A stretch of 64,000 nucleotides of DNA from the NCBI RefSeq assembly GCF_032116555.1, contig NZ_CP134949.1, positions 1,798,001-1,862,000 on the forward strand, in the 5' to 3' direction. Numbering within the stretch: position 1 is the first letter of the stretch; every line of letters begins with the position of its first letter. The position numbers and the translations under genes are program-made. Shown one piece after another: positions 1 through 64,000 of this stretch. The notes below the pieces were generated by a model. The model had not been told where the DNA came from, made no database searches, and saw only the letters and a program-made list of their open reading frames with translations. This DNA comes from Halorarum halobium. Its GTDB lineage: Archaea > Halobacteriota > Halobacteria > Halobacteriales > Haloferacaceae.

Positions 1-259
1 TTTCGTGAGTCCGGATTCCAAAATAAAGCGCCAGCGTGACCGCAGCCATCCCCCCGGAAAGGTAGGTCTTTGGCGGCGTCGTTCCGACCCCCTGCTGGGC
101 CAGTGCCATGCCGAGAAACGCCCAGCCACCCGAAAACACGAACCCGATCGTGAAACAGAGGAGCCCCGATCCGGTCCGATCGTTCGCGTGGAGTCCGATC
201 CCGAGCAGGAGGAACGTCCCCCCGATGAGGGCAAAGACCGTACGGGTCTCGAGTGCCAT
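1..259 (-). CDS. Small multi-pass membrane protein, 3' end runs off the window
   Basis: Read manually: ATG at 259, MALETRTVFALIGGTFLLLGIGLHANDRTGSGLLCFTIGFVFSGGWAFLGMALAQ..., three hydrophobic segments, no stop before position 1. Confidence 0.6.
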   Translation of the reverse strand, partial: MALETRTVFALIGGTFLLLGIGLHANDRTGSGLLCFTIGFVFSGGWAFLGMALAQQGVGTTPPKTYLSGGMAAVTLALYFGIRTHE

Positions 260-365
260 CCCGTCGGCGTACGTAACCCGGGGTTAAATCCTCCACGTAT
301 ACACGTGACCGGCACCCCGGGGAACGCCGATCTCGGCCGAGGCCGTTTCGAGGGGGAAATCCGAA

Positions 366-644
366 TCAGTCGATGGTGAAGGTGGCGTCCGTGAGGCTCT
401 CGCTCCGGCAGTCCGGACACCGGGACGGCGCGTTCGCCGGGTCATCGAACCCGGAGAACCCGCAGTCACGACACTCGGGGGGCGCGACCAGCAGTTCCTC
501 CTCGTCCAGCGAGCGGGCGACGTGACGGACGTGATCGTACACCTGTGCCGTGGGAACGGCGAGGCGGGCCGACAGCTCCGGCGCCGTCAGCGCCTCCGCA
601 CGGAGGTCGTCGGCGATCCGCTCGCGCGTGGTCCGCTCGGGCAT
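366..644 (-). CDS. HTH + Zn-ribbon transcriptional regulator (archaeal COG3357 type)
   Basis: MPERTTRERIADDL HTH, then CRDCG and CPDC zinc knuckles; start trimmed to ATG 644. Confidence 0.85.
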   Translation of the reverse strand: MPERTTRERIADDLRAEALTAPELSARLAVPTAQVYDHVRHVARSLDEEELLVAPPECRDCGFSGFDDPANAPSRCPDCRSESLTDATFTID

Positions 645-736
645 ACGAGCGTGGTAGCCGTGGACGACCGTGACGCTTTCGACACCCGGCACGCGAGAGG
701 AAAAAGACCTTAACCGGCCACGCGGACTTCCAAGTC

Positions 737-1705
737 ATGAAGGCAGTGGTACTCGCCGGCGGCTACGCCACGCGTCTCTGGCCGATCACCCGCCATCGGC
801 CCAAGATGTTCCTCCCGGTCGGTGAGGGTACGGTCATCGACCAGATCTTCGCGGACCTCGAGGCCGACGAGCGGATCGACGAGGTGTTCGTCTCGACCAA
901 CGAGCGCTTCGCCGAGCGCTTCGAGGAGTACCTCGCCGAGGCCACGTTCGAGAAGCCCACCCTCTCCATCGAGGACACCTCCGAGGAGTCCGAGAAGTTC
1001 GGCGTCGTCGGCGCGCTCGCCCAGCTCGTCGACCGAGAGGGCGTCGACGACGACCTGCTCGTCGTGGCCGGCGACAACCTGCTCTCGTTCGACGTCGCGG
1101 ACTTCGTCGACTACTTCGAGCGGAAGGGCGAGCCGACGATCGCGGCCTACGACGTGGGCTCCCGCGAGCGCGCGAAGGAGTACGGACTCGTCGAACTCGA
1201 CGACGACCGCGTCGTCGACTTCCAGGAGAAGCCCGACGACCCGAACAGCACGCTCGTCTCCATCGCCTGCTACGCCTACCCCCGGGAGACGCTGGACCTG
1301 CTCGAAACGTATCTCGCCGACGGCAACAACCCGGACGAGCCGGGGTGGTTCATCCAGTGGCTCCAGAACCGGACGGACGTGTACGCGTTCACCTTCGACG
1401 GCGCGTGGTTCGACATCGGCACGCCGGAGGCGTACCTCGACTCGGTCGCGTGGAAGCTCGGGGGCGAGAACTTCGTCCACGCCGACGCGACCGTGACGAA
1501 CTCGACGCTCGGGGAGAACGTGTTCGTGATGGCTGACGCGGAGGTCGTCGACTCCTCGCTCGACGAGACCGTCGTGTTCCCCAACGCCACCATCGAGAAC
1601 GCCGACATCCGCCGCTCCATCATCGACGAGGAGACGTCCGTGACCGGGCTCGACCTGGCCGGCGCGCTCATCGGCGCGCACTCACATCTCACAAACGGGA
1701 TCTAG
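737..1705 (+). CDS. Sugar-phosphate nucleotidyltransferase (NTP transferase + C-terminal left-handed beta-helix)
   Basis: MKAVVLAGGYATRLWP, GDNL, FQEKP, WFDIG motifs. Confidence 0.92.
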   Translation: MKAVVLAGGYATRLWPITRHRPKMFLPVGEGTVIDQIFADLEADERIDEVFVSTNERFAERFEEYLAEATFEKPTLSIEDTSEESEKFGVVGALAQLVDREGVDDDLLVVAGDNLLSFDVADFVDYFERKGEPTIAAYDVGSRERAKEYGLVELDDDRVVDFQEKPDDPNSTLVSIACYAYPRETLDLLETYLADGNNPDEPGWFIQWLQNRTDVYAFTFDGAWFDIGTPEAYLDSVAWKLGGENFVHADATVTNSTLGENVFVMADAEVVDSSLDETVVFPNATIENADIRRSIIDEETSVTGLDLAGALIGAHSHLTNGI

Positions 1706-1762
1706 TCGAACGGCCGCGAAAACGGATCTCGACCGGGAGTTCTCCGATGCCGAACTCGCCGA

Positions 1763-2521
1763 TCAGCGGAGCCTCGCGTCCGTCACACGGATCCGACCGC
1801 GGGTCCCGTCCCACTCCTCGTCGTAGGTCAACTCGATCGGGTTCCTCATGTGTGGACCGTCGGTCACGAACGTCTCGAACTCGCCCCCCTCGCCGAGCAC
1901 GTGGACGCCGTACTCCTCGTTCAACTCCACGAGCTCCGCCAGCGCGTCGCCGTCGAGCGTCCGCCCGAGCCAGGACTCGTCGAGGCCCGCGGCAGCGACC
2001 TGCAGGATCGTGATCTCGAATCCCGCAGCCAGCATCGCCTCGCCGAGTTCCACGGGGTCCCGCTGCCAGAGCGGCGCGAAGAGGTCGATTCCCAGTCTTT
2101 CACACATCGCCTCGATCCGTGCGGTCTGAAACTCGCTCTCGACCGCCCCGGCCGTGACGCCGGCGAGCGGGAGCGACGAACGAAGTTCGAGCAGCGCCGC
2201 CTCCATCGGCTCCAGTTCGGCGTCGCCCTGTTCGCCGGCGTCGACGGCCTCGCCCGCCTCGAAGTCGTCCGGCTCGACCTCGACGAGCGGGATGCCGACG
2301 CTCTCGGCGGCCAGCCCGGCGAGCTTCGTCTCCGGGACGTGGTACATGTACGAATCGCCGTCCGGATGGACCGTCAGCAGTCGCTCGACGGGCAGGCCCC
2401 GCTCCAGCGCGCAGTACAGTGCCCACGAGGAGTCCTTCCCCCCGGAAAAGAGGCTCACCCACGCGCCGTCCGACGTCCCGGTCGAATCCTCGGGTTCCGA
2501 GTCGCGGCCCGGTTCGGTCAT
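1763..2521 (-). CDS. dph6: Diphthine--ammonia ligase (PP-loop ATPase)
   Basis: LFSGGKDS, SYMYH, LFAPLW, GEGGEFETFV motifs. Confidence 0.9.
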   Translation of the reverse strand: MTEPGRDSEPEDSTGTSDGAWVSLFSGGKDSSWALYCALERGLPVERLLTVHPDGDSYMYHVPETKLAGLAAESVGIPLVEVEPDDFEAGEAVDAGEQGDAELEPMEAALLELRSSLPLAGVTAGAVESEFQTARIEAMCERLGIDLFAPLWQRDPVELGEAMLAAGFEITILQVAAAGLDESWLGRTLDGDALAELVELNEEYGVHVLGEGGEFETFVTDGPHMRNPIELTYDEEWDGTRGRIRVTDARLR

Positions 2522-2653
2522 ACGACGTCTACGGGGCGTTCGTGATTTACCGATGGCGGTTCCGGGACGCACCGACGCCGACTCCGAGGCTCGGGTTCGC
2601 TGGCGGCCCGGGGTACCGATACGATTTCACAGTGCTGGCCCGTAGGCTGTGTC

Positions 2654-3619
2654 ATGGAAGGCCGGTCCGACGGACACCGCTTCCTGCTCGCGGTGGCGGG
2701 CGTCCTGACGCTGTTCGTCTCAGTGGCACTGGGGCTCGCTCTCTGGGTCGCGCTCCGGTACGTCTGGGCGAACCGGCCAGACCCGATCACCGCCCTCGCA
2801 GCGCTCGCCGCGATCACGCTCGTGTCGGGGTATCTGACCTACAGGTTCGGCACCGGAAGCGTCCTGTCGGGGCTGAACGCGCTGGCGCTCCCCCGCTCGC
2901 GCGCCCCGAGACTGCACGCGCTCTGTGACGGGCTCGCGGAGTCGATGGACGTGGAGACGCTGACCGTCTACGTCGCCCGACTCGGCGAGCCGAACGCGCT
3001 GGCGCTGGGCGGCCGCTCGCCCGCGCTGGTCGTCGACCGCTCGCTGTTCACGCTGCTGACCGAACCCGAGTTCGAGGCCGTGCTCGCACACGAGTTCGCC
3101 CATCTTGAGGCCGCTGACGGGCTGTCCCAGAGTCTCGCGTACAGCGTCGTCCACACGCTCGTGGGCGTCGTCGCGCTCGCGGTCGCGCTCCCGGCGTTCC
3201 TCCTCCGGGGGTTCGCGGCGGGGCTCGCACTGCTGTACGGCACCCCGACGAAGTGGAAGCGGACGGTCCCCTGGCGGCTCCGGACGACGCTCGAGGACGG
3301 AGTAGTCGTGCTGTTCGTTGCCCTCACGCTGCTCGTGCGTGCGTACGCCCGCCGCCGCGAGTTCGCCGCCGACGACCGCGCCATCGAGGTCACGGGCCGG
3401 CCGCTCGCGCTCGCCAGCGCGCTCCGGAAGATCGAGGGGTCGACGGGAGATCCCGGGCCGTTCGGCCGGCGTGTTCCGACGACCGAGGAGTCTCGCGCGC
3501 TCGCTCGACTGCTCTCGACGCACCCGTCGCTGGAGGAGAGGATCGAGCGACTAGGGTCGAAGGCCGACGGTCAGGACGGTGAGGGTGCCGACTGGACACG
3601 CGTTCCCGTCGAAGGCTAG
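2654..3619 (+). CDS. htpX: M48 family membrane zinc metalloprotease (HtpX-like)
   Basis: PNALA, HEFAH zinc motif, EFAAD, STHP, several TM helices. Confidence 0.88.
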   Translation: MEGRSDGHRFLLAVAGVLTLFVSVALGLALWVALRYVWANRPDPITALAALAAITLVSGYLTYRFGTGSVLSGLNALALPRSRAPRLHALCDGLAESMDVETLTVYVARLGEPNALALGGRSPALVVDRSLFTLLTEPEFEAVLAHEFAHLEAADGLSQSLAYSVVHTLVGVVALAVALPAFLLRGFAAGLALLYGTPTKWKRTVPWRLRTTLEDGVVVLFVALTLLVRAYARRREFAADDRAIEVTGRPLALASALRKIEGSTGDPGPFGRRVPTTEESRALARLLSTHPSLEERIERLGSKADGQDGEGADWTRVPVEG

Positions 3620-3711
3620 TGGGACGTGCGTGTACGGCGCGACTCGCGATGAGAACGGGACCGTGATCGGAGCGGAACCGGGGCCTTCGAGCCGCTGTGG
3701 GCGTCGCCGGC

Positions 3712-4680
3712 CTACATGTAGCCCAGGTCGCGGAGGCGCTCCATGAGGTCCTCCTTGTCCTGGGCCCGGCCCGCGCGCTCGGTCGTGTTCTCGATGTCCT
3801 GGAGCCAGGCGGGGTTCTCCGCGGACTTCTCGGTGCTCACTTCGCTCCCGAGCGAGCGGAAGCCGGCGAAGTACTTGGGGGAGATCGGCACGTCGGCCTG
3901 GGTCATGCCGTCGGGGAGGTCGGTGTCGGACTGCGGGACGTGGCCCTCGGGGTAGCCCTCGACCGTCTCCGGGAGGACGAAGTGCCAGAATGCGTCCCAC
4001 ACGGAGCGCTCGTCGAAGTGGAGGATCGGCTGGATGCGGTCGTGGGGCGGGTAGATCTCGGGGTCGTGTCGCGGCGAGAAGAACGTCTCGTCCGCGCGGG
4101 CCTCCTGTTCGTCCCAGCGGACGCCCGAGAGGATGCCGTCGATCTCGTACTCCTCGAGCGCGTCGTTCAGCGCCACCGTCTTGAGCAGGTGGTTGCCGAC
4201 GTACGTGTCGAGCAGGAACGGGAACGTGTCCTCCTCGTACTCGAGGATGTCGCGGACGTGGTGCCGGTTGTGCTCCGAGAGCTCGGAGACGGGGACGTCG
4301 TCGCCCGGTTCGAGCCCGTTCGCGTCGACGTAGTCGCCGACGTCCTCGTTGCGCGCGTAGATGACCTCGAGGTCCCACTCGTCGGCCCAGTGGTCGACGA
4401 AGTCGTGGATCTGCTCGAAGTGCTGGAAGTGGTCGATGAACACCGTCGGCGGCAGTTCGAGGTCGAACTGTTCACAGACCTCCTTGACGAAGTAGAGCGT
4501 CAACGTCGAGTCCTTGCCGCCGGTCCACATGACGGCGGGGTTCTCGTACTCCTCGAGACCCGTCTTCGTCACCTCGATCGCCTTCTCGATCTTGTGCTCC
4601 AGCGATGGGTAGTCCTCGGGACTTTCGCCGTCTCCGTCACCGTAATCGACGTTCAGGTAGTCGGGAAACTCCTGCGCCAT
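3712..4680 (-). CDS. PAPS reductase family / sulfate adenylyltransferase small subunit (CysD)-like protein
   Basis: WTGGKDS PP-loop, SGVRWDE, GFRSLG motifs. Confidence 0.85.
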   Translation of the reverse strand: MAQEFPDYLNVDYGDGDGESPEDYPSLEHKIEKAIEVTKTGLEEYENPAVMWTGGKDSTLTLYFVKEVCEQFDLELPPTVFIDHFQHFEQIHDFVDHWADEWDLEVIYARNEDVGDYVDANGLEPGDDVPVSELSEHNRHHVRDILEYEEDTFPFLLDTYVGNHLLKTVALNDALEEYEIDGILSGVRWDEQEARADETFFSPRHDPEIYPPHDRIQPILHFDERSVWDAFWHFVLPETVEGYPEGHVPQSDTDLPDGMTQADVPISPKYFAGFRSLGSEVSTEKSAENPAWLQDIENTTERAGRAQDKEDLMERLRDLGYM

Positions 4681-4834
4681 GATAATGAGATGTAATTACA
4701 CCGTGAAAGGTCTTGTGACCGACGACGGTGCCCTCCCCTTCGGCGTTCCCTCGGCGCGACCCCTCGGAGTTGCCGCCTCGAACCCCGAAACCGAACGCGG
4801 CGGGTCGAAACTGGTTCGGCCGGCCTGACGACGG

Positions 4835-7800
4835 CTACCGCCGCCGCCCCAGGAGCGGGGCGACCGCGACGAGCGCGATTCCGGCGACGAGCGGGAGTTC
4901 ACGGTCCCCGTCGAGCGACGTTCCGACCGCCGGTTCGCCGTCCGTCGGGTCCGGCGTGGCAGTTTCGACGGGCGATTCGGTCGGTTCCGGGGTCGGTTGC
5001 TCGGTCGGCGTCGCCGCCGGGGTCGGTGATTCGGTCGGGGTCGGCGCTTCAGTCGGCGTCGGCGAGTCGGTTGGTGTCGGTGACTCGGTCGCCGTCGGCG
5101 AGTCGGTCGCGGTCGGCGTTCCGGGGGCGGTCGTCGTGGTCCCGGTTCCCGCCGGGGTTTCGACGGCTTCGATCGTCACAGTCGCTTCGGACTGGCCGTT
5201 CACGGGGACGCTCGTCCCGTCCTCCGTCTCGGCGGTGACCGTGTAATCGCCGGGCTGAAGGTCCGCAACCGTCCCGGTCGCGCCGGGTCCGACGGTGACC
5301 GTTCGGAGCTCCCCGTCGCCGTCGGTGACGGTCACGAGGACGGCCACGTCGTTCGGGTTCTCGAGTTCGACCGTCCCGTTGACCACCGTCGCGTCGACGC
5401 TTTCGAGCGGCTCGGCCGCCTCGACGGTGTACTCGACCGTCGCGGCGGTCAGTTCCGCGCCGGTGTCGGCGTCGACCACCGCGACGTCGACCGTCGCGTT
5501 CGCCTCGATCGGCGGATCGAGCGTGATGTTGCCCGCGAACGACTCGTTTGCCGGCAGTGAGTCCGTCTCTCCGAGGACCCGTCCGCCCTCGCTCGCGGTG
5601 ACGACGTACTCGACCGTCGCGGTCGCGTTCCCCACGGTCAGCGCCGTCCCGTTCCCGACCTGATCGGCGACGACCAGCGTGGCGTTCGGTTCGGCTGCTG
5701 GCCGCGCGGTCGTTCCGAGCGGCGCGACGATTCCGGACGAGGTGACCGTCGCGGTCACGACGTTCGTCGATCCCTCGGACGCGTTTGGACCGGTCAGCGG
5801 CGTCCAGCCCGTCGCGTCCTGGTACTGCCAGAGCCGCAGGGACGCGGCCGTCAGGTTCGCCGTCTCCAGCGCGTCCTCCGAGTACTGCACCCGCAGCGCG
5901 ACGCTGGCGTCGTCGTCGGTCGCGTTCACGGCGACGTACTCGCCGACGTTCGTCGCGTTCTCGGGGTCCTCGGGCGGCGATTCGACGGCGTCCAGCGCGA
6001 CGTTCCGTCCCTCGTCGAAGCCGACCGTCGCGCTCGTGAGCGAGAGGTTCGAGACGCTCAGATCGCCCGACGAGATGGTCGCGGTCGAGAGGTCCGCCCC
6101 GCCGCTGTTCGAGACGCGGTTGTCGAGTAGCGCTCCCGCCACGGAGACGAGCGCGATCCCGTCGCCGTCGTTCCCCTCGATGACGTTCCCGGCGACCGTC
6201 AGGTCCGCGAGGTCCTGCCCGTCGATGCCGTGCTCGGCGTTGTCGCTCACGGTGTTGTCGCGGACGGTGACCCCGTCCGATTCGTCGAGGTCCAGGCCGT
6301 CGTCCGCGTTCCCGCTGATGTGATTGTCCGTGATCTCCAGGTCGTTCACGTCGTTGTTCGTGTCGATCCCGACTCCGGCGTTGTTCTCGATCAGGTTGCC
6401 CGTGACCTGGGCACCGGAGCCGCCCTCGAACAGCGTGAGTCCGCTCTCACCGTTCGACCGGATCACGTTGTCCGAGAGCACCGCGCTGGCCCCGAAATCC
6501 CGGAGAATGACGCCGTGGAACGCGTTCTCCCGGACGATCGAGTCTGAGACCGTCGCCCCGTTCGCGTCAGTGAGGTAGATGCCGTACTCGTTTTCGGACA
6601 CCGTGGCGTCGACGACGCTGACGCCGACGAGGTTGCCGGACTCGAACTCGGGTTGGCCGATTCCGGTCCCCCAGTCGGTCGCGACGACATCCCGGACGGT
6701 GACGTTCTCGGTGTCCTCGCCGTCCGACTGGCGGATCCACACGCCGACGGACCCGTTCGTTCCGACGCCGTCGAGCGCGTGACCGTCCCCGTCGAGGACG
6801 ACGTCGCTCGCGTTGATCGTGACGCAACTGGACGCCTCGCTGTCGGTCACGTTCGCCGTCAGCACGTAGCGACCCGGCTCGTCGATCACGCCACACGCGT
6901 CGAGTTCGGTGACGCCGGCCGCCGTTTCGTTCGGCGTCTCGACACCGTCCGTCTCGTTCGCGGCGGTCTCGTTATCGGCCGTCTCGGTGCCGAGGACGGT
7001 CACGAACGCCTCGTCCGTGACCGGCTCGCCGGCGTCGAGGTACGGGCCGTCGGCCGAATCGTTCGTCACCGGAACGTCGAGCGTCCCGTTCCCGTCGGCG
7101 TCCCGATACGCGACGGCGAGCAGCGAGCGATTCTCGGTGAGCGGATCCGTCAGTTCGACGCTGACGTTCCCGCTCGTCCCGGCGTCGAGGTACGCGGAGA
7201 CGCCGATGATGAGCCCTGCTCCGTCGTCGCCACCGGTCGCGTCACGGATGGCGACGAACCCGCCGTCGGGGAGGGTCACCGAGTCCACGGTGACGGCCGT
7301 GCCGTTCGTCGTCTGGTTCCCGAACGAGACGGTCGCGTTCGGCTCCGCGTCGGTGGTCTCCGCGACCGTGTAGGAAATCGTCTCGGTGGCCAGTTCCGAG
7401 CCGTTCCCCGCGTCGACGACCGCCACCGTGAGCGTCGCGTTCCCCCCGAGCGGGGGGTCGAGGACCAGCGGCCCGGCGAACGTCCCGTTCGCCGCCACGG
7501 GTTCGGACTCGTTCAGCACGGTCCCGTTCCGATCGACCGTCACGGCGAACTCGGTCGTCGCCGACGCGTTCTCGACGGTGAGCGTCGTCCCGTCGTCCGT
7601 CTGGTTTCCGACCTCGAGCGATGCGTCGGCGGTCGCGTCCGTCGGCCCGTCGTCGGTCACGTTTTGGGTCTCGTTCGTGTCCGGCCCGAGCAACTCGACC
7701 TGCTCGAACACGGGCAGTTCGTCCTCGAGGTACGGCGCGTCGACCTCGCCGCCGCTGTCGACGTACTCGAACTCGCCGTCCCCGTCCGTGTCGCGGTACG

Positions 7801-10492
7801 CGACCGCGAACACGGTCGTCGATCCGTTCACCGACTCGTTCAACTCGACGGTGAGTTCACCGTCCGCTCCGGGCTCGACGTACTCGGAGACGCCGAGGAT
7901 TCCGTCCCTGAGGGTTCCCGCCTCGACGTCCTCGGGCGAGAACTCGTCCGAGTGGATGGCGACGAAGCCGCCGGCCGAGAGGGTCGCGTCGTCGACGACG
8001 ACCGTGTCGGCGGCGGGCTGGTCGGAGACGTTCAGTCTCGCGGTGAGGTTCGCCTGATCGATCGATATCTCCGCGTCGTCGCCGGCGGGCGCGCCGTCCT
8101 CGACGTAGGGTTCGTCAGCGTCGCCCGCGGACTCGACGTACGTGAACTCCTCGTCCCCGTCGGTGTCGAAGTGCGGGACCGCAGAGAGCGTTCGGTCCGC
8201 CGTCAGCGCGGACTCGTCGAACTCCCGTCCCGCGACGTCGAACAGTTCGACGGTGACGTTGTCGTGGGTTCCCGCCTCCAGGTACGACGAGACGCCGACG
8301 ACGTCGAGCGGATCGCTCTCGTCGAGTTCGTCGTTGCGGACCGCGACGAACCCGCCCTCCGGGAGCGTCACGGAGTCGATCGTGACCGTCGTCCCGTCGG
8401 AGTCCTGATCCTCGAAGGAGACGTCCGCCTCGAACTCGTCCTCGGGGGCGGAGGCGTTGCTGCTCGCGCTTTCGGCGTTCCGCACGATCTGACTCACGTC
8501 GGTGATCCCCTCCGATGCCGCCGACTGGGCGGCGCCGGCCGATTCGAGCCAGCCGAGATACTGCGACTGCCGGATCGTGAGCTCCCCCGACTGGCGGAGG
8601 ATGCCGCGACAGGCACCCTCGGCGGCGCCCCGGATCTGGACCGCGCTCGCGGTCACGCTCTGTGAAAGTGCACCCGAGGCCGCGCTCCGGGTCACGACCT
8701 GGATCTGCACGATCGTCACCTGCTGTATCTGGACCCCGCCGGCCGCCGCCCCGAGCGCGGCCGACTGTATCTGCTCGACCGAAACTTGCGTGTACTGGAC
8801 GAGCGCGCCGCGTGCCGCGCCGCTCGCGGCCGCCTGTATCTGCACGATCGACACCCGTTGTACCTGCGTCAGCGAGCCTTCGGCCGCGCCGCTCGCTGCG
8901 GCCTGCAGTTGCTCGACCGTGACCTCGGTTCGCTGGGACGCGCTCGTCGCGGCGCCCGATGCCGCGCCGGACGCCGCCCGCTGGACCTGTTCGACGGTGA
9001 CGCGCTGGACCTGCCGGAGCGCCCCGTCGGCCGCGCCGCTCGCGATGGACTGGGTCTGCTCGACGGTGATCCGCGTCCGTTGGGCCAGCGCACCCTCGGC
9101 CGCGCCGTGGGCCGCGTACTGGACCAGTTCCACGTCGACGGACTGGCGCTGAACAGCACGCCCGACCGCACCGTCCGCGGCACCGAACGCCGCGGCCTGT
9201 GCCTGCTTGAGTTCGACCGACTGCCGCTGGGCGAGGACGCCCGCGGAGGCGCCCCGAGCCGCGTACTGCACCTGCTCGACGGTGGCCGACTGGGCCTGCT
9301 GGAGCGCGCCGGTCGCGGCACCGCTGGCGGCCCGCTGAACCTGCCGCACGTCGGTGCGCTGGGTCGACACCGCACCGCGTGCCGCGCCGCGTGCAGCGAA
9401 CTGCAGTTGCTCGACGGAGGCGGACTGGTACTGTTCGAGCGCGCCGCCCGCAGCGCCCCTGGCGGCGCGCTGTATCTGCGTGACGCTCACCGCCTGTGCC
9501 TGCGTGAGCGCGCCGTGTGCGGCACCCCTGGCGGCCGACTGGACCTGCTCGACGTCGACCACCTGCCGCCGGGCGGCCCGCTCGCAGGCACCCCTGGCGG
9601 CACCTTCGGCGGCGATCTGGATCTGCTCGACGGTCACCCGCTGGGCCTGGAACAGCGCGCCGGAGGCTCCGCCCATCGCGGCCGACTGGATCTGTTCGAC
9701 GGTGACGCTCTGTCGCTGGCTCACCGCGCCCTTGAGCGCCCCCCGCGCCCCGCCGATGGCCGCGACCTGAACCTGCTTGAGGTCGGTTTCCTCGTGGCGG
9801 TCGAGCGCGCCGTGGGCACCGCCGTAGGCGGCGGCCTGGAGCTGCTCGACGGTCACCTGCTGGCGCTGGGAGATCGCGCCGTAGGCCGCGCCCTGTGCGG
9901 CCTCCTGGATCTGTCCGACGTCGGTGACCTGTTTCTGCGCCGCGCTTGCGGCCGCGCCGGACGCTGCACCGGCGGCCACGCTCTGCAGTTGCGCGGCCGT
10001 CACCTGCTGGCGCTGGGCCAGCGAGCCGTGTGCCGCGCCGTAGGCGGCGCTCCGGACCTGCGTGGCGGTCGCGTCCTGCTGCTGTTCGAGCGCCCCGCGC
10101 ACGCTCCCGCCGACCACGGCCTGGATCTGCGTGGTCTCGGCCGTCTGTGCCTGCAAGAACGCCCCGTGTGCGGCGCCGGTCGCGGCGCTTCGGATCCGAT
10201 CGGGGTTCGCGTCCGGATGCGCGGCGGCGGCCTCCGCGGCGGCCTCCGCGGCAGCATCGACCGCCGACTGGGAGACGTTTGCCCCGCGTTCGCGTGCCAG
10301 TTCGGCTCCGCGTTCGACGCCGGCAGTCGCCGCGTCCTGCTGTTGCACTGATGGCGCCCCGGCGCCGGTTCCCGCCCCGCCGGCCACCGCGACCGATTCG
10401 ACGGAGCCGACCGCGAGCACCGTGAGAAGCGCGACGCCGACGAGAACGGCCACGAAGCGGGGAGCCCCCGCGAAATAATCGTTGCTAGCCAT
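4835..10492 (-). CDS. 1885-aa secreted, membrane-anchored surface glycoprotein: signal peptide, ~23 Gln/Ala/Gly repeats, 3 DUF7282-like domains, 2 further related beta-rich domains, right-handed beta-helix, Thr/Pro linker, C-terminal TM + RRR
   Basis: Hydrophobic N-terminus; repeated QxQxVTVEQIQxAAxGAAxGAL; three (V/A)TL(P/S)xGGFVA(I/V)...GVSxY...D(T/A)DG(D/N) domains; GIxL/NNxxxG beta-helix rungs; many NxS/T sequons. Confidence 0.9.
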   Translation of the reverse strand: MASNDYFAGAPRFVAVLVGVALLTVLAVGSVESVAVAGGAGTGAGAPSVQQQDAATAGVERGAELARERGANVSQSAVDAAAEAAAEAAAAHPDANPDRIRSAATGAAHGAFLQAQTAETTQIQAVVGGSVRGALEQQQDATATQVRSAAYGAAHGSLAQRQQVTAAQLQSVAAGAASGAAASAAQKQVTDVGQIQEAAQGAAYGAISQRQQVTVEQLQAAAYGGAHGALDRHEETDLKQVQVAAIGGARGALKGAVSQRQSVTVEQIQSAAMGGASGALFQAQRVTVEQIQIAAEGAARGACERAARRQVVDVEQVQSAARGAAHGALTQAQAVSVTQIQRAARGAAGGALEQYQSASVEQLQFAARGAARGAVSTQRTDVRQVQRAASGAATGALQQAQSATVEQVQYAARGASAGVLAQRQSVELKQAQAAAFGAADGAVGRAVQRQSVDVELVQYAAHGAAEGALAQRTRITVEQTQSIASGAADGALRQVQRVTVEQVQRAASGAASGAATSASQRTEVTVEQLQAAASGAAEGSLTQVQRVSIVQIQAAASGAARGALVQYTQVSVEQIQSAALGAAAGGVQIQQVTIVQIQVVTRSAASGALSQSVTASAVQIRGAAEGACRGILRQSGELTIRQSQYLGWLESAGAAQSAASEGITDVSQIVRNAESASSNASAPEDEFEADVSFEDQDSDGTTVTIDSVTLPEGGFVAVRNDELDESDPLDVVGVSSYLEAGTHDNVTVELFDVAGREFDESALTADRTLSAVPHFDTDGDEEFTYVESAGDADEPYVEDGAPAGDDAEISIDQANLTARLNVSDQPAADTVVVDDATLSAGGFVAIHSDEFSPEDVEAGTLRDGILGVSEYVEPGADGELTVELNESVNGSTTVFAVAYRDTDGDGEFEYVDSGGEVDAPYLEDELPVFEQVELLGPDTNETQNVTDDGPTDATADASLEVGNQTDDGTTLTVENASATTEFAVTVDRNGTVLNESEPVAANGTFAGPLVLDPPLGGNATLTVAVVDAGNGSELATETISYTVAETTDAEPNATVSFGNQTTNGTAVTVDSVTLPDGGFVAIRDATGGDDGAGLIIGVSAYLDAGTSGNVSVELTDPLTENRSLLAVAYRDADGNGTLDVPVTNDSADGPYLDAGEPVTDEAFVTVLGTETADNETAANETDGVETPNETAAGVTELDACGVIDEPGRYVLTANVTDSEASSCVTINASDVVLDGDGHALDGVGTNGSVGVWIRQSDGEDTENVTVRDVVATDWGTGIGQPEFESGNLVGVSVVDATVSENEYGIYLTDANGATVSDSIVRENAFHGVILRDFGASAVLSDNVIRSNGESGLTLFEGGSGAQVTGNLIENNAGVGIDTNNDVNDLEITDNHISGNADDGLDLDESDGVTVRDNTVSDNAEHGIDGQDLADLTVAGNVIEGNDGDGIALVSVAGALLDNRVSNSGGADLSTATISSGDLSVSNLSLTSATVGFDEGRNVALDAVESPPEDPENATNVGEYVAVNATDDDASVALRVQYSEDALETANLTAASLRLWQYQDATGWTPLTGPNASEGSTNVVTATVTSSGIVAPLGTTARPAAEPNATLVVADQVGNGTALTVGNATATVEYVVTASEGGRVLGETDSLPANESFAGNITLDPPIEANATVDVAVVDADTGAELTAATVEYTVEAAEPLESVDATVVNGTVELENPNDVAVLVTVTDGDGELRTVTVGPGATGTVADLQPGDYTVTAETEDGTSVPVNGQSEATVTIEAVETPAGTGTTTTAPGTPTATDSPTATESPTPTDSPTPTEAPTPTESPTPAATPTEQPTPEPTESPVETATPDPTDGEPAVGTSLDGDRELPLVAGIALVAVAPLLGRRR
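8590..10210 (-). repeat. Coding tandem repeat, ~23 units of 22-27 aa (mostly 23 aa / 69 bp)
   Basis: Units such as QRQQVTVEQLQAAAYGGAHGALD, QRQSVTVEQIQSAAMGGASGALF, QVQRVSIVQIQAAASGAARGALV. Confidence 0.9.
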
Positions 10493-10712
10493 TACCTACC
10501 ACACAACTCGACCCGTCAACGGTGCCCGGAAAGAGTGTACTTGCGGGATGTCGAGCCGTGGCGGCGGAGTGCCGACGGACGGCGAGCGAATGGCTCACGG
10601 ACGGTTACGCCCAGGCGGGAAATGGTTGTGCGACTGCGGTCGACTGTCGGCACGTCGTGGTCCGGGTGGCGTTCGGAACTCGGGGCGCGTCGTCGGCCCG
10701 GCTGAGTTCGGG

Positions 10713-10822
10713 CGAACCGGGGACGACGCGAACGCGGACCGGAGACGGCGTAAGCGCCGATCGGAGACGACGTGACCCCGAATCGGAGACGGTGCGAACG
10801 CGAACCGGGGACGATAAGGCCC
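10713..10822. repeat. Intergenic tandem array, 5 x 22 bp, consensus ~CGAACCGGAGACGACGCGAACG
   Basis: Core CGG(A/G)GACG starts at 10718, 10740, 10762, 10784, 10806. Confidence 0.8.
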
Positions 10823-10844
10823 GGCGCGCGCGTCGGTACCCACG

Positions 10845-11195
10845 ATGGAACTGACCTGGCTTCTCGCGGGCGGGGGAGCCCTCCTCGTGCTGCTGGTCGC
10901 CCTGCTGTTCCGACGGCTGGGGTCCTCCGACCGGCGGGAGTCGCGGCGGGCCCACGAGGCCGCACGTGAGCGCGACCCGCCCGTCGACATCGGGGACACC
11001 TGCGAGTTCGGCGTCACCGAGTTCACCGACCACCACTCCGGGTCCCGCGTCGCGGTCGGGAAGGTGGAAGGGTTCGTGCTGTTCACGGAGGACGTTCCCG
11101 ACGGCGTGAGCGAGGGCGACGTGATCTCGGCGAAGGTGCTCTCGTTCAATCAGGGGCGGACGTCGGCTGACGCGACGTTCGTCGGGCGGCCGTAG
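10845..11195 (+). CDS. TRAM-domain protein with N-terminal TM helix
   Basis: N-terminal hydrophobic helix, then PPVDIGDT...VGKVEGFVLF...GDVISAKV. Confidence 0.8.
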   Translation: MELTWLLAGGGALLVLLVALLFRRLGSSDRRESRRAHEAARERDPPVDIGDTCEFGVTEFTDHHSGSRVAVGKVEGFVLFTEDVPDGVSEGDVISAKVLSFNQGRTSADATFVGRP

Positions 11196-11299
11196 CCTCA
11201 CGGCAGAACCAGCGGAAACGGAGTTCGTCGGGGGAAACAGTCGGACGGTCGCGGACTGCGTTCCGTTCGTGACACAGGGCCCGGTCCGCGCCGGAAGAT

Positions 11300-11866
11300 T
11301 CAGTCCGAGATGAACTTGTTGTCGCGCCAGTTCACGCCGCCGCCGTTGGCACCCTCGCCGCGGGGGCTCTCGACGACCTCGACGCTCGCGGGGCGCTCCT
11401 CGCCCTCGACGATCCGCGTCGCGCGGAGGTCGCCGTCCTTCTCGGTGATCGCCGTCAGCGTGCCCTTCTCCGAGAGCAGCGCGATGGTTCGCAGCACCTC
11501 GAACATCGGGTACTGGAGCGCGGTGTTCTGGAGCACCGTCTCGCGGTCGCCCTTGAAGCAGGCGAACTCGACGAGCTCGCTGGGAATCTCCTCTTCCTCC
11601 TCCTGCATCCAGCCGCCGCCGGTCTTGGGCGGCTCCTCCTCGTAGACGCGCGTCTCCGAGACGCTGGCCTTGAGCTGGGCGGTGGGAGTGTACTTGCTCA
11701 GGCTCTCGTCCTCGGCGACGGCCTTGATGATGAGCGTGTTGTTCCGTCGTGTGATGTCCACGTCCTCGACGCCCTCGGGCAGGTCGGGGTCGCCGTCGAA
11801 GTGGGCTTCCACGTCTTCGAGCGGCAGTTCGAGCGTCGAGTGAAGTCTGTATACGCGGCCTGTCAT
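11300..11866 (-). CDS. Conserved haloarchaeal hypothetical protein (DUF7110-like)
   Basis: MTGRVYRLHSTLELPLE start, acidic, typical codon usage, WRDNKFI end. Confidence 0.75.
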   Translation of the reverse strand: MTGRVYRLHSTLELPLEDVEAHFDGDPDLPEGVEDVDITRRNNTLIIKAVAEDESLSKYTPTAQLKASVSETRVYEEEPPKTGGGWMQEEEEEIPSELVEFACFKGDRETVLQNTALQYPMFEVLRTIALLSEKGTLTAITEKDGDLRATRIVEGEERPASVEVVESPRGEGANGGGVNWRDNKFISD

Positions 11867-12012
11867 GGATTGGTTCGAGAGGTGGGGGTGTTCGCGGTGC
11901 GGCCCGTGGTCAGGAAACTGCTCGTCGGGAGATACGTGCTCCGTGCTTATAGGGTCTGCCCTCCGTGGCTGACCGCCGGGTCAGGTCGGCGGGTCACGGG
12001 GGGCAGTTCCGG

Positions 12013-12360
12013 TTACGCCTCGCCCGCGAGCGTGGCGCCCAGTTCGTCGCGCTCCTCGAGCTCCGCGAGGACGTCGCTCCCCCCGACGAACTCGCCCTCG
12101 ACGTACGTCTGCGGGATGGTCTCCCACCCGCTGTGGGACTCAAGCGCCTCCCGGTACTCCGGCAGCGCCGGGAGGACGTCGACCGTCTCGAACTCCTCGA
12201 CGTGCCCGGAGATGAGCTCGAGCGCCCGCTTCGAGTAGCCACACTGGGGCATCAGCCGGTTGCCCTTCATGAACAGGACGACGTCGTTGCCCGCGAGCGC
12301 GTCGTCGACGCGGTCGTTCGCCTCCTCGGTCGAGAGCTCGCTTTCCGGTTGGAACGTCAT
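12013..12360 (-). CDS. Monothiol glutaredoxin (Grx4 type)
   Basis: VLFMKG..MPQCGYS, WETIPQ, FVGGSD. Confidence 0.92.
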   Translation of the reverse strand: MTFQPESELSTEEANDRVDDALAGNDVVLFMKGNRLMPQCGYSKRALELISGHVEEFETVDVLPALPEYREALESHSGWETIPQTYVEGEFVGGSDVLAELEERDELGATLAGEA

Positions 12361-12419
12361 ACCCGCAGTAGGAGGGACCGACTCAAAGACGTTGCGACGA
12401 GCGGGATGGTCGGACGCGA

Positions 12420-13070
12420 TCAGTCCCGACCGACGCCGACCACCGTGATGAGCGAGTGGACCGGCACGCCGGCCACCTCGTCGAGCCCCTGCTTGTCGAC
12501 GATGACGCCGCAAGCGACGGGGTCGCCGCCTTCCTCCTTCACCGCTTCGACGGTCTCGGTGAGCGTCGTGCCGCTGGTCACCGTGTCGTCGACGACGTAG
12601 CACTCGCGGTCCCGGATGCCGGCGAAGTTCCGCGAGAAGCCGCCGCCGCGCTCGTCGATGTCGCCCTCCTCCCACTGGTGTTTCGCCGGCGCGTAGGCGG
12701 CCAGATCCGTGTCGAGCTCCCGCGCGATGGTCGTCGCCAGCGGCGTCCCTGCCTTCTCGATGCCGACAGTGAGGTCGACGTCCTCGCCTCCCTTCTCGAG
12801 CAGGTCGGCCATCGCCCGGCCGACGTAGGTGAGCCGCTGGCTGTCGCGCCCGACCGTGCTCCAGTCGACGTGGATGTCGCTCGGCCCGCCCGCGGGCCGG
12901 CCCTCTTCCGGTTCGGTCATCCCGGTCCCGGTCGTCGTCGCGCCCGCTCGCTCGACCAGCCAGGACGCCGTCTCGCGCGAGACGTTGAGTTCGTCCGCGA
13001 TCTCCCCCTTCGAGAGCCCTCGTTCGGCCAGCGTCGCCGCGTCCTCGATCAAGTCGTCGACGTTCTTCAT
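12420..13070 (-). CDS. gfcR: Transcriptional regulator GfcR (HTH + phosphoribosyltransferase-like domain)
   Basis: EIADELNVSRETASWL HTH; VVDDTVTSGTT PRT loop; ATGA overlap with gdh. Confidence 0.85.
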   Translation of the reverse strand: MKNVDDLIEDAATLAERGLSKGEIADELNVSRETASWLVERAGATTTGTGMTEPEEGRPAGGPSDIHVDWSTVGRDSQRLTYVGRAMADLLEKGGEDVDLTVGIEKAGTPLATTIARELDTDLAAYAPAKHQWEEGDIDERGGGFSRNFAGIRDRECYVVDDTVTSGTTLTETVEAVKEEGGDPVACGVIVDKQGLDEVAGVPVHSLITVVGVGRD

Positions 13071-14128
13071 CTCGTTCCGAATTCCACGGCCGTCTTGATA
13101 GTGGTGTCGTCGTCCGCGAATGCTCGCTCGAACTCGTCGACGCCGTGGACGCCCGTGACGAGGTCGTCGACGAACCACGCCGGCAGCTCCGTGAGCGTGT
13201 CGACCGCGCGCCGGAAGTGTCTCGCGTTCGAGTTCACCGACCCCACGAGCGCCTTGTTGTGGAGGACGAGTTCCCGGTGGATGCCACCGCCGTCGACCTC
13301 GAACGTCCAGTCCTCGGGTACCCCTAGCAGCGCAGCCACGCCGTTCGGCGCGAGCGCGTGGACCGACTCGAACGCGTGTTTCGCGTAGCCGGTCGCCTCG
13401 TACACCAGATCCATCCCCTCGTACTCGTCGGCGACCGCCGGGACGGGCGTTTCGCGCGAATCGACGTACGTTCCCTCGAGCGCCTCGATGAGCTCGATCG
13501 TCGGGTCGGGGCGGTCGCGCCGGCCGAGACAGTAGAGCCGGTCGAAGTCGTCGCGGAACATCGCGAGCGTGAGCAGGCCCAGGCTCCCGTTGCCCAGCAC
13601 CATCGCGGACTCGGGCGACCACTCGAACGCCGACCGGGACGCTCGCGCGTGCTCGACTGCCTTCTCGGTGATCGAGATCGGTTCGACCAGAAAGCCCCAC
13701 TCCGCGAGCCGGTCGGGCACCGAGACGAGCGCGTCCGCGGGGCTGGTGAAGTACTCGGCCATGAAGCCGTGCGCGCCGCTGATCCCCCGCTCGTGGTACT
13801 TGCCCGCCGGTGCCATGTCCGCCTCGCCGCGCGCGAAGTACTCGTTCTCGCCGTCGGGCGGCCGTCGAACGGTCGGCGTGACCACGGCTCCCCCCTCCAG
13901 GTCGGTCCCGTTCGGATCGACGACCACGCCGACCGCTTCGTGACCCAGCACGAGGTGGTCGGCGCCGTCCGGGAAGCTGCCGTGGCCGCCGGCGAGCACC
14001 TCGTGGTCGGTCCCGTCGACGCCGACTCTGAGGGTCCGCACCAGCGCCTCGCCGGGCCCGGGGTCGGGGCGTGGCTTCCGAACGAGCTCCGGGGTCGTCT
14101 CCCCTCGCCGAACCGCGATCGCTTTCAT
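13067..14128 (-). CDS. gdh: Glucose 1-dehydrogenase (zinc-dependent MDR family)
   Basis: GVDGTD, LGHEAVG, GNGSLG, EATG, GSVNS motifs; start trimmed to MKAIAV. Confidence 0.93.
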   Translation of the reverse strand: MKAIAVRRGETTPELVRKPRPDPGPGEALVRTLRVGVDGTDHEVLAGGHGSFPDGADHLVLGHEAVGVVVDPNGTDLEGGAVVTPTVRRPPDGENEYFARGEADMAPAGKYHERGISGAHGFMAEYFTSPADALVSVPDRLAEWGFLVEPISITEKAVEHARASRSAFEWSPESAMVLGNGSLGLLTLAMFRDDFDRLYCLGRRDRPDPTIELIEALEGTYVDSRETPVPAVADEYEGMDLVYEATGYAKHAFESVHALAPNGVAALLGVPEDWTFEVDGGGIHRELVLHNKALVGSVNSNARHFRRAVDTLTELPAWFVDDLVTGVHGVDEFERAFADDDTTIKTAVEFGTR

Positions 14129-14160
14129 CAGTGACCGGGTTCGACCCCTGCCGTCAAAAG

Positions 14161-14182
14161 GTTTATTCTGTATCGAGTAAAC
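14161..14182. promoter_or_regulatory. Putative TrmB-type operator abutting the gdh TATA box
   Basis: GTTTATTC-TGTATC-GAGTAAAC; minus strand TACT-N7-GAATA, one mismatch to TACT-N7-8-GAGTA. Confidence 0.65.
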
Positions 14183-14314
14183 AGTCGTCCGTCGGCGAGC
14201 GTCGTCGGAGGCGGCCGCGGACGCTACCTCACCTAGCTCCACATCGGCGTCGCTCGCCGTCTTCTCGAGTGGACGGGAGGACCGGCCCGACTGGCCGGTG
14301 TCGATCCGAGCCGC

Positions 14315-14833
14315 TCACTCGACCCGATAGAACATCCCCTTCGAGGCCGGCCGCGTCTCCTCGAACCCGAACCGCTCGTAGAAACCGTCGACGTCGGCCA
14401 TCAGGTTCACGTACGCGCCGGGCGGGGCGTCCGCCTCGACGAACGTCATCACCGCGTCCATCAGTCTCGCCCCGAGCCCCCGCCGCTGGTGGTCCGGGTG
14501 GACGGCCATGTCGCAGACGTGGTACACCGACCCGCCGTCGCCGACGACGCGCGCCATCCCGACCACGTCGTCCTGCCGGTCCATCTCGTCTCCCCGGTCC
14601 CCTCCCTCACGCCGATCTGCATCGTCGTTCTCGCCCCTCTCCTCGCCGCCGTCTCCGTCCTCCTTCCCGGGACCCTCACTCCCGTCACGGCTGGACACGA
14701 CCCGGACCGCGAACACGCTCTTCGACAGGCCGCGCTCGACGCCGGCGCGTGGCCGATCCGACATCCCCGCCGCCGCCCGGAGCCGCTGGAAGTCGTCGAC
14801 GGAGGGTGGCCCCTCGCGGAGTTCGTACGTCAT
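14315..14833 (-). CDS. GNAT family N-acetyltransferase with acidic loop
   Basis: VGMARVVGDG, DMAVHPDHQRRGLG, FYERFGF. Confidence 0.88.
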   Translation of the reverse strand: MTYELREGPPSVDDFQRLRAAAGMSDRPRAGVERGLSKSVFAVRVVSSRDGSEGPGKEDGDGGEERGENDDADRREGGDRGDEMDRQDDVVGMARVVGDGGSVYHVCDMAVHPDHQRRGLGARLMDAVMTFVEADAPPGAYVNLMADVDGFYERFGFEETRPASKGMFYRVE

Positions 14834-14912
14834 ACCCACGGCTACGGGTTCCGTGACCTGAAGCCACCGGTCGGAAAACGGCCGCCAACGAACCCGACGT
14901 GGGGGAAGCTGT

Positions 14913-15701
<789 letters not shown>

Positions 15702-15706
15702 GGTAG

Positions 15707-16189
15707 TTAGCGTGAGACGTCCTCGTCGGTCGCGCCCACGAACCCGTCGGGCGTCTCCACGTCGACCGCGCCGTCCCGTGAATACGCCCGCCGCGACTCG
15801 CTCTCGAACGCGACGTCTCTCTCGTCACGAACTCCGGCCGCGCGTCCTAAATACCTTTCCTCACACGCCCGGATCGTCCCGGAGACGCCGCGGACGCGGA
15901 GGCCGATCGCCTCGCCGTCGACGTCGGCGACGCAGGCCAGCGCCGCGCGTGCGGCGTCCACCTCGCCGCGACGGGCGCGAACGATCGCCTCGCCGGCGCC
16001 GTCACCGAACTCGTAGGTCACCACCGTCAGGTCGGCGTCCGCGCTGCCGGGGTCGCCGAGCAGGTTCTGGGCCGCGTACCACAGCGACCGCTGGAACGCG
16101 CCCCGCGGGATCGAGGCGTCCGGCCACGTCTCGATGCCGACCGCGAGGTAGCGCCACCGAGGCCGAAGGTGTTTCGGCAGGTGTTTCAC
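15707..16189 (-). CDS. rnp2: RNase P protein component 2 (Pop5/Rpp14)
   Basis: KHLPKHLRPRWRYL, VSGTIRAC; GTG start. Confidence 0.92.
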   Translation of the reverse strand: MKHLPKHLRPRWRYLAVGIETWPDASIPRGAFQRSLWYAAQNLLGDPGSADADLTVVTYEFGDGAGEAIVRARRGEVDAARAALACVADVDGEAIGLRVRGVSGTIRACEERYLGRAAGVRDERDVAFESESRRAYSRDGAVDVETPDGFVGATDEDVSR

Positions 16190-16219
16190 GCGCCGTGCCC
16201 CCTTCGGTCCCGCGTCATC

Positions 16220-16882
16220 TCACGCGTCCTCGACGGCCACGACCCGCTCGGCCGTGATGACACCGACCTGGTCGTGGACCCTGTCGACCTTCGTCACCGC
16301 GTAGCCGACGTCCGTGAACATCTCGACGAGTGATCCGACCGTGGACGGCTCGTCCACCTCGGGGCTGTAGAACGGTTCCTCGGGGTCCGGCTCCCCGAAG
16401 AACATCACGTCACCGAGCACGATCCGTCGTGGCTCACCCGGGTCGGCCGCGCCGGCCGACGACTGCGACCCGCCGCCCAGCGTCGCCATCGCCTCGATCG
16501 CGTCCCGCTTTTCGGCCTCGCCAAGGTGGTGCAGCGCGAAGTTGGTGGTGACGACGTCGGCCGGGCCGTCGTAGTTCGGGTCGCGGAACTCGCCGTAGTC
16601 CGCCGTGAAGTCGTCCACGCCACGCTCGTCGGCTTTCCGGCGGGCCTCCTCCAGCATGCCCTCGCTGATGTCGCGGCCGACGACCTGACCGGCATCCTCG
16701 GCGAGCGCGAGCGCGATCGCCCCGGTGCCACAGCCGAGGTCCACGACCGTGTCGGTCGCGCCGGGTCGCGCCTGGTCGATGACGAGCCCCGCACAGGCCT
16801 CGTACTCGGGCGTCTTGTCGTCGTCGTACTCGGCCGCGATCTCCGAGAAGCGGTCAGCGTGCTCCTCGATCGTCTCCTTCAT
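16220..16882 (-). CDS. Class I SAM-dependent methyltransferase
   Basis: VVDLGCGTG, DISEGML, NFALHHL. Confidence 0.9.
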   Translation of the reverse strand: MKETIEEHADRFSEIAAEYDDDKTPEYEACAGLVIDQARPGATDTVVDLGCGTGAIALALAEDAGQVVGRDISEGMLEEARRKADERGVDDFTADYGEFRDPNYDGPADVVTTNFALHHLGEAEKRDAIEAMATLGGGSQSSAGAADPGEPRRIVLGDVMFFGEPDPEEPFYSPEVDEPSTVGSLVEMFTDVGYAVTKVDRVHDQVGVITAERVVAVEDA

Positions 16883-17621
16883 ACCGACCACGTTCGACCC
16901 CCGGGGAAATGAACTCCTCGGAGCGGCGCCGCCGGTTCCGCGCGGCGAGTTGCCCCCACTCGGCCAGCCCGGCGCGAACCTGTCCGGAGGAGAACCCGAT
17001 CTCCTCGCCCACGGCGACCAGTTCCCGTGGCGAACGGAGTTCGAGGTGCGAACGCGGCCGGGCGCTCGCGACGAACGGCGCGTCGTACTGGGTCACGAGT
17101 TCCCGGAGTTTGCGGAGGTCCTGAATCGCCCTGACCCTGCTCCCGCCCGACTCGCGCAACGCCGGCCCGAGGTCGAACTCGACGCGCGTCCCGTGCTCCG
17201 CGGCCGCCTTCGCCAGCACGTGGTTGAGGTCGCCGTCGCCGGCCATCGGCCGCGCGAGCACGTCCACGCGGTCCTGCTCGACCGCGAACCGGTTGAGCGC
17301 GTTCGTCCCGCCCCTGACGATCACGAGGGGGTAGTCCGGCCGAAAGTTGCCGACGCTCCCGCTCGCGGACGGCGGGTCGTCCGCGACGATCTCGACGGCC
17401 GGAACGACGTCGATCCCGGTCGCGTCGGCCACGGCCTCCGGGTCGAACTCGGCCGTCCGGGTCCGCACGACGACGCCGCCGAAGCCGTGCTCGCGCGCCG
17501 TGCGGGCGTAGCGCGAGACGGTGGCGTCGCCGTCCGGGCGGGCGAACACGGCCTCGTACGGGGGAGCTTCCGTGGCGGCGTTCCCCGACCCGGCGGCGAC
17601 CCCGGACTGGTCGTCGCTCAC
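16854..17621 (-). CDS. rnp3: RNase P protein component 3 (Rpp30)
   Basis: C-terminal part of ORF 16854..18515: YEAV, GGTNALNRFAVE, VDVLARP, LRSPREL; GTG start overlaps the folCP stop (GTGA). Confidence 0.85.
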   Translation of the reverse strand: MSDDQSGVAAGSGNAATEAPPYEAVFARPDGDATVSRYARTAREHGFGGVVVRTRTAEFDPEAVADATGIDVVPAVEIVADDPPSASGSVGNFRPDYPLVIVRGGTNALNRFAVEQDRVDVLARPMAGDGDLNHVLAKAAAEHGTRVEFDLGPALRESGGSRVRAIQDLRKLRELVTQYDAPFVASARPRSHLELRSPRELVAVGEEIGFSSGQVRAGLAEWGQLAARNRRRRSEEFISPGVERGRYEGDDRGAR

Positions 17622-20236
17622 GGTTCCGAGCCCCCCGACCCACCCGACCCGCCCGAGCGCCCCGACCTGCCCGATCCCCCCGTCTCCGCCGGCTCGGCCG
17701 ATGACGCCCGCCGTTCGAATCCGTCCGGGTCGCTCGCGGCTTCGGCGACGCGGACCGCCCGGACGTTCTCCGCGGCGTCGTGGACGCGGACGATGTCCGC
17801 GCCGTTTGCCGCCGCGAGCGCGGTCCCGGCGACCGTCTCGGAGCCGGCATCGCCAGCCGTCCCGCCGACGAGTTCGAACATCGACTTGTGGGAGTGGCCG
17901 ATCAACACCGGGCAGCCGAGCGCGTGGAGTTCGTCCACGCGCCCGAGGAGTTCGAAGTTCTCCCGCTTCGACTTGCCGAACCCGAGACCGGGGTCGACGA
18001 CGACGTTCTCTCGGGGGATGCCCGCCTTCTCCGCGAGCAGGACGCGCTCGTTCAACTGGTCGATCACGTCCTCGACGACGTCGTCGTACTCGACGGTCGT
18101 GGTCGGATCGACCGGCGCGTCGATGCTGTGCATCACGATGACGGGCACGTCGCGCTCGGCCGCGAGAAAGCGCATTTCGGGGTCCTCGAGGCCGGTGACG
18201 TCGTTGAGCACGTCGGCCCCGGCGTCGAGTGCCGCCTCCGCGACCGCGGCCTTCCGGGTGTCCACCGAGACGAGCGCGTCCGCGCCGGCGACCGCCTCGA
18301 TGACCGGGACGATGCGGTCGATCTCTTTCCCGACCGGGACGGTCTCGGCGCCCGGTCGCGTGCTCTCGCCGCCCACGTCGATGATGTCGACGCCAGCGTC
18401 GACGAGTTCGGTCGCCCGCTCCAGCGCGTCCTCGGCGTCGAAGAACTCGCCGCCGTCGTGGAACGAGTCCGGGGTCACGTTCAACACGCCCATGACCGCG
18501 GTGCCGTGCTCCCACGGGTAGCTCCGGGAGTCGGCCGAGCAGTCGTCCGCGGAACCGGTCGTGTCGTCACCACCGGGACCGGACAGGCCCTCACCACCGG
18601 AATCGATCGCCTCGACTCCCGCCGCCGCCCGGATGTCCCCGGCGACGTCGGGCAGGCCCAGTCCCTGCCCTTCGAGCGATTCGACGAGCGACCGGAACTG
18701 CGCGAGCGTCCCCGTCAGGACGACCTCGTGGAGTTCGCCGGCCCCCTCGATTCCCGACGTCGCGCACGCGCCGCCGACCGCGAGCAGCTCCCGCTGGAGG
18801 GCGTCCGCCTGCCGTGCCGGGACGCGGATCTTGATGACGCGGTGGACCGCCCTCCCGCGCACGTCCTCCGCGTCCGTCGGCGTGACGTTCGCCCCGCGGA
18901 GGGTCGCCTCCGCCGCGGTGACGCCGTCCACCTCCTTGTCGATCCCGACTCTGGTCCACGCCGTTCGCGCCTCGGCGACACAGAACAGCGAGCCGGTGAG
19001 CAGGACGCAGTCTGCCTCGTCCGCCCGCTCGCGCGCCGCCGAGAGCGCGGCGGCGACCGACGACTCCGTCGTGACCGCGGCGTCGGTGCCCCGACGGAAC
19101 ACCTCGGCCAGCACCTCGGGGTCCTCCGCCCGATCCAGGGTCGGCGCGCACGTCCGGACGGTCTCCGTCGCCGGGAGCGCGGCGACCATCTCGTCGTGGT
19201 CCTTGTCGTGCATCGCGCCGAAGACGAGGTGGAGATCGTCGTACTCCAGTTCCCCGAGCGTCTCCGAGAGCGTCGCGCACGCGCCGGGGTTGTGTGCTCC
19301 GTCGAGGACGACGAACGGGTCCGTCCCCATCACCTCGAAGCGGCCCGGCCAGTGGGCGTTCCTGAGTCCGCGGGCCAGCGTCCCGTCGTCGGTGAGCCCG
19401 AGCTGCCGGGCGAGCGTGACCGCGATGCCGGCGTTGGTCGCCTGGTGGGCACCCAGCAACGGAATCCGTCCCTCGACCGTCCAGCCGTCGCCCCCGACCG
19501 AGACGGCGGATTCCTGGTGGGAGACGGCACCCTCGTACGTCGCGGTCACGTCGGCGTCGGCGCCCGAACGGTCGGTCGCGGTCGCGTCCCCGACCGTCAC
19601 CGCGTCGCCAGCGACCGCCCGAATCGTTTCCAGTGCCGTCCCGCTCGCTCCCGTGACGAGCGGCGCGTCCCCGGGCGCGACCGTCGCCTTCTTCTCGGCG
19701 ATCTCCTCGACCGTGTCGCCGAGGACGCTCGTGTGTTCGAGCGCGACGTTCGTGACGCAGGCGGCGACCGGATCGACGACGCTCGTCGCGTCGAGCTCCC
19801 CGCCCATCCCGACCTCCAGGACCGCGACGTCGACGTCGGCGCGGCCGAACCGCCAGATCCCCATCGCGGTGACGACCTCGAAGAACGTCAGCGGCTCGCC
19901 GTCGGCGGCCCTCTCGATCAGCCACGGCTTCGCCTCCTCGACGAACTCGGCGACGGCCGACTCGGGGATCTTCCGGCCGTCGACGCGGATCCGCTCGCGG
20001 AGGTCCTCGAAGTGCGGGGACGTGTAGAGCCCGACCGTCCGGCCGTCCTCGCGGAGGGTGGACGCGAGCATCCGGGCGACGCTGCCCTTCCCGTTCGACC
20101 CCGCGACCTGCACGAACGCCACGCCCTCGTGCGGGTCGCCCAGTTGCGCCAGCAGGTCGCGCACCGACTCGGTGCCCGGCTTGACCTGGAAGCGACGGAG
20201 GTCGAACAGGAAGTTCGCCGCCTCGTAGTACTCCAT
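17618..20236 (-). CDS. folCP: FolC-FolP fusion (folylpolyglutamate synthase / dihydropteroate reductase linker / dihydropteroate synthase)
   Basis: VAGSNGKGS, YTSPH, LEVGMGG, WPGR, DGAHN (FolC); MGVLNVTPDSFHDGG, GGESTRPG, DPGLGFGK, VRVHD (FolP). Confidence 0.93.
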   Translation of the reverse strand: MEYYEAANFLFDLRRFQVKPGTESVRDLLAQLGDPHEGVAFVQVAGSNGKGSVARMLASTLREDGRTVGLYTSPHFEDLRERIRVDGRKIPESAVAEFVEEAKPWLIERAADGEPLTFFEVVTAMGIWRFGRADVDVAVLEVGMGGELDATSVVDPVAACVTNVALEHTSVLGDTVEEIAEKKATVAPGDAPLVTGASGTALETIRAVAGDAVTVGDATATDRSGADADVTATYEGAVSHQESAVSVGGDGWTVEGRIPLLGAHQATNAGIAVTLARQLGLTDDGTLARGLRNAHWPGRFEVMGTDPFVVLDGAHNPGACATLSETLGELEYDDLHLVFGAMHDKDHDEMVAALPATETVRTCAPTLDRAEDPEVLAEVFRRGTDAAVTTESSVAAALSAARERADEADCVLLTGSLFCVAEARTAWTRVGIDKEVDGVTAAEATLRGANVTPTDAEDVRGRAVHRVIKIRVPARQADALQRELLAVGGACATSGIEGAGELHEVVLTGTLAQFRSLVESLEGQGLGLPDVAGDIRAAAGVEAIDSGGEGLSGPGGDDTTGSADDCSADSRSYPWEHGTAVMGVLNVTPDSFHDGGEFFDAEDALERATELVDAGVDIIDVGGESTRPGAETVPVGKEIDRIVPVIEAVAGADALVSVDTRKAAVAEAALDAGADVLNDVTGLEDPEMRFLAAERDVPVIVMHSIDAPVDPTTTVEYDDVVEDVIDQLNERVLLAEKAGIPRENVVVDPGLGFGKSKRENFELLGRVDELHALGCPVLIGHSHKSMFELVGGTAGDAGSETVAGTALAAANGADIVRVHDAAENVRAVRVAEAASDPDGFERRASSAEPAETGGSGRSGRSGGSGGSGGSEP

Positions 20237-20267
20237 ACTCCGTGGGACCCGCGGGGGCCGCTTTAGG

Positions 20268-21419
20268 CTAACGGGTGAGCGTGAACTCGAAGCGCGATCC
20301 GCCAGCGTCGCTTTCGGTCACCGTCACCGACCAGCCGTGTGCGTCGGCCACGTCGCGGACGATCGCGAGCCCGAACCCCGTCCCCTCCTCCGTCGTCGTG
20401 TAGCCGCGCTCGAAGATTTCCTCGCGCTCGTCGGGACGGATCCCGGGACCGTCGTCACAGACGGCGAACCCGCCACCGTCGAGCGGTTCGACGCGGATCG
20501 AGACGGCCGGACCGCAGTGGTCGACGGCGTTCCGGAAGCAGTTCTCGAGCAGCGTGCGGAGCCGTTCGCGGTCGGCCTCGACCACCGCGTCGCCCGCCAC
20601 AGTGAAACTCGCGTCGGGCGCGTCGACCGACGACCACGCGCTCGCGCTGATCTCCGAGAGCCCGATCGGTTCGGTCTCCTCGACGACGCGCCCCTCCCGT
20701 GCCAGCGTGAGCACCGAGTCGATGAGCCCGTCCATCCGGTCCAGCGCGTCGCTCGCGGCGTCGAGCCGGTCCAGGTCACCCGTCTCCCGAGCCAGGTCGA
20801 CGTTCCCGGCGGCGACGTTCAGCGGGTTCCGGAGGTCGTGGCTGACGATCGAGGCGAACCCGTCGAGCCGTTCGTTCTGTCGTTCCAGTCTGGCGGTCCG
20901 GGCGGCCAGCGTCGCCCGTCGCTCCGCCCGGTTCATCGCCGCCTCGACGTTCGCGGCCAGCACGCGGGCGAGTTCCACGTCCGCGGGGTCGATGTCGGCG
21001 GTCCGGACCGACCCGAGCGTGAGCACCCCGTGCTCGGCCAGCGGCGCGACGAGCATGCTCCCCTCGCCGGTCCTGGGCACGTCGTCGTCGATCTCGGTGA
21101 TGTCCTGGAACGTGAGCAGTTCGTCGCCGTCGAACGCGTCCCACTGGACTGTCTCGCCGCGCTCGTACGCGCGACGGTCGCCGGCGAGTTCCTCGACGGC
21201 CGGCGACACCGCGGTCGGCAGGAGTCGTTCGGGCGACTCCTCGTGGAGCCGGACGGTGTTGAGCGAGAAGCCGAGCACGTCCGTCGCGGCCGTGGCCGCG
21301 ATTCCTGCGACCTCCTCGCTCGACTCCGCGAGCATCATCTCGCGCGTCGCGGCGTGGAGGTTTGCGAGCTTCTCGGCGGTTCCCCGTTCCGTCCCCTCAC
21401 CCCGGCCATCCACTGTCAT
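20268..21419 (-). CDS. GAF-domain sensor histidine kinase, soluble
   Basis: SHDLRNPL H-box, ENCFRNA N-box, DDGPGI, GTGFGL. Confidence 0.9.
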   Translation of the reverse strand: MTVDGRGEGTERGTAEKLANLHAATREMMLAESSEEVAGIAATAATDVLGFSLNTVRLHEESPERLLPTAVSPAVEELAGDRRAYERGETVQWDAFDGDELLTFQDITEIDDDVPRTGEGSMLVAPLAEHGVLTLGSVRTADIDPADVELARVLAANVEAAMNRAERRATLAARTARLERQNERLDGFASIVSHDLRNPLNVAAGNVDLARETGDLDRLDAASDALDRMDGLIDSVLTLAREGRVVEETEPIGLSEISASAWSSVDAPDASFTVAGDAVVEADRERLRTLLENCFRNAVDHCGPAVSIRVEPLDGGGFAVCDDGPGIRPDEREEIFERGYTTTEEGTGFGLAIVRDVADAHGWSVTVTESDAGGSRFEFTLTR

Positions 21420-21759
21420 GTCGTCGGTGCCGCGTTCGTCGTGAACTGTGAGGGAGTCTGATAAGTAACGTCGCATCCGTTCCGCGTGTTTTCCGATGAA
21501 TAAAACGTATGAGTACTGTTTGCAGGGGAGAACCGAGCAGTTTTCGAAACGGTTCGATTCGTGGCGGACGCGTTCAGTCGTCCCCGGACGACTGCGACCC
21601 GAGGGACGCCACCCAACTGTCGTCCACGTCGTCGTCTCGTCGTTTCCCGCACTCCATGACCAGCGGGGCAGTCAGGGCTACCTTGTCAGTCGTGGGGGAC
21701 GACACAGACTGGCTGCTGGGGGTTGCCGACTTCGGCTCATCGAACGGAGTTCGTTCCCA

Positions 21760-22149
21760 TCAGCTCTCGTCCCGATACCCCGCCTCCAGGGTGTACTCGG
21801 TCCCGGCGTGGGTCCGACTCGTGATCGTTGAGTCGGCATCGGTTCCGTGTGTCGTAATGGAATAAAAGAGGATCCCGAGACCGACGGCCATGAGGAGCGT
21901 CTCGCCGGACTGCAACAACAGGAGTTCGTCCCGGGTGAGCACGTAATCGCCGCGCGCCGAGAGTTGGTAGACCGGCTCCACCAGCCCCCCGAAGACGACG
22001 AACCCGAACCCGATCGTCGAGAGCCGGTAGGACCGCCGCCCACGGTTCCGGCGGTACGCGAGATAGCTGAGCAGCGCCAGGGTGCTGCCGACGAGGAACA
22101 GCCCGACGTTGGCGAGGATGAACGCCCACAGTTCGGGGGACCTAACCAT
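21760..22149 (-). CDS. Small 3-TM membrane protein (DUF7521-like)
   Basis: LALLSYLAYRR, LSTIGFGFVVFG, LMAVGLGILFYSI; start overlaps upstream HTH gene. Confidence 0.7.
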   Translation of the reverse strand: MVRSPELWAFILANVGLFLVGSTLALLSYLAYRRNRGRRSYRLSTIGFGFVVFGGLVEPVYQLSARGDYVLTRDELLLLQSGETLLMAVGLGILFYSITTHGTDADSTITSRTHAGTEYTLEAGYRDES

Positions 22150-22576
22150 GGTGAGGGTTCCCCCAGGTATCGGTGCCGTCGGTCCGGTCGGCCCGGTCAC
22201 CGGCCTCGCGTGTCACTCGATCGACCGACGCCTCCATTCCGTCCATGAACCCCTCGAACCCGTCGGCCAGGTCGCCGGCGACCGAGACGGTGACCGCGAG
22301 CTTTCCGTCCTCGATCCCGAACGTGATCCCGTCGACGGCGGCCTCGAACACGCGGTAGTGGTGCCCGTCCCGGTCGGTCCGGACGGCCTCGTGGACGAGG
22401 TCGTAGCGTCCGAGCCGTTTCACGCGCCGATAGACGGTCGTCCGGGAGACGGCGAACCGGTCGGACAGCTCCTCGGCCGACAGCGGCGTCTCGCTGGTCG
22501 AAAGCAGGATCCCCCGGGTGAGTTCGTCGCCGAACAGCCCGAGCAGTTCGTCGACGGACCGCTCGTCGTCGCTCAT
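22142..22576 (-). CDS. ArsR-like winged-helix regulator
   Basis: LFGDELTRGIL, SAEELSDRFAVSRTTVYRRV, DGHHYRVF. Confidence 0.85.
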   Translation of the reverse strand: MSDDERSVDELLGLFGDELTRGILLSTSETPLSAEELSDRFAVSRTTVYRRVKRLGRYDLVHEAVRTDRDGHHYRVFEAAVDGITFGIEDGKLAVTVSVAGDLADGFEGFMDGMEASVDRVTREAGDRADRTDGTDTWGNPHHG

Positions 22577-22730
22577 GGCACCCGTCCCCCGTCTCGACCG
22601 TCGGCCGGTCGCGTGGGTCGGGTCCGAGCGTGGGCTGGTCGGGCGCGCCGTCCGCGACCCGTTTGCCCGCCGAGGTCGGTCCCCCGTCCGTCTCCGGGTC
22701 GCCGGCACGAGCCGGAGCGATGACGCCCCA

Positions 22731-23057
22731 TCACTGGGTTCGGTCGACGAGCCCCTGCGACTCGATGAGCTCCCAGACCTTGCTCCCCTGATCGATGATC
22801 CCGTAGACCCGCCCCTTCGCGCGCTCCTCGGAGACGTGCAGCGTGACCAGCCGTCGTTCCCGAAGCCCCTTGAGGGCCCGTGAAACGTGGGTCACGGCGA
22901 TGTCCGCGTTGTCCGCGATCTGTGACGGCGTCGCGGGTCCGTCCGCGAGCCGCCCGAGCACGCTCGTCCGGTAGTCGGAACTGATCACGTAGCCGGCCAT
23001 GTCCCACTCGTCCCGCATCGGTGCCCCAAACCCGTCACCGACGTGTTCGTTGGACAT
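22731..23057 (-). CDS. Winged-helix DNA-binding protein
   Basis: YVISSDYR, PATPSQIA, HVSRALKGL, KGRVYGI; TTATGTA box ~25 nt upstream of ATG 23057 (alternative start 23018). Confidence 0.82.
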   Translation of the reverse strand: MSNEHVGDGFGAPMRDEWDMAGYVISSDYRTSVLGRLADGPATPSQIADNADIAVTHVSRALKGLRERRLVTLHVSEERAKGRVYGIIDQGSKVWELIESQGLVDRTQ

Positions 23058-23099
23058 TCAACTCGCCACAGTACGGGCCGGTACATAATCCATACGCCA

Positions 23100-23120
23100 C
23101 GTCCTCAGCAGCTGAGGACG
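23100..23120. promoter_or_regulatory. Perfect inverted repeat CGTCCTCAGC-A-GCTGAGGACG (operator or hairpin)
   Basis: 10-bp arms, 1-nt spacer, just upstream of the wHTH gene TATA-like box and downstream of purNH. Confidence 0.5.
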
Positions 23121-23193
23121 GCGATTTTGTGGGTTTGGGAACCAGTCGTGATCCGGTACGATCGGTGTGGTGCGTCGAACGGCGGGTCGCGGG

Positions 23194-24792
23194 TCAGTCG
23201 TGCCGGAACGACCGCGATCCGGTGAACGCCATCGCCATGCCGTGCGCGTCCGCCGCCTCGATGACGTCGTCGTCGTTGACCGAGCCGCCGGGCTGGATTA
23301 CCGCCTCGATGCCCGCCTCGGCCGCCTCCTCGATGGCGTCCGGGAACGGGAAGAACGCGTCCGAGGCCATCACGGCTCCGTCGGCCGACTTGCCCTCGGC
23401 GTCCGACTCGGCCTTCATCGCGGCGAGCGTGACGGCGTCGACCCTCGACACCTGCCCCATCCCCACGCCGACCGTCTCGGTGCCCTCGGCGAACAGGATG
23501 CCGTTCGACTTGACGTGTTTGAGCACTTTCCACGCGAACAGCATCGTCTCGACCTCCTCGTCGGTCGGCTCCCGCTCGGTGACGAACTCCAGATCCGCCC
23601 CCGTCGGCGACTGGAGGTCGCGTTCCTGAACGAGGCGACCCCCGAGGATCGGTTTCTCGGTCAGGGTCTCGCCCGTCCGGCCGGGCGCACCGAGGTCGCC
23701 GACGTCGAGCACGCGGAGGTTCTCCGTCCCGGTCAACACGTCGAGCGCGTCGGACTCGTAGCCCGGCGCGACGACGACCTCCTTGAACGAGTCGACGATC
23801 AGTTCCGCGGTCGCGGCGTCGCACTCGCGGTTGAGCGCGACGATGCCGCCGAACGCGGACTTCGCGTCCGTCGAGAGCGCGTCGGCGTACGCCTCGGCGA
23901 GCGTGTCCGCGGTCGCACAGCCGGCGGGGTTGGTATGCTTGATGACGGCGGCGGCCGGCTCGTCGAACTCCGTCACGAGGTTCAGCGCGCCGTCGGCGTC
24001 GTTGTAGTTGTTGTACGAGAGCGCCTTCGCTCCCTCGTTCAGCTGGTCGGCCGCGACGACGTTCGCCTCCTCGCAGGTCGTGTCGGCGTACAGCGCGGCG
24101 TCCTGGTGGGGGTTCTCGCCGTAGCGGAGTTCGCGGACGCGGTCGTCGCTGACGAGCCGACGGGACGGGAACCCGCCGTCGTCGCCCGCGTCGTCGCCGT
24201 CGACGGTGACCGTGCCGGCGTCCGGGTCCACCTCGACGCGCCCCTCCGCGAACCACTTCACCGCCCGCGGGTAGGCGGCGTACTCCGCCTCGGTCAGCAC
24301 ACGCTCCTTCAGGTCGGCGGCGTCGTCGCTCTCGAACACGGCCACCGGCTCCTGCGTGACGATCGGGCCGCCGTCCACCTCCTCGGTGACGACGTGGACC
24401 GTACAGCCCGTGGTCCGGACACCCGCCTCGAGCACCTGCTCGTGTGCGTCGGTGCCCGGGAACGCGGGAAGCAGCGACGGGTGGACGTTCAGCGTCGTCG
24501 GCGCGGACCGGAGGAACTCGGCGGTCAGCACGCGCATGTAGCCGTCGAGACAGACGAGGTCGAACTCGTGTTCGGCCAGCGCGTCGAGCACCCGACGCTC
24601 GTGGGACTCGCGGGCCTCGTCCGGGTCGCGTTCGACGACTTCGGTGGCGATCCCGCGCTCGGCAGCCGCGTCGAGCACCGGCGCGTCGGCGTCGTTCGTG
24701 AGTACGACCGAGAGGGTCGCCCCGCCGGGCGCCAGGTCCGCGATCCGTCGAAGGTTTCGTCCGCGGTTGCTCGCCATGCCGGCAATCTTCAT
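23194..24792 (-). CDS. purH: PurN-PurH fusion (GAR formyltransferase + AICAR formyltransferase domain)
   Basis: MASNRGRNL, LNVHPSLLP, GCTVH, DGGPI (PurN); LRYGENPHQ, SYNN, IKHTNPAG, KSNG, ASDAFFPF, IQPGGS (PurH). Confidence 0.94.
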   Translation of the reverse strand: MKIAGMASNRGRNLRRIADLAPGGATLSVVLTNDADAPVLDAAAERGIATEVVERDPDEARESHERRVLDALAEHEFDLVCLDGYMRVLTAEFLRSAPTTLNVHPSLLPAFPGTDAHEQVLEAGVRTTGCTVHVVTEEVDGGPIVTQEPVAVFESDDAADLKERVLTEAEYAAYPRAVKWFAEGRVEVDPDAGTVTVDGDDAGDDGGFPSRRLVSDDRVRELRYGENPHQDAALYADTTCEEANVVAADQLNEGAKALSYNNYNDADGALNLVTEFDEPAAAVIKHTNPAGCATADTLAEAYADALSTDAKSAFGGIVALNRECDAATAELIVDSFKEVVVAPGYESDALDVLTGTENLRVLDVGDLGAPGRTGETLTEKPILGGRLVQERDLQSPTGADLEFVTEREPTDEEVETMLFAWKVLKHVKSNGILFAEGTETVGVGMGQVSRVDAVTLAAMKAESDAEGKSADGAVMASDAFFPFPDAIEEAAEAGIEAVIQPGGSVNDDDVIEAADAHGMAMAFTGSRSFRHD

Positions 24793-24960
24793 GTGGGAAC
24801 GGTCAGGCGCGGGGAGAAAAACGGTTGCGGTCCAGATCGGGTAAGTATACAGTCCCATGCACAATACGTCGGCTAATTCGGACTCCGAAGCCTGTACATA
24901 TGCACAGTCGTGGTTCCAGGGACCGGAACGCCTTTGCCCGCGGCGACGGCACGGAGGCGT

Positions 24961-26367
24961 ATGGACATCCCCCGCGAGGACCCGCTGGCGGCCGTCTCAC
25001 CGCTGGACGGTCGGTACGCCGGCCGGACCGCTCCGCTCGTGCCGTACGCGAGCGAGGCCGGACTGATCCGGGCCCGCGTTCGCGTCGAAGTCGAGTACCT
25101 GCTCGCGCTCGCCGCGGAGCCGGCGGTCGGCGTGTCGCTCTCGGCGGCCGAACGCGACGCGCTCCGCTCGGTCGTGGGCGAGTTCGACGCCGAGGACGCC
25201 AGGCTCGTCAAGCGGCTCGAGACGGATGGCGCCGAGGGCTACGCCGCGACGAACCACGACGTGAAAGCCGTCGAGTACTTCCTGCGGACCGAGACGCCAG
25301 AGCGCGTCCACCCGTGGATCCACTTCGGGCTGACCAGCGAGGACGTGAACAACCTCGCCCACCGGCTGCTCGTGGAGCCGGCCGTCGAGGACGTGCTCGT
25401 GCCGGCCCTGCGCGACGTCCGGGACGATCTGACGGCCATGGCACGGGAGCACCGCGACCTACCGATGCTCGCGCGGACGCACGGCCAGCCGGCCACGCCG
25501 ACGACGTTCGGGAAGGAGTTGGCCGTCTACGCCGCGCGTCTCGGGAAGTCGCTCGGACGGATCGCCGATGCAAGGGAGGGGCTGTCTGGCAAACTCGCCG
25601 GCGCGTCGGGGACGTACGCCGCACACCGGGCCGCCTACCCCGACGTCGACTGGCGGACGTTCTCCCGCGAGTTCGTCACGTCGCTCGGCCTCGACCACGC
25701 CCCGCTGGCGACGCAGGTGAACCCCTGCGACGACCTCGCGGCGCTGTTCGACGCGCTCCGTGGCGCGAACGACGTCCTGCTCGATCTCGACCGCGACATG
25801 TGGCTCTACGTGTCGGACCGCTACCTCGGCCAGGAGGCCGCCGCCGGGGAGACGGGCTCGTCGACGATGCCCCATAAGGTGAACCCCATCGACTTCGAGA
25901 ACTCGGAGGGGAACCTCTCGAAGGCGAACTCTGACCTCACGTTCCTGGCGGACTACGTCACCACCTCGCGGCTCCAGCGGGACCTCTCGGACTCGACGGT
26001 GAAACGCAACGTCGGCGCGGCGTTCGCTCACTGCCTGATCGGCTACACGAAGACGAAGGCCGGGCTGGAGAAGGTCACGCCGAACGAGCAGGTCATGCGG
26101 GAGGACCTGGAGGCAAACCCCGAGGTGATCGGCGAGGCGGTCCAGACCATCCTGCGACGGGAGGGCGACACCGGCGCCTACGAGCGCGTCAAGGAGCTCA
26201 CGCGCGGCAGCCGAACGACCCTCGAGGCGTTCCACGGGCTCTTCGATGATCTCGACGTGGACGAGTCGACCCGCGAGGAACTAGGCGCGCTCGCGCCCAC
26301 GATCTACGTCGGCTACGGCGGCGACCTCGTCGACGAACTGGACGGCCGACTCGACGACGATAGCTGA
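24961..26367 (+). CDS. purB: Adenylosuccinate lyase
   Basis: SPLDGRY, HFGLTSED, ARTHGQPA, GSSTMPHKVNPIDFENSEGN. Confidence 0.96.
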   Translation: MDIPREDPLAAVSPLDGRYAGRTAPLVPYASEAGLIRARVRVEVEYLLALAAEPAVGVSLSAAERDALRSVVGEFDAEDARLVKRLETDGAEGYAATNHDVKAVEYFLRTETPERVHPWIHFGLTSEDVNNLAHRLLVEPAVEDVLVPALRDVRDDLTAMAREHRDLPMLARTHGQPATPTTFGKELAVYAARLGKSLGRIADAREGLSGKLAGASGTYAAHRAAYPDVDWRTFSREFVTSLGLDHAPLATQVNPCDDLAALFDALRGANDVLLDLDRDMWLYVSDRYLGQEAAAGETGSSTMPHKVNPIDFENSEGNLSKANSDLTFLADYVTTSRLQRDLSDSTVKRNVGAAFAHCLIGYTKTKAGLEKVTPNEQVMREDLEANPEVIGEAVQTILRREGDTGAYERVKELTRGSRTTLEAFHGLFDDLDVDESTREELGALAPTIYVGYGGDLVDELDGRLDDDS

Positions 26368-26463
26368 CCGGCCGACCGCGACGATTTCTGGCGTCTCGTC
26401 GGGCAACGTCTGCCGACCAGCGGCGAGCGACGGCGACCGAGAAATTGCCGACTGACCCCCCCT

Positions 26464-26526
26464 CCCGACCGGCAACGGGCGGGACTGGAAGGGGCCGCGG
26501 AGGCTTCCGAGGTGTTGCCGGTCGGG
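26464..26526. repeat. Intergenic stem-loop element, copy 1 (13-bp inverted repeat around GGGACTGGAAGGGGCCG)
   Basis: CCCGACCGGCAAC ... GTTGCCGGTCGGG; similar to 38861-38920. Confidence 0.6.
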
Positions 26527-26578
26527 GCGTGCGAGCTATGGAGCGGAAAGGGACGAAACGAAAACCGGAGACTTCCGG

Positions 26579-26932
26579 TCAGTACTCCTCGTACGCGAGG
26601 TTCATCAGCCACTGCGTGAACGCGTCGCCGTTCGGGTCGATCTCCTCCTCGCCGATGAACGGCGAGAGCAGGTCGCCGGCCATGAGCAGCGAGAAGTCGA
26701 GGTCGGCGGCCGTGGGCTCCAGATAGTAGGTGTTGTGACCGTCGTAGACGGCGTCCTCGCGCTCGATGAGGTCGAGCTCAGAGAGCTTCTCCGCGATCCG
26801 GCTCCCCTTGCGCGAGGAGACGTCGAGTTCCTTCCAGAAGTCGCTCTGGTGGATCCCGCCCGACTCGCGGACGAGCTGGAGCCCTGCGTACTCGTCATCC
26901 GAGAGGTCAGCTTCGGCGTCGGCGACGCTCAT
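26579..26932 (-). CDS. Winged-helix (MarR-like) protein
   Basis: GGIHQSDFWKELDVSSRKGSRI, GHNTYYL. Confidence 0.82.
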   Translation of the reverse strand: MSVADAEADLSDDEYAGLQLVRESGGIHQSDFWKELDVSSRKGSRIAEKLSELDLIEREDAVYDGHNTYYLEPTAADLDFSLLMAGDLLSPFIGEEEIDPNGDAFTQWLMNLAYEEY

Positions 26933-26958
26933 ACCCAGTCTCAGGGTGCGGCCCCCGT

Positions 26959-27771
26959 TTAACTTTGGCCTTCGCCGGCGTCGGCCGCGGTCGTCTCGAT
27001 CAGCGGCTCGTAGGCCGTCTCGCAGGGGGGTCCGTCCGCGAAGTCGTACCGTCTGCTGCCGTCGTCGCCGACGATGACGAGCGAGGAGGAGCGCGTCCCG
27101 TACCCGCCGCCGGACTCGTCCGACGTGCCGTCCGACGCCGTTCCGGAGTCTGACACGTCGCCGTGGATGCAGACGCCGAACTCGTGGTCGCCGAGCGCCT
27201 CGCCGGCACGTTCGAGCCACTCCTCGGCCGTCTCGTCCGGGAACGGGCCGAGTTCCGCCGCCAGTTTCCGCGCGTTCCTGGCCTGCCGTTCGGCGATATC
27301 GGCCCTGTCCGGCGGTTCGTAGTACGTCCCGTCGAACCCGACGTTGCCGACGACGTGGATTCCCTCGCCCAGTTCAGTGACGCCGAGGGTGCCGTCCCAC
27401 TCCAAGAGCAGCGCGTCGTCCCGGTCGGCGAGCACGAGGTTGAACCCGTCGTAGTCGTGTTCGACGCAGGACTCCTCGACCAGGCTCGCCGCCCCGTCGG
27501 CCGACGCCTCGCGCAGGCAGTCGCGGACGAGCAGCCCACGCGACCGACTCGAGCCCAGCCCGTCGACCCAGCGGTTCGTGACGCCGACGAACAGGCCGTC
27601 GTCGTTGTAGCCGATCCAGGTCCCGCCGGCCTCGGCGTCGCGGGGACCGACGACGCCAGGTTCGAGTTCGCGCGGCGGCTCCGAGGGACGATTCAGCGCC
27701 TCGTCGCGGTTTGCCGCCACCACGACCGAGGCCTCCGGGAAGGACCGCCACGCGAGGGTGAGCGTACACAT
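26959..27771 (-). CDS. NRDE / TANGO2 family protein
   Basis: MCT start, AANRDE, GGTWIG, SRGLLV, YGTRSS. Confidence 0.92.
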   Translation of the reverse strand: MCTLTLAWRSFPEASVVVAANRDEALNRPSEPPRELEPGVVGPRDAEAGGTWIGYNDDGLFVGVTNRWVDGLGSSRSRGLLVRDCLREASADGAASLVEESCVEHDYDGFNLVLADRDDALLLEWDGTLGVTELGEGIHVVGNVGFDGTYYEPPDRADIAERQARNARKLAAELGPFPDETAEEWLERAGEALGDHEFGVCIHGDVSDSGTASDGTSDESGGGYGTRSSSLVIVGDDGSRRYDFADGPPCETAYEPLIETTAADAGEGQS

Positions 27772-27810
27772 ACCCGTTCGTACGACGGGGAGGAAGAAAA
27801 GCGGCGGCGG

Positions 27811-28974
27811 TCAGCCGACGAGGCCGCTCACGGCACGGGTCAACGCCGCCGCGGCGGTCCGCACCCGGTCCAGTCGCACGTACTCCCGCTCGGCGTGGGC
27901 GACCGCACCCGCCTCGTCCGCGAGGTGGCCGGGGCCGAACACGACCGTCGGCGTGGGTGCGAAGTACGACGCCTCGGTCGCCGCGCCGAACGGCCGGACG
28001 GAGCCGTCTCCGTCCGCGCCGGCGGTCCGTGCTGCGGCCGCGAGCGTCCCGACGAGGTCGTGGTCCGGGTCGGTGTCGAACGCTTCGAGGAACGGCGTCG
28101 GCCGCTCGGTGAACGAGAACTCGACGCCGACCTCGGGGGCGACCGCCTCCCGGACCGCCGAGAGCAACTCAGTTCGGAACCCCGACGTGGTCTCGGGGGG
28201 AACGGACCGCCTGTCCAGCGTGAGTCGCGCCTCCGCGGGCACCTGGTTCGTCGCCTCGCCGCCGTCGACGCCCGTTGCGGTGAGCGTCGGCGAGCCGAGC
28301 CGCGGGTGCGGCTCCCGGCCCTCGTCGAACCGCCGAACCGCGCCCAGCGCGTCCTCCAGCGCGGCGACCGCGTCGACGCCCGACTCCGGTTCGGCCGCGT
28401 GTGCCGCGCTCCCGGAGAGGGTGAGCGTCCCCTCGAACCGGCCGCGTGCGGCCGTGCAGACGTCACAGTCGGTCGGTTCGCCGACGACGAACAGGTCGCC
28501 ATCGAGCGGGTCGAGGGCTGCCGTCCGTTCGTCGTCGCCGTCGCCGTCGTCACCGCCGTCAGCGCCGACCCCGTACTCGCCCGTGACCAGCGCGTGGGCA
28601 CCCGTCGAGAGCGTCTCCTCGTCGGGCGTGATCGCCAGCGTGAGGCGGCCGGCCGACGGCTCGACCGAGAGGAACGCGGCCAGCAACGCCGCCAGCGGTC
28701 CCTTCGCGTCACAGGATCCGCGCCCCCGGAGTACGTCGCCGTCCCGCTCGACCGGCAGTCCCGGCGGGACCGTGTCGACGTGCGTGTTCAACACGACGTG
28801 GGGTTCGCCCACGCCCTTCGTCGCCCGGACGTTCCCGGCGGCGTCGACGACCGGACTCGCGTCGGCCCGGTCGAGCGTCTCGACCAGGAACGAGCGCATC
28901 TCGTCGACGGATCCGTGGGAGTCAATCCGGACGGCCGCGTCCAGAAATTCGACCGGATCGAACGCCGCACTCAC
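27811..28974 (-). CDS. dapE: Succinyl-diaminopimelate desuccinylase (M20 family)
   Basis: NTHVDTVP, GRGSCDAKG, DEE, GEPT, AHA; last gene of the dap operon. Confidence 0.8.
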   Translation of the reverse strand: MSAAFDPVEFLDAAVRIDSHGSVDEMRSFLVETLDRADASPVVDAAGNVRATKGVGEPHVVLNTHVDTVPPGLPVERDGDVLRGRGSCDAKGPLAALLAAFLSVEPSAGRLTLAITPDEETLSTGAHALVTGEYGVGADGGDDGDGDDERTAALDPLDGDLFVVGEPTDCDVCTAARGRFEGTLTLSGSAAHAAEPESGVDAVAALEDALGAVRRFDEGREPHPRLGSPTLTATGVDGGEATNQVPAEARLTLDRRSVPPETTSGFRTELLSAVREAVAPEVGVEFSFTERPTPFLEAFDTDPDHDLVGTLAAAARTAGADGDGSVRPFGAATEASYFAPTPTVVFGPGHLADEAGAVAHAEREYVRLDRVRTAAAALTRAVSGLVG

Positions 28975-29822
28975 GGCTCGGCCTCCAGCGATCCGGTCGC
29001 CTCGCGCTCGGTGGGGCCGGCGAGCGTCGCCGAACCTTCGGCGGGCACCGTAACGCGCAGGTCGCCGCCCGGCGGAGCCACCACCGACGATTCTCGGTCG
29101 GTTCGGCCGGTTCGGCGCGCCGCCGCGAGGATCGCCACCGCGCCGGTCCCGCAGGCGCGCGTCTCGTCCTCGACCCCGCGCTCGAACGTCCGCTGTAGGA
29201 AGTCCGCGCCGCCGTCCGGGGTCGGTTCCGCGAGGGTGACGTTCGCGCCCTCGGGGAACGCGTCGGCGCTCCGAACGGGCGGCGCGACCGCGTCGAGGTC
29301 CACCGCGTCAACGTCCTCGACGAACGCGACCGCGTGCGGGACGCCGGTGTCGACCGCGGTCACGGTCAGCCCCTCGACCGACTCCTCGACCAGCGGTCCG
29401 CCCCACGTCGTCGGAACGGCCGCGGGTTCGAACGTCGGTCTGCCCATCTCGACCTCGACGGCGTTCGTGGCCGTCCGGACGACCGCCCGTCGGTCGCCAG
29501 CGGGCGTCTCGACGACGAACTCCCTCGCACCGGTCCGCTCGCCGGCCCAGGAGGCGACACACCGCGCGCCGTTCCCGCACATCTCCGCGACCGAGCCGTC
29601 GGGCTGGACGAGCGTCATCCCGACGCGAACCGGGACGGCCTCCGGGTTCAGATCGAGGAACAGGACGCCGTCCGCGCCCCGGCGAGCGCCCGCCTCGACA
29701 CCCGTCTCCCGATCACAGTGGACGACGGCGAACCGGACGCGGTCGGGTACCGGTTCGTCGGCGTCGATGACGAGGAAGTCGTTGCCAGTGCCGTGGTACT
29801 TCACGAACGGGACGGTCGTCAT
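28971..29822 (-). CDS. dapF: Diaminopimelate epimerase
   Basis: KYHGTGNDF, MCGNGARC, GVPH, ERGVEDETRACGTG. Confidence 0.95.
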   Translation of the reverse strand: MTTVPFVKYHGTGNDFLVIDADEPVPDRVRFAVVHCDRETGVEAGARRGADGVLFLDLNPEAVPVRVGMTLVQPDGSVAEMCGNGARCVASWAGERTGAREFVVETPAGDRRAVVRTATNAVEVEMGRPTFEPAAVPTTWGGPLVEESVEGLTVTAVDTGVPHAVAFVEDVDAVDLDAVAPPVRSADAFPEGANVTLAEPTPDGGADFLQRTFERGVEDETRACGTGAVAILAAARRTGRTDRESSVVAPPGGDLRVTVPAEGSATLAGPTEREATGSLEAEP

Positions 29823-31072
29823 CGTTCCAGCACCGTCAGGTCGGCGAGCGACTCGCGCCGCCTGAGCACGTCACCCTCCGGCGAGACGTCGGCCGGTCTG
29901 GGGCGGGAGTTGTACGTCGACGCCATCTCGTAGCCGTAGGCGCCCGCGTTACCGAGCGCGAGGAGGTCCCCCCGTTCGGGGGCGGGGAGCGGGCGACCCT
30001 CACAGAAGGTGTCGCCGCTCTCGCAGATGGGACCGGCGACCGTCACGGGTCGTTCCTCCCGTTCGTCGGCGCCCGGGTCCAGCAGGCGGATCGCGTGGAA
30101 CGCGTCGTACATCGCCGGCCGAAGCAGGTCGGTCATGCCGGCGTCGACGCCCGCGACGACCTCCCCCGCCGACGGCTTGACTGTGTTCACGCGCGTCACC
30201 AGCACGGCCGCGTCGGCGACGAGATAGCGACCGGGTTCGAGCGCCACGGCCGCATCGAGCGCCGACAGTTCCTCGCGCACCGCCGTCGCGACCGCGTCGA
30301 GGTCGAGCGGGGATTCGGTCTCGCGGTACGGGACGCCGACGCCGCCGCCGACGTTCACGTACTCGAGGTCGCCGACCTCGGCCGCCAGTTCCGCGACGCT
30401 CGCCAGGAACTCGCGGTGGGCAGCCAGATCCGCCTCGTCGTGGATGCCGGAGCCGGCGTGGGCGTGCAGGCCGACGAACTCGAAGTCGGCACGCGCGTCA
30501 GCGACGACCTCGTCGACCCGCTCGGCGGGCACGCCGAACTTCGCCGCCGCCCCGGTCCGCACCTTCTCGTGGTGGCCCGCGCCGACGCCGGGGTTCACTC
30601 GGACGCAGAGTCGGCCGTCGTACCCCCGCTCGCGCAGGCGGTCGAGCGTGTCCGCGGCGCCGACGGTGACCGTCAGATCCGCGCCGTCGCGCCACCAGTC
30701 GACCACGGCGTCGAGGTCACGGGCGGGCGGGTTGACCGCGGTGTAGTCGACGTCGTCGCCGCCGAAGCCGGCCTCCAGCGCGCGACCGACTTCGCCGGCC
30801 GACGCACACTCCGCGCCGAACCCCGCCTCCCGGACGGTTTCGAGGACCGCGCGCCCTGCGTTCGCCTTCACCGCGTACCGGAGCGACGCGTCGGGGAACG
30901 CGGCCCGGAACCGCGCGCAGTTCTGGGCGACGCGGTCGAGGTCGGTGACGTACAGCGGCGTCCCGTGCTCGGCAGCGAGTTCGCGCAGGCGCGCCTCGTT
31001 CCAGTCGGCGAGCCGGCGGGCCCCCGGCGAGCCCGTTCCGTCGGTCGGTTCGTCGGCGTCGGGTTCGCTCAT
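29819..31072 (-). CDS. lysA: Diaminopimelate decarboxylase
   Basis: YAVKAN, HAHAGSG, EPGRYLV, GPICESGD, GAYG; start MSEPD overlaps the dapD stop. Confidence 0.94.
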   Translation of the reverse strand: MSEPDADEPTDGTGSPGARRLADWNEARLRELAAEHGTPLYVTDLDRVAQNCARFRAAFPDASLRYAVKANAGRAVLETVREAGFGAECASAGEVGRALEAGFGGDDVDYTAVNPPARDLDAVVDWWRDGADLTVTVGAADTLDRLRERGYDGRLCVRVNPGVGAGHHEKVRTGAAAKFGVPAERVDEVVADARADFEFVGLHAHAGSGIHDEADLAAHREFLASVAELAAEVGDLEYVNVGGGVGVPYRETESPLDLDAVATAVREELSALDAAVALEPGRYLVADAAVLVTRVNTVKPSAGEVVAGVDAGMTDLLRPAMYDAFHAIRLLDPGADEREERPVTVAGPICESGDTFCEGRPLPAPERGDLLALGNAGAYGYEMASTYNSRPRPADVSPEGDVLRRRESLADLTVLER

Positions 31073-31908
31073 TCGCGGAGCGCGTCCTCCCGCCGCGTCG
31101 CCTCCAGCGTCTCCTCTTCGATGTGGGTCGCCACGACGGCCGGCTTGTAGGCCCCGCCCTCGAAGAGGTCGTGCTCGGAGACGCTCGACTCGACGAACCG
31201 CGCGAACGCCCGCCGATCCTCGGGCAGGTGGCCGTAGACGACCTCCTCCTCGACGAGGTCGTACACCGGAATCCTCGGCGTGAGGAGCGTGTTCTCGCCG
31301 ACGACCGAGTTCGCGCCGACGCGGAACCCAGAAGTGACCCGACAGCCCGCGCCCAGTGAGACGCCGTCCTCGACGATCACCGGGGCGTCCTCGACCGGTT
31401 CGAGCACGCCGCCGATCAGCGTGTTCGCGCCGAGCTTCACGCCCTCGCCGAGTTGCGCGCACGAGCCGACCGTGTCACAGGAGTCGACGAGCGTGCCCGC
31501 GCCGACCGACGCGCCGATGTTGACGAACGACGGGCTCATCATGATGGCGTCGTCGCCGAGGTGTGCGCCCCGCCGGAGGACCGTGCCGTCCGGCGTGTTT
31601 CGGGCGCCGCCGGCTTCGAGGCTCTCGGTCTCCCGCAGCGGGAGCACGTCGTAGTAGCCCACGCCGCCGTACTCGCGGCGCTCGGTCTCGCGCAGGCCGA
31701 AGTTGAGCAGGACGCCGCGCTTCACCCACTCGTTCGCCTCCCACGAGGTGACCGAGTCGCCGGTCTTCTCGGCCGCCCGGATTTCGCCGGACTCGAGGGC
31801 GTCGAGGAACGCGTCCAGCGTCGCCCGATCGTCGTCGGTCAGGTCGGACGGCGTCAGGCCGTCGTCGTAGCGGTGCCACAGGTCGTCGATCTCGGGTTCC
31901 AGCGTCAT
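31069..31908 (-). CDS. dapD: Tetrahydrodipicolinate N-succinyltransferase
   Basis: WVKRGVLLNF, MSPSFVNIGA, VGSCAQ, IGGVLEP. Confidence 0.94.
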   Translation of the reverse strand: MTLEPEIDDLWHRYDDGLTPSDLTDDDRATLDAFLDALESGEIRAAEKTGDSVTSWEANEWVKRGVLLNFGLRETERREYGGVGYYDVLPLRETESLEAGGARNTPDGTVLRRGAHLGDDAIMMSPSFVNIGASVGAGTLVDSCDTVGSCAQLGEGVKLGANTLIGGVLEPVEDAPVIVEDGVSLGAGCRVTSGFRVGANSVVGENTLLTPRIPVYDLVEEEVVYGHLPEDRRAFARFVESSVSEHDLFEGGAYKPAVVATHIEEETLEATRREDALRE

Positions 31909-32669
31909 TCGAGTACCTCCGTGAAGTCGTATTCGCCCGCCTCGCGTCCGGCGACCCACGCCGCTGCGTCGAGCGCGCCGGCGGCGAAGATTCGCCGCGA
32001 ACCGGCGCGATGGGTCAGTTCCAGCGTCTCGTCGTCCCCAGCGAGCAGGACCTCGTGTTCGCCGGCGACGTCCCCGGCCCGGCGCGCGTGGACGCCGATC
32101 TCCTCGGGGGAGCGTGGCGCGTCGCCCTCCCGGCCGTGTCGTCGCGCCGTGAGGTCCGGGCGCTCGCGTTCGACGTCCCCGACGAGCGTGAGCGCGGTCC
32201 CGCTCGGCGCGTCCCGCTTGCCGTCGTGGTGCGTCTCCGTCACCTCGACGTCGTACCCGGGAAGCGTTCCGACCGCCTCTCTGACCGCCCCCCGGAGCGC
32301 GGCGATCCCCCGAGAGAAGTTCGACGCGCGGAGCACCGGGACGGTCTCGGCCGCGGCGGTCAGCGCCTCGGCCCCCTCGTCGGTGAACCCGGTGGTTCCG
32401 ACGACGGCCGGGACGCCGGCCTCCGCGCACGCCGAGACGTACTCGACGCTCGACTCGGGGCCGGTGAAGTCGATCAGCGCGTCCGGGTCGCGGTCGGCAA
32501 GCAGTGCGGGGAGGTCGGCCGCGTCGTGAACCTCGCTGCCGGCGACGGGGCCGGTGGCCGAGCGATTGACGGCGAACGCGACCGAGACGTCCTCGCGGTC
32601 GGCCGCCGCCTCGATCAGTTCCCGGCCCATCCGACCGCCCGCGCCCGTCACCGCGACCCGGACGCTCAC
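31905..32669 (-). CDS. dapB: 4-hydroxy-tetrahydrodipicolinate reductase
   Basis: GAGGRMG, IDFT, GTTG, ETHHDGKRDAPSGTA, FAAGA. Confidence 0.95.
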   Translation of the reverse strand: MSVRVAVTGAGGRMGRELIEAAADREDVSVAFAVNRSATGPVAGSEVHDAADLPALLADRDPDALIDFTGPESSVEYVSACAEAGVPAVVGTTGFTDEGAEALTAAAETVPVLRASNFSRGIAALRGAVREAVGTLPGYDVEVTETHHDGKRDAPSGTALTLVGDVERERPDLTARRHGREGDAPRSPEEIGVHARRAGDVAGEHEVLLAGDDETLELTHRAGSRRIFAAGALDAAAWVAGREAGEYDFTEVLE

Positions 32670-33589
32670 GCCGTCTCCACCTCCGAACCGTCGGCGTCGG
32701 CCGTCGCCTCCAGGTCGGCGAGGACGTCGGCCAGCACGGCTCGCGTCTCCTCGCTCGCGCGGGTGAGCGGCAGGCGGAGGTCGGCCGGGCCGTAGCCGCG
32801 GATCTCCATCGCCTCCTTCACCGGAATGGGGTTCGTCTCGCGGAACAGTTCGCGGAACAGCGGCGACAGGTCGTGGTGGACGTCGCGGGCGCGCGCAACG
32901 TCCCCGTCGAGCGCCGCGTGGACCAGTTCGGTCGTCCGCTCGGGTTCGACGTTTGCGGCGACGCTGATGGTGCCGGTGCCGCCGACCGCGATGGTCGGAA
33001 GGGTCAGGCCGTCGTCGCCCGAGAGCACGTCGAACGCCTCCCCGCGGGTCCGCTCGACGATCTCCGAGATGCGGTTCAGATCGCCCGAGGCGGCCTTGTA
33101 CCCCCGAACGTTCGGGTGTTCGGCCAGCTCGACGACCGTGTCGAGATCGAGGCTCCGGCCCGTTCGGGAGGGGACGTTGTAGACGACTTGCGGGAGGTCG
33201 ACGGCGTCCGCGACCGCCGTGAAATGTTCGTACTGGCCGCGCGGCTCGGGCTTGTTGTAGTACGGCGAGATGAGCAACAGCGCGTCCGCGCCCGCCGCCG
33301 CGGCGCGCTCGGAGAGGTCGACGGCCTCGTGGGTCGAGTTCGAGCCGGTGCCCGCGACGACGGGCACGTCGACGGCTTCGACGACGGTCTCGACGACCTC
33401 GCCGTGCTCGTCGTGGGTGAGCGTCGCCGACTCGCCCGTGGAGCCGACGGGGACGAGCCCGTCGACGCCGGCGGCTTCGAGCCGTCGGGCGTCGGCGGCG
33501 AGCTGTTCGTGGTCGACGTCGTTGCTGTCCGTGAACGGCGTTGTCATCGCCGGGTAGACGCCGGCGAACGTGTCGTGGTGTGTCGTCAT
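32666..33589 (-). CDS. dapA: 4-hydroxy-tetrahydrodipicolinate synthase
   Basis: TPF, GSTGES, PYYNKP, YNVPSRT, KAASG, SGDD, NPIPVK. Confidence 0.96.
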   Translation of the reverse strand: MTTHHDTFAGVYPAMTTPFTDSNDVDHEQLAADARRLEAAGVDGLVPVGSTGESATLTHDEHGEVVETVVEAVDVPVVAGTGSNSTHEAVDLSERAAAAGADALLLISPYYNKPEPRGQYEHFTAVADAVDLPQVVYNVPSRTGRSLDLDTVVELAEHPNVRGYKAASGDLNRISEIVERTRGEAFDVLSGDDGLTLPTIAVGGTGTISVAANVEPERTTELVHAALDGDVARARDVHHDLSPLFRELFRETNPIPVKEAMEIRGYGPADLRLPLTRASEETRAVLADVLADLEATADADGSEVETA

Positions 33590-33688
33590 TCGTGTGGGTC
33601 GGTGGTGATCGGTCGCAGGGTAGTCGTCAGCGCGCGTCGGTCGTCCGCGGTCGCCCGGGACGGGGGTGCCACTCCCGCCGCGAGCAGG

Positions 33689-33778
33689 TCACGCGCGTTT
33701 GGGTTTCCGACCCGAGAAGGCGGCCGACACGCCGCGCTGGTGGGGAACGGCCCCGGCGCGACGCGACGTGTCTCGCAT
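33689..33778 (-). CDS. Putative leader peptide of the dap operon, MRDTSRRAGAVPHQRGVSAAFSGRKPKRA (29 aa)
   Basis: ATG 33778 to TGA 33689; ATTAGTAG box at 33800-33807; ends CGG AAA CCC AAA CGC GCG TGA. Confidence 0.6.
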   Translation of the reverse strand: MRDTSRRAGAVPHQRGVSAAFSGRKPKRA

Positions 33779-34007
33779 GAGTGTACCCCGGTGGTGGGGC
33801 TACTAATGCGTTGCGCCAGCGTCCGATGTTGCTCGTCATCCGAACGTGTCCGGTGTGTCGCATTCGGTCCTGTTCCGGTGTCGCTTTCGAGATCGTCCCC
33901 CATCCAGCGAGAAACCAGCACTCGGAAGGAAAAGATCAGACTCCCAGATCATACCCGCGAACACACCTATAAACCCTTTTACCGAGCCCCCCGTCACACC
34001 AAACGCA

Positions 34008-34706
34008 ATGAGCGACCTCCCGGACGATTTCGACTGCACCATCACAAACTGGGAGTACATATACGACCTCTGCAGACAGGTGGCAGACGAGGTGAAGGCG
34101 GCCGACTTCGAGCCCGACGTGGTGGTCGCGCTCGCCCGCGGCGGCTGGTTCGCCGGCCGCTGCATCTGTGACTTCCTCGGCATGGATGACCTCACGAGCC
34201 TGAAGATGGAACACTACGTCGGCACGGCCGAGAAGTCCGGCGAGCCGACGGTCCGCTACCCGATGCCGGAGGGGAGCGTCCAGGGCAAGGACGTGCTCAT
34301 CATCGACGACATCGCCGACACCGGCGGCTCCATCAAGCGCGCCCAGGAGTACGTCGAGGAGCGCGACGGCGGCGAGATCAGGACGGCCACGCTCCAGTTG
34401 CTTCAGAGCTCCACGTTCGAACCCGACTTCATCGCCGAGCGCCTTGAGGAGTGGACCTGGATGGTGTACCCCTGGAACTTCATCGAGGACATGGTCGATC
34501 TCATCTCCGGCGTGATGGAGCGTGCCGATCGGGAGCGGTTCAGCAAGGAGGACGTCCGCCACTACCTCGCCGAGTTCCACGACGTCGACCGCATCGGCAT
34601 GGAGATCGCCCAGCCCGGCCGTCTCGACGAGGTCATGTCCGAGATGGTCCGTCGGGACGTGGTCCGCGAGGTCGACGGCGGCTACCGCCTGCTCGACGCC
34701 GAGTAA
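34008..34706 (+). CDS. Purine phosphoribosyltransferase family protein
   Basis: VVALARGG, VLIIDDIADTGGS, WMVYPW. Confidence 0.9.
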   Translation: MSDLPDDFDCTITNWEYIYDLCRQVADEVKAADFEPDVVVALARGGWFAGRCICDFLGMDDLTSLKMEHYVGTAEKSGEPTVRYPMPEGSVQGKDVLIIDDIADTGGSIKRAQEYVEERDGGEIRTATLQLLQSSTFEPDFIAERLEEWTWMVYPWNFIEDMVDLISGVMERADRERFSKEDVRHYLAEFHDVDRIGMEIAQPGRLDEVMSEMVRRDVVREVDGGYRLLDAE

Positions 34707-34776
34707 CCGGGATCCGGTCGACACCGTTCTCTCCGCTTCCGAACGCCTCTTGTCGGCCCCCTCCGTGGTCGCGGGC

Positions 34777-35733
34777 GTGGCGCTGCTCGACATCTTCCTC
34801 GGCGCCGTCCTCCCCATCGTCGCCATCGCGGGCGTGGGCTTCCTACTGGGGCGGTTCCGCGAGATCGACCCGGGACCGCTGAACACCGCCGTCGTCTACG
34901 TGCTGGCGCCCGCGCTCGTCCTCCACAGCCTCGCGACGGCGTCGTTCTCCGGGGAGACCATCGTGAAGCTGACGCTCGCGGTGACGGCCTACATCGTCGG
35001 CATGGTGCTCGTCGGGGAGGCGGCGGGTCGGCTGCTTGGCGAGTCGGAACCCCGCCTGTCGGCGCTCGTGCTCGCGGCGACGTTCCCGAACTGCGGCAAC
35101 TACGGCATTCCGCTCTCGGACTTCGCGTTCCCCGGCGGGGGGCGGGCGACCGCCGTGCTGTATCTCGCCATCCAGTCGGTCCTCGTCTACACCGTCGGCG
35201 TCTACGTCGCCTCCCGGGCCGGGGGCGGCGGCGGACGCTCCGCCGTCAAGCGCGTGCTGTACATCCCGCTCGTCTGGGCCGTCCCGGTCGCGCTGGGCGC
35301 CCGCTGGCTCGACGTCGTCCCCGCGGCCGACGGCGCGGCGATGACTACCCTACAGCTCGTCGGCGACTCGTCCATCCCGGTCATGCTGCTCATCCTCGGC
35401 GTCCAGCTCGCGCGGACGGACTACGGGGCCGCGCTCTCGCAGGTTGGCGTTCCGACCGTCCTGAAGATGGGCGTCGCGCCGGCGCTGGCCGTCGGCGTCG
35501 CCCTCGTCGTCGGCTTCTCGGACCCGACGGTCGCGCGCGTATTCGTCCTCGAGTCCGCGATGCCCGCCGCGGTCACGCCCGTCATCCTCGTCACCGAGTT
35601 CGCGAGCGGGAGGGACGTCGGGGGCGTCTCCATCCCTGAGTACGTGAGCACCATCGTCCTCGTGACGACGCTGCTGTCGCTCCCGGTGTTGACAGGTCTC
35701 ATCGCGCTGTTGCAGAGCGGGATGGTGGTGTAG
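34777..35733 (+). CDS. AEC family membrane transporter
   Basis: PNCGNYGIP, ESAMPAAV, ~10 TM helices; GTG start inferred. Confidence 0.87.
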   Translation: MALLDIFLGAVLPIVAIAGVGFLLGRFREIDPGPLNTAVVYVLAPALVLHSLATASFSGETIVKLTLAVTAYIVGMVLVGEAAGRLLGESEPRLSALVLAATFPNCGNYGIPLSDFAFPGGGRATAVLYLAIQSVLVYTVGVYVASRAGGGGGRSAVKRVLYIPLVWAVPVALGARWLDVVPAADGAAMTTLQLVGDSSIPVMLLILGVQLARTDYGAALSQVGVPTVLKMGVAPALAVGVALVVGFSDPTVARVFVLESAMPAAVTPVILVTEFASGRDVGGVSIPEYVSTIVLVTTLLSLPVLTGLIALLQSGMVV

Positions 35734-35782
35734 CACCGTCCGCGTGGTCCGTCCGGACACGCGAAGCCGTGGTCGGGTTCGG

Positions 35783-37258
35783 TCAGTCGTCCGTCGGGGC
35801 TCCACCGCCCGTGTCCACGACGGCCGTGGTCCACGTCCCGCGGAGCAGCCACGCGACGACGATCACTGCGCCGACGACGTCGCCGAAGACGACCGCCCAC
35901 CAGATGCCGGTCGTCCCCCAGCCCCCCTCGAACACGAGATAGTAGGTCGCTGGGACGCGCACGCCCCACAGCGCGATCAGCGAGAACACCAGCGCGGTCG
36001 TCGTCCGGCCGGCGCCACGGAACGCGCCGCGACCGACCTCAAACACGCCCGTGAACGCGAACATCAGCGCCGCGGTCCGGAGGTACGTCGCCGCGAACTC
36101 GATGGTCGTGCCGGCGTCGGGCGCGTCCGGTGGGAGGAACACCGTGACGATGACCTCGGGGAACAGCGAGGCGAACAGCGTCACCGGGAGCATCACCACC
36201 ACCACGACGCTCAGCGCGGCCCGGACGGCCCGCCACGCGCGATCCGCGCGCTCGGCGCCGAGGTTCTGGCCGACGACCGTGTTCACCGCCTGCGAGAGTC
36301 CCATCGCGGGCAGGAACACGAGCGAGATGAGCCGGTTCCCGAGGCCGTAGGCGGCGACGACGGCCGGCGGGAACGTCGCGACCATCGCGGTCAGGACGAC
36401 GAACGCGAACGCGGTGCCGGACTGTTCGAGCGCCGACGGCGTGCCGAGTTTCACGACGTCCCTCACGATGCCGAGGTCGGGAACCAGGTCGGGGGGTCGG
36501 ACGTCGGGCCCCGCTGAAGTACCGAACAGGACGTACCAGCCGATGACGGTGGCGACAGCGCGGGAGAGCAGCGTCGCCCACGCGGCGCCCTGGATGCCGT
36601 ACGCGTCGATGGGCCCCCAGCCGAAGATGAGTACGGGGTCGAGGACGACGTTCAGCGCGACCGAGATCGCCATCACGCGGAGCGGGCCGCGGGTGTCGCC
36701 GTACCCCCGCATGAGCGCGACGAACACGAAGAAGCCGAAGAGGAACGGCGTCGCCAGGAAGAACACCTGCATGTACGCGGCTGCGAGCGGAACGACGTCC
36801 GTTGCTGTCGCGGCGTTCGCGGGCAGGAGCGCCAGCATCGGCTCGACCGAGAGGTAGCCGAGCGCGCCGATGACGAGCGAGACGAGCATGACGAACCCGA
36901 GCGTCGTCCCCGCCACGCGGCCGGCGGCGCGGTCGGGAGCCACGGAGAATCCGGGGTCCGTCTCCCCGTCTTCGCCAGCCCTGGCGTTGCTCGCGCCGGT
37001 GTGCTGGGCGACGAGGATCGCGCCTGCGGCGGTGAAGCCGCCGCCGACGCTGATGAACAGGAACACGAGCGGGAACGCGAGTGAGAGCGCGCCGACCGCG
37101 TCCGCCGAGAGCCGGCCGAGCCAGAACGTGTCGGCGACGTTGTACATCACCTGGAGCAGCTGGATGACGACCAGCGGCCAGGCGACCCGCAGCATCGGGC
37201 GAAGGAGCGCGCCCTCCGTGAGGTCGTCCGCACGGCTCGAAGACGGAGGGCCGGCCAT
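35783..37258 (-). CDS. MATE family efflux transporter
   Basis: YNVADTFWLG, RGYGDTRGP, NVVLDPVLIFG, GQNLGA. Confidence 0.93.
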   Translation of the reverse strand: MAGPPSSSRADDLTEGALLRPMLRVAWPLVVIQLLQVMYNVADTFWLGRLSADAVGALSLAFPLVFLFISVGGGFTAAGAILVAQHTGASNARAGEDGETDPGFSVAPDRAAGRVAGTTLGFVMLVSLVIGALGYLSVEPMLALLPANAATATDVVPLAAAYMQVFFLATPFLFGFFVFVALMRGYGDTRGPLRVMAISVALNVVLDPVLIFGWGPIDAYGIQGAAWATLLSRAVATVIGWYVLFGTSAGPDVRPPDLVPDLGIVRDVVKLGTPSALEQSGTAFAFVVLTAMVATFPPAVVAAYGLGNRLISLVFLPAMGLSQAVNTVVGQNLGAERADRAWRAVRAALSVVVVVMLPVTLFASLFPEVIVTVFLPPDAPDAGTTIEFAATYLRTAALMFAFTGVFEVGRGAFRGAGRTTTALVFSLIALWGVRVPATYYLVFEGGWGTTGIWWAVVFGDVVGAVIVVAWLLRGTWTTAVVDTGGGAPTDD

Positions 37259-37387
37259 ACCGATCGGACGAATGGACCGCTCTTAAGCGCTCGTAACGGG
37301 TGGTAGCGTGTCACAACCCGAGAGTCCGAGCCGGTAGACTCAACGTACACAGCCTTCCGCCGCCTCCGACCGACACACCGTCCCCGC

Positions 37388-38683
37388 TCAGGCGGCGGGA
37401 ACGTCGAACTCCCGTGCGCGCTCGCGGACGCCGCTCGCGTCGCCGGTCAGCAGGTCGCCGTCGCGGTAGACGACCTCGCCGTCGACCATCGTGAACTCGA
37501 CGTCGTCGCCATGCGCGCCGAACACGAGGTGCGAGAGCGGGTCGTGCAGGGGGGTCGCGCGGGTCACCCCGGTCGTGAGGCCGACGACGTCGGCCTTCCA
37601 GCCCTCCCGCAGTTTCCCGACGCGCTCGAATCCCGCGGCGCGCGCACCGTTGACCGTCGCCATCTCGAAGACGAGTTCCGCGGGCGTCGTCGTCGCGTCG
37701 AGCGCGTCGACCTTCTGGAGGAGGCTGGCCTGGCGCATCTCGGTGAACGGGTCGAGCGTGTTGTTGCAGGGCGGGCCGTCGTTGCCGAGCGCGACGTTGA
37801 TGCCGCGACGGTGGTAGTCGGGGATGGGTGCGATGCCCGAGGCGAGTTTCATGTTGGAAGAGGGGCAGTAGGTGACGTGGGTCCCCGTCTCGGCGAGCAC
37901 CTCACGCTCGGACTCGTCGGTGTGGACGCAGTGGGCGAGCACGACGTCCTCGCCGGTGAGGCCGACCTCGTCGAGCCAGTGGACGTTGCGCATTCCGGTG
38001 TCCGCCTCGACGGCGGCGATCTCGTCCCGGTTCTCGCTCGCGTGGGTGTGGATCCGGACGCCGTCGTGCGCGTCAGCGAGGTCCCGCGCTCCGCGCAAGC
38101 ACTCCTCGGTGCAGGAGACGGCAAAGCGGGGCGTGACCGCGTACCGGATTCGGCCGTCGTCCGCGCCGTGGTACCGCCGGATGAGGTCCTCGGACTCGGC
38201 CAGGGCCGCGTCGGCCTCCTCCTGCAAGCCGTCGGGCGCGTCGCGGTCCATCAGCACCTTGCCGATGCGGCCGCGGATGCCGATGTCGCTGGCGGCCTCG
38301 AACGCCTCCGCGGCGTGGTTGACCGAGAGGTGGTCGACGACGGTGGTGACGCCCGATTCCAGACATTCGAGGTAGCCGAGTTCCGCGCCGAGGCGCATTC
38401 CCTCGGCGTCGAGGCCGGCCTCCATCGGGAGGACGTGCTCGGAGAGCCACTCCAGCAGCGGGGCGTCGTCGGCGATGCCGCGCCCGAGCGACTGGACGGA
38501 GTGGACGTGCCCGCCGACGACGCCGGGCGTCACGAGGTCGTACTCGGCGCGCTCGTGGTCGGGGTACTCCTCGACGAGCACGTCCCGCCCGCCGACTGCG
38601 GCGATGCGATCGCCCTCGACCACGACCGCGCCGTCCTCGATGATCGTCCCCGAATCGGCGATGACCGTCCCCGCGAGTAGCAT
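37388..38683 (-). CDS. Amidohydrolase, 5'-deoxyadenosine / MTA-SAH deaminase family
   Basis: GHVHS, HTHASE, LAHCVH, CPSSNMKLASG, GNDG; start trimmed to MLLAG. Confidence 0.85.
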   Translation of the reverse strand: MLLAGTVIADSGTIIEDGAVVVEGDRIAAVGGRDVLVEEYPDHERAEYDLVTPGVVGGHVHSVQSLGRGIADDAPLLEWLSEHVLPMEAGLDAEGMRLGAELGYLECLESGVTTVVDHLSVNHAAEAFEAASDIGIRGRIGKVLMDRDAPDGLQEEADAALAESEDLIRRYHGADDGRIRYAVTPRFAVSCTEECLRGARDLADAHDGVRIHTHASENRDEIAAVEADTGMRNVHWLDEVGLTGEDVVLAHCVHTDESEREVLAETGTHVTYCPSSNMKLASGIAPIPDYHRRGINVALGNDGPPCNNTLDPFTEMRQASLLQKVDALDATTTPAELVFEMATVNGARAAGFERVGKLREGWKADVVGLTTGVTRATPLHDPLSHLVFGAHGDDVEFTMVDGEVVYRDGDLLTGDASGVRERAREFDVPAA

Positions 38684-38860
38684 ACCGCACGTTCGTCCGC
38701 CTGCGCCACCGAAATACCTGTTCATTCCACCGGCGCGCATGTATCCGATTTTCGCTCGACGACGTTGTTCGACGTTCCCATCGCCGACGATTGCTCCTAC
38801 ATGATCGAACGGCCGACACCCCACGGCCGGACGGGCGGGTGTCCGTCTCGCTGCGCCCGG

Positions 38861-38920
38861 CCCGACCGACCACGGGGTGGGACTGAAAGAGGCCGAGAAT
38901 CGCGGGGGGTTTCGCGGTCG
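38861..38920. repeat. Intergenic element, copy 2 (core GGGACTGAAAGAGGCCG)
   Basis: CCCGACCGACCACGGGGTGGGACTGAAAGAGGCCG aligns with 26464-26497; CGACCG/CGGTCG can close a stem. Confidence 0.55.
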
Positions 38921-39040
38921 TGCCGTCAGTCGTCCACGTCCGTCGAAACTGGGTTGTGGAAGTGTGCCAGCGGGGTAGAACCAATCGCCTCACTAATCAG
39001 CGAAGCCAGCTTTATTTTGCCAGATTCCGAACAGTATGTC

Positions 39041-39196
39041 GTGGTGAACGACGATACCGGGTACGAACAGCACGCCCAGTCCAGCCATCGGGGTGAACAG
39101 CTCCAAACTGGCGACGGGAGCGGAAACCGGCGCTACCTCTTTCTCCTTCTCGTGGTGACAGCGGTCTCCGTCGCTCTACTTATCCTGTGGATTTGA
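39041..39196 (+). CDS. Possible ~50-aa protein with a single C-terminal TM helix
   Basis: ...GNRRYLFLLLVVTAVSVALLILWI*; TTTATTTT box at 39011-39018; GTG start uncertain (39041 or 39044). Confidence 0.4.
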   Translation: MVNDDTGYEQHAQSSHRGEQLQTGDGSGNRRYLFLLLVVTAVSVALLILWI

Positions 39197-39308
39197 CCGG
39201 GTGAACAGGAGTACAACTCCAAGTCTCGTCGGGGAGAACCGGCAACTCCACTGACGACCGCCAAACCACACCCTTTAGCAACGAACGACCGAACGAGGCG
39301 GACGAACC

Positions 39309-40172
39309 ATGACCATCGGCTTCATCGGCGGCAGCGGCATCTACGAGGCGCTCCCGCTGGAAAACACCCGAACCGAGGACGTCACGACACCCTTCGGCGA
39401 CCCCTCCGCGCCGCTCGAGATCGGCGAGTTCGGCGACACCGGCCGGGAGGTCGTCTTCCTCCCGCGCCACGGCCCCGACCACCAGCGCTCGCCGACCGAC
39501 CTGCCGTACAAGGCGAACGTCTACGCACTGAAGGAGGCCGGCGTCGAGTACGTTCTCGCCAGCAACGCGGTCGGGTCGCTCCGCGAGGAGCTGCCGCCAC
39601 AGACGCTCGTCGTCCCCACGCAGATCTACGACCGGACGAAGCTCCGGGACCTCTCGTACTTCGGCGACGGCGTCGTCGTCCACCAGCCGTTCGCTCGCCC
39701 GTACTCGCCGGAACTCGTCGAACATCTGGCCGAGTCGGCACGCGAGGCGACCGACGCCGAGGTCGCCGAGGGCGGCACGTACGTCTGCATCGAGGGGCCC
39801 CAGTACTCCACGAAAGCCGAGTCCGAGTTCTACCGCGACCAGGGCTGGGAGATCGTCGGGATGACCGCGATCCCGGAGGCGAAGCTGGCCCGCGAAGCCG
39901 AGATGGCGTACGCCACGCTCGCGGGCGTGACCGACTACGACGTCTGGAACGAGGAGAGCGAGGTCACACTGGAGGAGGTCCTGAAGAACGCCGCGAAGAA
40001 CGAGGACGCGATCAAGGAGACGGTCGAGCACGCGATCCGGACGTTCCCCGAGGACCTGGAGTGTGAGGCGCACGGCTCGCTGGCGGGAACGATCAACACG
40101 CCCGCCGAGGCGATTCCGGCCGAGACGCGCGAGAAACTCGCGCCCTTCATCGAGGAGCATCTCGACGACTGA
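39309..40172 (+). CDS. mtnP: S-methyl-5'-thioadenosine/-inosine phosphorylase
   Basis: IGGSG, PRHG, NAVGSL, EGPQYSTKAES, GMT, TDYD. Confidence 0.92.
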   Translation: MTIGFIGGSGIYEALPLENTRTEDVTTPFGDPSAPLEIGEFGDTGREVVFLPRHGPDHQRSPTDLPYKANVYALKEAGVEYVLASNAVGSLREELPPQTLVVPTQIYDRTKLRDLSYFGDGVVVHQPFARPYSPELVEHLAESAREATDAEVAEGGTYVCIEGPQYSTKAESEFYRDQGWEIVGMTAIPEAKLAREAEMAYATLAGVTDYDVWNEESEVTLEEVLKNAAKNEDAIKETVEHAIRTFPEDLECEAHGSLAGTINTPAEAIPAETREKLAPFIEEHLDD

Positions 40173-40214
40173 GGACGACGGCGCCCGCACTACGGCCGGG
40201 TCGAACCCGGACGT

Positions 40215-41090
40215 TCAGTCCGCGGCCGCCTCGTCGGCGGCCCCCGCCGTCGTCGCGTCCTTCACCCAGAGGTCGCCGAAGAGGTCGTCCTGCTGGAGGG
40301 TGAGCGTTCCGCGGTGTGCGAGAAACAGCAGCGCGAGATACGTCATCACCGGCGTCTCGTCGGACTCGCCGCCGCGGAGTTCACGGAACAGCACCTCCCC
40401 CCGTCCGCGCTCGTAGTGGGGGCGCAGGCGGTTCCGGACGTCCTCGATGACGGTCTCGATGTCCTCCTCGTGGGTCGCGCCGGTGACGTCGCCCTCGCCG
40501 GGTTCACCCTCGCGGCGGAAGTCGTCCTCGCCGTGGTACTCCAGCGTCTGCGTGCCCCGCGAGAAGCCGCGCGGCGACTCGCTCGTGTCGTACTCGCGCG
40601 ACTCCTTCCACCACGACCCGCGCTCGGCGTCGCGGAGTTCGTGGACCAGTTCGTCCAGCGTCTCGGGCGACCCCCGGGTGGACTTGCGATCGATGCGGCG
40701 CTCCATCTCGTCCTCCAGGGCGTCAACCGGGTCGAAGCCGTCGAACCCCTCGCCTTCGGCCCCCGCCTCCATCGGGCCGCCCTCGAAGGCGGCCTCCCAC
40801 GGTTCGACCTCCTCGGCCTCCTCCTCCTCGTCCTCTGCGAGCATCGCGTCGGACTTCATCCGGAGGAGGACCGAGGCGTAAAACAGCGCGCGGCCGCCCG
40901 TCCGGAGGTCGGCCGCGTCGAGGCGGTCGAGAAACGCGTCGGTCACCTCGACCACGTCGATGTCCCACGGGTCGATCTCGCCCTCCTCGGCGAGCTGGAC
41001 GAGCAGTTCGACCGGCTCGACCTCGTCGTCGTCGGTCTCCGGCCCGCCCTTCCCGTCGTCCGGGAGCACCTCGTGGGGCGACTCAATCAT
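40215..41090 (-). CDS. scpA: Segregation and condensation protein A (kleisin)
   Basis: EIDPWDIDVV, ASVLLRMKSD, YLALLFLA...QDDLFG; overlaps the smc end. Confidence 0.92.
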   Translation of the reverse strand: MIESPHEVLPDDGKGGPETDDDEVEPVELLVQLAEEGEIDPWDIDVVEVTDAFLDRLDAADLRTGGRALFYASVLLRMKSDAMLAEDEEEEAEEVEPWEAAFEGGPMEAGAEGEGFDGFDPVDALEDEMERRIDRKSTRGSPETLDELVHELRDAERGSWWKESREYDTSESPRGFSRGTQTLEYHGEDDFRREGEPGEGDVTGATHEEDIETVIEDVRNRLRPHYERGRGEVLFRELRGGESDETPVMTYLALLFLAHRGTLTLQQDDLFGDLWVKDATTAGAADEAAAD

Positions 41091-44000
41091 CCGCGCTCAC
41101 CTCGGCGCCGGCGACCTCGCCGTCCTCGCCGAGCTGGATGCCCGTGACCGCCGAGACGTTGTCGTCCTGCATCGTCACGCCGATCGCGCGCTCGGAGCGT
41201 TCGAGCAGCGCCGAGCGGTGGCTGACGACGACGAACTGGGCGTCGCCGGCGAGTTCGTCGACCATCTCCCCGACGCGGTCGGCGTTGACGGCGTCGAGGA
41301 ACGCGTCGACCTCGTCCAGCGCGTAGAACGGCGCGGGGTTGTGCCGCTGGATGGCGAAGATGAACGCGAGCGCGGTCAGCGACTTCTCCCCGCCCGACAT
41401 CGCGTCGAGCCGCTGGACGGGCTTGTCGGCGGGCTGGGCCTTCATCGTCAGGCCGCCCTCGAACGGGTCCGCCTCGTCCTCGAGGACGAGTTCGCCGGTC
41501 CCGGCCGAGAGGCGCTGGAAGATGTCGCGGAACTGCTCGTCGATGGCCTCGAAGGCGTCCATGAACGTCCCCTTCTTCTCGGCCTCGAACCGCTCGATGC
41601 GCTCCTCGATCGCGTCGCGCTCGTCGGCGAGCACGCCGCGACGTTCCTGCATGTCCTCGAGGTCCGCCTCCACGTCGTCGTACTCCTCGATGGCGAGCAT
41701 GTTCACCGGTTCGAGCGCCTCCATCTCGCCCTGCAGCCGCTCGATCTCGACCTCGACGGTGTCGTGGTCCGGAACGTCCTCGGGGTCGTAGTCGCCGACG
41801 GTGTCCTCGAGTTCGTCGATCTCCCACTCGAGGCGTTCGGCGGTCTCGCGCAGCGAGTCGAGCTTCGACTCGACGCGCTCGACGTCGGCCTCCTGCTCGT
41901 CGCGGGACTCCTTCGCCTCGCGGAGGTCGGCCTTGATCTCCTCGCGGTCCTCCTTGAGATCCGCCAGCTCCTCCTCCAGTTCCGCGATGGCCTCGCGCTT
42001 CGCCTCCAGCCCCGACTCGCGCTCCTCGATCTCCTCCTCGAACCCCGCGATTCGCTCCTCCGCGTCGGCCTTCTTGTTCTGTGCCTCCTCGACGGCGTCG
42101 TGGAGGTCGTCGATGGCGTCCTCGGCGTACTGCTTTTGCAACTGGAGTTCGTTGAGGTCGCCGTCGAGCTCGTCCATCCGTCCCTCGAGTTCGTCGATCT
42201 CCTCGTCGATCTCGTCGGCGCGCGCGGAGAGTTCGGGAATCTTCGAGTCGGCGAGTTCGGCCTCGAGGTCGGCGATGTCGGCCTCGACCGACTCGATCTT
42301 CCCGTCGCGCTCGTCGATCTTCCCGTCGAGTTCGGTCATCTCCTCGTCGACGGACTCGCGCTCCTCGCGGAGCTCCTCCAGCCTGTCCTCGAGTTCCTCG
42401 ACCCGCTCCTCCTTCGCGGAGACGTTCTGTTTCGCGAGTTCGAGGTCGCCCTCCACGTCCCGGACCTTGTCCGCGGCGTCGGCGGCGCGCGACCGGGCGT
42501 CCTCCAGGTCGTCCTCCACGTCCTCGATCTCGGACTTGAGCTCCTGCCGGTCGTCCTCCAGTGAGTGGATCTCCTCCGCGACGCGCTCCAGTTTCCCCTT
42601 GCCGGACTTCGAGAAGGAGTAGCGCGACCCGCCGCCCGAGCCGCCGGTCATCGCCCCCGACTTCTCGACGAGGTCGCCGTCGAGCGTCACCATCCGGTAC
42701 TCGCCCATCAGGTCGCGCGCGGTGTCCATGTCCTCGACGACGAGCGTCGAACCGAGCACGTACGAGAAGACGCCCTCGTACCGGGACTCGTAGTCGACGA
42801 GGTTGCGCGCGAAGTCGACGACGCCCGGGTGGCTCGGCATGCTCGGCAGGCCGCGGTCGTCCATCTCGGTGATGGGGAGGAACGTCGCGCGGCCCGCGTT
42901 GCGCTGTTTCAGGTAGTCGATGCAGTCGGAGCCGACGCCGTCGTCGTCGACGACGACGTTCGCCAGCCTGCCGCCCGCGGCCGTCTCACACGCCTTCGCG
43001 TACTGTGAGTCGACCGACGCGAGCCTGCCGACCGGTCCGTGGACGCCCGAGAAGTCGGCGTTCGTGACGGTCGTGACCGAGCGCGGCCACGAGGAGTCGC
43101 CCGAGTCGCCGGCTCGCGCCTCGAGCTTCGAGTACTCCTGCTGCTTCTCGCGGATGTCCTCCTCGACCTCGCTCAGGTCCCACTGGAGCTCCTTCTTCTC
43201 GGATTTGAGCTCCTCGATCGCGTCGTCGGCGGTCCCCTTGTTCTTCTCGGCCTTGTCGAGTTCCGAGTGGAGATCCGAGACGCGACGCTTCAGGTCGGGA
43301 AGCTCCGATTCGGCCTCCTCGATCTCGGTTTCGATCTCGGAGATCTCGTTCGAGCGGCGGCGCGCGTCGTCGAGCAGTCGGTCCTTCTCGCGCTGGAGCT
43401 CGTTCTTCGCGGCCTTCAGCTCCTCCAGTTCCCCCTTGCGCTCGGTGAGGTCGTCCTTCAACTCGTCGAACGCGGTGTCCGCGTTCTCGATCTCGGCTTC
43501 GACCTCCGCGAGCTCCGTCTCCTTCGAGGAGAGCGTGGACTTGAGGTTCGCCTTTTCGACTTTCACCTCGCGAATGTCCGCCTCCAGCTCCTCGACCTCC
43601 TCGCCCTTGCGGTCGATGTCGATGAACGCGCCGCGCCGTTCGTTCTCGGCCTCCTCGACGCGCTCCTCCTGGTTCTCGATCTTGCCTTCGAGCCGCGAGA
43701 CCTCGCCCTTGATCTCCTCGATCTCGGCCTTGATGGCGAGCTGTTCGTCCTCTCCCTTGCGTTCGATCTCGCGGTTCAGCGCCTCGAGGTCGTCCTGGAG
43801 GTCGTCGACGACCGCCTGCCGCTCGTCGAGTTCCTCGCGGAGCCCCGCGAGTTTCTCCTCGTTCGTGTCGATGCGGGATCTGGTCGAGTCGAGGTCGGCG
43901 CGCTTGTCCTCAAGTTCGGCGGCCTTCAGATAGCCCTCGTACTCCTCCTTCTCCTCGCGGAGGTCCTTGTACTGGAGCGCGGTCTCCCGCTCGTCCGAGA

Positions 44001-44673
44001 GCTGTTCGAGCCGGTCCTCCTTCTCCTCGATGCGGAGGTCCGCCTCGTCGATGCGCTCCTCGACGGTCTCGAGTTCCGCGAACGCGTCCTCCTTTTTCGC
44101 GTCGAACTCCGCGACGCCGGCGATCTCGTCGATGATCTCGCGCCGCTGGAACGGCGTCATGTTGATGATCTCGGTGACGTCGCCCTGCATGACGACGTTG
44201 TACCCCTCGGGCGTGACGCCGGCCTGGGCGAGCAGGTCGCGGATGTCCGAGAGGTTCACCGAGCGGTCGTTCAGGTAGTAGTACGAGTAGTAGTTGTCGT
44301 CGGTCTCTTTCACCCGACGTCGGATGCTGATCTCGTCGACCTCGCCGACCTTCTCGGTGCCGGCGGCGTTGACGACCTGCGTCCGATCGACGCTCCGGTC
44401 GCCGTTGTCGAGGATCACCTCGACGCTGGCTTCCCGCTCGCCGCCGGTCCGTTCCTCACCCTCGTGGCCCGGATTGTAGATGAGGTCGGTGAGCTTCTCC
44501 GCGCGGATGCCCCGCGTCCGTGCGAGGCCGAGCGCGAACAGGACGCCGTCGATGATGTTGGATTTGCCCGAGCCGTTCGGCCCGGTGATGACGGTGAAGT
44601 CCTCGTAGAACGGGATTCGGGTCTTCCGCCCGAAGCTCTTGAAATCGTCCAGAACGAGTTCTTTGATGTGCAT
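41083..44673 (-). CDS. smc: Chromosome segregation protein SMC
   Basis: FKSF, GPNGSGKS, QGD, hinge GRATFLP, MSGGEKS, LDEVDAFLD; long coiled coils. Confidence 0.97.
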   Translation of the reverse strand: MHIKELVLDDFKSFGRKTRIPFYEDFTVITGPNGSGKSNIIDGVLFALGLARTRGIRAEKLTDLIYNPGHEGEERTGGEREASVEVILDNGDRSVDRTQVVNAAGTEKVGEVDEISIRRRVKETDDNYYSYYYLNDRSVNLSDIRDLLAQAGVTPEGYNVVMQGDVTEIINMTPFQRREIIDEIAGVAEFDAKKEDAFAELETVEERIDEADLRIEEKEDRLEQLSDERETALQYKDLREEKEEYEGYLKAAELEDKRADLDSTRSRIDTNEEKLAGLREELDERQAVVDDLQDDLEALNREIERKGEDEQLAIKAEIEEIKGEVSRLEGKIENQEERVEEAENERRGAFIDIDRKGEEVEELEADIREVKVEKANLKSTLSSKETELAEVEAEIENADTAFDELKDDLTERKGELEELKAAKNELQREKDRLLDDARRRSNEISEIETEIEEAESELPDLKRRVSDLHSELDKAEKNKGTADDAIEELKSEKKELQWDLSEVEEDIREKQQEYSKLEARAGDSGDSSWPRSVTTVTNADFSGVHGPVGRLASVDSQYAKACETAAGGRLANVVVDDDGVGSDCIDYLKQRNAGRATFLPITEMDDRGLPSMPSHPGVVDFARNLVDYESRYEGVFSYVLGSTLVVEDMDTARDLMGEYRMVTLDGDLVEKSGAMTGGSGGGSRYSFSKSGKGKLERVAEEIHSLEDDRQELKSEIEDVEDDLEDARSRAADAADKVRDVEGDLELAKQNVSAKEERVEELEDRLEELREERESVDEEMTELDGKIDERDGKIESVEADIADLEAELADSKIPELSARADEIDEEIDELEGRMDELDGDLNELQLQKQYAEDAIDDLHDAVEEAQNKKADAEERIAGFEEEIEERESGLEAKREAIAELEEELADLKEDREEIKADLREAKESRDEQEADVERVESKLDSLRETAERLEWEIDELEDTVGDYDPEDVPDHDTVEVEIERLQGEMEALEPVNMLAIEEYDDVEADLEDMQERRGVLADERDAIEERIERFEAEKKGTFMDAFEAIDEQFRDIFQRLSAGTGELVLEDEADPFEGGLTMKAQPADKPVQRLDAMSGGEKSLTALAFIFAIQRHNPAPFYALDEVDAFLDAVNADRVGEMVDELAGDAQFVVVSHRSALLERSERAIGVTMQDDNVSAVTGIQLGEDGEVAGAEVSADD

Positions 44674-44740
44674 GAAACGTGTGGTGGACCCGTGTGGTGT
44701 GTTCGTGAGGGACGGGTAGCCCGGCCTCGGCGGCGGTCGA

Positions 44741-45058
44741 CTACGCGACGATGATGTCGTCGCTCTCCTCGGCGTCGTCGCCCTCGACGGATTCCTCGTC
44801 GTCGGGAGCGTCCGTTTCCGCGGTCGATTCGGAGGGCTGCTCGGTCGAATCGGACGCTGCCTCCGCAGCTTCGGTCGCCGACGCGTTCGGAACGAACTCG
44901 GCGTGGGAGTCGGCGCCGGACTCCTCGGCCGGGACGTCAGCGGCCGATTCGAGCTGGCTGATCCGCTCTTTCGTCTCGACGAGCTCCTCGGTCAGTCCGT
45001 CGACTGCCGCCTGCAGTTCCGCGACCTGCGTTTCGAGGTCTTCCACCCTGTTTCCCAT
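44741..45058 (-). CDS. Small acidic coiled-coil protein upstream of smc (DUF7518-like)
   Basis: RVEDLETQVAELQAAVDGLTEELVETKERISQLE heptads, acidic tail ending DDIIVA. Confidence 0.8.
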   Translation of the reverse strand: MGNRVEDLETQVAELQAAVDGLTEELVETKERISQLESAADVPAEESGADSHAEFVPNASATEAAEAASDSTEQPSESTAETDAPDDEESVEGDDAEESDDIIVA

Positions 45059-45081
45059 GTACGGGCTGGGTGCTCCCGGAC

Positions 45082-45104
45082 GTATAAACCTGTGTCAGAC
45101 ACAG
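45082..45104 (-). promoter_or_regulatory. TATA box (TTTATAC) with abutting palindrome CTGTGTC-T-GACACAG; promoter of the smc operon
   Basis: TATA 45082-45088, ATG 45058, palindrome 45090-45104. Confidence 0.65.
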
Positions 45105-45470
45105 CGATGACGGGACCGTGGTCCGAAACCGCCGAATCCGGCCGATTCGGGGCTCGATTCGACCGGTCGCGGATTCCAGTAGTAAAGTGTTACTCGCTAT
45201 ATGGAACGCCATCTGCCGCTCTCAAGCGCCGACACGCCCCTCGTTCTGCGGATCCGGGGCCGTCGGCACCGATACTGGCCGCTCCGGTCCGTGTCGGTCC
45301 CCAGCGGGGAGCACCAGACTGTTGCCCAGTCGGACGCGTCCCGAGTCACCGGACACGCTCCCGGAGGAGACACCCCAGCCACTGGAATGCGGCCGGCCAC
45401 AGTGCCGTTCGGGGTCGCGTACGCGCGAAGAACCACAACCCCCAAACCCCGCCGCTTCGAACCGCCGACG

Positions 45471-46484
45471 ATGAACACTCGCCGCGTGCGTGGCGTCGCC
45501 ATCGCCGGGCTCGTCTTCCTCGTCGTCCAGGTCGGCGCGGTATCGCTGGTTCCCGCCTTCGAGTCCGCCAACTACCAGGCGACGGAGAACCCGCAGGACC
45601 CGACCAACAGCGTCGTCTACCTGGGGGCGATTCTCGTCGTCACCGCGCTCATGCTCGCCGCGTTCCGCTACGACCTCGACCAGCTCATCCGGGGCGTGAT
45701 CGTCCTCTCCTCGGGCCTGCTCGCGTGGTACGTCTTCTCGGTCGCGCTCCCGCCCAACGCCGCCGTCGTCGCGGCGGCGCTCGTCGCGGTCGCGCTCTGG
45801 GTGTACCCCGAATGGTACGTCATCGACACGGCGGGCGCGTTGATGGGCGCCGGAGCCGCCGGCCTGTTCGGGATCAGTTTCGGATTGCTCCCCGCCATCG
45901 TCCTCCTGACGGCGCTCGCCGTCTACGACGCGATCTCGGTGTACGGCACCGAGCACATGCTCGATCTCGCTGAGGGCGTGATGGCGCTCAAGATTCCGGT
46001 CGTGCTGGTCATCCCGCTCACCTGGTCCTACTCGCTGCTCGACGCCGAGTTCGCCGACGAGGACGACGCGGACACGACGGACGGACCGGACGTGGACGGC
46101 CCCGAGACCGCCGACGGCGGCGTCTCCGAACGGGAGTCCGGCCCCGAACGACACGCTCACGGTGGGGAGGATGACGAACGAGACGTGTTCTTCATCGGAC
46201 TCGGCGACGCCGTGATGCCCGCCGTGATGGTCGCCTCCGCCGCGTTCTGGTCTCCGGCGACGCCGCTCGGAATCCCTGGTCTGCCGGCGATGGGGCTGCC
46301 CGCGCTGCTCTCGATGGTCGGCACGTTCCTGGGACTGGGTCTCCTCCTCCGGATGGTGATGAAGGGCCGAGCCCACGCGGGGCTCCCGCTGTTGAACGGC
46401 GGCGCGATCGGCGGCTACCTGCTCGGGTCGCTCGTCGCCGGCGTGCCCCTCGTCACCGCGCTCGGGCTCGGGACGTACCTGTGA
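45471..46484 (+). CDS. Presenilin-like intramembrane aspartyl protease (PSH), copy 1
   Basis: AVYDAISVY, IGLGD, HAGLPLLNGG; ~9 TM. Confidence 0.9.
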   Translation: MNTRRVRGVAIAGLVFLVVQVGAVSLVPAFESANYQATENPQDPTNSVVYLGAILVVTALMLAAFRYDLDQLIRGVIVLSSGLLAWYVFSVALPPNAAVVAAALVAVALWVYPEWYVIDTAGALMGAGAAGLFGISFGLLPAIVLLTALAVYDAISVYGTEHMLDLAEGVMALKIPVVLVIPLTWSYSLLDAEFADEDDADTTDGPDVDGPETADGGVSERESGPERHAHGGEDDERDVFFIGLGDAVMPAVMVASAAFWSPATPLGIPGLPAMGLPALLSMVGTFLGLGLLLRMVMKGRAHAGLPLLNGGAIGGYLLGSLVAGVPLVTALGLGTYL

Positions 46485-47383
46485 CCGACGCCCGGCTTCG
46501 GGGTGCGGTCGGCACCGGGGGACTGTTCCTCGCGGTGCAACTGCTCGCGCTCGCCGTCGCGCCGCGACTGGCGACCGACGGCGTCAGCTACGGGAGCGGC
46601 GGCGACGCGCTCGTCCCACTCGTCCTGGGACTCGTCGTGGGCACCATCCTCTCGCTCGCGGTGGTTCGCTACCGGCGGAGCCGACGCCTCGTGCGCGCGA
46701 TGATGCTCGTTTCGCTCGGCGTCGCCGTCTCGCTCGCGCCGTACGCCTTCTTCGGTCCCCTCGCCGGATTACTCGCGGGGACAGTCGCCGTGGTGCTCGC
46801 CTGGCGGGTCCCGCGCTGGGAGGTGCGAAACCTCGTGGCGGTCGTCGGCGTCGCCGGTGCGGCGGGGCTGTTCGGCGCGAGCCTCTCGCCGCCGTACGCG
46901 CTCGCGGCGCTCGCGCTGGCCGCCGTCTACGACGCCTACGCCGTGTACGTCTCGGGCCACATGAAGACGCTCGCGGTCGCCAGCGAACGGATGGACCTCC
47001 CGTCGATGTTCGTCGTGCCGGCCGGCGAGGGGCCCCGCGGTGGCCGACTCGACCTCGACGCGACGGCCGACCGTGACATGGAGCGGCGGGGTGAGCCGGC
47101 CGCGACCGTGCTCGGGGCAGGTGATGCGCTGTTTCCCGCGATGCTGGCCGCCAGCGCCGCGGTACACGGCGCGGCGGGTGGCTGGTTCGGCTCCGCCGCG
47201 TCGGTCGCCTTCGGCCTCGTCCCCACGGCGCTGGGCGCGCTCGTCGGTTCGGTCGTCGGGTTCGCGGCGCTCCAGGTCCTCGTCCAGCGGCGGGGCGGCA
47301 TGTACGCCGGGCTCCCGTTCATCAACGGGGGCGCGATGCTCGGATTCCTCGTCGCCGCGCTCGCAAGCGGCATCCCGTTCTGA
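46481..47383 (+). CDS. Presenilin-like intramembrane aspartyl protease (PSH), copy 2
   Basis: AVYDAYAVY, LGAGD, YAGLPFINGG; GTGA overlap with copy 1. Confidence 0.85.
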   Translation: MTDARLRGAVGTGGLFLAVQLLALAVAPRLATDGVSYGSGGDALVPLVLGLVVGTILSLAVVRYRRSRRLVRAMMLVSLGVAVSLAPYAFFGPLAGLLAGTVAVVLAWRVPRWEVRNLVAVVGVAGAAGLFGASLSPPYALAALALAAVYDAYAVYVSGHMKTLAVASERMDLPSMFVVPAGEGPRGGRLDLDATADRDMERRGEPAATVLGAGDALFPAMLAASAAVHGAAGGWFGSAASVAFGLVPTALGALVGSVVGFAALQVLVQRRGGMYAGLPFINGGAMLGFLVAALASGIPF

Positions 47384-47483
47384 GGAAACTATCAGCGGAC
47401 CATGTCACCCCCCTATCAGCGGACCGGGTCCTCACCCCGCCCAATTTCCCCGGCCGTCGAATCGAAGCCGTCGTCCCGACAGA

Positions 47484-47954
47484 TCACTCCGACCCGGCAC
47501 CGTCGCGGACCTTGACGGCCATCCCGGCGTCGAAATCGAGCATCCCTTCGGCCGACAGTTCCGCCCGGCCGACGCCGAGCAGGTCGCCGTCCTCGTGGAC
47601 GACCGCCACCTCGTCGTGCGGCCTGACGGCCGGGTCGACCTCGGCGACGAACTTCGCGAACACGTTCTTCCCCTCGCGCACGAACGGCGCGCTCTCGTCG
47701 CCGACGACGACGCTGTAGGCCGGGTGGTCGAGCGCCGCACGGAGCCGCCTGCCGCCCTCCAGTCCCAGCGTGAACCGGCCGTCGGTCCGGTAGGAGACGA
47801 CCCGGCCGCCGTCGGCGACGACCTGCCGCGGGCGGCCGCTCGTCGAGCGCCGCACCTCGACGTCGTCGTCCGGAAAGAGCGCCTCGCCGGCGGTCGCACC
47901 GAACTGGTAGTCCGCGACGGTCCGCAGGTCCGCGATCGTGGGGATCGAACTCAC
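47484..47954 (-). CDS. PUA-domain protein (archaeosine TGT C-terminal-like)
   Basis: LRTVADYQFG, FVREGKNVFAKFV, GMAVKVR; GTG start overlaps the NYN stop. Confidence 0.85.
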   Translation of the reverse strand: MSSIPTIADLRTVADYQFGATAGEALFPDDDVEVRRSTSGRPRQVVADGGRVVSYRTDGRFTLGLEGGRRLRAALDHPAYSVVVGDESAPFVREGKNVFAKFVAEVDPAVRPHDEVAVVHEDGDLLGVGRAELSAEGMLDFDAGMAVKVRDGAGSE

Positions 47955-48448
47955 AGCAGGAACGTCTCCTCTCGCTCGCCCATGTCGAGGAACGCGTCGG
48001 CCGACTCGATCAGTTCGGTCGCGGTCGAGGAACCGAAGCTCATCACCTCGACGCGGACGCCCTCGTGCCGGAGATGCGAGCAGAGCCTGGCGAAGTCGCC
48101 GTCGCCCGAACAGAGGACGACCGTGTCCACGTGGTCGGCCAGCGAGACCGCGTCGAGGCTCATGCCGAGGTCCCAGTCGGCCTTCTTCGAGCCGTCGCCG
48201 AACGTCTTGATGTCCTTGATCTTCGTCTCGAAGCCGATGTCCCGCAGCGCCTCGAAGAACGACTCCTCCTCGGGGGAGTCCGCGCGGATGACGTAGGCGA
48301 TCGCCCTCGTGAGAACCCTGTCCTGCACAGCCTTCTCCAGCATCGTCGAGTAGTCGATGTTCCGCGAGTAGACGCTCTGTGCGGAGTGATAGAGGTTCTG
48401 CGAGTCGGCGAGCACCGCCACCCGCTGGCCGCCGTGAATCTCGGTCAT
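47951..48448 (-). CDS. NYN / LabA-DUF88 domain protein
   Basis: VLADSQNLY, KADWD, SGDGDF, GVRVEV. Confidence 0.9.
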   Translation of the reverse strand: MTEIHGGQRVAVLADSQNLYHSAQSVYSRNIDYSTMLEKAVQDRVLTRAIAYVIRADSPEEESFFEALRDIGFETKIKDIKTFGDGSKKADWDLGMSLDAVSLADHVDTVVLCSGDGDFARLCSHLRHEGVRVEVMSFGSSTATELIESADAFLDMGEREETFLL

Positions 48449-48603
48449 CGGGTTCGAGATGTGGGACCGGCGGTTTAGTCGTGTCGGGGTCCGCTCGACC
48501 ACGTACCACGGAGTTCAGCCACACCGGGTCGGCTCGGTTTCGTCATCGGGGTGGCCGTCCACGGACACGTAGCGTTTTATCCGATGGCGCCACAGGTGGA
48601 CGC

Positions 48604-49569
48604 ATGACCGACCCGGACCGGCGCGAGGCGTGTCTCGTGGACGCGTTCACGAGCGAACCGCTCGAGGGCAACGCTGCCGGCGTCCTCACCGACGCCGCCG
48701 GCCTGAGCGAAACGCAGATGCGTGCGGTCGCGCGCGAACTCGCCGTCAGCGAGACGGCGTTTCTCACGCCCTCCGAGGCGGCCGACCGGAAGGTTCGCTA
48801 CTTCTCGCCCGCCGCGGAGGTCGACCTCTGTGGCCACGCGACCGTCGCCGCCCACGCGCGCCTGTTCGAGACCGGCGAGATCGACGCCGGGAGCCACACG
48901 CTGGAGACGAACGTCGGCGTCATCGACGTCGAGGTGACCGAGGACGGGGTCGTCAGGATGACCCAGAACGAGCCCACGGTCGTCGAGGTCGACGAGTCCT
49001 ACGAGCGGGTCGGCGAGGCGCTGGGCTGTGATCCGAACGTGTTCCGCGACGTTGGTGCCGAACTCCCCGTCGCCTACGCCAGCACCGGCCTCCCGTTCCT
49101 CGTCGTCCCGACGAACTTCCTCGAACAGCTTGGCGACATGGATCCCGACCCGGAGGCGGTCGCGGCGCTCGCGGACGAGCACGACGCCGCCGGCGTCTAC
49201 GCGTTCACCTTCGACACTCTCGACGCGGACGCGACGGTCCACGGCCGCTGTTTCGCGCCGGGAATCGGCATCCTCGAGGACCCCGTGACCGGTACCGCGT
49301 CGGGCGCGTGCGGCGCGTACCTCGACCACTTCGCCGCGTTCACTGGCGGGTCGAACGAGATTTCCGAGCGGGCGAGCGGGGACGATCCGGAGTCCGGGAC
49401 GCCCGAGGAGATGCTGTTCGAGCAGGGCCACTACGTCGACCGACCCGGGACGGTCAGCGTCCGCGCGGCCGGCGGGGGCCCACCGTCGATCGGCGGCGAC
49501 GCGGTCACGTCGTTCACGGGGCAACTCCGGGTTCCCCCGAGCGACGACGACGACATCATCGAGGCGTAG
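48604..49569 (+). CDS. PhzF family isomerase
   Basis: VDAFT..GNAAGV, SETAF, EVDLCGHAT, EDPVTGTA, EQG. Confidence 0.92.
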   Translation: MTDPDRREACLVDAFTSEPLEGNAAGVLTDAAGLSETQMRAVARELAVSETAFLTPSEAADRKVRYFSPAAEVDLCGHATVAAHARLFETGEIDAGSHTLETNVGVIDVEVTEDGVVRMTQNEPTVVEVDESYERVGEALGCDPNVFRDVGAELPVAYASTGLPFLVVPTNFLEQLGDMDPDPEAVAALADEHDAAGVYAFTFDTLDADATVHGRCFAPGIGILEDPVTGTASGACGAYLDHFAAFTGGSNEISERASGDDPESGTPEEMLFEQGHYVDRPGTVSVRAAGGGPPSIGGDAVTSFTGQLRVPPSDDDDIIEA

Positions 49570-49668
49570 CTCCGATTCGGGCCGCCGTCGTTCGGTTTCG
49601 GTGACGTCCTCCCGTCGAGTTCGTCGCCGAGTCGTCCAGGTAGTCGATCCCTACCCGGACTGACCGTA

Positions 49669-49684
49669 CACTCGCCTCCGAGTA
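49669..49684. promoter_or_regulatory. Putative TrmB-type site upstream of the ppsA promoter
   Basis: CACT-CGCCTCC-GAGTA, one mismatch to TACT-N7-GAGTA, ~35 nt upstream of TTTA at 49720. Confidence 0.65.
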
Positions 49685-49751
49685 GTTTTTTCTGCACCGT
49701 TGCGCGGGTCGGAACCTTCTTTAGCGAGTCGGCGGACCCCACGAACACGAA

Positions 49752-52115
49752 ATGGCTGTACTTTGGCTGGACGACGTGTCGGCCGGCGACCTGGAGACGG
49801 TCGGCGGCAAGGCGGCCTCGCTGGGCGAACTCACCGGCGCGGGCCTCCCGGTCCCGCCGGGCTTCGTCGTCACCGCCGGAACGTACCGCACCTTCATCGA
49901 GGAGGCGGGCATCGACGAGGAGCTGTTCGCCGCGATGGAGATCGACCCCGAGGACAGCGCCGAGCTGAAGGCCGCCGCTGAGACCGCACACGACCTCATT
50001 CTGGGAACCGACCTCCCCGACTCCGTCGCCGACGAGATCCTTGAGGCCTATCGGACGATGGGCGAGGGGGCCGAGGCGTTCGTCGCCGTCCGCTCCTCGG
50101 CGACCGCCGAGGACCTCCCGGACGCCTCGTTCGCGGGCCAGCAGGAGACATTCCTCAACGTCCGCGAGGACGCGCTCATTCAGCGCGTGAAGGAGTGCTG
50201 GGCGTCGCTGTTCTCCCAGCGCGCCATCTACTACCGCCAGCAGAAGGGGTTCCCGCACGACGAGGTCGACATCGCGGTCGTCGTCCAGCGGATGGTCGAC
50301 GCCGACGAGTCGGGCGTCATGTTCACCAGCCACCCCTCCACCGGCGAGCCGCAGATCATCATCGAGGCCGCATGGGGGCTCGGCGAGGCGGTCGTCTCCG
50401 GCTCGGTCTCGCCCGACAACTACGTCGTCGACCGCGAGACCGCCGACGTCGAGGAGGTCACCGTCGCGGACAAGAAGCTGATGATGGAAAAAGACGCAGA
50501 GACGGGCGAGACCGTCGAGCGCGAGGTGCCGGACGACAGGCGCGAGCAGCGCGTCCTCTCGGACGGGGAGATCGAGCGCCTCGTCGAGCTCGGCCGGAAA
50601 GTCGAGGACCACTACGGCGACCCCCAGGACGTCGAGTGGGCGATCTACGACGGCGACGTCTACATGCTCCAGTCGCGGCCCATCACGACCATCTCGGACC
50701 CGGCCGGCGTCGACGACCGCGACCGCCAGGGCGATCCGGCCGGCGAGGCGGCGTCGACCCCCTCGACCGCCGCCGCGGCCGCGGGTGGCGCGAACGGCAC
50801 GGGTGCGACCGACGGCGGCGCCGGCGGCTCGGGCGACGACGAGGTGTTGCTCCGCGGGCTGGGCGCCTCGCCGGGCATCGTCTCGGGCGCGGTCCGGATC
50901 GTCACGAAGCTCGACCACCTCGACCAGGTCGCCGAGGGCGACGTCATCGTGACCGAGATGACGATGCCCGACATGGTGCCCGCGATGAAGCGCGCGGACG
51001 GCATCGTCACCGACGAGGGCGGGATGACCTCCCACGCGGCCATCGTCTCCCGTGAACTCGGCGTCCCGGCGGTCGTCGGGACGGGCTCTGCCACGCGGAC
51101 CCTCCAGGACGGCCAGACGGTGACCATCGACGGCGACAAGGGGACGATCCGGAGGGGTTCCGCCGCGGAGCGCGGCGTCGAGGAGCACGAACCCGTCGAG
51201 GCGATGCGCCCCGAGACGCCGGTCAAGCCGATGACCGCGACGGAGGTGAAGGTGAACGTCTCCATCCCGGAGGCCGCGGAGCGCGCCGCCGCGACGGGCG
51301 CGGACGGGGTCGGCCTGCTCCGTATCGAGCACATGGTGCTCTCGCTCGGCAAGACGCCCGCGAAGGTCATCGCGGACAGGGGCGCGGACGCGTACGTCCA
51401 GGAACTCGTCGACGGCATCCGGACGGTCGCCGAGGAGTTCTACCCGCGACCGGTGCGAGCCCGGACGCTCGACGCGCCGACCGACGAGTTCCGCGACCTC
51501 GAGGGCGGCGAGGACGAGCCCGACGAACACAACCCGATGCTCGGCTGGCGTGGCGTCCGGCGGTCGCTCGACAAGACGGACGTGTTCGAGAAGGAACTGC
51601 GGGCGTTCCAGGAGCTGTGGGAGATGGGGTACGACAACCTCGAACTGATGCTCCCGCTCGTCAACGACGCCGAGGACGTCCGGGGGGCAAAGTCGATCAT
51701 GCGCGACGTGGGCATCGACGTGGACAAGCAGCGCTGGGGCGTGATGATCGAGACGCCCGCCTCCGCGCTCTCCATCGAGGAGATGGCCGCGGAGGGCATC
51801 GACTTCGCGTCATTCGGCACGAACGACCTCACCCAGTACACGCTCGCGGTCGACCGCAACAACAGCAACGTCGCGGACCGGTTCGACGAGCTTCACCCGG
51901 CCGTGCTCGAACTGATCGCGGAGGTCGTCGGCACCTGCCGGGAACTCGACGTCGACACCAGCATCTGCGGGCAGGCCGCGTCCAAGCCCGCGATGGTCGA
52001 CTTCCTCGTCGAGGAGGGTATCACCTCCATCTCGGCGAACATCGACGCCGTGCGCGACGTCCAGCACGAGGTGAAACGCACCGAACAGAAGCTCGTCCTC
52101 GACTCCGTTCGCTGA
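49752..52115 (+). CDS. ppsA: Phosphoenolpyruvate synthase (pyruvate,water dikinase)
   Basis: VGGKAASLGE, VRSSATAED, GGMTSHAAIVSRE, NPMLGWRG, GTNDLTQ, ICGQ. Confidence 0.96.
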   Translation: MAVLWLDDVSAGDLETVGGKAASLGELTGAGLPVPPGFVVTAGTYRTFIEEAGIDEELFAAMEIDPEDSAELKAAAETAHDLILGTDLPDSVADEILEAYRTMGEGAEAFVAVRSSATAEDLPDASFAGQQETFLNVREDALIQRVKECWASLFSQRAIYYRQQKGFPHDEVDIAVVVQRMVDADESGVMFTSHPSTGEPQIIIEAAWGLGEAVVSGSVSPDNYVVDRETADVEEVTVADKKLMMEKDAETGETVEREVPDDRREQRVLSDGEIERLVELGRKVEDHYGDPQDVEWAIYDGDVYMLQSRPITTISDPAGVDDRDRQGDPAGEAASTPSTAAAAAGGANGTGATDGGAGGSGDDEVLLRGLGASPGIVSGAVRIVTKLDHLDQVAEGDVIVTEMTMPDMVPAMKRADGIVTDEGGMTSHAAIVSRELGVPAVVGTGSATRTLQDGQTVTIDGDKGTIRRGSAAERGVEEHEPVEAMRPETPVKPMTATEVKVNVSIPEAAERAAATGADGVGLLRIEHMVLSLGKTPAKVIADRGADAYVQELVDGIRTVAEEFYPRPVRARTLDAPTDEFRDLEGGEDEPDEHNPMLGWRGVRRSLDKTDVFEKELRAFQELWEMGYDNLELMLPLVNDAEDVRGAKSIMRDVGIDVDKQRWGVMIETPASALSIEEMAAEGIDFASFGTNDLTQYTLAVDRNNSNVADRFDELHPAVLELIAEVVGTCRELDVDTSICGQAASKPAMVDFLVEEGITSISANIDAVRDVQHEVKRTEQKLVLDSVR

Positions 52116-52212
52116 GGACGAAGTGAGCCGACCTTGATCAACGGCGGCCGGCCGGTGGGCCGCTCGGGCCGAAACGGAACCGCTATACGGCAACGAACCG
52201 TCCGGATTTCGT

Positions 52213-53280
52213 ATGCAGCAGCCGGTCGGCGAGGCGCGCCCGCAGTCGTTCGATCGCGTCCTCTCGTCGATGTGTACCGACCCGCACCCCGCCGCCCGTG
52301 CGGCGGCCGAACGGTTTCTCGCGTCGAACCCCGGCGACCCCGGAACGTACGGCACCGTCGCGGACCTGGAATCCGACGCCGTCGTCGCCCTCGGCGAACT
52401 GGCGGGGCTCGCCGACCCGAACGGCTACGTGACCAGCGGCGGCACCGAGGCCAACGTCCAGGCCCTCCACGCGGCCCGGAACCTCGCGGACGCGACGGAC
52501 CCCAACGTCGTCGCACCGGAGTCCGCACACTTCAGCTTCACCAAGGCCGCCGAACTGCTGGGCGTCGAACTCCGAACCGTTCCCACCGACGAGGACCACC
52601 GCGCGGACGTCGACGCCGTCGCGGCCGCCGTCGACGACGACACCGCGCTCGTCGTCGGCGTCGCCGGAAGCACGGAGTACGGCCGGGTGGACCCGATTCC
52701 CGCGCTCGCCGACGTCGCCGCCGACGCCGGTGCCCGCCTCCACGTCGACGCCGCCTGGGGCGGCTTCTACCTTCCGTTTACCGACGCAGTCTGGGACTTT
52801 TCCGTCGAGGCAGTCGACACGCTCACCATCGATCCGCACAAGGTCGGCCGGGCTGTCGTGCCCGCGGGCGGCCTCCTGGCGCGGGAGACCGAGACGCTGG
52901 ACGCGCTCGCGATCTCCACGCCGTACCTCGAAACGCCCTCGCAGGCGAGCCTGACGGGCACGCGTTCGGGAGCGGGCGTGGCTTCCGCCGCCGCGGCACT
53001 CCGGGAACTCTGGCCCGACGGCTACCGGGTCGAGTACGAGCGCGCCGCCGGGCTCGCCGACTGGCTCGCCGACGAGCTTTCCGACCGGGGTCACGCCGTC
53101 GTCGAGCCGGAACTCCCGCTGGTCGCGGTCGACCTCCCGGACGAGGCGTTCGGGGCGCTTCGGGACGCCGGCTGGAAGCTCGCTCGGACGGGGTCCGGCG
53201 AGGCCAGGATCGTACTCATGCCACACGTCAGCCGGTCGATGCTGACCGAGTTCCTGGCCGATCTGGACCGGCTGGCCTGA
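52213..53280 (+). CDS. mfnA: PLP-dependent group II decarboxylase (MfnA, tyrosine/aspartate decarboxylase)
   Basis: [30 protein letters not shown]. Confidence 0.88.
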
Positions 53281-53326
53281 ACCGTCGGAGTTTACTGTCG
53301 GCGCGCGTCAGGGACGCGTACTACAC

Positions 53327-53941
53327 GTGTCCCCGTTTCTCACCTCCCTCGCGGAACTGCACGTTGCGACCGGAGGGGTCCACCTCCCGCTCGCGTCCGT
53401 CCTGCCGGACTTCGGCCTCGAATCGGTCGTGGAGTCCGCGACGGGCTGGGGCGGACTCGGCATCATCTTCGTCTACTCGTTCCTGATCGCCTTCGCCCTG
53501 CCGGGGGTGAGCGAGATCGTCCTGCTCGCGCCGATCGACCTCGGGCTGGGACGGGTCGGACGGCTCTCGGCCATCATCCTGGTCTCGGGAGTGGGAAAGG
53601 CCGCGGGCTCGGTGTTCGCCTTCCACATCGGCCAGGAGGCCAAGGATTCGGGGCCGGTCATCCGCTGGCTCCGGAACTCCCGGTTCGACGTCATCGAGTG
53701 GTCCGAGTCCCGGACCGTCGAGATATCACGGAAGTACGGCTACGCCGGCCTCGCGCTCGCGCTCTGCGTGCCGTTCTTCCCGGACACCGTCTCCATCTAC
53801 GCCTTCGCGGTCCTGGAGCGTGACTACCGGAAGTTCGCGCTGGCGACGTTCGTCGGCAGCGTCGGCCGTCTGCTGGTGACGCTGGGCATCTGGCGCGTCG
53901 GCACCGACGCGATCGCGCTCATCGAAGCGCTCATCGCGTGA
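53327..53941 (+). CDS. YqaA / DedA (VTT) family membrane protein
   Basis: YSFLIAFALPGVSE, GKAAGS, PFFPD, GSVGR; start uncertain. Confidence 0.8.
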   Translation: MSPFLTSLAELHVATGGVHLPLASVLPDFGLESVVESATGWGGLGIIFVYSFLIAFALPGVSEIVLLAPIDLGLGRVGRLSAIILVSGVGKAAGSVFAFHIGQEAKDSGPVIRWLRNSRFDVIEWSESRTVEISRKYGYAGLALALCVPFFPDTVSIYAFAVLERDYRKFALATFVGSVGRLLVTLGIWRVGTDAIALIEALIA

Positions 53942-54193
53942 AACCAGTCGCCGGCGCGGTCGCCGTCTCGGACTCGACCGGGCGGACTCATCCTCGTCGA
54001 ACCTCGCCGGATCGACCGCCGGGTCGGAACCGAAGTGAGTCTCCGGTTCGCACTCCAGTACTGCGATTCATTCGGCGAATCTTTCAGGACAGTTCTCCTC
54101 CTACCGGATCGTACGCCCGGGTCCGACGGAGCACGCCGGTGAAATCGGGGCCGCTTCGGAAAGAACCGCCGGACTGCGAGTCGAATCGGAGAC

Positions 54194-55252
54194 TCACGGC
54201 TCGGTCAGCGGGACGTGTGAGACGCGGAACCCGCCGGGAACGGGCCGTACCTCGTCGACGTCGTAGAGGCGAATCGACCGCTCCCCCTTCGTGACGACCC
54301 CGAAATCGTAGTGGGTCGACTCGTACCCGGGCGTGTCATCCCGGCCGCCGAGGAACTCGCGGTGCTCCGAAAGTCGCCGCCGTCCCCGAGTTCGTGCGCG
54401 CTCCGGCAGCCCGTCGAGCCGGTTCACGAACGCCGGCGGGAACCCCGGGTCGCGTTCGATGCCGACCGAGTTTCGGGCCGTCGCCATCGCCGCGAGCGTC
54501 GTCGTTCCGGTCCCCCAGAACGGGTCGAGGACGGTGTCGCCGTAGACGGAGAACATCGACACGAGGCGGTAGGGGAGTTCGAACGGGTACGCCGCGGCCC
54601 GTTCGCGGGGCGCCGCCTCGCCGAGCGCCTGGCCGGTGCCACGGAGGTCCTCCCAGACGTCGGAGAACCACCGGTTGCGCTCCTCCCAGAAGTACGCCGC
54701 GCCGTAACGGTCGGCGTCGTGCGGCGGGAAGCCGCGGCGGTCACCCTTCCGGAACACGAGCACGTGTTCGTGTTCGAGCGTCACGTACGCGTTCGGCGGC
54801 AGCGTCCCCGACCCCATGAACTTCGTCGGCGAGTTGGTCGGTTTTCGCCAGAGGACCCCGGGGAGCTGGTCGAACCCCAGCTCCGCGAACGCCTCGGTGA
54901 TCCGGGCGTGATTCGGGAACAGGCGGAACCGGTCCGCGAGCGAGCGGGTCGCGTCACCGACGTTGACGCAGACGACGCCGCCGGGTTCGACGACCCGGTC
55001 CAGTTCCGCCCACGCCCCGTCGAGGATCTCGTGCATCCGCTCGAACGCGTCGTCTGCCTCGCCCGCCGCCAGCGCGTCGCCGATGGCGGGATCGAGCGCG
55101 GCGAACGTCCCGTCCCACTGCTCGATCATCGGGTAGGGCGGGGAGGTGACGGCGAGTTGCACGCTGTCGGCCCGGAGCGGGAGCGACCGGGCGTCGCCGA
55201 CGCTCGTGACGTGGCTCGTCCGTCTCCGATCGGGTTGCTCCGGGGCGGTCAT
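54194..55252 (-). CDS. Orphan site-specific DNA methyltransferase, beta class, probably N4-cytosine
   Basis: VTSPPY (motif IV) precedes DPFWGTGTT (motif I); no adjacent endonuclease. Confidence 0.88.
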   Translation of the reverse strand: MTAPEQPDRRRTSHVTSVGDARSLPLRADSVQLAVTSPPYPMIEQWDGTFAALDPAIGDALAAGEADDAFERMHEILDGAWAELDRVVEPGGVVCVNVGDATRSLADRFRLFPNHARITEAFAELGFDQLPGVLWRKPTNSPTKFMGSGTLPPNAYVTLEHEHVLVFRKGDRRGFPPHDADRYGAAYFWEERNRWFSDVWEDLRGTGQALGEAAPRERAAAYPFELPYRLVSMFSVYGDTVLDPFWGTGTTTLAAMATARNSVGIERDPGFPPAFVNRLDGLPERARTRGRRRLSEHREFLGGRDDTPGYESTHYDFGVVTKGERSIRLYDVDEVRPVPGGFRVSHVPLTEP

Positions 55253-55314
55253 CGACCCGAAACGGTCGCCCCCTGCGGATAAATCCGGCTATCCCCCGTT
55301 CGACGCCGCGTCCG

Positions 55315-55659
55315 TCACTGCTTGCAGGCGTCGAGCCACTCGTAGGCCCAGTCCTCGATCTCGTCGAGCACCGGCCGCAGGGACTCCCCCTTGTCCGTCA
55401 GCGAGTAGAACGTGGCGACCGGCGCGTCGGGTTCCATCCGTCGCGCGACGAAGCCGAGTTCCTGGAGGTCGTCGAGCACCCGCGAGAGCGTCCGTGCGCT
55501 CGCGTCGGTCGAACGTTTCAGCTCGTTGAACCGCTTTTCGCCCTCCTGCAGGTCGTGCAGGACGACGAGTCGCCACTGGGAGCCGAGCTGTTCGAGCGCG
55601 TCGATGACGGCACACGGGCCGGTCTCGTCTCCCTCGAGGAACTCGCTATCGGCAGCCAT
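55315..55659 (-). CDS. HxlR family winged-helix regulator
   Basis: C....LGSQW, RFNELKR, RTLSRVL, YSLTDKG. Confidence 0.9.
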   Translation of the reverse strand: MAADSEFLEGDETGPCAVIDALEQLGSQWRLVVLHDLQEGEKRFNELKRSTDASARTLSRVLDDLQELGFVARRMEPDAPVATFYSLTDKGESLRPVLDEIEDWAYEWLDACKQ

Positions 55660-55721
55660 GCGAGCGGCTATGCCGTGGGGCTACATAGGGGTTCGGTTGC
55701 GAACCGGGTATCAGCGCGACA

Positions 55722-55994
55722 CTACTCCCGCTTCGTGTCCCAGTTCTTCAGCGCGTCCCGAACGGCAGCCAGGTCCTCCGGTTCGCCGGCTTCACGGCGA
55801 TCGACGACGGTCCAGCCGTCCCGATCGTCGTAGGCGAGGCCGTAGATCGTTCCGCCGATCTGCATCGCGAACGCCCCGATTTCGCCATCTGCTACCCCGA
55901 GCAGCGCGGCCTCGACGACGCCGTCGGCGTCCCTGAGCGCGTCCAGTTCCGCGGCGCGAAGCGGACGGGTCGGAAGCGATTTGATATAGCGCAA
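55722..55994 (-). CDS. Small hypothetical protein
   Basis: SLPTRPL...GWTVVD; acidic composition; TTG start. Confidence 0.55.
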   Translation of the reverse strand: MRYIKSLPTRPLRAAELDALRDADGVVEAALLGVADGEIGAFAMQIGGTIYGLAYDDRDGWTVVDRREAGEPEDLAAVRDALKNWDTKRE

Positions 55995-56000
55995 TGTGAT

Positions 56001-56477
56001 TTATGCACTGCCGAAGGCGTCGACGGGGGTCGGATCCGCGAGACGCTCCAGTTCGTCCGGTTTCAGGGGGAAGACGGCCTCCGGCGTCCCCGCCGCGGCC
56101 CAGACCTGGTCGTGAGCGAGCAACGACTCGTCGAGATACACCGGCACGCGCTCCTCGTGGAGGAACGGGGGGACGCCGCCGATGCTCCAGCCGGTCGCGG
56201 CCTTGACCTCGTCCGGGTTCGCGGTCCGGACGTCGTCGGAATCGAGTTCCGACGCCAGCCGTTCCTCCGAGACCCGGTTGTCGCCGGCGGTCAACACGAC
56301 CACGACGTCGTCGTCGGCCACGAACACGAGGCTCTTGACGATCTGTCCCACGTCACAGTCGATGGCGGCCGCCGCGTCGGCGGCGGTCTTCGTGCCCTCG
56401 GGGAACTCCTCGACCCGTACGTCGAACCCGAGTTCGTCGCTCGCCCGACTGGTGAATCGATCTGCGGTCGGATGCAT
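56001..56477 (-). CDS. YbaK/EbsC family aminoacyl-tRNA deacylase
   Basis: TKTAADAA, QIVKSLVF, TGWSIGGVPP, WAAAG. Confidence 0.92.
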   Translation of the reverse strand: MHPTADRFTSRASDELGFDVRVEEFPEGTKTAADAAAAIDCDVGQIVKSLVFVADDDVVVVLTAGDNRVSEERLASELDSDDVRTANPDEVKAATGWSIGGVPPFLHEERVPVYLDESLLAHDQVWAAAGTPEAVFPLKPDELERLADPTPVDAFGSA

Positions 56478-56570
56478 GGTCGGTGGAGGTCGTTTCGTGC
56501 CGAAATACCCGGCGGACACGGCAGGTACCGACCGCGGGGTTTAGGTTCCTCCTTCACCTTTCGTTACTCG

Positions 56571-56621
56571 ATGAACTGCTCCCCGACGCTTCCCATGCGT
56601 ATGCGAACGCACCCCTTCTAG
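56571..56621 (+). CDS. Putative leader peptide of metG, MNCSPTLPMRMRTHPF (16 aa)
   Basis: ATG 56571 to TAG 56621; TTTAGG box at 56540-56545; 3 Met codons. Confidence 0.55.
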   Translation: MNCSPTLPMRMRTHPF

Positions 56622-56770
56622 CGCCGAGCGGAGCGTCCGACCCCGACCGATCCCGACCGGATCCGACGGGTGAGTCGTGAACGCCGGCGTCCACGCACCG
56701 ACGACCGACCGACGGGCGAGGGGTTCGCCCGATTCGGCGGGCTTTAGGCCCGCATCCACGACACACGACC

Positions 56771-58888
56771 ATGAGCCACGAGGAGTTCCCGACGGACACG
56801 CCGGCGGTGGTTACCTGCGGGTTGCCGTACGCGAACGGCGACCTGCACATCGGCCACCTCCGCACGTACGTGGGCGGCGACGTCTACTCGCGCGCCCTCG
56901 AATCGCTCGGCCAGCGAACCACGTTCGTCTCGGGGTCCGACATGCACGGCACGCCCGTCGCGGTCAACGCCGAGAAGGCGGGCACGGATCCCGAGTCGTT
57001 CGCCCTGGACTGGCACGAGCAGTACGAGGAAACGTTCCCCCGCTTCGACGTCGAGTTCGACAACTACGGGCACACCCACGACGCGACGAACACCGACCTC
57101 ACGCGCGAGTTCGTGCGGACCCTCGAGGAGAACGGCCACGTCTACGAGAAGGAGATCAAGGTCGCCTACGACCCGGAGGCCGACCAGTCGCTTCCGGACC
57201 GCTACGTCGAGGGAACGTGCCCGTACTGCGGGGCGAAGGCGCGAGGCGACGAGTGCGACGAGGGCTGCGGCCGGCACCTCGAACCCGGCGAGGTCGAGAA
57301 CCCACGTTCGACGGTCACCGGCAACCCCGCGGAGTACCGCGACCAGACCCACAAGTTCTTCCGCGTCTCGGCGTTCAAGGAGTACCTCTCGGGCTTTCTT
57401 GACCGGCTCGAAGGGACCTCGAACGCGCGAAATCAGCCCCGCGAGTGGGTCGAGGGCGAGCTCCGGGACTGGTGTATCACCCGTGACATGGACTGGGGCA
57501 TCGACTACCCCGAGATCGAGGGCGAGGAGCCGACCGATCTGGTTCTCTACGTCTGGGTCGACGCGCCCATCGAGTACGTCTCCTCGACGAAGCAGTACTC
57601 CGAGCGCGTCGGCGCCGACGAGTACGACTGGGTCGAGGCCTGGCAGGAGGACGGCGAGATCGTCCACGTCATCGGGCGGGACATCATCCAGCACCACACC
57701 GTGTTCTGGCCCGCGATGTTGCACGGCGTCGACTACGACGAGCCGCGCGCCGTGATGGCCTCCGGGTTCATGACGCTCGACGGCGACGGGTTCTCCACGT
57801 CCCGGAACCGCGCGGTCTGGGCCCGCGAGTACCTCGAGGAGGGGTTCCACCCGGACCTGCTGCGCTACTACCTCGCCACGAACGGCGGGTTCCAGCAGGA
57901 CGTCGACTTCTCGTGGGAGAAGTTCCGCGACCGCGTGAACAACGAACTCGTCGGGACGGTGGGTAACTTCCTCTACCGCTCGCTGCTGTTTGCACACCGC
58001 AACTTCGACGGGACGCCCGACGCCGACGTGTCGCCCGAGGTCGAATCCCGCATCGAGGAAGCCGTCGACGAGTTCGCGGCCGGCGTCAACGACTACTCCG
58101 TGCGCGCGGTCGGCAACGCGACCGTCGAGCTCGCTCGCTTCGGCAACGAGTACATCCAGCGCGAGGAGCCCTGGAACCTCGTCGGTGAGGACGAGGAGGC
58201 CGCCGCCCAAGTGATCCGCGACTGCGTGCAGCTCGCCAGGGCGGTGGCGGTGCTGTTCGAGCCTGTCGCTCCCGGGAAGAGCCAGGAACTGTGGGAAAAG
58301 CTCGGCGAGGACGGCAGCGTTCACGAGGTTCCCGCGGACGCGGCCCTCGAGGCTCCGCCACGCGAGTTCGGCCACCCGGAGGAGCTGTACGAGAAGATCG
58401 AGGACGACCGCGTCGAGGAGCTGAACGAGAAGCTGGAGCGACGGGTCGCCGAAGCGGCGGGCGACGACGATGACGCCGAAAGCGACGGGGACGACGACGC
58501 CGGAACCGAAACCGATGAGGTGACCGCGTCCGGCGAAGCTGACGTGAGCGAGTTCGAACCGATCGAGTCCGACCGGATCAGCTTCGAGGAGTTCCAGGAG
58601 CTCGACCTCCGTGTCGGCGAGATCGTGAGCGCGGAGCCGATCCCCGACGCCGACAAGCTGGTCGCCCTTGCGGTCGACATCGGCGTCGAGACGCGGAACA
58701 TCGTCGCGGGCCTCAAGCAACTCCACGACGTCGAGGCGCTGGCGGGGACGCCGGTCGTCGTCGTCGCCAACCTGGAGAAGGCGGAGCTGTTCGGCCACGA
58801 GTCGAACGGCATGGTGCTCGCGGCGGGCGAGGACGCCGACCTCCTCACCACCCACGAGGACAGCGAACCGGGTACCCGCGTCCGATAG
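56771..58888 (+). CDS. metG: Methionine--tRNA ligase with C-terminal tRNA-binding domain
   Basis: LPYANGDLHIGH, DMHG, CPYC/CDEGC zinc knuckle, YVWVDAP, FSTSR, ESNGMVL. Confidence 0.97.
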   Translation: MSHEEFPTDTPAVVTCGLPYANGDLHIGHLRTYVGGDVYSRALESLGQRTTFVSGSDMHGTPVAVNAEKAGTDPESFALDWHEQYEETFPRFDVEFDNYGHTHDATNTDLTREFVRTLEENGHVYEKEIKVAYDPEADQSLPDRYVEGTCPYCGAKARGDECDEGCGRHLEPGEVENPRSTVTGNPAEYRDQTHKFFRVSAFKEYLSGFLDRLEGTSNARNQPREWVEGELRDWCITRDMDWGIDYPEIEGEEPTDLVLYVWVDAPIEYVSSTKQYSERVGADEYDWVEAWQEDGEIVHVIGRDIIQHHTVFWPAMLHGVDYDEPRAVMASGFMTLDGDGFSTSRNRAVWAREYLEEGFHPDLLRYYLATNGGFQQDVDFSWEKFRDRVNNELVGTVGNFLYRSLLFAHRNFDGTPDADVSPEVESRIEEAVDEFAAGVNDYSVRAVGNATVELARFGNEYIQREEPWNLVGEDEEAAAQVIRDCVQLARAVAVLFEPVAPGKSQELWEKLGEDGSVHEVPADAALEAPPREFGHPEELYEKIEDDRVEELNEKLERRVAEAAGDDDDAESDGDDDAGTETDEVTASGEADVSEFEPIESDRISFEEFQELDLRVGEIVSAEPIPDADKLVALAVDIGVETRNIVAGLKQLHDVEALAGTPVVVVANLEKAELFGHESNGMVLAAGEDADLLTTHEDSEPGTRVR

Positions 58889-58916
58889 GGCTCCGATTCC
58901 CGGTCCCCGCTTGCGG

Positions 58917-60098
58917 TTACTCCGGCAGTTTCCCGGTCCGGCTGAGCAGGACGAGGACGGCGAGCAGGAGTCCGACCCCGACCCCGCCGGCCGAGAACAC
59001 GGCGTCGAACGCGAACCCCAGGTCCCGCAGTTCCCCGACCACCCAGGAGCCGCCGGCCTGTACGAACATCATCGTCCCGCTGTACACCGCGTACGCGGAG
59101 CCGCGCGTCTCGTCGGGGAGCGTGTCGAGCATGTACGTGTCCATCGCCGGGAACAGCGAGTGGACGACGTAGCCGAGCACCGCGGACGCGAGGAGCACCT
59201 GCACGATCCCCTCCGAGACGATGAGTCCGAACAGCGCGAGGACGAAGCCGGCGACGATGCTCAACAGGTACGGGACGTGCGGGAACCGGTCGGCGAGCCG
59301 TCCCGAGACGAGAAACGCCGGGACGCCCGCGGCGAAGATGACCGTCAGCAGGTTGCGTTCGAGCACCGGCGGCACCGACTTCGTCCCCATGTACAGCTCG
59401 TAGAAGTTGAACACCCCCTGCCAGAGCAATCCGACCCCGCCGAGGATGGCGACGCCCGTGAGGATCGTCCGCCACTCGGCCCGTGCGGCCCCCAGCAGGT
59501 CCCGATCCGCGGCACCGGCGTCCGGGAGCGTCGCGGACCGGGCGCTGAAAAAGAGGACGACCGTCACCGTCGCCGCCGCCAGCGCCATCCCGACGAACAC
59601 GACGCGCCACCGGTCGGCCCCGAACAGCCGCCAGTTCGTCGCCAGCACGACCGTGACCAGCGGCGCGGCGGCGACCGCGGCGAGCTGGCTCGCCGTCCCG
59701 TGGATCCCGAGCAGTCGCCCGACGCGGTTGGGAAACAGTTCCGAAACGAGCGGGTTGGCGGCGACGAAGTACGCGCCCGAGGCCAGTCCCATGCCGACGG
59801 CACCGACCATCAGCATCGCCAGCGAGTTCGCCGCGGCGATGAACGAGGCGGCGACGGTCAACAGCGCGCCCGCGCCGAGGACGACGTAGTGGCGCGGCCA
59901 GCGCGTCAGCAGCCAGCCGGTTGGCACCCGAAGCGCGGCGCTCCCGACCCACGCCATCGTCGCGAGCAGCCCCGCCGTTCCCGCGGTGAGGTCGAACACG
60001 GCGATGAACTCCGAGAGGAGCGGCGCGAACACGACCCTCGCCATGTTGACGAGGAAGACCGCGCCACAGAGCGTTCCGAACAGTCGCCCCCTTGACAC
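58917..60098 (-). CDS. MFS transporter
   Basis: ~12 TM, GRLADR, RGSAY; GTG start inferred. Confidence 0.88.
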   Translation of the reverse strand: MSRGRLFGTLCGAVFLVNMARVVFAPLLSEFIAVFDLTAGTAGLLATMAWVGSAALRVPTGWLLTRWPRHYVVLGAGALLTVAASFIAAANSLAMLMVGAVGMGLASGAYFVAANPLVSELFPNRVGRLLGIHGTASQLAAVAAAPLVTVVLATNWRLFGADRWRVVFVGMALAAATVTVVLFFSARSATLPDAGAADRDLLGAARAEWRTILTGVAILGGVGLLWQGVFNFYELYMGTKSVPPVLERNLLTVIFAAGVPAFLVSGRLADRFPHVPYLLSIVAGFVLALFGLIVSEGIVQVLLASAVLGYVVHSLFPAMDTYMLDTLPDETRGSAYAVYSGTMMFVQAGGSWVVGELRDLGFAFDAVFSAGGVGVGLLLAVLVLLSRTGKLPE

Positions 60099-60198
60099 GG
60101 GCGGCCGTTCGACACCCGGTAGGTCAAAGCTTCCGACTCGCCAGTGCGGGCGAAAATCGTGCGCCGTCTTTTTGCCCCTCCCCCCGAAAAGGCCGTTT

Positions 60199-60369
60199 AT
60201 GAAGTCGACTCGCAAGGGGCTCCGGGATGGCGACCTCGAGAAGGACAACTACGAGCGGCTGCTGTGTGCCGACTGCGGGGAGTCCCTCAAGACGGAGAAC
60301 TCCCCGGACGAGGTGTTCTCCGTTCGGATCTGCGCCGAGTGTGGCCGCGAGTGGAAGGAGCTCCGGTAA
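60199..60369 (+). CDS. 56-aa zinc-finger microprotein (HVO_0758 family)
   Basis: MKSTRKGLR...CADCG...CAECGREW, two CxxCG motifs. Confidence 0.85.
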   Translation: MKSTRKGLRDGDLEKDNYERLLCADCGESLKTENSPDEVFSVRICAECGREWKELR

Positions 60370-60393
60370 GCGGCCGCCGAAACGCGAACGGCG

Positions 60394-61482
60394 CTACTCG
60401 AAGATCGCATCGAACGCCGACGCACCCATCGGATCGAAGGTCCCTGCGGCGACGTTCTCGCGGACGTGTTCGACGGTACTCATCCCGACCAGTGCGCCGG
60501 TCACCGCCGGCGCGGAGCGGGCGAAGTTCAGCGCGCGCTGTGCCGACGTCTCACCGGCCAGTTCGGCGGCGATCTCCGGGGGGAGCCCCCCGGCAAGCGC
60601 CCCCTGGCCGAGGCTGGCGCTGGCGAACACGCCGAGTCCCTCCCGGTTGGCGAACTCCAGCGCGCTCACTCGCTCGTCACCGTGCGTGTGTGACGCGACG
60701 TTGAACGCGTCGGCCATTCCGACGTTGAACGGGAGCTGGATCGCCCGCAGGCCGTGGGAATCGACGCCGACGGTCTCGGTCGCGCTTGCCGCCAGTTTCA
60801 GCACCCTACCCAGGTCGAGGAACGACTCGTGCTCGCGGCCGACGCGGAACGCCTCCCAGGAGGCGACGCCATAACGGCCGACCTCGCCCGCCGCGCGACG
60901 GCGTTCGAGCGCCCGGAAGGCATCTCCTAACTGCTCGTACACGGCCTCGCGGTCCCGCACCGAGAGCTGGGTTTCCGGGTTGTGAACGTAGTAGCAGTCG
61001 ACAGTCTCGAGGCCGAGGTTCGAGAGCGACCGGTCGAGCAGTTCCTCGAGAAACGCCGGCGCGATGCTGTGGCTCCCGCGTGCGAGGTCCCCGGGGTCGA
61101 CCAGTCCGGGCTCGACGAACTCCTCGCGGACGTACGCTCCCGGGTCGTCGGGACGCTCGCCGTCGAACGGGACGAACCCGCCCTTCGTCGTCACGACGAC
61201 TTCCTCCCGCTCGGCCGCGGACTCCCGGACCGCATCTCCGATCACGCGCTCGCTCCGCTGGCAGCGGTAGTTGATGGCCGTATCCACGAGGTTCACGCCC
61301 GCGTCGAGCGCGCTCCGAATCGTCTCGCAGTACCGCGAATCGACCGCGTCCGTCGGCTCGCCGAGATACGTGCCCAGGCCGACGCTCGACACGACTCCCC
61401 GCCCGAACCGGCGGAAGTAGGTCCGGCCGAACCGGTCGCCGAACCTGTCGCGATAGCTCCACGTTCCCGCTGCAGTCGCCAT
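60394..61482 (-). CDS. Aldo/keto reductase
   Basis: GLGTY, DTAINY, SERVIG, TKGG, YYVHNPE, IQLPFN. Confidence 0.9.
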   Translation of the reverse strand: MATAAGTWSYRDRFGDRFGRTYFRRFGRGVVSSVGLGTYLGEPTDAVDSRYCETIRSALDAGVNLVDTAINYRCQRSERVIGDAVRESAAEREEVVVTTKGGFVPFDGERPDDPGAYVREEFVEPGLVDPGDLARGSHSIAPAFLEELLDRSLSNLGLETVDCYYVHNPETQLSVRDREAVYEQLGDAFRALERRRAAGEVGRYGVASWEAFRVGREHESFLDLGRVLKLAASATETVGVDSHGLRAIQLPFNVGMADAFNVASHTHGDERVSALEFANREGLGVFASASLGQGALAGGLPPEIAAELAGETSAQRALNFARSAPAVTGALVGMSTVEHVRENVAAGTFDPMGASAFDAIFE

Positions 61483-61543
61483 GGTCTGAAACAGTACGCG
61501 ACGGGGAAAAGCGCTCCCGATCCGTCGGGCGTCGAACCCGAAC

Positions 61544-62713
61544 CTACACGTCGCCGCTCATCGAGTCGAACAGCCTGTCGAGCAGCGCGTCGCCCCGGGG
61601 GGAGGACACCTCGCGCGTGCCGTCGGCCTGGACGGCCGGCGGGATCTGGCCGCCGCCCATCCGGGCGTGACCGCCCGCGCTCGCGTTGGCGAGGTCGCCG
61701 ACGGCGGCCGCGAGCGTCCGGCCCATGTGGACGCGGTCGTCGCGCGAGCGACCCGACATGTGGACCGTCCCGTCGCGCTCGCCGAGGACGACGACCGCCG
61801 TTACCCCCTCGAGGCCGACGAGTTCGTCCGCCGCCTGCGGGATCGCGTCGACGTTCGACACCGCGCCGACGTCGCTGACGGCGAACGAGCCGCGGACCTC
61901 GCGTCCGGCGATGGCACGCGCCTTCACTTCCAGCGTCTCCGTGCTGACCTCCGGGTCGGCGATGCGGGTGAGCAGGTCCTCGTCGACGCCGGGATGGAGG
62001 AAGCTGGCGGCCTCGAAGTCGGCCGGCGACGCGCCGCGGGTCAGCCGGTTCGTGTCGGAGAGGATGCCGTACAGCAGGCCGGTGGCCGTCCGGGTCGGGA
62101 GCGCCTCCCCGTCGACCTCGCTGTCGTGTCGGTCCGGCGGCACCGGCGTCGCGCCCGCGGCCCGGAGATACTCGGTCAGGATGCTCGAACACGCGCCGTA
62201 CTCCGTGCGTACGTCGGTGAACTCCTGACCCGCGCCGCCGCCGGGGTGGTGGTCGATGACGCACGCCGGGAGGACGCCGTCCGCGCCGGTGAAGCCGCGC
62301 GGTTCGTTGTGGTCGACGAGCACGACCGCCTCCGATTCGATCTCGGAGACGTGTTCGAGCTTCTCCATCTCGACGTCGAGCACCGTGCGGAACGCCCTAT
62401 TCTCCTGTCTGCGGATCTGCCCGGGGAACTGGAGCGCCGCCTCGGTGTCGACGGTCTCGGCCATGCGAGCGACGCCGAGCGCCGAGGCCATCGCGTCGGC
62501 GTCCGGGTTCGGGTGCAACAGCACGGCGACCTCCTCGTGCTCGGCGAGCACGGCCGCGAACCGTTTCCCCGCCGGCCGTTTCAGCCAGCGATAGACCAGT
62601 CCGCCGGCCACGAGGAGGAGAATCCCGCCGACCACGGCAGCGACCACCTGCTGGTCGACCTGTGAAAGGCCCTCGATGCCGCGGACGAGTTGGCCCCTCA
62701 CGTCCTGTATCAT
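61544..62713 (-). CDS. DHH/DHHA1 phosphoesterase with N-terminal TM helix
   Basis: HPNPDADA, VDH, IDHH, SDT, GGH; start may be 62740. Confidence 0.88.
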   Translation of the reverse strand: MIQDVRGQLVRGIEGLSQVDQQVVAAVVGGILLLVAGGLVYRWLKRPAGKRFAAVLAEHEEVAVLLHPNPDADAMASALGVARMAETVDTEAALQFPGQIRRQENRAFRTVLDVEMEKLEHVSEIESEAVVLVDHNEPRGFTGADGVLPACVIDHHPGGGAGQEFTDVRTEYGACSSILTEYLRAAGATPVPPDRHDSEVDGEALPTRTATGLLYGILSDTNRLTRGASPADFEAASFLHPGVDEDLLTRIADPEVSTETLEVKARAIAGREVRGSFAVSDVGAVSNVDAIPQAADELVGLEGVTAVVVLGERDGTVHMSGRSRDDRVHMGRTLAAAVGDLANASAGGHARMGGGQIPPAVQADGTREVSSPRGDALLDRLFDSMSGDV

Positions 62714-62774
62714 GTTCGGGGGCTGGAACTGGGATACCAAGAAAGTACTAGACGGTTTCCGCGTGCAACGGACG

Positions 62775-63674
62775 TTAGTCGGACGACGTCTCGGAGGTTG
62801 CTTCGACGGCGCTCCGGTACCCCTCCCGGTAGGTCGGGTACGTCAGGTCGTAGCCCAGGTCGTGCAGCTTCGCGTTCCGACAGCGTTTGCTCGTCCGAAC
62901 GCGTCGTTCGGCGGCCGGCGAGAGGTCGCCCGCCTCGATTCGCTCCGCCTTCGCCCGTTTTTCCGGACGGGCCACGCGGGCTTCGTCCGCGAGCCAGTCC
63001 GCGAAGGCCCACTTGTCGGCGGGTTCGTCGTCCGCGACGAGCACGACTTCCCCGCGGGCCCCGTCAGTTTCGATGAGATGCGCGACGGCCCCGGCCGCGT
63101 CCTCGCGGTGGATCATGTTCAGGTAGCCGGCAGTTACCGGGCCCTCGAGATACCGATCGAGCCGGAAGCGGTCGGGGCCGTACAGTCCCGCGAACCGGAC
63201 GACCGTCCCGTCGATTCCGTGGTCTGCCGCCGACTCCAGTACTAGCCGCTCGGCCTCGACCAGCACCTCGGTCTTTTCGGTCGTCGGGTCCAGCGGCGTC
63301 TCCTCGTCGACCCAGTCGCCGCCGTGGTCGCCGTACACGCCGGTACTCGACGTGTAGATCACGCGCTCGGGCGGATCGGTCCGTGAGCCGTACTCCGCGA
63401 GCACGTTCGAGAGCCCCTCGACGTACACCTCCCGTGCCGCGTCCGCCCCGCGACCGCCCGTGCTCGCTGCGAACACGAGGACGTCCCCGTCGGGGAGCGA
63501 TCCGAGCGACGCCGGTTCGGTGACGTCCGCCTCGACGGCGTCCGCTCCGGCTTCGCTGACTGCAGCCAGGCCGGCCGCCGACCTTCGGACGCCCGTCACG
63601 TCGTGTCCGTCGGCCAGCAACTGTCGCGCGAGTTCGAGCCCCACGTAGCCACACCCCAGGACGACGACACGCAT
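62775..63674 (-). CDS. NAD(P)-dependent epimerase/dehydratase (extended SDR)
   Basis: GCGYVG, YTSSTGVYG, GLYGP, IHREDAA. Confidence 0.9.
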   Translation of the reverse strand: MRVVVLGCGYVGLELARQLLADGHDVTGVRRSAAGLAAVSEAGADAVEADVTEPASLGSLPDGDVLVFAASTGGRGADAAREVYVEGLSNVLAEYGSRTDPPERVIYTSSTGVYGDHGGDWVDEETPLDPTTEKTEVLVEAERLVLESAADHGIDGTVVRFAGLYGPDRFRLDRYLEGPVTAGYLNMIHREDAAGAVAHLIETDGARGEVVLVADDEPADKWAFADWLADEARVARPEKRAKAERIEAGDLSPAAERRVRTSKRCRNAKLHDLGYDLTYPTYREGYRSAVEATSETSSD

Positions 63675-63675
63675 C

Positions 63676-64000
63676 TCAGCGCTTGCGCTCGAGGACGAGC
63701 GCGTGGATCGACGCCAGTTCGGCGAGCGTGAGTCGCGCTCTGCCTTCCAGCGCCTGCTGGACCTCCTGACCCGTGAGATCCTGGTCGATGTTCGCCGCGA
63801 TGGTGTCGACGTCGAGGATGGCGGTCACCATCTCCATCATCAGGTGATCGCGCACCTCGAACGCGAGGTCCTCGGCGGGTGCATCCTCCAGGAGCGCCAG
63901 CAGCGTCGCAGCCTCGGCGAGTCTGATATCGGCGACGTCGCCGGCCGCGACGGCTTCGACGGTCGCCTCGTCGAGCCCGGTCGCCTCGGCGGTTTCGTCG
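63676..64000 (-). CDS. Conserved haloarchaeal protein (DUF5791-like), 5' end outside the window
   Basis: Read manually: ...EVRDHLMMEMVTAILDVDTIAANIDQDLTGQEVQQALEGRARLTLAELASIHALVLERKR*. Confidence 0.7.
   Translation of the reverse strand, partial: DETAEATGLDEATVEAVAAGDVADIRLAEAATLLALLEDAPAEDLAFEVRDHLMMEMVTAILDVDTIAANIDQDLTGQEVQQALEGRARLTLAELASIHALVLERKR

Follow-up and report, generated by a model that had tools for sequence, protein, structure and literature searches.

A lysine-codon leader ORF conserved before the dap operon of Halobacteria and its possible role in ribosome-mediated attenuation

Upstream of the lysine biosynthesis operon dapABD-lysA-dapFE of Halorarum halobium lies a short open reading frame (ORF) with two lysine codons close to its end. 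The question raised by this locus is whether the ORF senses the lysine supply, as leader peptides do in bacterial attenuators, and by what route it could then control the operon. The analysis was centered on a window of 64,000 nucleotides, the whole stretch of DNA under study (contig NZ_CP134949.1, positions 1,798,001 to 1,862,000 of the forward strand), and was extended to dapA loci across the class. The coordinates of the features are collected in Table 1.

Table 1. Features of the dap leader and operon, and leaders before other genes of H. halobium (window positions unless prefixed)
Feature	Position	Strand	Basis or remark
BRE/TATA promoter of leader and operon	33800..33815	-	matrix score 9.1
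Leaderless 29-codon leader ORF ending R-K-P-K-R-A-stop	33689..33778	-	counterpart in 113 of 116 dapA loci
Candidate 5' hairpin inside leader ORF	33726..33772	-	predicted fold, weakly supported
Putative sensing codons AAA-CCC-AAA (Lys-Pro-Lys)	33698..33706	-	AAA at 33706-33704 and 33700-33698
P1 5' strand: two codons after last Lys and U of stop	33691..33697	-	fold, covariation
P2 conserved hairpin: 12 pairs, G-U/C-G core, G-U-R-G-C loop	33652..33686	-	covariation
P1 3' strand	33631..33637	-	fold, own versus permuted duplex energy
C/A-rich, G-poor spacer before dapA, without SD or U-tract	33590..33630	-	base composition
dapA	32666..33589	-	TIGR00674 above cut-off; ATG at 33589
dapB	31905..32669	-	TIGR00036 above cut-off
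dapD	31069..31896	-	NF008808 above cut-off
lysA	29819..31072	-	TIGR01048 above cut-off
dapF	28971..29822	-	TIGR00652 above cut-off
dapE	27811..28974	-	NF006402 above cut-off
metG leader ORF ending M-R-M-R-T-H-P-F-stop	56571-56621	+	149 nt before metG (methionyl-tRNA synthetase) at 56771
pheS leader ending in Phe run	G000:C1:105014-105094	+	loci L124-L153
ilvB leader ending I-I-V-G-V/A	G000:C1:2140254-2140180	-	loci L181-L209
argG leader ending in Arg codons then P-G	G000:C1:3147039-3146950	-	loci L154-L180

The leader ORF and its lysine codons

A TATA-like element, ATTAGTAG, was located at 33807-33800 of the minus strand, 22-29 nt before the leader ATG at 33778, just where a preliminary description of this DNA had reported it. 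Using a promoter matrix trained on the gene starts of the H. halobium genome, the score of 9.1 obtained for this promoter was close to the 90th percentile (8.9) of those gene starts, and the site immediately before dapA scored -9.0. The promoter of the leader also outscored the dapA-proximal one at 109 of 112 loci of the sample described below. The intergenic region is common to the dap promoter and a divergent phosphoribosyltransferase-like gene (window 34008-34706, plus strand), which was below all NCBIfam cut-offs. The leader ORF itself had no NCBIfam match.

Both lysine codons of the leader are AAA, whereas the six dap genes contain AAG 15 times and AAA never, and the codon contrast previously noted between the leader and its neighbors was therefore borne out. 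Over the 2,636 roughly predicted genes used as the genome-wide background, AAA represented 17% of the Lys codons, and 25% of those standing before a CGN codon. No Lys leader was detected in this genome before aspartokinase or the lysyl-tRNA synthetase gene lysS. Single-sequence folding of the window gave no significant result (z of 0.52 for the whole leader and -0.86 for the P2 hairpin), and at least two Lys within the last eight codons were also found in 4 of the 158 promoter-backed short ORFs of the genome. Hence, the window sequence by itself is weak evidence, and the case is carried by conservation.

The DNA upstream of dapA was gathered blind, before inspection, from 116 loci of 69 genera of Halobacteria. 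Three sources were combined: the best 30 dapA matches among 31 relatives, 26 new dapA loci from a search of 221 genomes of the class, and 60 loci hand-picked for family spread from the listed matches of the same 221-genome search, leaving aside its remaining listed matches and 69 unlisted ones. Since related loci are not independent, the key tests were rerun with one locus per genus. An automated rule, which required an ORF ending in Lys immediately upstream of the hairpin, was run on 113 loci after prior exclusion of L027, L029, and L030, which were judged to lack the hairpin.

The comparison across Halobacteria that the preliminary description had proposed supported its claim of a conserved leader: a Lys-ending ORF together with a hairpin was found before dapA in 113 of the 116 loci and in 67 of the 69 genera. 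The ORF stood directly before the hairpin in 112 of the 113 rule-tested loci; the other one, L114 (G077), has both, separated by an insertion that carries its own hairpin. The 112 leaders started with ATG (59), GTG (51), or TTG (2) and were mostly 24-31 codons long, with a body conserved in neither sequence nor length, the end excepted. Lysine was confined almost entirely to that end, where the five-codon stretch closing with the final Lys contained two Lys in 94 loci, three in 6, and one in 12, and Lys away from the end accounted for 5 of 2,087 codons. The Lys codons were AAA in 202 of 225 cases, and in 117 of 131 with one locus per genus.

The three loci counted as absent differed among themselves. 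In L027 (G008), from an AT-rich genome, the sequence K-H-K-R-K-R was encoded in AAG codons, without a clear start and farther from a decayed hairpin. No leader was present in L029 (G028) and L030 (G027), from two other families, where an AT-rich box was seen by eye about 22 nt before the dapA ATG; dapA looks leaderless in both.

As the automated rule itself sought Lys, the reading frame was examined in a test of its own, in which the start was taken on promoter score and nothing else and the Lys codon was identified by a motif blind to frame. The Lys codon was in frame with the promoter-chosen start in 91 of 95 unambiguous loci. Two overlapping GTG starts were present in 15 further loci, in all of which the top-scoring start was in frame, and another two loci lacked the motif. 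These counts superseded those of an earlier, noisy version with a crude TATA rule (59 in frame, 21 out of frame, 30 without a start, and 2 without the motif). Furthermore, AAR trimers upstream of the last Lys were a multiple of three nucleotides away from it in 106 of 111 cases. Together, these patterns indicate that the leader DNA is under selection as codons.

The helices around the stop codon

The hairpin that follows the ORF, P2, was supported by comparison among loci: in 83 of the 112, 89.4% of the cells were paired, against 41-52% in slid controls. Changes on both sides were observed in 8 of its 12 pairs, and such cells numbered 52 compared with 16 after shuffling, a control that gives too high a significance when the loci are related. 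Two pairs, a C-G and a G-U, were almost invariant. A GC hairpin had been proposed at this place, and its conservation held; its position is nevertheless 33686-33652, 2-3 nt after the stop codon, and not 33682-33646, and the outer pairing then drawn is not kept in relatives. The distance to P2 was 12-16 nt from the last Lys in 103 of the 112 loci and 2-5 nt from the stop codon in 89. This spacing is not absolute, as seen from the insertion in L114 and from three of the 112 loci (L016, L046, and L051) in which the normal stop is lost and the ORF ends inside the P2 loop.

The loop reads UGGC in 67 and UAGC in 40 of the 112 loci. In both tRNA-Lys genes the discriminator is G, which together with CCA is complementary to the UGGC form, and an uncharged tRNA-Lys might in principle bind AAA through its anticodon and the loop through its terminal G-C-C-A, as in a T-box and with no need of translation. 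This explanation is highly improbable, because the UAGC loops do not keep the invariant UGG of a T-box, and because the AAA codons keep frame with the start codon and swap to AAG, which is explained by translation and not by a T-box. Rfam returned no family at the gathering score; its eight matches at E up to 10 were all far below that score and included neither the lysine riboswitch nor a T-box.

The element was found once in the H. halobium genome by nhmmer. A covariance model matched 18 of the 151 genomes of a phylum sample, with one match each; 17 of these were Halobacteria, all with the match before dapA, and the lone match outside the class was weak (E 0.0017) and not before dapA. The model had no match in G008 or G028.

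A second helix, P1, is formed by the 7-10 nt right after the last Lys codon and a segment shortly 3' of P2. Over 109 distinct loci the duplex with the own partner had a mean energy of -10.3 kcal/mol, compared with -8.2 kcal/mol for permuted partners (sd 0.19). The effect persisted with one locus per genus (-10.2 against -8.0, sd 0.25), a value reached by none of 2,000 permutations in 20 draws, and the own partner was also favored in swaps within genera (15 of 21 genera, with one against and five tied). A control segment showed no effect in the own-versus-permuted test. P1 is weak in many loci and reached at least 4 bp in just 53% of the full-leader folds, so that it is not universal. Additionally, a candidate hairpin in the 5' part of the ORF had a mean z of -1.5 over 111 leaders, 33% of which were below -2.

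Downstream of P1, the spacer contained C 0.41, A 0.30, G 0.18, and U 0.10 over the 112 loci. In the window, 99 nt separate the leader stop from the dapA ATG, an interval that the preliminary description had called C-rich and free of an AT-rich box. An intrinsic terminator, that is, a GC hairpin with a U-tract, was absent: a U-run of at least four followed P2 in 12 of the 112 loci and none did in the window, the runs being of 2 nt or less in 78 of 112. A short pyrimidine patch lies 3-5 nt after P2 (U 0.32-0.46). Two-state folding of the 112 leaders yielded no consistent alternative antiterminator helix, and accessibility downstream of P2 was nearly equal in the masked and free states. That no such helix emerged from the folding, and that P1 was present in only 53% of the folds, count against a reading as attenuation.

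Leader RNA in Haloferax volcanii and the control of dapA

Published data on Haloferax volcanii bear on how the leader is expressed, within the parts of each source covered here. A minus-strand transcription start site (TSS) is given at 1006790, with a coverage of 855 and a link to the known RNA HVO_1101s (PMC4983044). The leader ORF of this species occupies 1006790-1006704, starts with GTG, and ends F-F-S-K-K-R-A-Y-stop (PMC10117724). The TSS therefore coincides with the G of the GTG, and the consecutive minus-strand rows of the TSS table show no second site from there to dapA (PMC4983044). The preliminary description would have been contradicted by a start downstream of the ORF; the mapped one is at the ORF. 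A single transcript, 1006782-1004090, spans four genes (PMC6490895).

The same start-site rows argue against an internal promoter in the A-tract. This possibility was considered together with a frameshift or read-through that would fuse the leader to DapA, given that an AT-rich run is found at the Lys codons in many loci and that a run of A ahead of a hairpin is reminiscent of a slippery site. Many other loci have K-x-K without the run, and the distance from the stop codon to dapA fell in frames 0, 1, and 2 in 39, 43, and 30 loci, respectively, so that no fusion protein seems intended; the fusion was rejected on this lack of a conserved frame. As a whole, an explanation by frameshift or internal promoter is hardly credible.

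Leader RNA was far more abundant than dapA RNA in H. volcanii (712, 668, and 888 rpkm against 16, 85, and 64; PMC10117724), that is, 44-, 8-, and 14-fold. This step-down may reflect 5' bias, the stability of the leader, or the decay of untranslated mRNA. Footprints amounted to 311, 139, and 532 rpkm on the leader and to 96, 92, and 124 on dapA (PMC10117724). The leader ORF appears in the unfiltered table only, with a DeepRibo score of -1.69 and a translation efficiency of 0.2-0.6 (PMC10117724), and the harringtonine start list, in the portion covered of the PMC7261190 supplement, did not include it. The DeepRibo score, the low efficiency, and the absence from this list count against translation of the leader ORF, whereas the footprints on it and the kept frame speak for translation. 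As for the 3' end of the leader, the searched part of the PMC7237163 supplement had no match for the locus, and the part of PMC12482152 considered contained nothing on it. In a reporter tested in H. volcanii, termination at a hairpin that has no T-stretch reached 59% (PMC7237163).

Taken together, the conserved ORF end, the frame, and the bias to AAA make it very probable that the element is a translated lysine sensor at which ribosomes stall. The geometry agrees with this. Ribosome footprints of H. volcanii are 27 nt long and begin 12 nt upstream of the P site (PMC7261190), which by our own arithmetic leaves 9 nt covered beyond the A-site codon. With P2 12-16 nt away, a ribosome waiting at the last AAA would span exactly the 5' strand of P1 and end short of P2, and a ribosome at the stop codon, 2-5 nt from P2 in most loci, would cover the base of that hairpin.

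As to the output, the evidence leans slightly towards a sensor that governs read-through into dapABD-lysA-dapFE by premature termination or co-transcriptional cleavage. When lysyl-tRNA is ample, the ribosome would pass the AAA codons, melt the base of P2 at the stop codon, and depart; after its release, P1 would close around P2, and the untranslated RNA would be terminated or cut before dapA, leaving abundant leader RNA. Under lysine shortage, the ribosome would pause with AAA in the A site and mask 9 nt of the P1 5' strand, with P2 intact, and the operon would be transcribed. The choice of the "on" state is made here from what a biosynthetic operon would be expected to need. Because a U-tract is lacking, termination would, speculatively, be brought about by the hairpin together with a factor such as aCPSF1/FttA. 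FttA favors U-rich RNA (PMC11616081, in the part covered), which, given the U-poor spacer, counts against an FttA termination step.

The original reading of the locus as an attenuator is partly supported: the ORF with Lys codons at its end, the preference for AAA, and the hairpin all proved to be conserved. It had missed the outer helix P1 and the sister leaders before four other genes.

With the same Lys sensor, closure of P1 and P2 after ribosome release could instead block (re-)initiation at dapA, the step-down in RNA being secondary polarity or decay. All the sequence evidence for the sensor fits this mechanism equally, as does the lack of a U-tract; stable 5' UTR structures are reported to block translation in H. 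volcanii (PMC8241225, in the part covered), and the closest leaderless precedent, the mycobacterial polycysteine ORFs, works on translation (10.1101/834739, in the part covered). Nevertheless, the dapA start region was unpaired in both modeled states (0.71 free, 0.77 masked), an SD-like word occurred in the spacer of 1 of the 112 loci, the length of the spacer ranges between about 80 and 260 nt, and the portion of the H. volcanii data covered gives dapA a translation efficiency of 1-6 (PMC10117724). On balance, a translational output seems rather unlikely.

Another way of using the same sensor would be post-transcriptional: once the mRNA is complete, P1 and P2 would be recognized by a nuclease or bound by a protein, and cutting would remove the leader and destabilize the operon mRNA. 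The conserved letters of the loop and the invariant G-U and C-G pairs suggest recognition by a protein, and a stable leader RNA would also fit. Sequence cannot separate this option from cleavage by FttA during transcription, and we know of no cleavage site; we regard it as improbable.

Sister leaders and comparison with known systems

A scan of the H. halobium genome revealed leaderless ORFs ending in Phe before pheS, in Ile/Val before ilvB, in Arg before argG, and in Met before metG. By tail rules written after viewing the data, counterparts were found in relatives at 18 of 30 pheS, 21 of 29 ilvB, and 22 of 27 argG loci, and by eye a Met-Arg-ending counterpart was present in 12 of 29 metG loci. 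No leader with a promoter score of at least 4 was detected in this genome before trpC, trpD, serA, hisG, or thrC. A 13-codon promoter-backed ORF at G000:C1:3281471 (minus strand) ends G-W-W-L-G, with a stop codon that runs into the beginning of a gene for 248 aa.

The pheS leader precedes a hairpin whose GGA/GAAA internal loop is conserved, and the codons behind the Phe run often give rise to an outer helix; the metG counterparts are mostly followed by a pheS-like GG(T/C)GGA motif; this hairpin motif, shared by pheS and metG, is distinct from P2. At ilvB and argG, the conserved helix extends across the end of the ORF and its stop codon, like P1: GTAGGGG/CCCCTAC followed by a G-poor tract in ilvB, and a short helix in argG. 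The own-versus-swapped test did not discriminate at pheS, argG, and ilvB, whose helix strands hardly vary among loci. In H. volcanii, a TSS lies 212 nt upstream of pheS, and argG, which has a second, proximal promoter, has two TSSs in line with it (PMC4983044, in the rows covered). The metG gene also has a proximal promoter of its own. The Arg codons of the argG leader were CGA in 53 of 73 cases; since Arg-rich ORFs are frequent by chance in GC-rich DNA, the argG case leans on its conserved ending.

That the terminal residue follows the amino acid of the gene is the best argument for supply sensors. It also weighs against the possibility that the short basic peptide, by arresting on the nascent chain or acting in trans, or the leader as an sRNA, acts itself, the Lys codons then sensing no supply. 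In favor of an acting product, the residue after the last Lys is Arg in 101 of the 112 dapA leaders, Phe is common 3-4 codons before that Lys, and leader RNA is abundant. Against it stand the lack of conservation in the rest of the peptide, the choice of AAA over AAG, which is a signal at the codon level, and the switch of the terminal residues to the cognate amino acid at pheS, ilvB, argG, and metG. Such a function is very unlikely. Returning to codon sensing, the five loci might represent class-wide leaderless leader-peptide sensors in Halobacteria (Lys at dapA, Ile/Val at ilvB, Arg at argG, Phe at pheS, and Met at metG), where premature termination, driven by a factor and independent of U-tracts, would be gated by a helix that begins right behind the hungry codons; this generalization is put forward tentatively, as somewhat short of probable.

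Should the proposed mechanism be true, it would represent natural ribosome-mediated attenuation in archaea, with the coupling of transcription and translation used in vivo for gene control. The annotated sRNA HVO_1101s would become an attenuation product, and the leaders could be a source of amino-acid-responsive switches for haloarchaea. With a leader of about 200 nt and a mapped start in the genetically tractable H. volcanii, precise mutations are testable, and the sister leaders offer codon-swap controls. Full-text literature searches, which cover few subscription papers, showed no report of the dap leader or of any archaeal leader-peptide attenuator. In the parts of these sources covered, exclusion of FttA by the ribosome is given as a hypothesis (PMC8116511, PMC11616081), and ribosome control of archaeal termination is either a hypothesis or attenuation goes unmentioned (PMC8116511, PMC13675443). 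According to the covered part of a 2021 paper, the fluoride riboswitch was, among the natural riboswitches of archaea, the only one with experimental proof (PMC8241225).

Among the systems already known, several share part of the design. Lysine genes are likewise controlled from the 5' leader by the lysine riboswitch (L-box) and the T-box, in contrast with which the dap element is short, read as codons, and without an Rfam match. Control of an archaeal amino-acid operon by charged-tRNA supply was suggested earlier in the second-codon Trp proposal for trpY of Methanothermobacter; that proposal works through the synthesis of a repressor protein, whereas the dap leader would work through an RNA switch. 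In E. coli tnaC and other Rho-dependent leaders there is no intrinsic terminator and a C-rich, G-poor tract follows the ORF, with arrest by the nascent peptide at tnaC. The dap leader resembles them in these two traits and in the likely dependence of termination on a factor, but it would sense by hungry codons and its candidate factor, FttA, prefers U-rich RNA; to our knowledge, Archaea have no Rho. Further examples of leader control by Rho are given in PMC13675443 (in the part covered).

The mycobacterial polycysteine leaders are similar in that a leaderless ORF opens the operon, a stalled ribosome blocks a duplex, and several loci follow one design (10.1101/834739, in the part covered). Their duplex hides a downstream ribosome-binding site, unlike the dap leader, which has no SD and leaves the dapA start unpaired in both modeled states.

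Finally, the bacterial leader-peptide attenuators include trpL, hisL, thrL, leuL, ilvL, pheL, and pheM, and are also found before aminoacyl-tRNA synthetase genes (pheM-pheST). A theory of starvation-sensitive codons is said to be available for bacteria. The dap leader shares with these attenuators a short first ORF with codons for the product of the operon, a helix overlapping the stall site, and an abundant leader RNA; it differs in being archaeal and leaderless, in having two sensing codons, and in lacking a hairpin-plus-U-tract terminator, a detectable antiterminator, and an Rfam match. Control by a ribosome stalled on a leader ORF is familiar from bacteria, and in Halobacteria the dap leader probably serves to signal a lack of lysine in this way.

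Follow-up and report, generated by a model that had tools for sequence, protein, structure and literature searches.

Organization of the region upstream of metG

The window (the whole 64,000-nt stretch of DNA analysed) is haloarchaeal, judging from its gene content and its relatives. Ahead of metG, which encodes a methionine--tRNA ligase of 705 aa (profile cut-off 587 bits), it contains a leader that comprises an upstream open reading frame (uORF), a hairpin and two TATA-like elements (Table 1). The initial annotation of this region had proposed a methionine-rich leader peptide that feeds back on metG through four RNA arms, pairing either as 1:2 plus 3:4 or as 2:3. The sequence elements listed there are present: a TTTAGG box 31 nt ahead of the ATG that opens MNCSPTLPMRMRTHPF*, a 149-nt spacer between the uORF stop and metG in which CCGAC occurs six times, the four arms, and a second TTTAGG close to the gene. 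No tRNA or tmRNA was found within the window and no Rfam family at gathering level, and Rfam applied to 17 loci gave one weak unrelated match at E values up to 5.

The leader shares its intergenic region with a divergent gene for a YbaK/ProX-like tRNA deacylase. Linkage of this gene to metG was seen in the window's genus and at one other locus (L004), which has no leader; in most relatives the gene upstream of the leader is not a deacylase.

Table 1. Features of the metG upstream region (positions within the window).
Feature	Position	Strand	Basis or remark
Putative upstream promoter P1, TATA box TTTAGG	56540-56545	+	31 nt before ATG 56571; transcript start predicted at uORF start codon
Leaderless uORF, 16 codons (predicted ORF)	56571-56621	+	homologous uORFs of 12-29 codons at 72 loci
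Met-Arg-Met-Arg codons, likely sensing site	56595-56606	+	in-frame ATGs and Arg enrichment after Met among relatives
Conserved hairpin directly behind the uORF stop, with a basal helix and an internal GGA/GAA loop rich in purines	56622-56689	+	covariation; model match
Strands of the basal helix and GGA/GAA loop	56622-56635 and 56676-56689	+	covariation
Hairpin apex, diverged in the window's genus	56649-56663	+	comparison with relatives
Small hairpin (arms 1/2), genus-restricted, probably incidental	56713-56731	+	3 loci of genus g1 and one unrelated match among 135
Proximal element: second TATA (56743-56748) enclosed by a GCGGG/CCCGC palindrome	56737-56753	+	likely P2 for a leaderless metG mRNA; hairpin within the long transcript
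metG	56771-58888	+	NF001100, 823.7 bits
Divergent YbaK/ProX-like deacylase-family gene, neighbour outside the element	56001-56477	-	TIGR00011, E 3.6e-17, below curated cut-off

A methionine-codon uORF is conserved but patchily distributed

Strong matches to metG were found in 59 of 61 and 151 of 151 relatives searched. In about half of the first of these sets, the upstream DNA carried a TATA-like box, a GTG or ATG start, ATG-CGN codons, a TAG stop and a helix with the strands GG(U/C)GGAC and (C/U)GAA(A/C)C. We assembled 135 distinct metG loci, a mixed and partly motif-selected set, of which 72 passed a uORF filter once a false match without hairpin (L138) had been taken out. Five more leaders (L034, L035, L093, L123, L140) were evident by eye and were added for the counts of the proximal element and of leader presence or absence. 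Among the 90 loci chosen by metG alone, a sample biased against the leader, it was found in 33 and missing in 57. Overall, it was seen in at least 32 of the 63 haloarchaeal genera sampled, nine of which hold both states. The leader is thus widespread and patchy, a pattern that may reflect repeated loss.

The sequence of these uORFs bears out the proposal of a conserved methionine-codon leader peptide. TATA-to-start spacing is 29-31 nt in nearly all relatives (the start codon lies 22-33 nt after the best TATA at 57 of 59 motif-picked loci), and downstream ATGs are in frame with the start at 53 of 57 motif-picked loci (97 ATGs in frame, 10 out of frame). The uORFs range from 12 to 29 codons, begin with GTG (55) or ATG (17) and mostly end in TAG (64/72). 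Of 129 codons that come directly after a methionine, 108 encode arginine, and all four CGN codons are used; elsewhere in the uORFs arginine makes up 14%. The peptide is unconserved outside the Met-Arg codons. The initial annotation had counted three methionine codons in the window's uORF; the two internal ones (56595 and 56601) stand, and the start codon drops out of the count, since most relatives start with GTG. Two internal methionines occur in five of 120 TATA-linked candidate uORFs of the window's genome, and Met-Arg in the metG uORF only. We conclude that the leader is real, conserved and probably regulatory.

The ends of the uORFs vary. At several loci (L002, L010, L011, L097, L098, L099, L159, and also L034 and L035) the usual in-frame stop is missing and the frame ends at a TAA, TAG or TGA in the apical loop of the following hairpin, at a constant position; in seven of the 72 loci the ORF thus runs through the 5' strand of the hairpin. 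A U-rich Phe-stop end was considered as a site for FttA and dropped, as only 30 of 72 uORFs end in phenylalanine.

The conserved structure is a hairpin next to the uORF stop

The initial annotation took the four arms for the regulatory structure and missed a hairpin adjoining the uORF stop, which is the structure that is conserved. A pattern of TAG plus hairpin, holding neither methionine nor frame information, gave 25 matches in 185,579 GTDB genomes. Of these, 24 were haloarchaeal and all 24 precede metG, although, being mostly from Haloferax, the matches are not independent; 23 have a Met-Arg ORF in frame with the TAG, and in the 24th the ORF reads into the stem. The single match outside the halophiles (L062, Nitrosocosmicus) has neither uORF nor metG and was treated as chance. 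In an alignment of 25 relatives, pairing holds in 94% of the cells of the ten consensus pairs and 29 cells are compensatory, a compensation reached by none of 500 shuffles (slid controls, 31-50%), with the reservation that the consensus was drawn from the same alignment and that relatedness inflates such counts. In the window's genome, the stop-adjacent motif accompanies two of 120 TATA-linked intergenic uORF candidates, those of metG and pheS.

The window copy keeps the basal helix and the internal loop with compensating changes, and its apex has diverged. It scores 27.4 bits (E about 1e-4, filters off) against a model built without it, and it is thermodynamically modest (z -1.8); among six single hairpins, one had a z-score clearly below shuffles. 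Under filters, model R1 missed the window copy, including in a genome-wide search in which 150 of 13731 candidates were scored. Applied to 151 genomes, R1 placed 23 of its 25 best matches before metG, and the other two (L100, L108) looked like chance; the pheS hairpins described below were not detected by it. A strict uORF-plus-motif pattern gave five matches in 301 genomes of the phylum, all from Haloferacaceae-level kin, and since it misses even the window copy it is uninformative on methanogens. Three regex matches in the rRNA region of the window's genome did not have the same loop fold.

The hairpin is positioned relative to the methionine codons. The distance from the last of them to the GGA/GAA loop is 23-29 nt at 65 of 72 loci (median 26), with a standard deviation of 3.2 versus 4.7 for the distance from the stop. 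Apical loops are of the GUAAC/GUAGC type in 53 of 72 loci, and CGACC in the window. A U-CAU-purine apical loop with covarying stems occurs at 14 loci from six family-level groups (L019, L105, L116, L121, L132, L134, L137, L142, L144, L147, L153, L158, L166 and L170, and also L140), after removal of L139 and L157, where the match lay outside the loop. The tRNA-Met loops of the window's genome read CUCAUAA, and the U-CAU-purine loop may be a second, lineage-limited input that is absent from the window.

The proximal element is probably a second promoter

The pairing switch among the four arms was rejected. Arms 1/2 were confined to three loci of the window's own genus and one unrelated match among 135, and equilibrium folding of 67 loci, with the ribosome modelled at the last methionine codon versus the stop, revealed no consistent switch in arms 3/4 or in the accessibility of the metG AUG. 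Arms 3/4 had been read as an attenuator; they flank a TATA that is also kept at -29 in loci without a leader. Among loci with a leader, 74 of 77 have this proximal TATA at the modal position of -29 relative to the metG ATG, and among those without one, 48 of 58 do; the spacing of GCGGG-TTTA-CCCGC is that of a leaderless promoter. A folding energy of -4 kcal/mol or better was obtained for the palindrome at 71 of 74 loci with a leader versus 31 of 48 without, a contrast confounded by kinship. A U run sits in the palindrome loop at promoter spacing, and none follows a stem. The initial annotation had itself cautioned that the second TTTAGG could be metG's own promoter (P2), which is probably right; the leader is not displaced by this, as both elements are kept together. 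Given the genus-restricted arms 1/2 and the lack of a ribosome-dependent switch in arms 3/4 or AUG accessibility, the architecture is P1, then the uORF with its hairpin, a spacer whose length varies (from stop to ATG, about 135 to 283 nt across loci), and finally P2 and the gene, and not that of a trp-style attenuator.

Leader presence was also compared with SD-like motifs upstream of the P2 start, which would be usable on the long transcript only. In four of the nine genera with both states, these motifs are clearly stronger in leader-bearing species; in genera g40, g51, g68 and g77 (e.g., L158 vs L151 and L097 vs L165), a GGAGG-type motif before metG is weakened in leader-lacking congeners. 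Overall SD strength did not differ between leader-bearing and leader-lacking loci (median -3.0 vs -2.95), and no SD-like motif was seen before metG in the window's genome. Going by the title of a cited paper, Haloferax volcanii reportedly makes no use of SD initiation.

Related leaders precede other synthetase genes

A TATA-linked, phenylalanine-rich uORF followed by the same GGA/GAA loop precedes pheS, at five of five loci and then at 25 of 30, and the last phenylalanine codon lies a median of 23 nt from the loop (19 loci measured). The pheS leader of the window's genome lies outside the window (G000:C1:105014-105160, L180/L239) and consists of the uORF MAREPAIDRTVPQPTTGGFAFFFRRA and a hairpin with the GGA/GAA loop. 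The pheS genes also have an analogous proximal promoter-like element, with or without a leader, and their hairpins show no conserved Phe anticodon. The hairpin common to the Met and Phe leaders is an RNA motif absent from Rfam 15, and it points to an interacting partner or to a new way of steering archaeal termination.

Trp-Arg-Trp uORFs precede a second trpS at three of four loci (L186, L187, L193) and Val-Val-Arg uORFs precede valS at two of five (L216, L218), the loop not being evident in either case. Arginine beside the cognate codon recurs across the trpS and valS uORFs, and one thrS (L196) is preceded by a TATA-linked 13-codon uORF with one threonine. No such leader was found at the ala, arg, leu, his, tyr, ser, pro and ile genes in three to five genomes each. 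Table 2 of PMC4983044 lists the uORFs before pheS (HVO_2948) and trpS (HVO_A0127) as small proteins; neither cognate codons nor regulation are mentioned there, and the metG uORF is absent from the table. The HVO_2948 uORF is the sister element of the metG uORF. The uORF amino acid thus matches the enzyme, Met before metG and Phe before pheS, and that it follows the synthetase is the strongest argument for the sensing of charged tRNA.

RNA data from Haloferax volcanii

A Ribo-seq table (PMC10117724) prints the same leader peptide with its end at 729608 and the start of metG (HVO_0809) at 729463, which places the uORF GTG at 729658. The only upstream start of HVO_0809 in Table S1 of PMC4983044 is 729658, with a 195-nt leader and enrichment in one of three replicates; no start is given there at the metG ATG and none was mapped at P2. 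The first base of the transcript is therefore the G of the uORF GTG, in agreement with the start proposed for the leader transcript. The pheS transcript likewise starts on its uORF ATG, with a 212-nt leader (PMC4983044). The 16-codon ORF was not called among the rows listed of the Ribo-seq table of PMC10117724 or in the supplement of PMC7261190; the former paper remarks that some 5' sORFs generally recall leader peptides.

A termination site in rich medium was mapped to 729465, 2 nt before the metG ATG, and assigned by its authors to the upstream gene (PMC7237163). This source lists no 3' end near the metG hairpin (positions 7295xx) and no termination site in the pheS leader. The end at -2 has the same position as the predicted P2 start, and no U-rich tract is present there. 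Other 3' ends in H. volcanii likewise coincide with, or adjoin, start sites downstream (729657 vs 729658, and 2783352 vs 2783343, besides 729465), which reflects either promoter collisions or a library effect, and the metG 3' end may therefore be a collision, a processing product or an artefact. A processing-type 5' end was reported 10 nt before the pheS ATG (PMC8303175); processing sites cluster near start codons generally.

At locus L043, raw sense-strand reads run without a gap from the leader across the junction into metG, and no sharp ends were called in either run. In run X23, depth climbed at the uORF start, from 5-16 upstream to 33-141 across the leader, dipped to 61-82 at the ATG and came to 99-223 over the 260 nt of metG that follow; in run X24 transcription reads through from the upstream gene, and depth dips at the ATG as well (481-503). 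Depth did not fall from leader to gene in either run (growth conditions not stated). Both runs also had small fragment-end clusters below the detection threshold (L043:1643 and 1565); one of these lies immediately behind the GGA loop strand, the other 20 nt beyond the hairpin. Logan contigs X5 and X14 were uninformative on RNA ends. Uncharged Met-tRNA leads to pauses at A-site AUG codons in H. volcanii, and the ribosomal A site lies 11 nt from the footprint 3' end (PMC7261190). As this species carries the element and offers genetics, mapped RNA ends and a published Met-tRNA-uncharging condition, the use of ribosome-coupled attenuation by archaea becomes directly testable, in the first place from existing data.

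A probable methionyl-tRNA sensor and its possible outputs

The metG leader is probably a sensor of charged Met-tRNA that acts through ribosome stalling. Among its possible outputs we favour, at about even odds, a read-through of the P1 transcript that depends on stalling and adds to a basal supply from P2. A ribosome would initiate at the first base of the transcript and, if stalled with a methionine codon in the A site, would cover about 11-13 nt downstream and leave the hairpin base free; a ribosome at the stop, or one reading into the stem (as in the seven loci above), would melt the base. The intact hairpin would favour read-through past the end point near -2, probably because a partner binds the GGA/GAA loop or because the RNA is shielded from the aCPSF1/FttA termination nuclease, so that under scarcity of Met-tRNA the long transcript would run on into metG. 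P2 would give a basal metG level, and loss of the leader in some lineages would be understandable on that account. Several observations sit uneasily with such read-through: the uORF calls missing from the Ribo-seq sources, the lack of a U-rich terminator and of a conserved alternative pairing, read depth that does not drop from leader to gene but dips at the ATG and then rises, an ambiguous 3' end, the variable spacer, the many metG-picked loci without leader, and SD strength that is equal overall, with no SD motif in the window's genome and no SD initiation in H. volcanii according to the paper title cited above.

The same sensor could have the opposite effect on the P1 transcript. With Met-tRNA plentiful, P1 transcription would cross and silence P2, ending near its start, and upon stalling the hairpin would form, the P1 transcript would end early and P2 would make a leaderless metG mRNA. 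Retention of P2 at -29 in nearly all leader-bearing loci, the proximal element of pheS, the lack of a mapped P2 start in H. volcanii, the 3' end coinciding with the predicted P2 start and the rise in depth after the dip at the ATG fit such interference, as does the proposal that FttA acts on RNA uncoupled from ribosomes (PMC11616081). We nevertheless think it rather unlikely, because reads cover the leader-gene junction continuously, leader-bearing species of four genera have SD-like motifs ahead of the P2 start and no 3' end is listed near the hairpin. The undiminished RNA depth would also suit an output after transcription, in which the position of the ribosome decides whether the hairpin promotes leader cleavage that yields a leaderless mRNA, the stability of the mRNA, or re-initiation at metG. 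The processing-type end before pheS (PMC8303175) and mycobacterial leaderless Cys uORFs that act at translation (10.1101/834739) point the same way; the generality of processing sites near start codons and the absence of a conserved change in AUG accessibility make this quite improbable. Read-through, promoter interference and post-transcriptional control have the sensor in common, and each predicts induction on Met-tRNA shortage.

Two further explanations would demote the uORF. An independent small RNA or small protein gene might merely lie beside a metG that has its own promoter: P2 suffices where the leader is absent, and the published ends agree with a discrete RNA that spans 729658 to 729465. 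Yet the peptide is not conserved beyond its Met-Arg codons, all 24 haloarchaeal motif matches precede metG although the gene further upstream changes, and the enriched amino acid follows the synthetase, so we hold this to be very unlikely. The hairpin might instead be bound mainly by MetRS as a mimic of the tRNA-Met anticodon, with the uORF secondary, as ThrRS binds at E. coli thrS; anticodon mimicry of this sort has been described for ThrRS and for HisRS of yeast (PMC6542539), and the 14 U-CAU-purine loops resemble CUCAUAA of tRNA-Met. With GUAAC/GUAGC-type loops predominating, CGACC in the window and no conserved Phe anticodon before pheS, we would be much surprised if this were the main function.

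Returning to the ribosome-read sensor, we tentatively extend it to a haloarchaeal regulon, with somewhat more doubt than belief. It would comprise metG, pheS and probably trpS and valS, and in it a leaderless cognate-codon uORF would toggle a shared GGA/GAA-loop hairpin that controls either aCPSF1/FttA-type termination or tandem-promoter occlusion, with no bacterial-style terminator and with the tRNA-Met anticodon mimic added in some lineages.

Comparison with known systems

Leader-peptide transcription attenuators are known from E. coli pheM-pheST and from trp, his, thr and leu. The metG leader resembles them in having a short cognate-codon uORF before a tRNA-synthetase gene, carried on the gene's own transcript, and in that RNA folding would depend on ribosome position. 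It differs in being archaeal, in its leaderless uORF, in lacking a hairpin-plus-U terminator and a conserved antiterminator pairing (mutually exclusive pairing was not found by equilibrium folding of 67 loci), in the single hairpin with a GGA/GAA loop common to Met and Phe leaders, and in the second promoter at the gene start.

The mycobacterial polycysteine attenuators (10.1101/834739) are alike in some respects, with a leaderless uORF that begins at the first base of the transcript, sensing through cognate codons and one logic at several loci; leaderless uORFs are indicated here by the H. volcanii starts on the metG and pheS uORF start codons and by the TATA spacing of 29-31 nt. In the mycobacterial case, stalling of the ribosome prevents formation of a duplex by which the downstream ribosome-binding site would be hidden (10.1101/834739), whereas stalling on the metG leader would leave the hairpin formed. 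No duplex hiding the downstream initiation site is conserved at metG.

Leaders of the tnaC type rely on Rho-dependent control. That no terminator is seen at metG would be in keeping with termination by a factor and not by an intrinsic signal, and aCPSF1/FttA is the archaeal counterpart of Rho-type control (PMC11616081). Unlike tnaC, the metG leader encodes no arrest peptide conserved beyond Met-Arg, the role of FttA is putative and the mapped end has no U-rich tract. The E. coli metG leader reportedly contains a tRNA-like element. The operator of E. coli thrS and the yeast HisRS mimic (PMC6542539) have their parallel in the anticodon-like U-CAU-R loop of 14 loci, but this loop is absent from most loci, including the window, and lies far from the start codon. 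A T-box riboswitch also precedes synthetase genes, and GGUGGA superficially resembles the T-box sequence; this identity was rejected, there being no Rfam match, the segment pairing inside its own hairpin and reading GCGGA in the window, and a cognate-codon ORF standing in place of the specifier loop.

Searches of the open-access literature turned up no account of an archaeal synthetase gene controlled by a leader peptide, no main-text mention of HVO_0809 and no described case of ribosome-coupled attenuation in archaea, which would be a corollary of archaeal transcription-translation coupling. The metG leader fails the terminator and alternative-pairing tests of classical attenuators but probably works like a leader-peptide sensor, and the regulon reading, if true, would represent amino-acid attenuation built on archaeal machinery.
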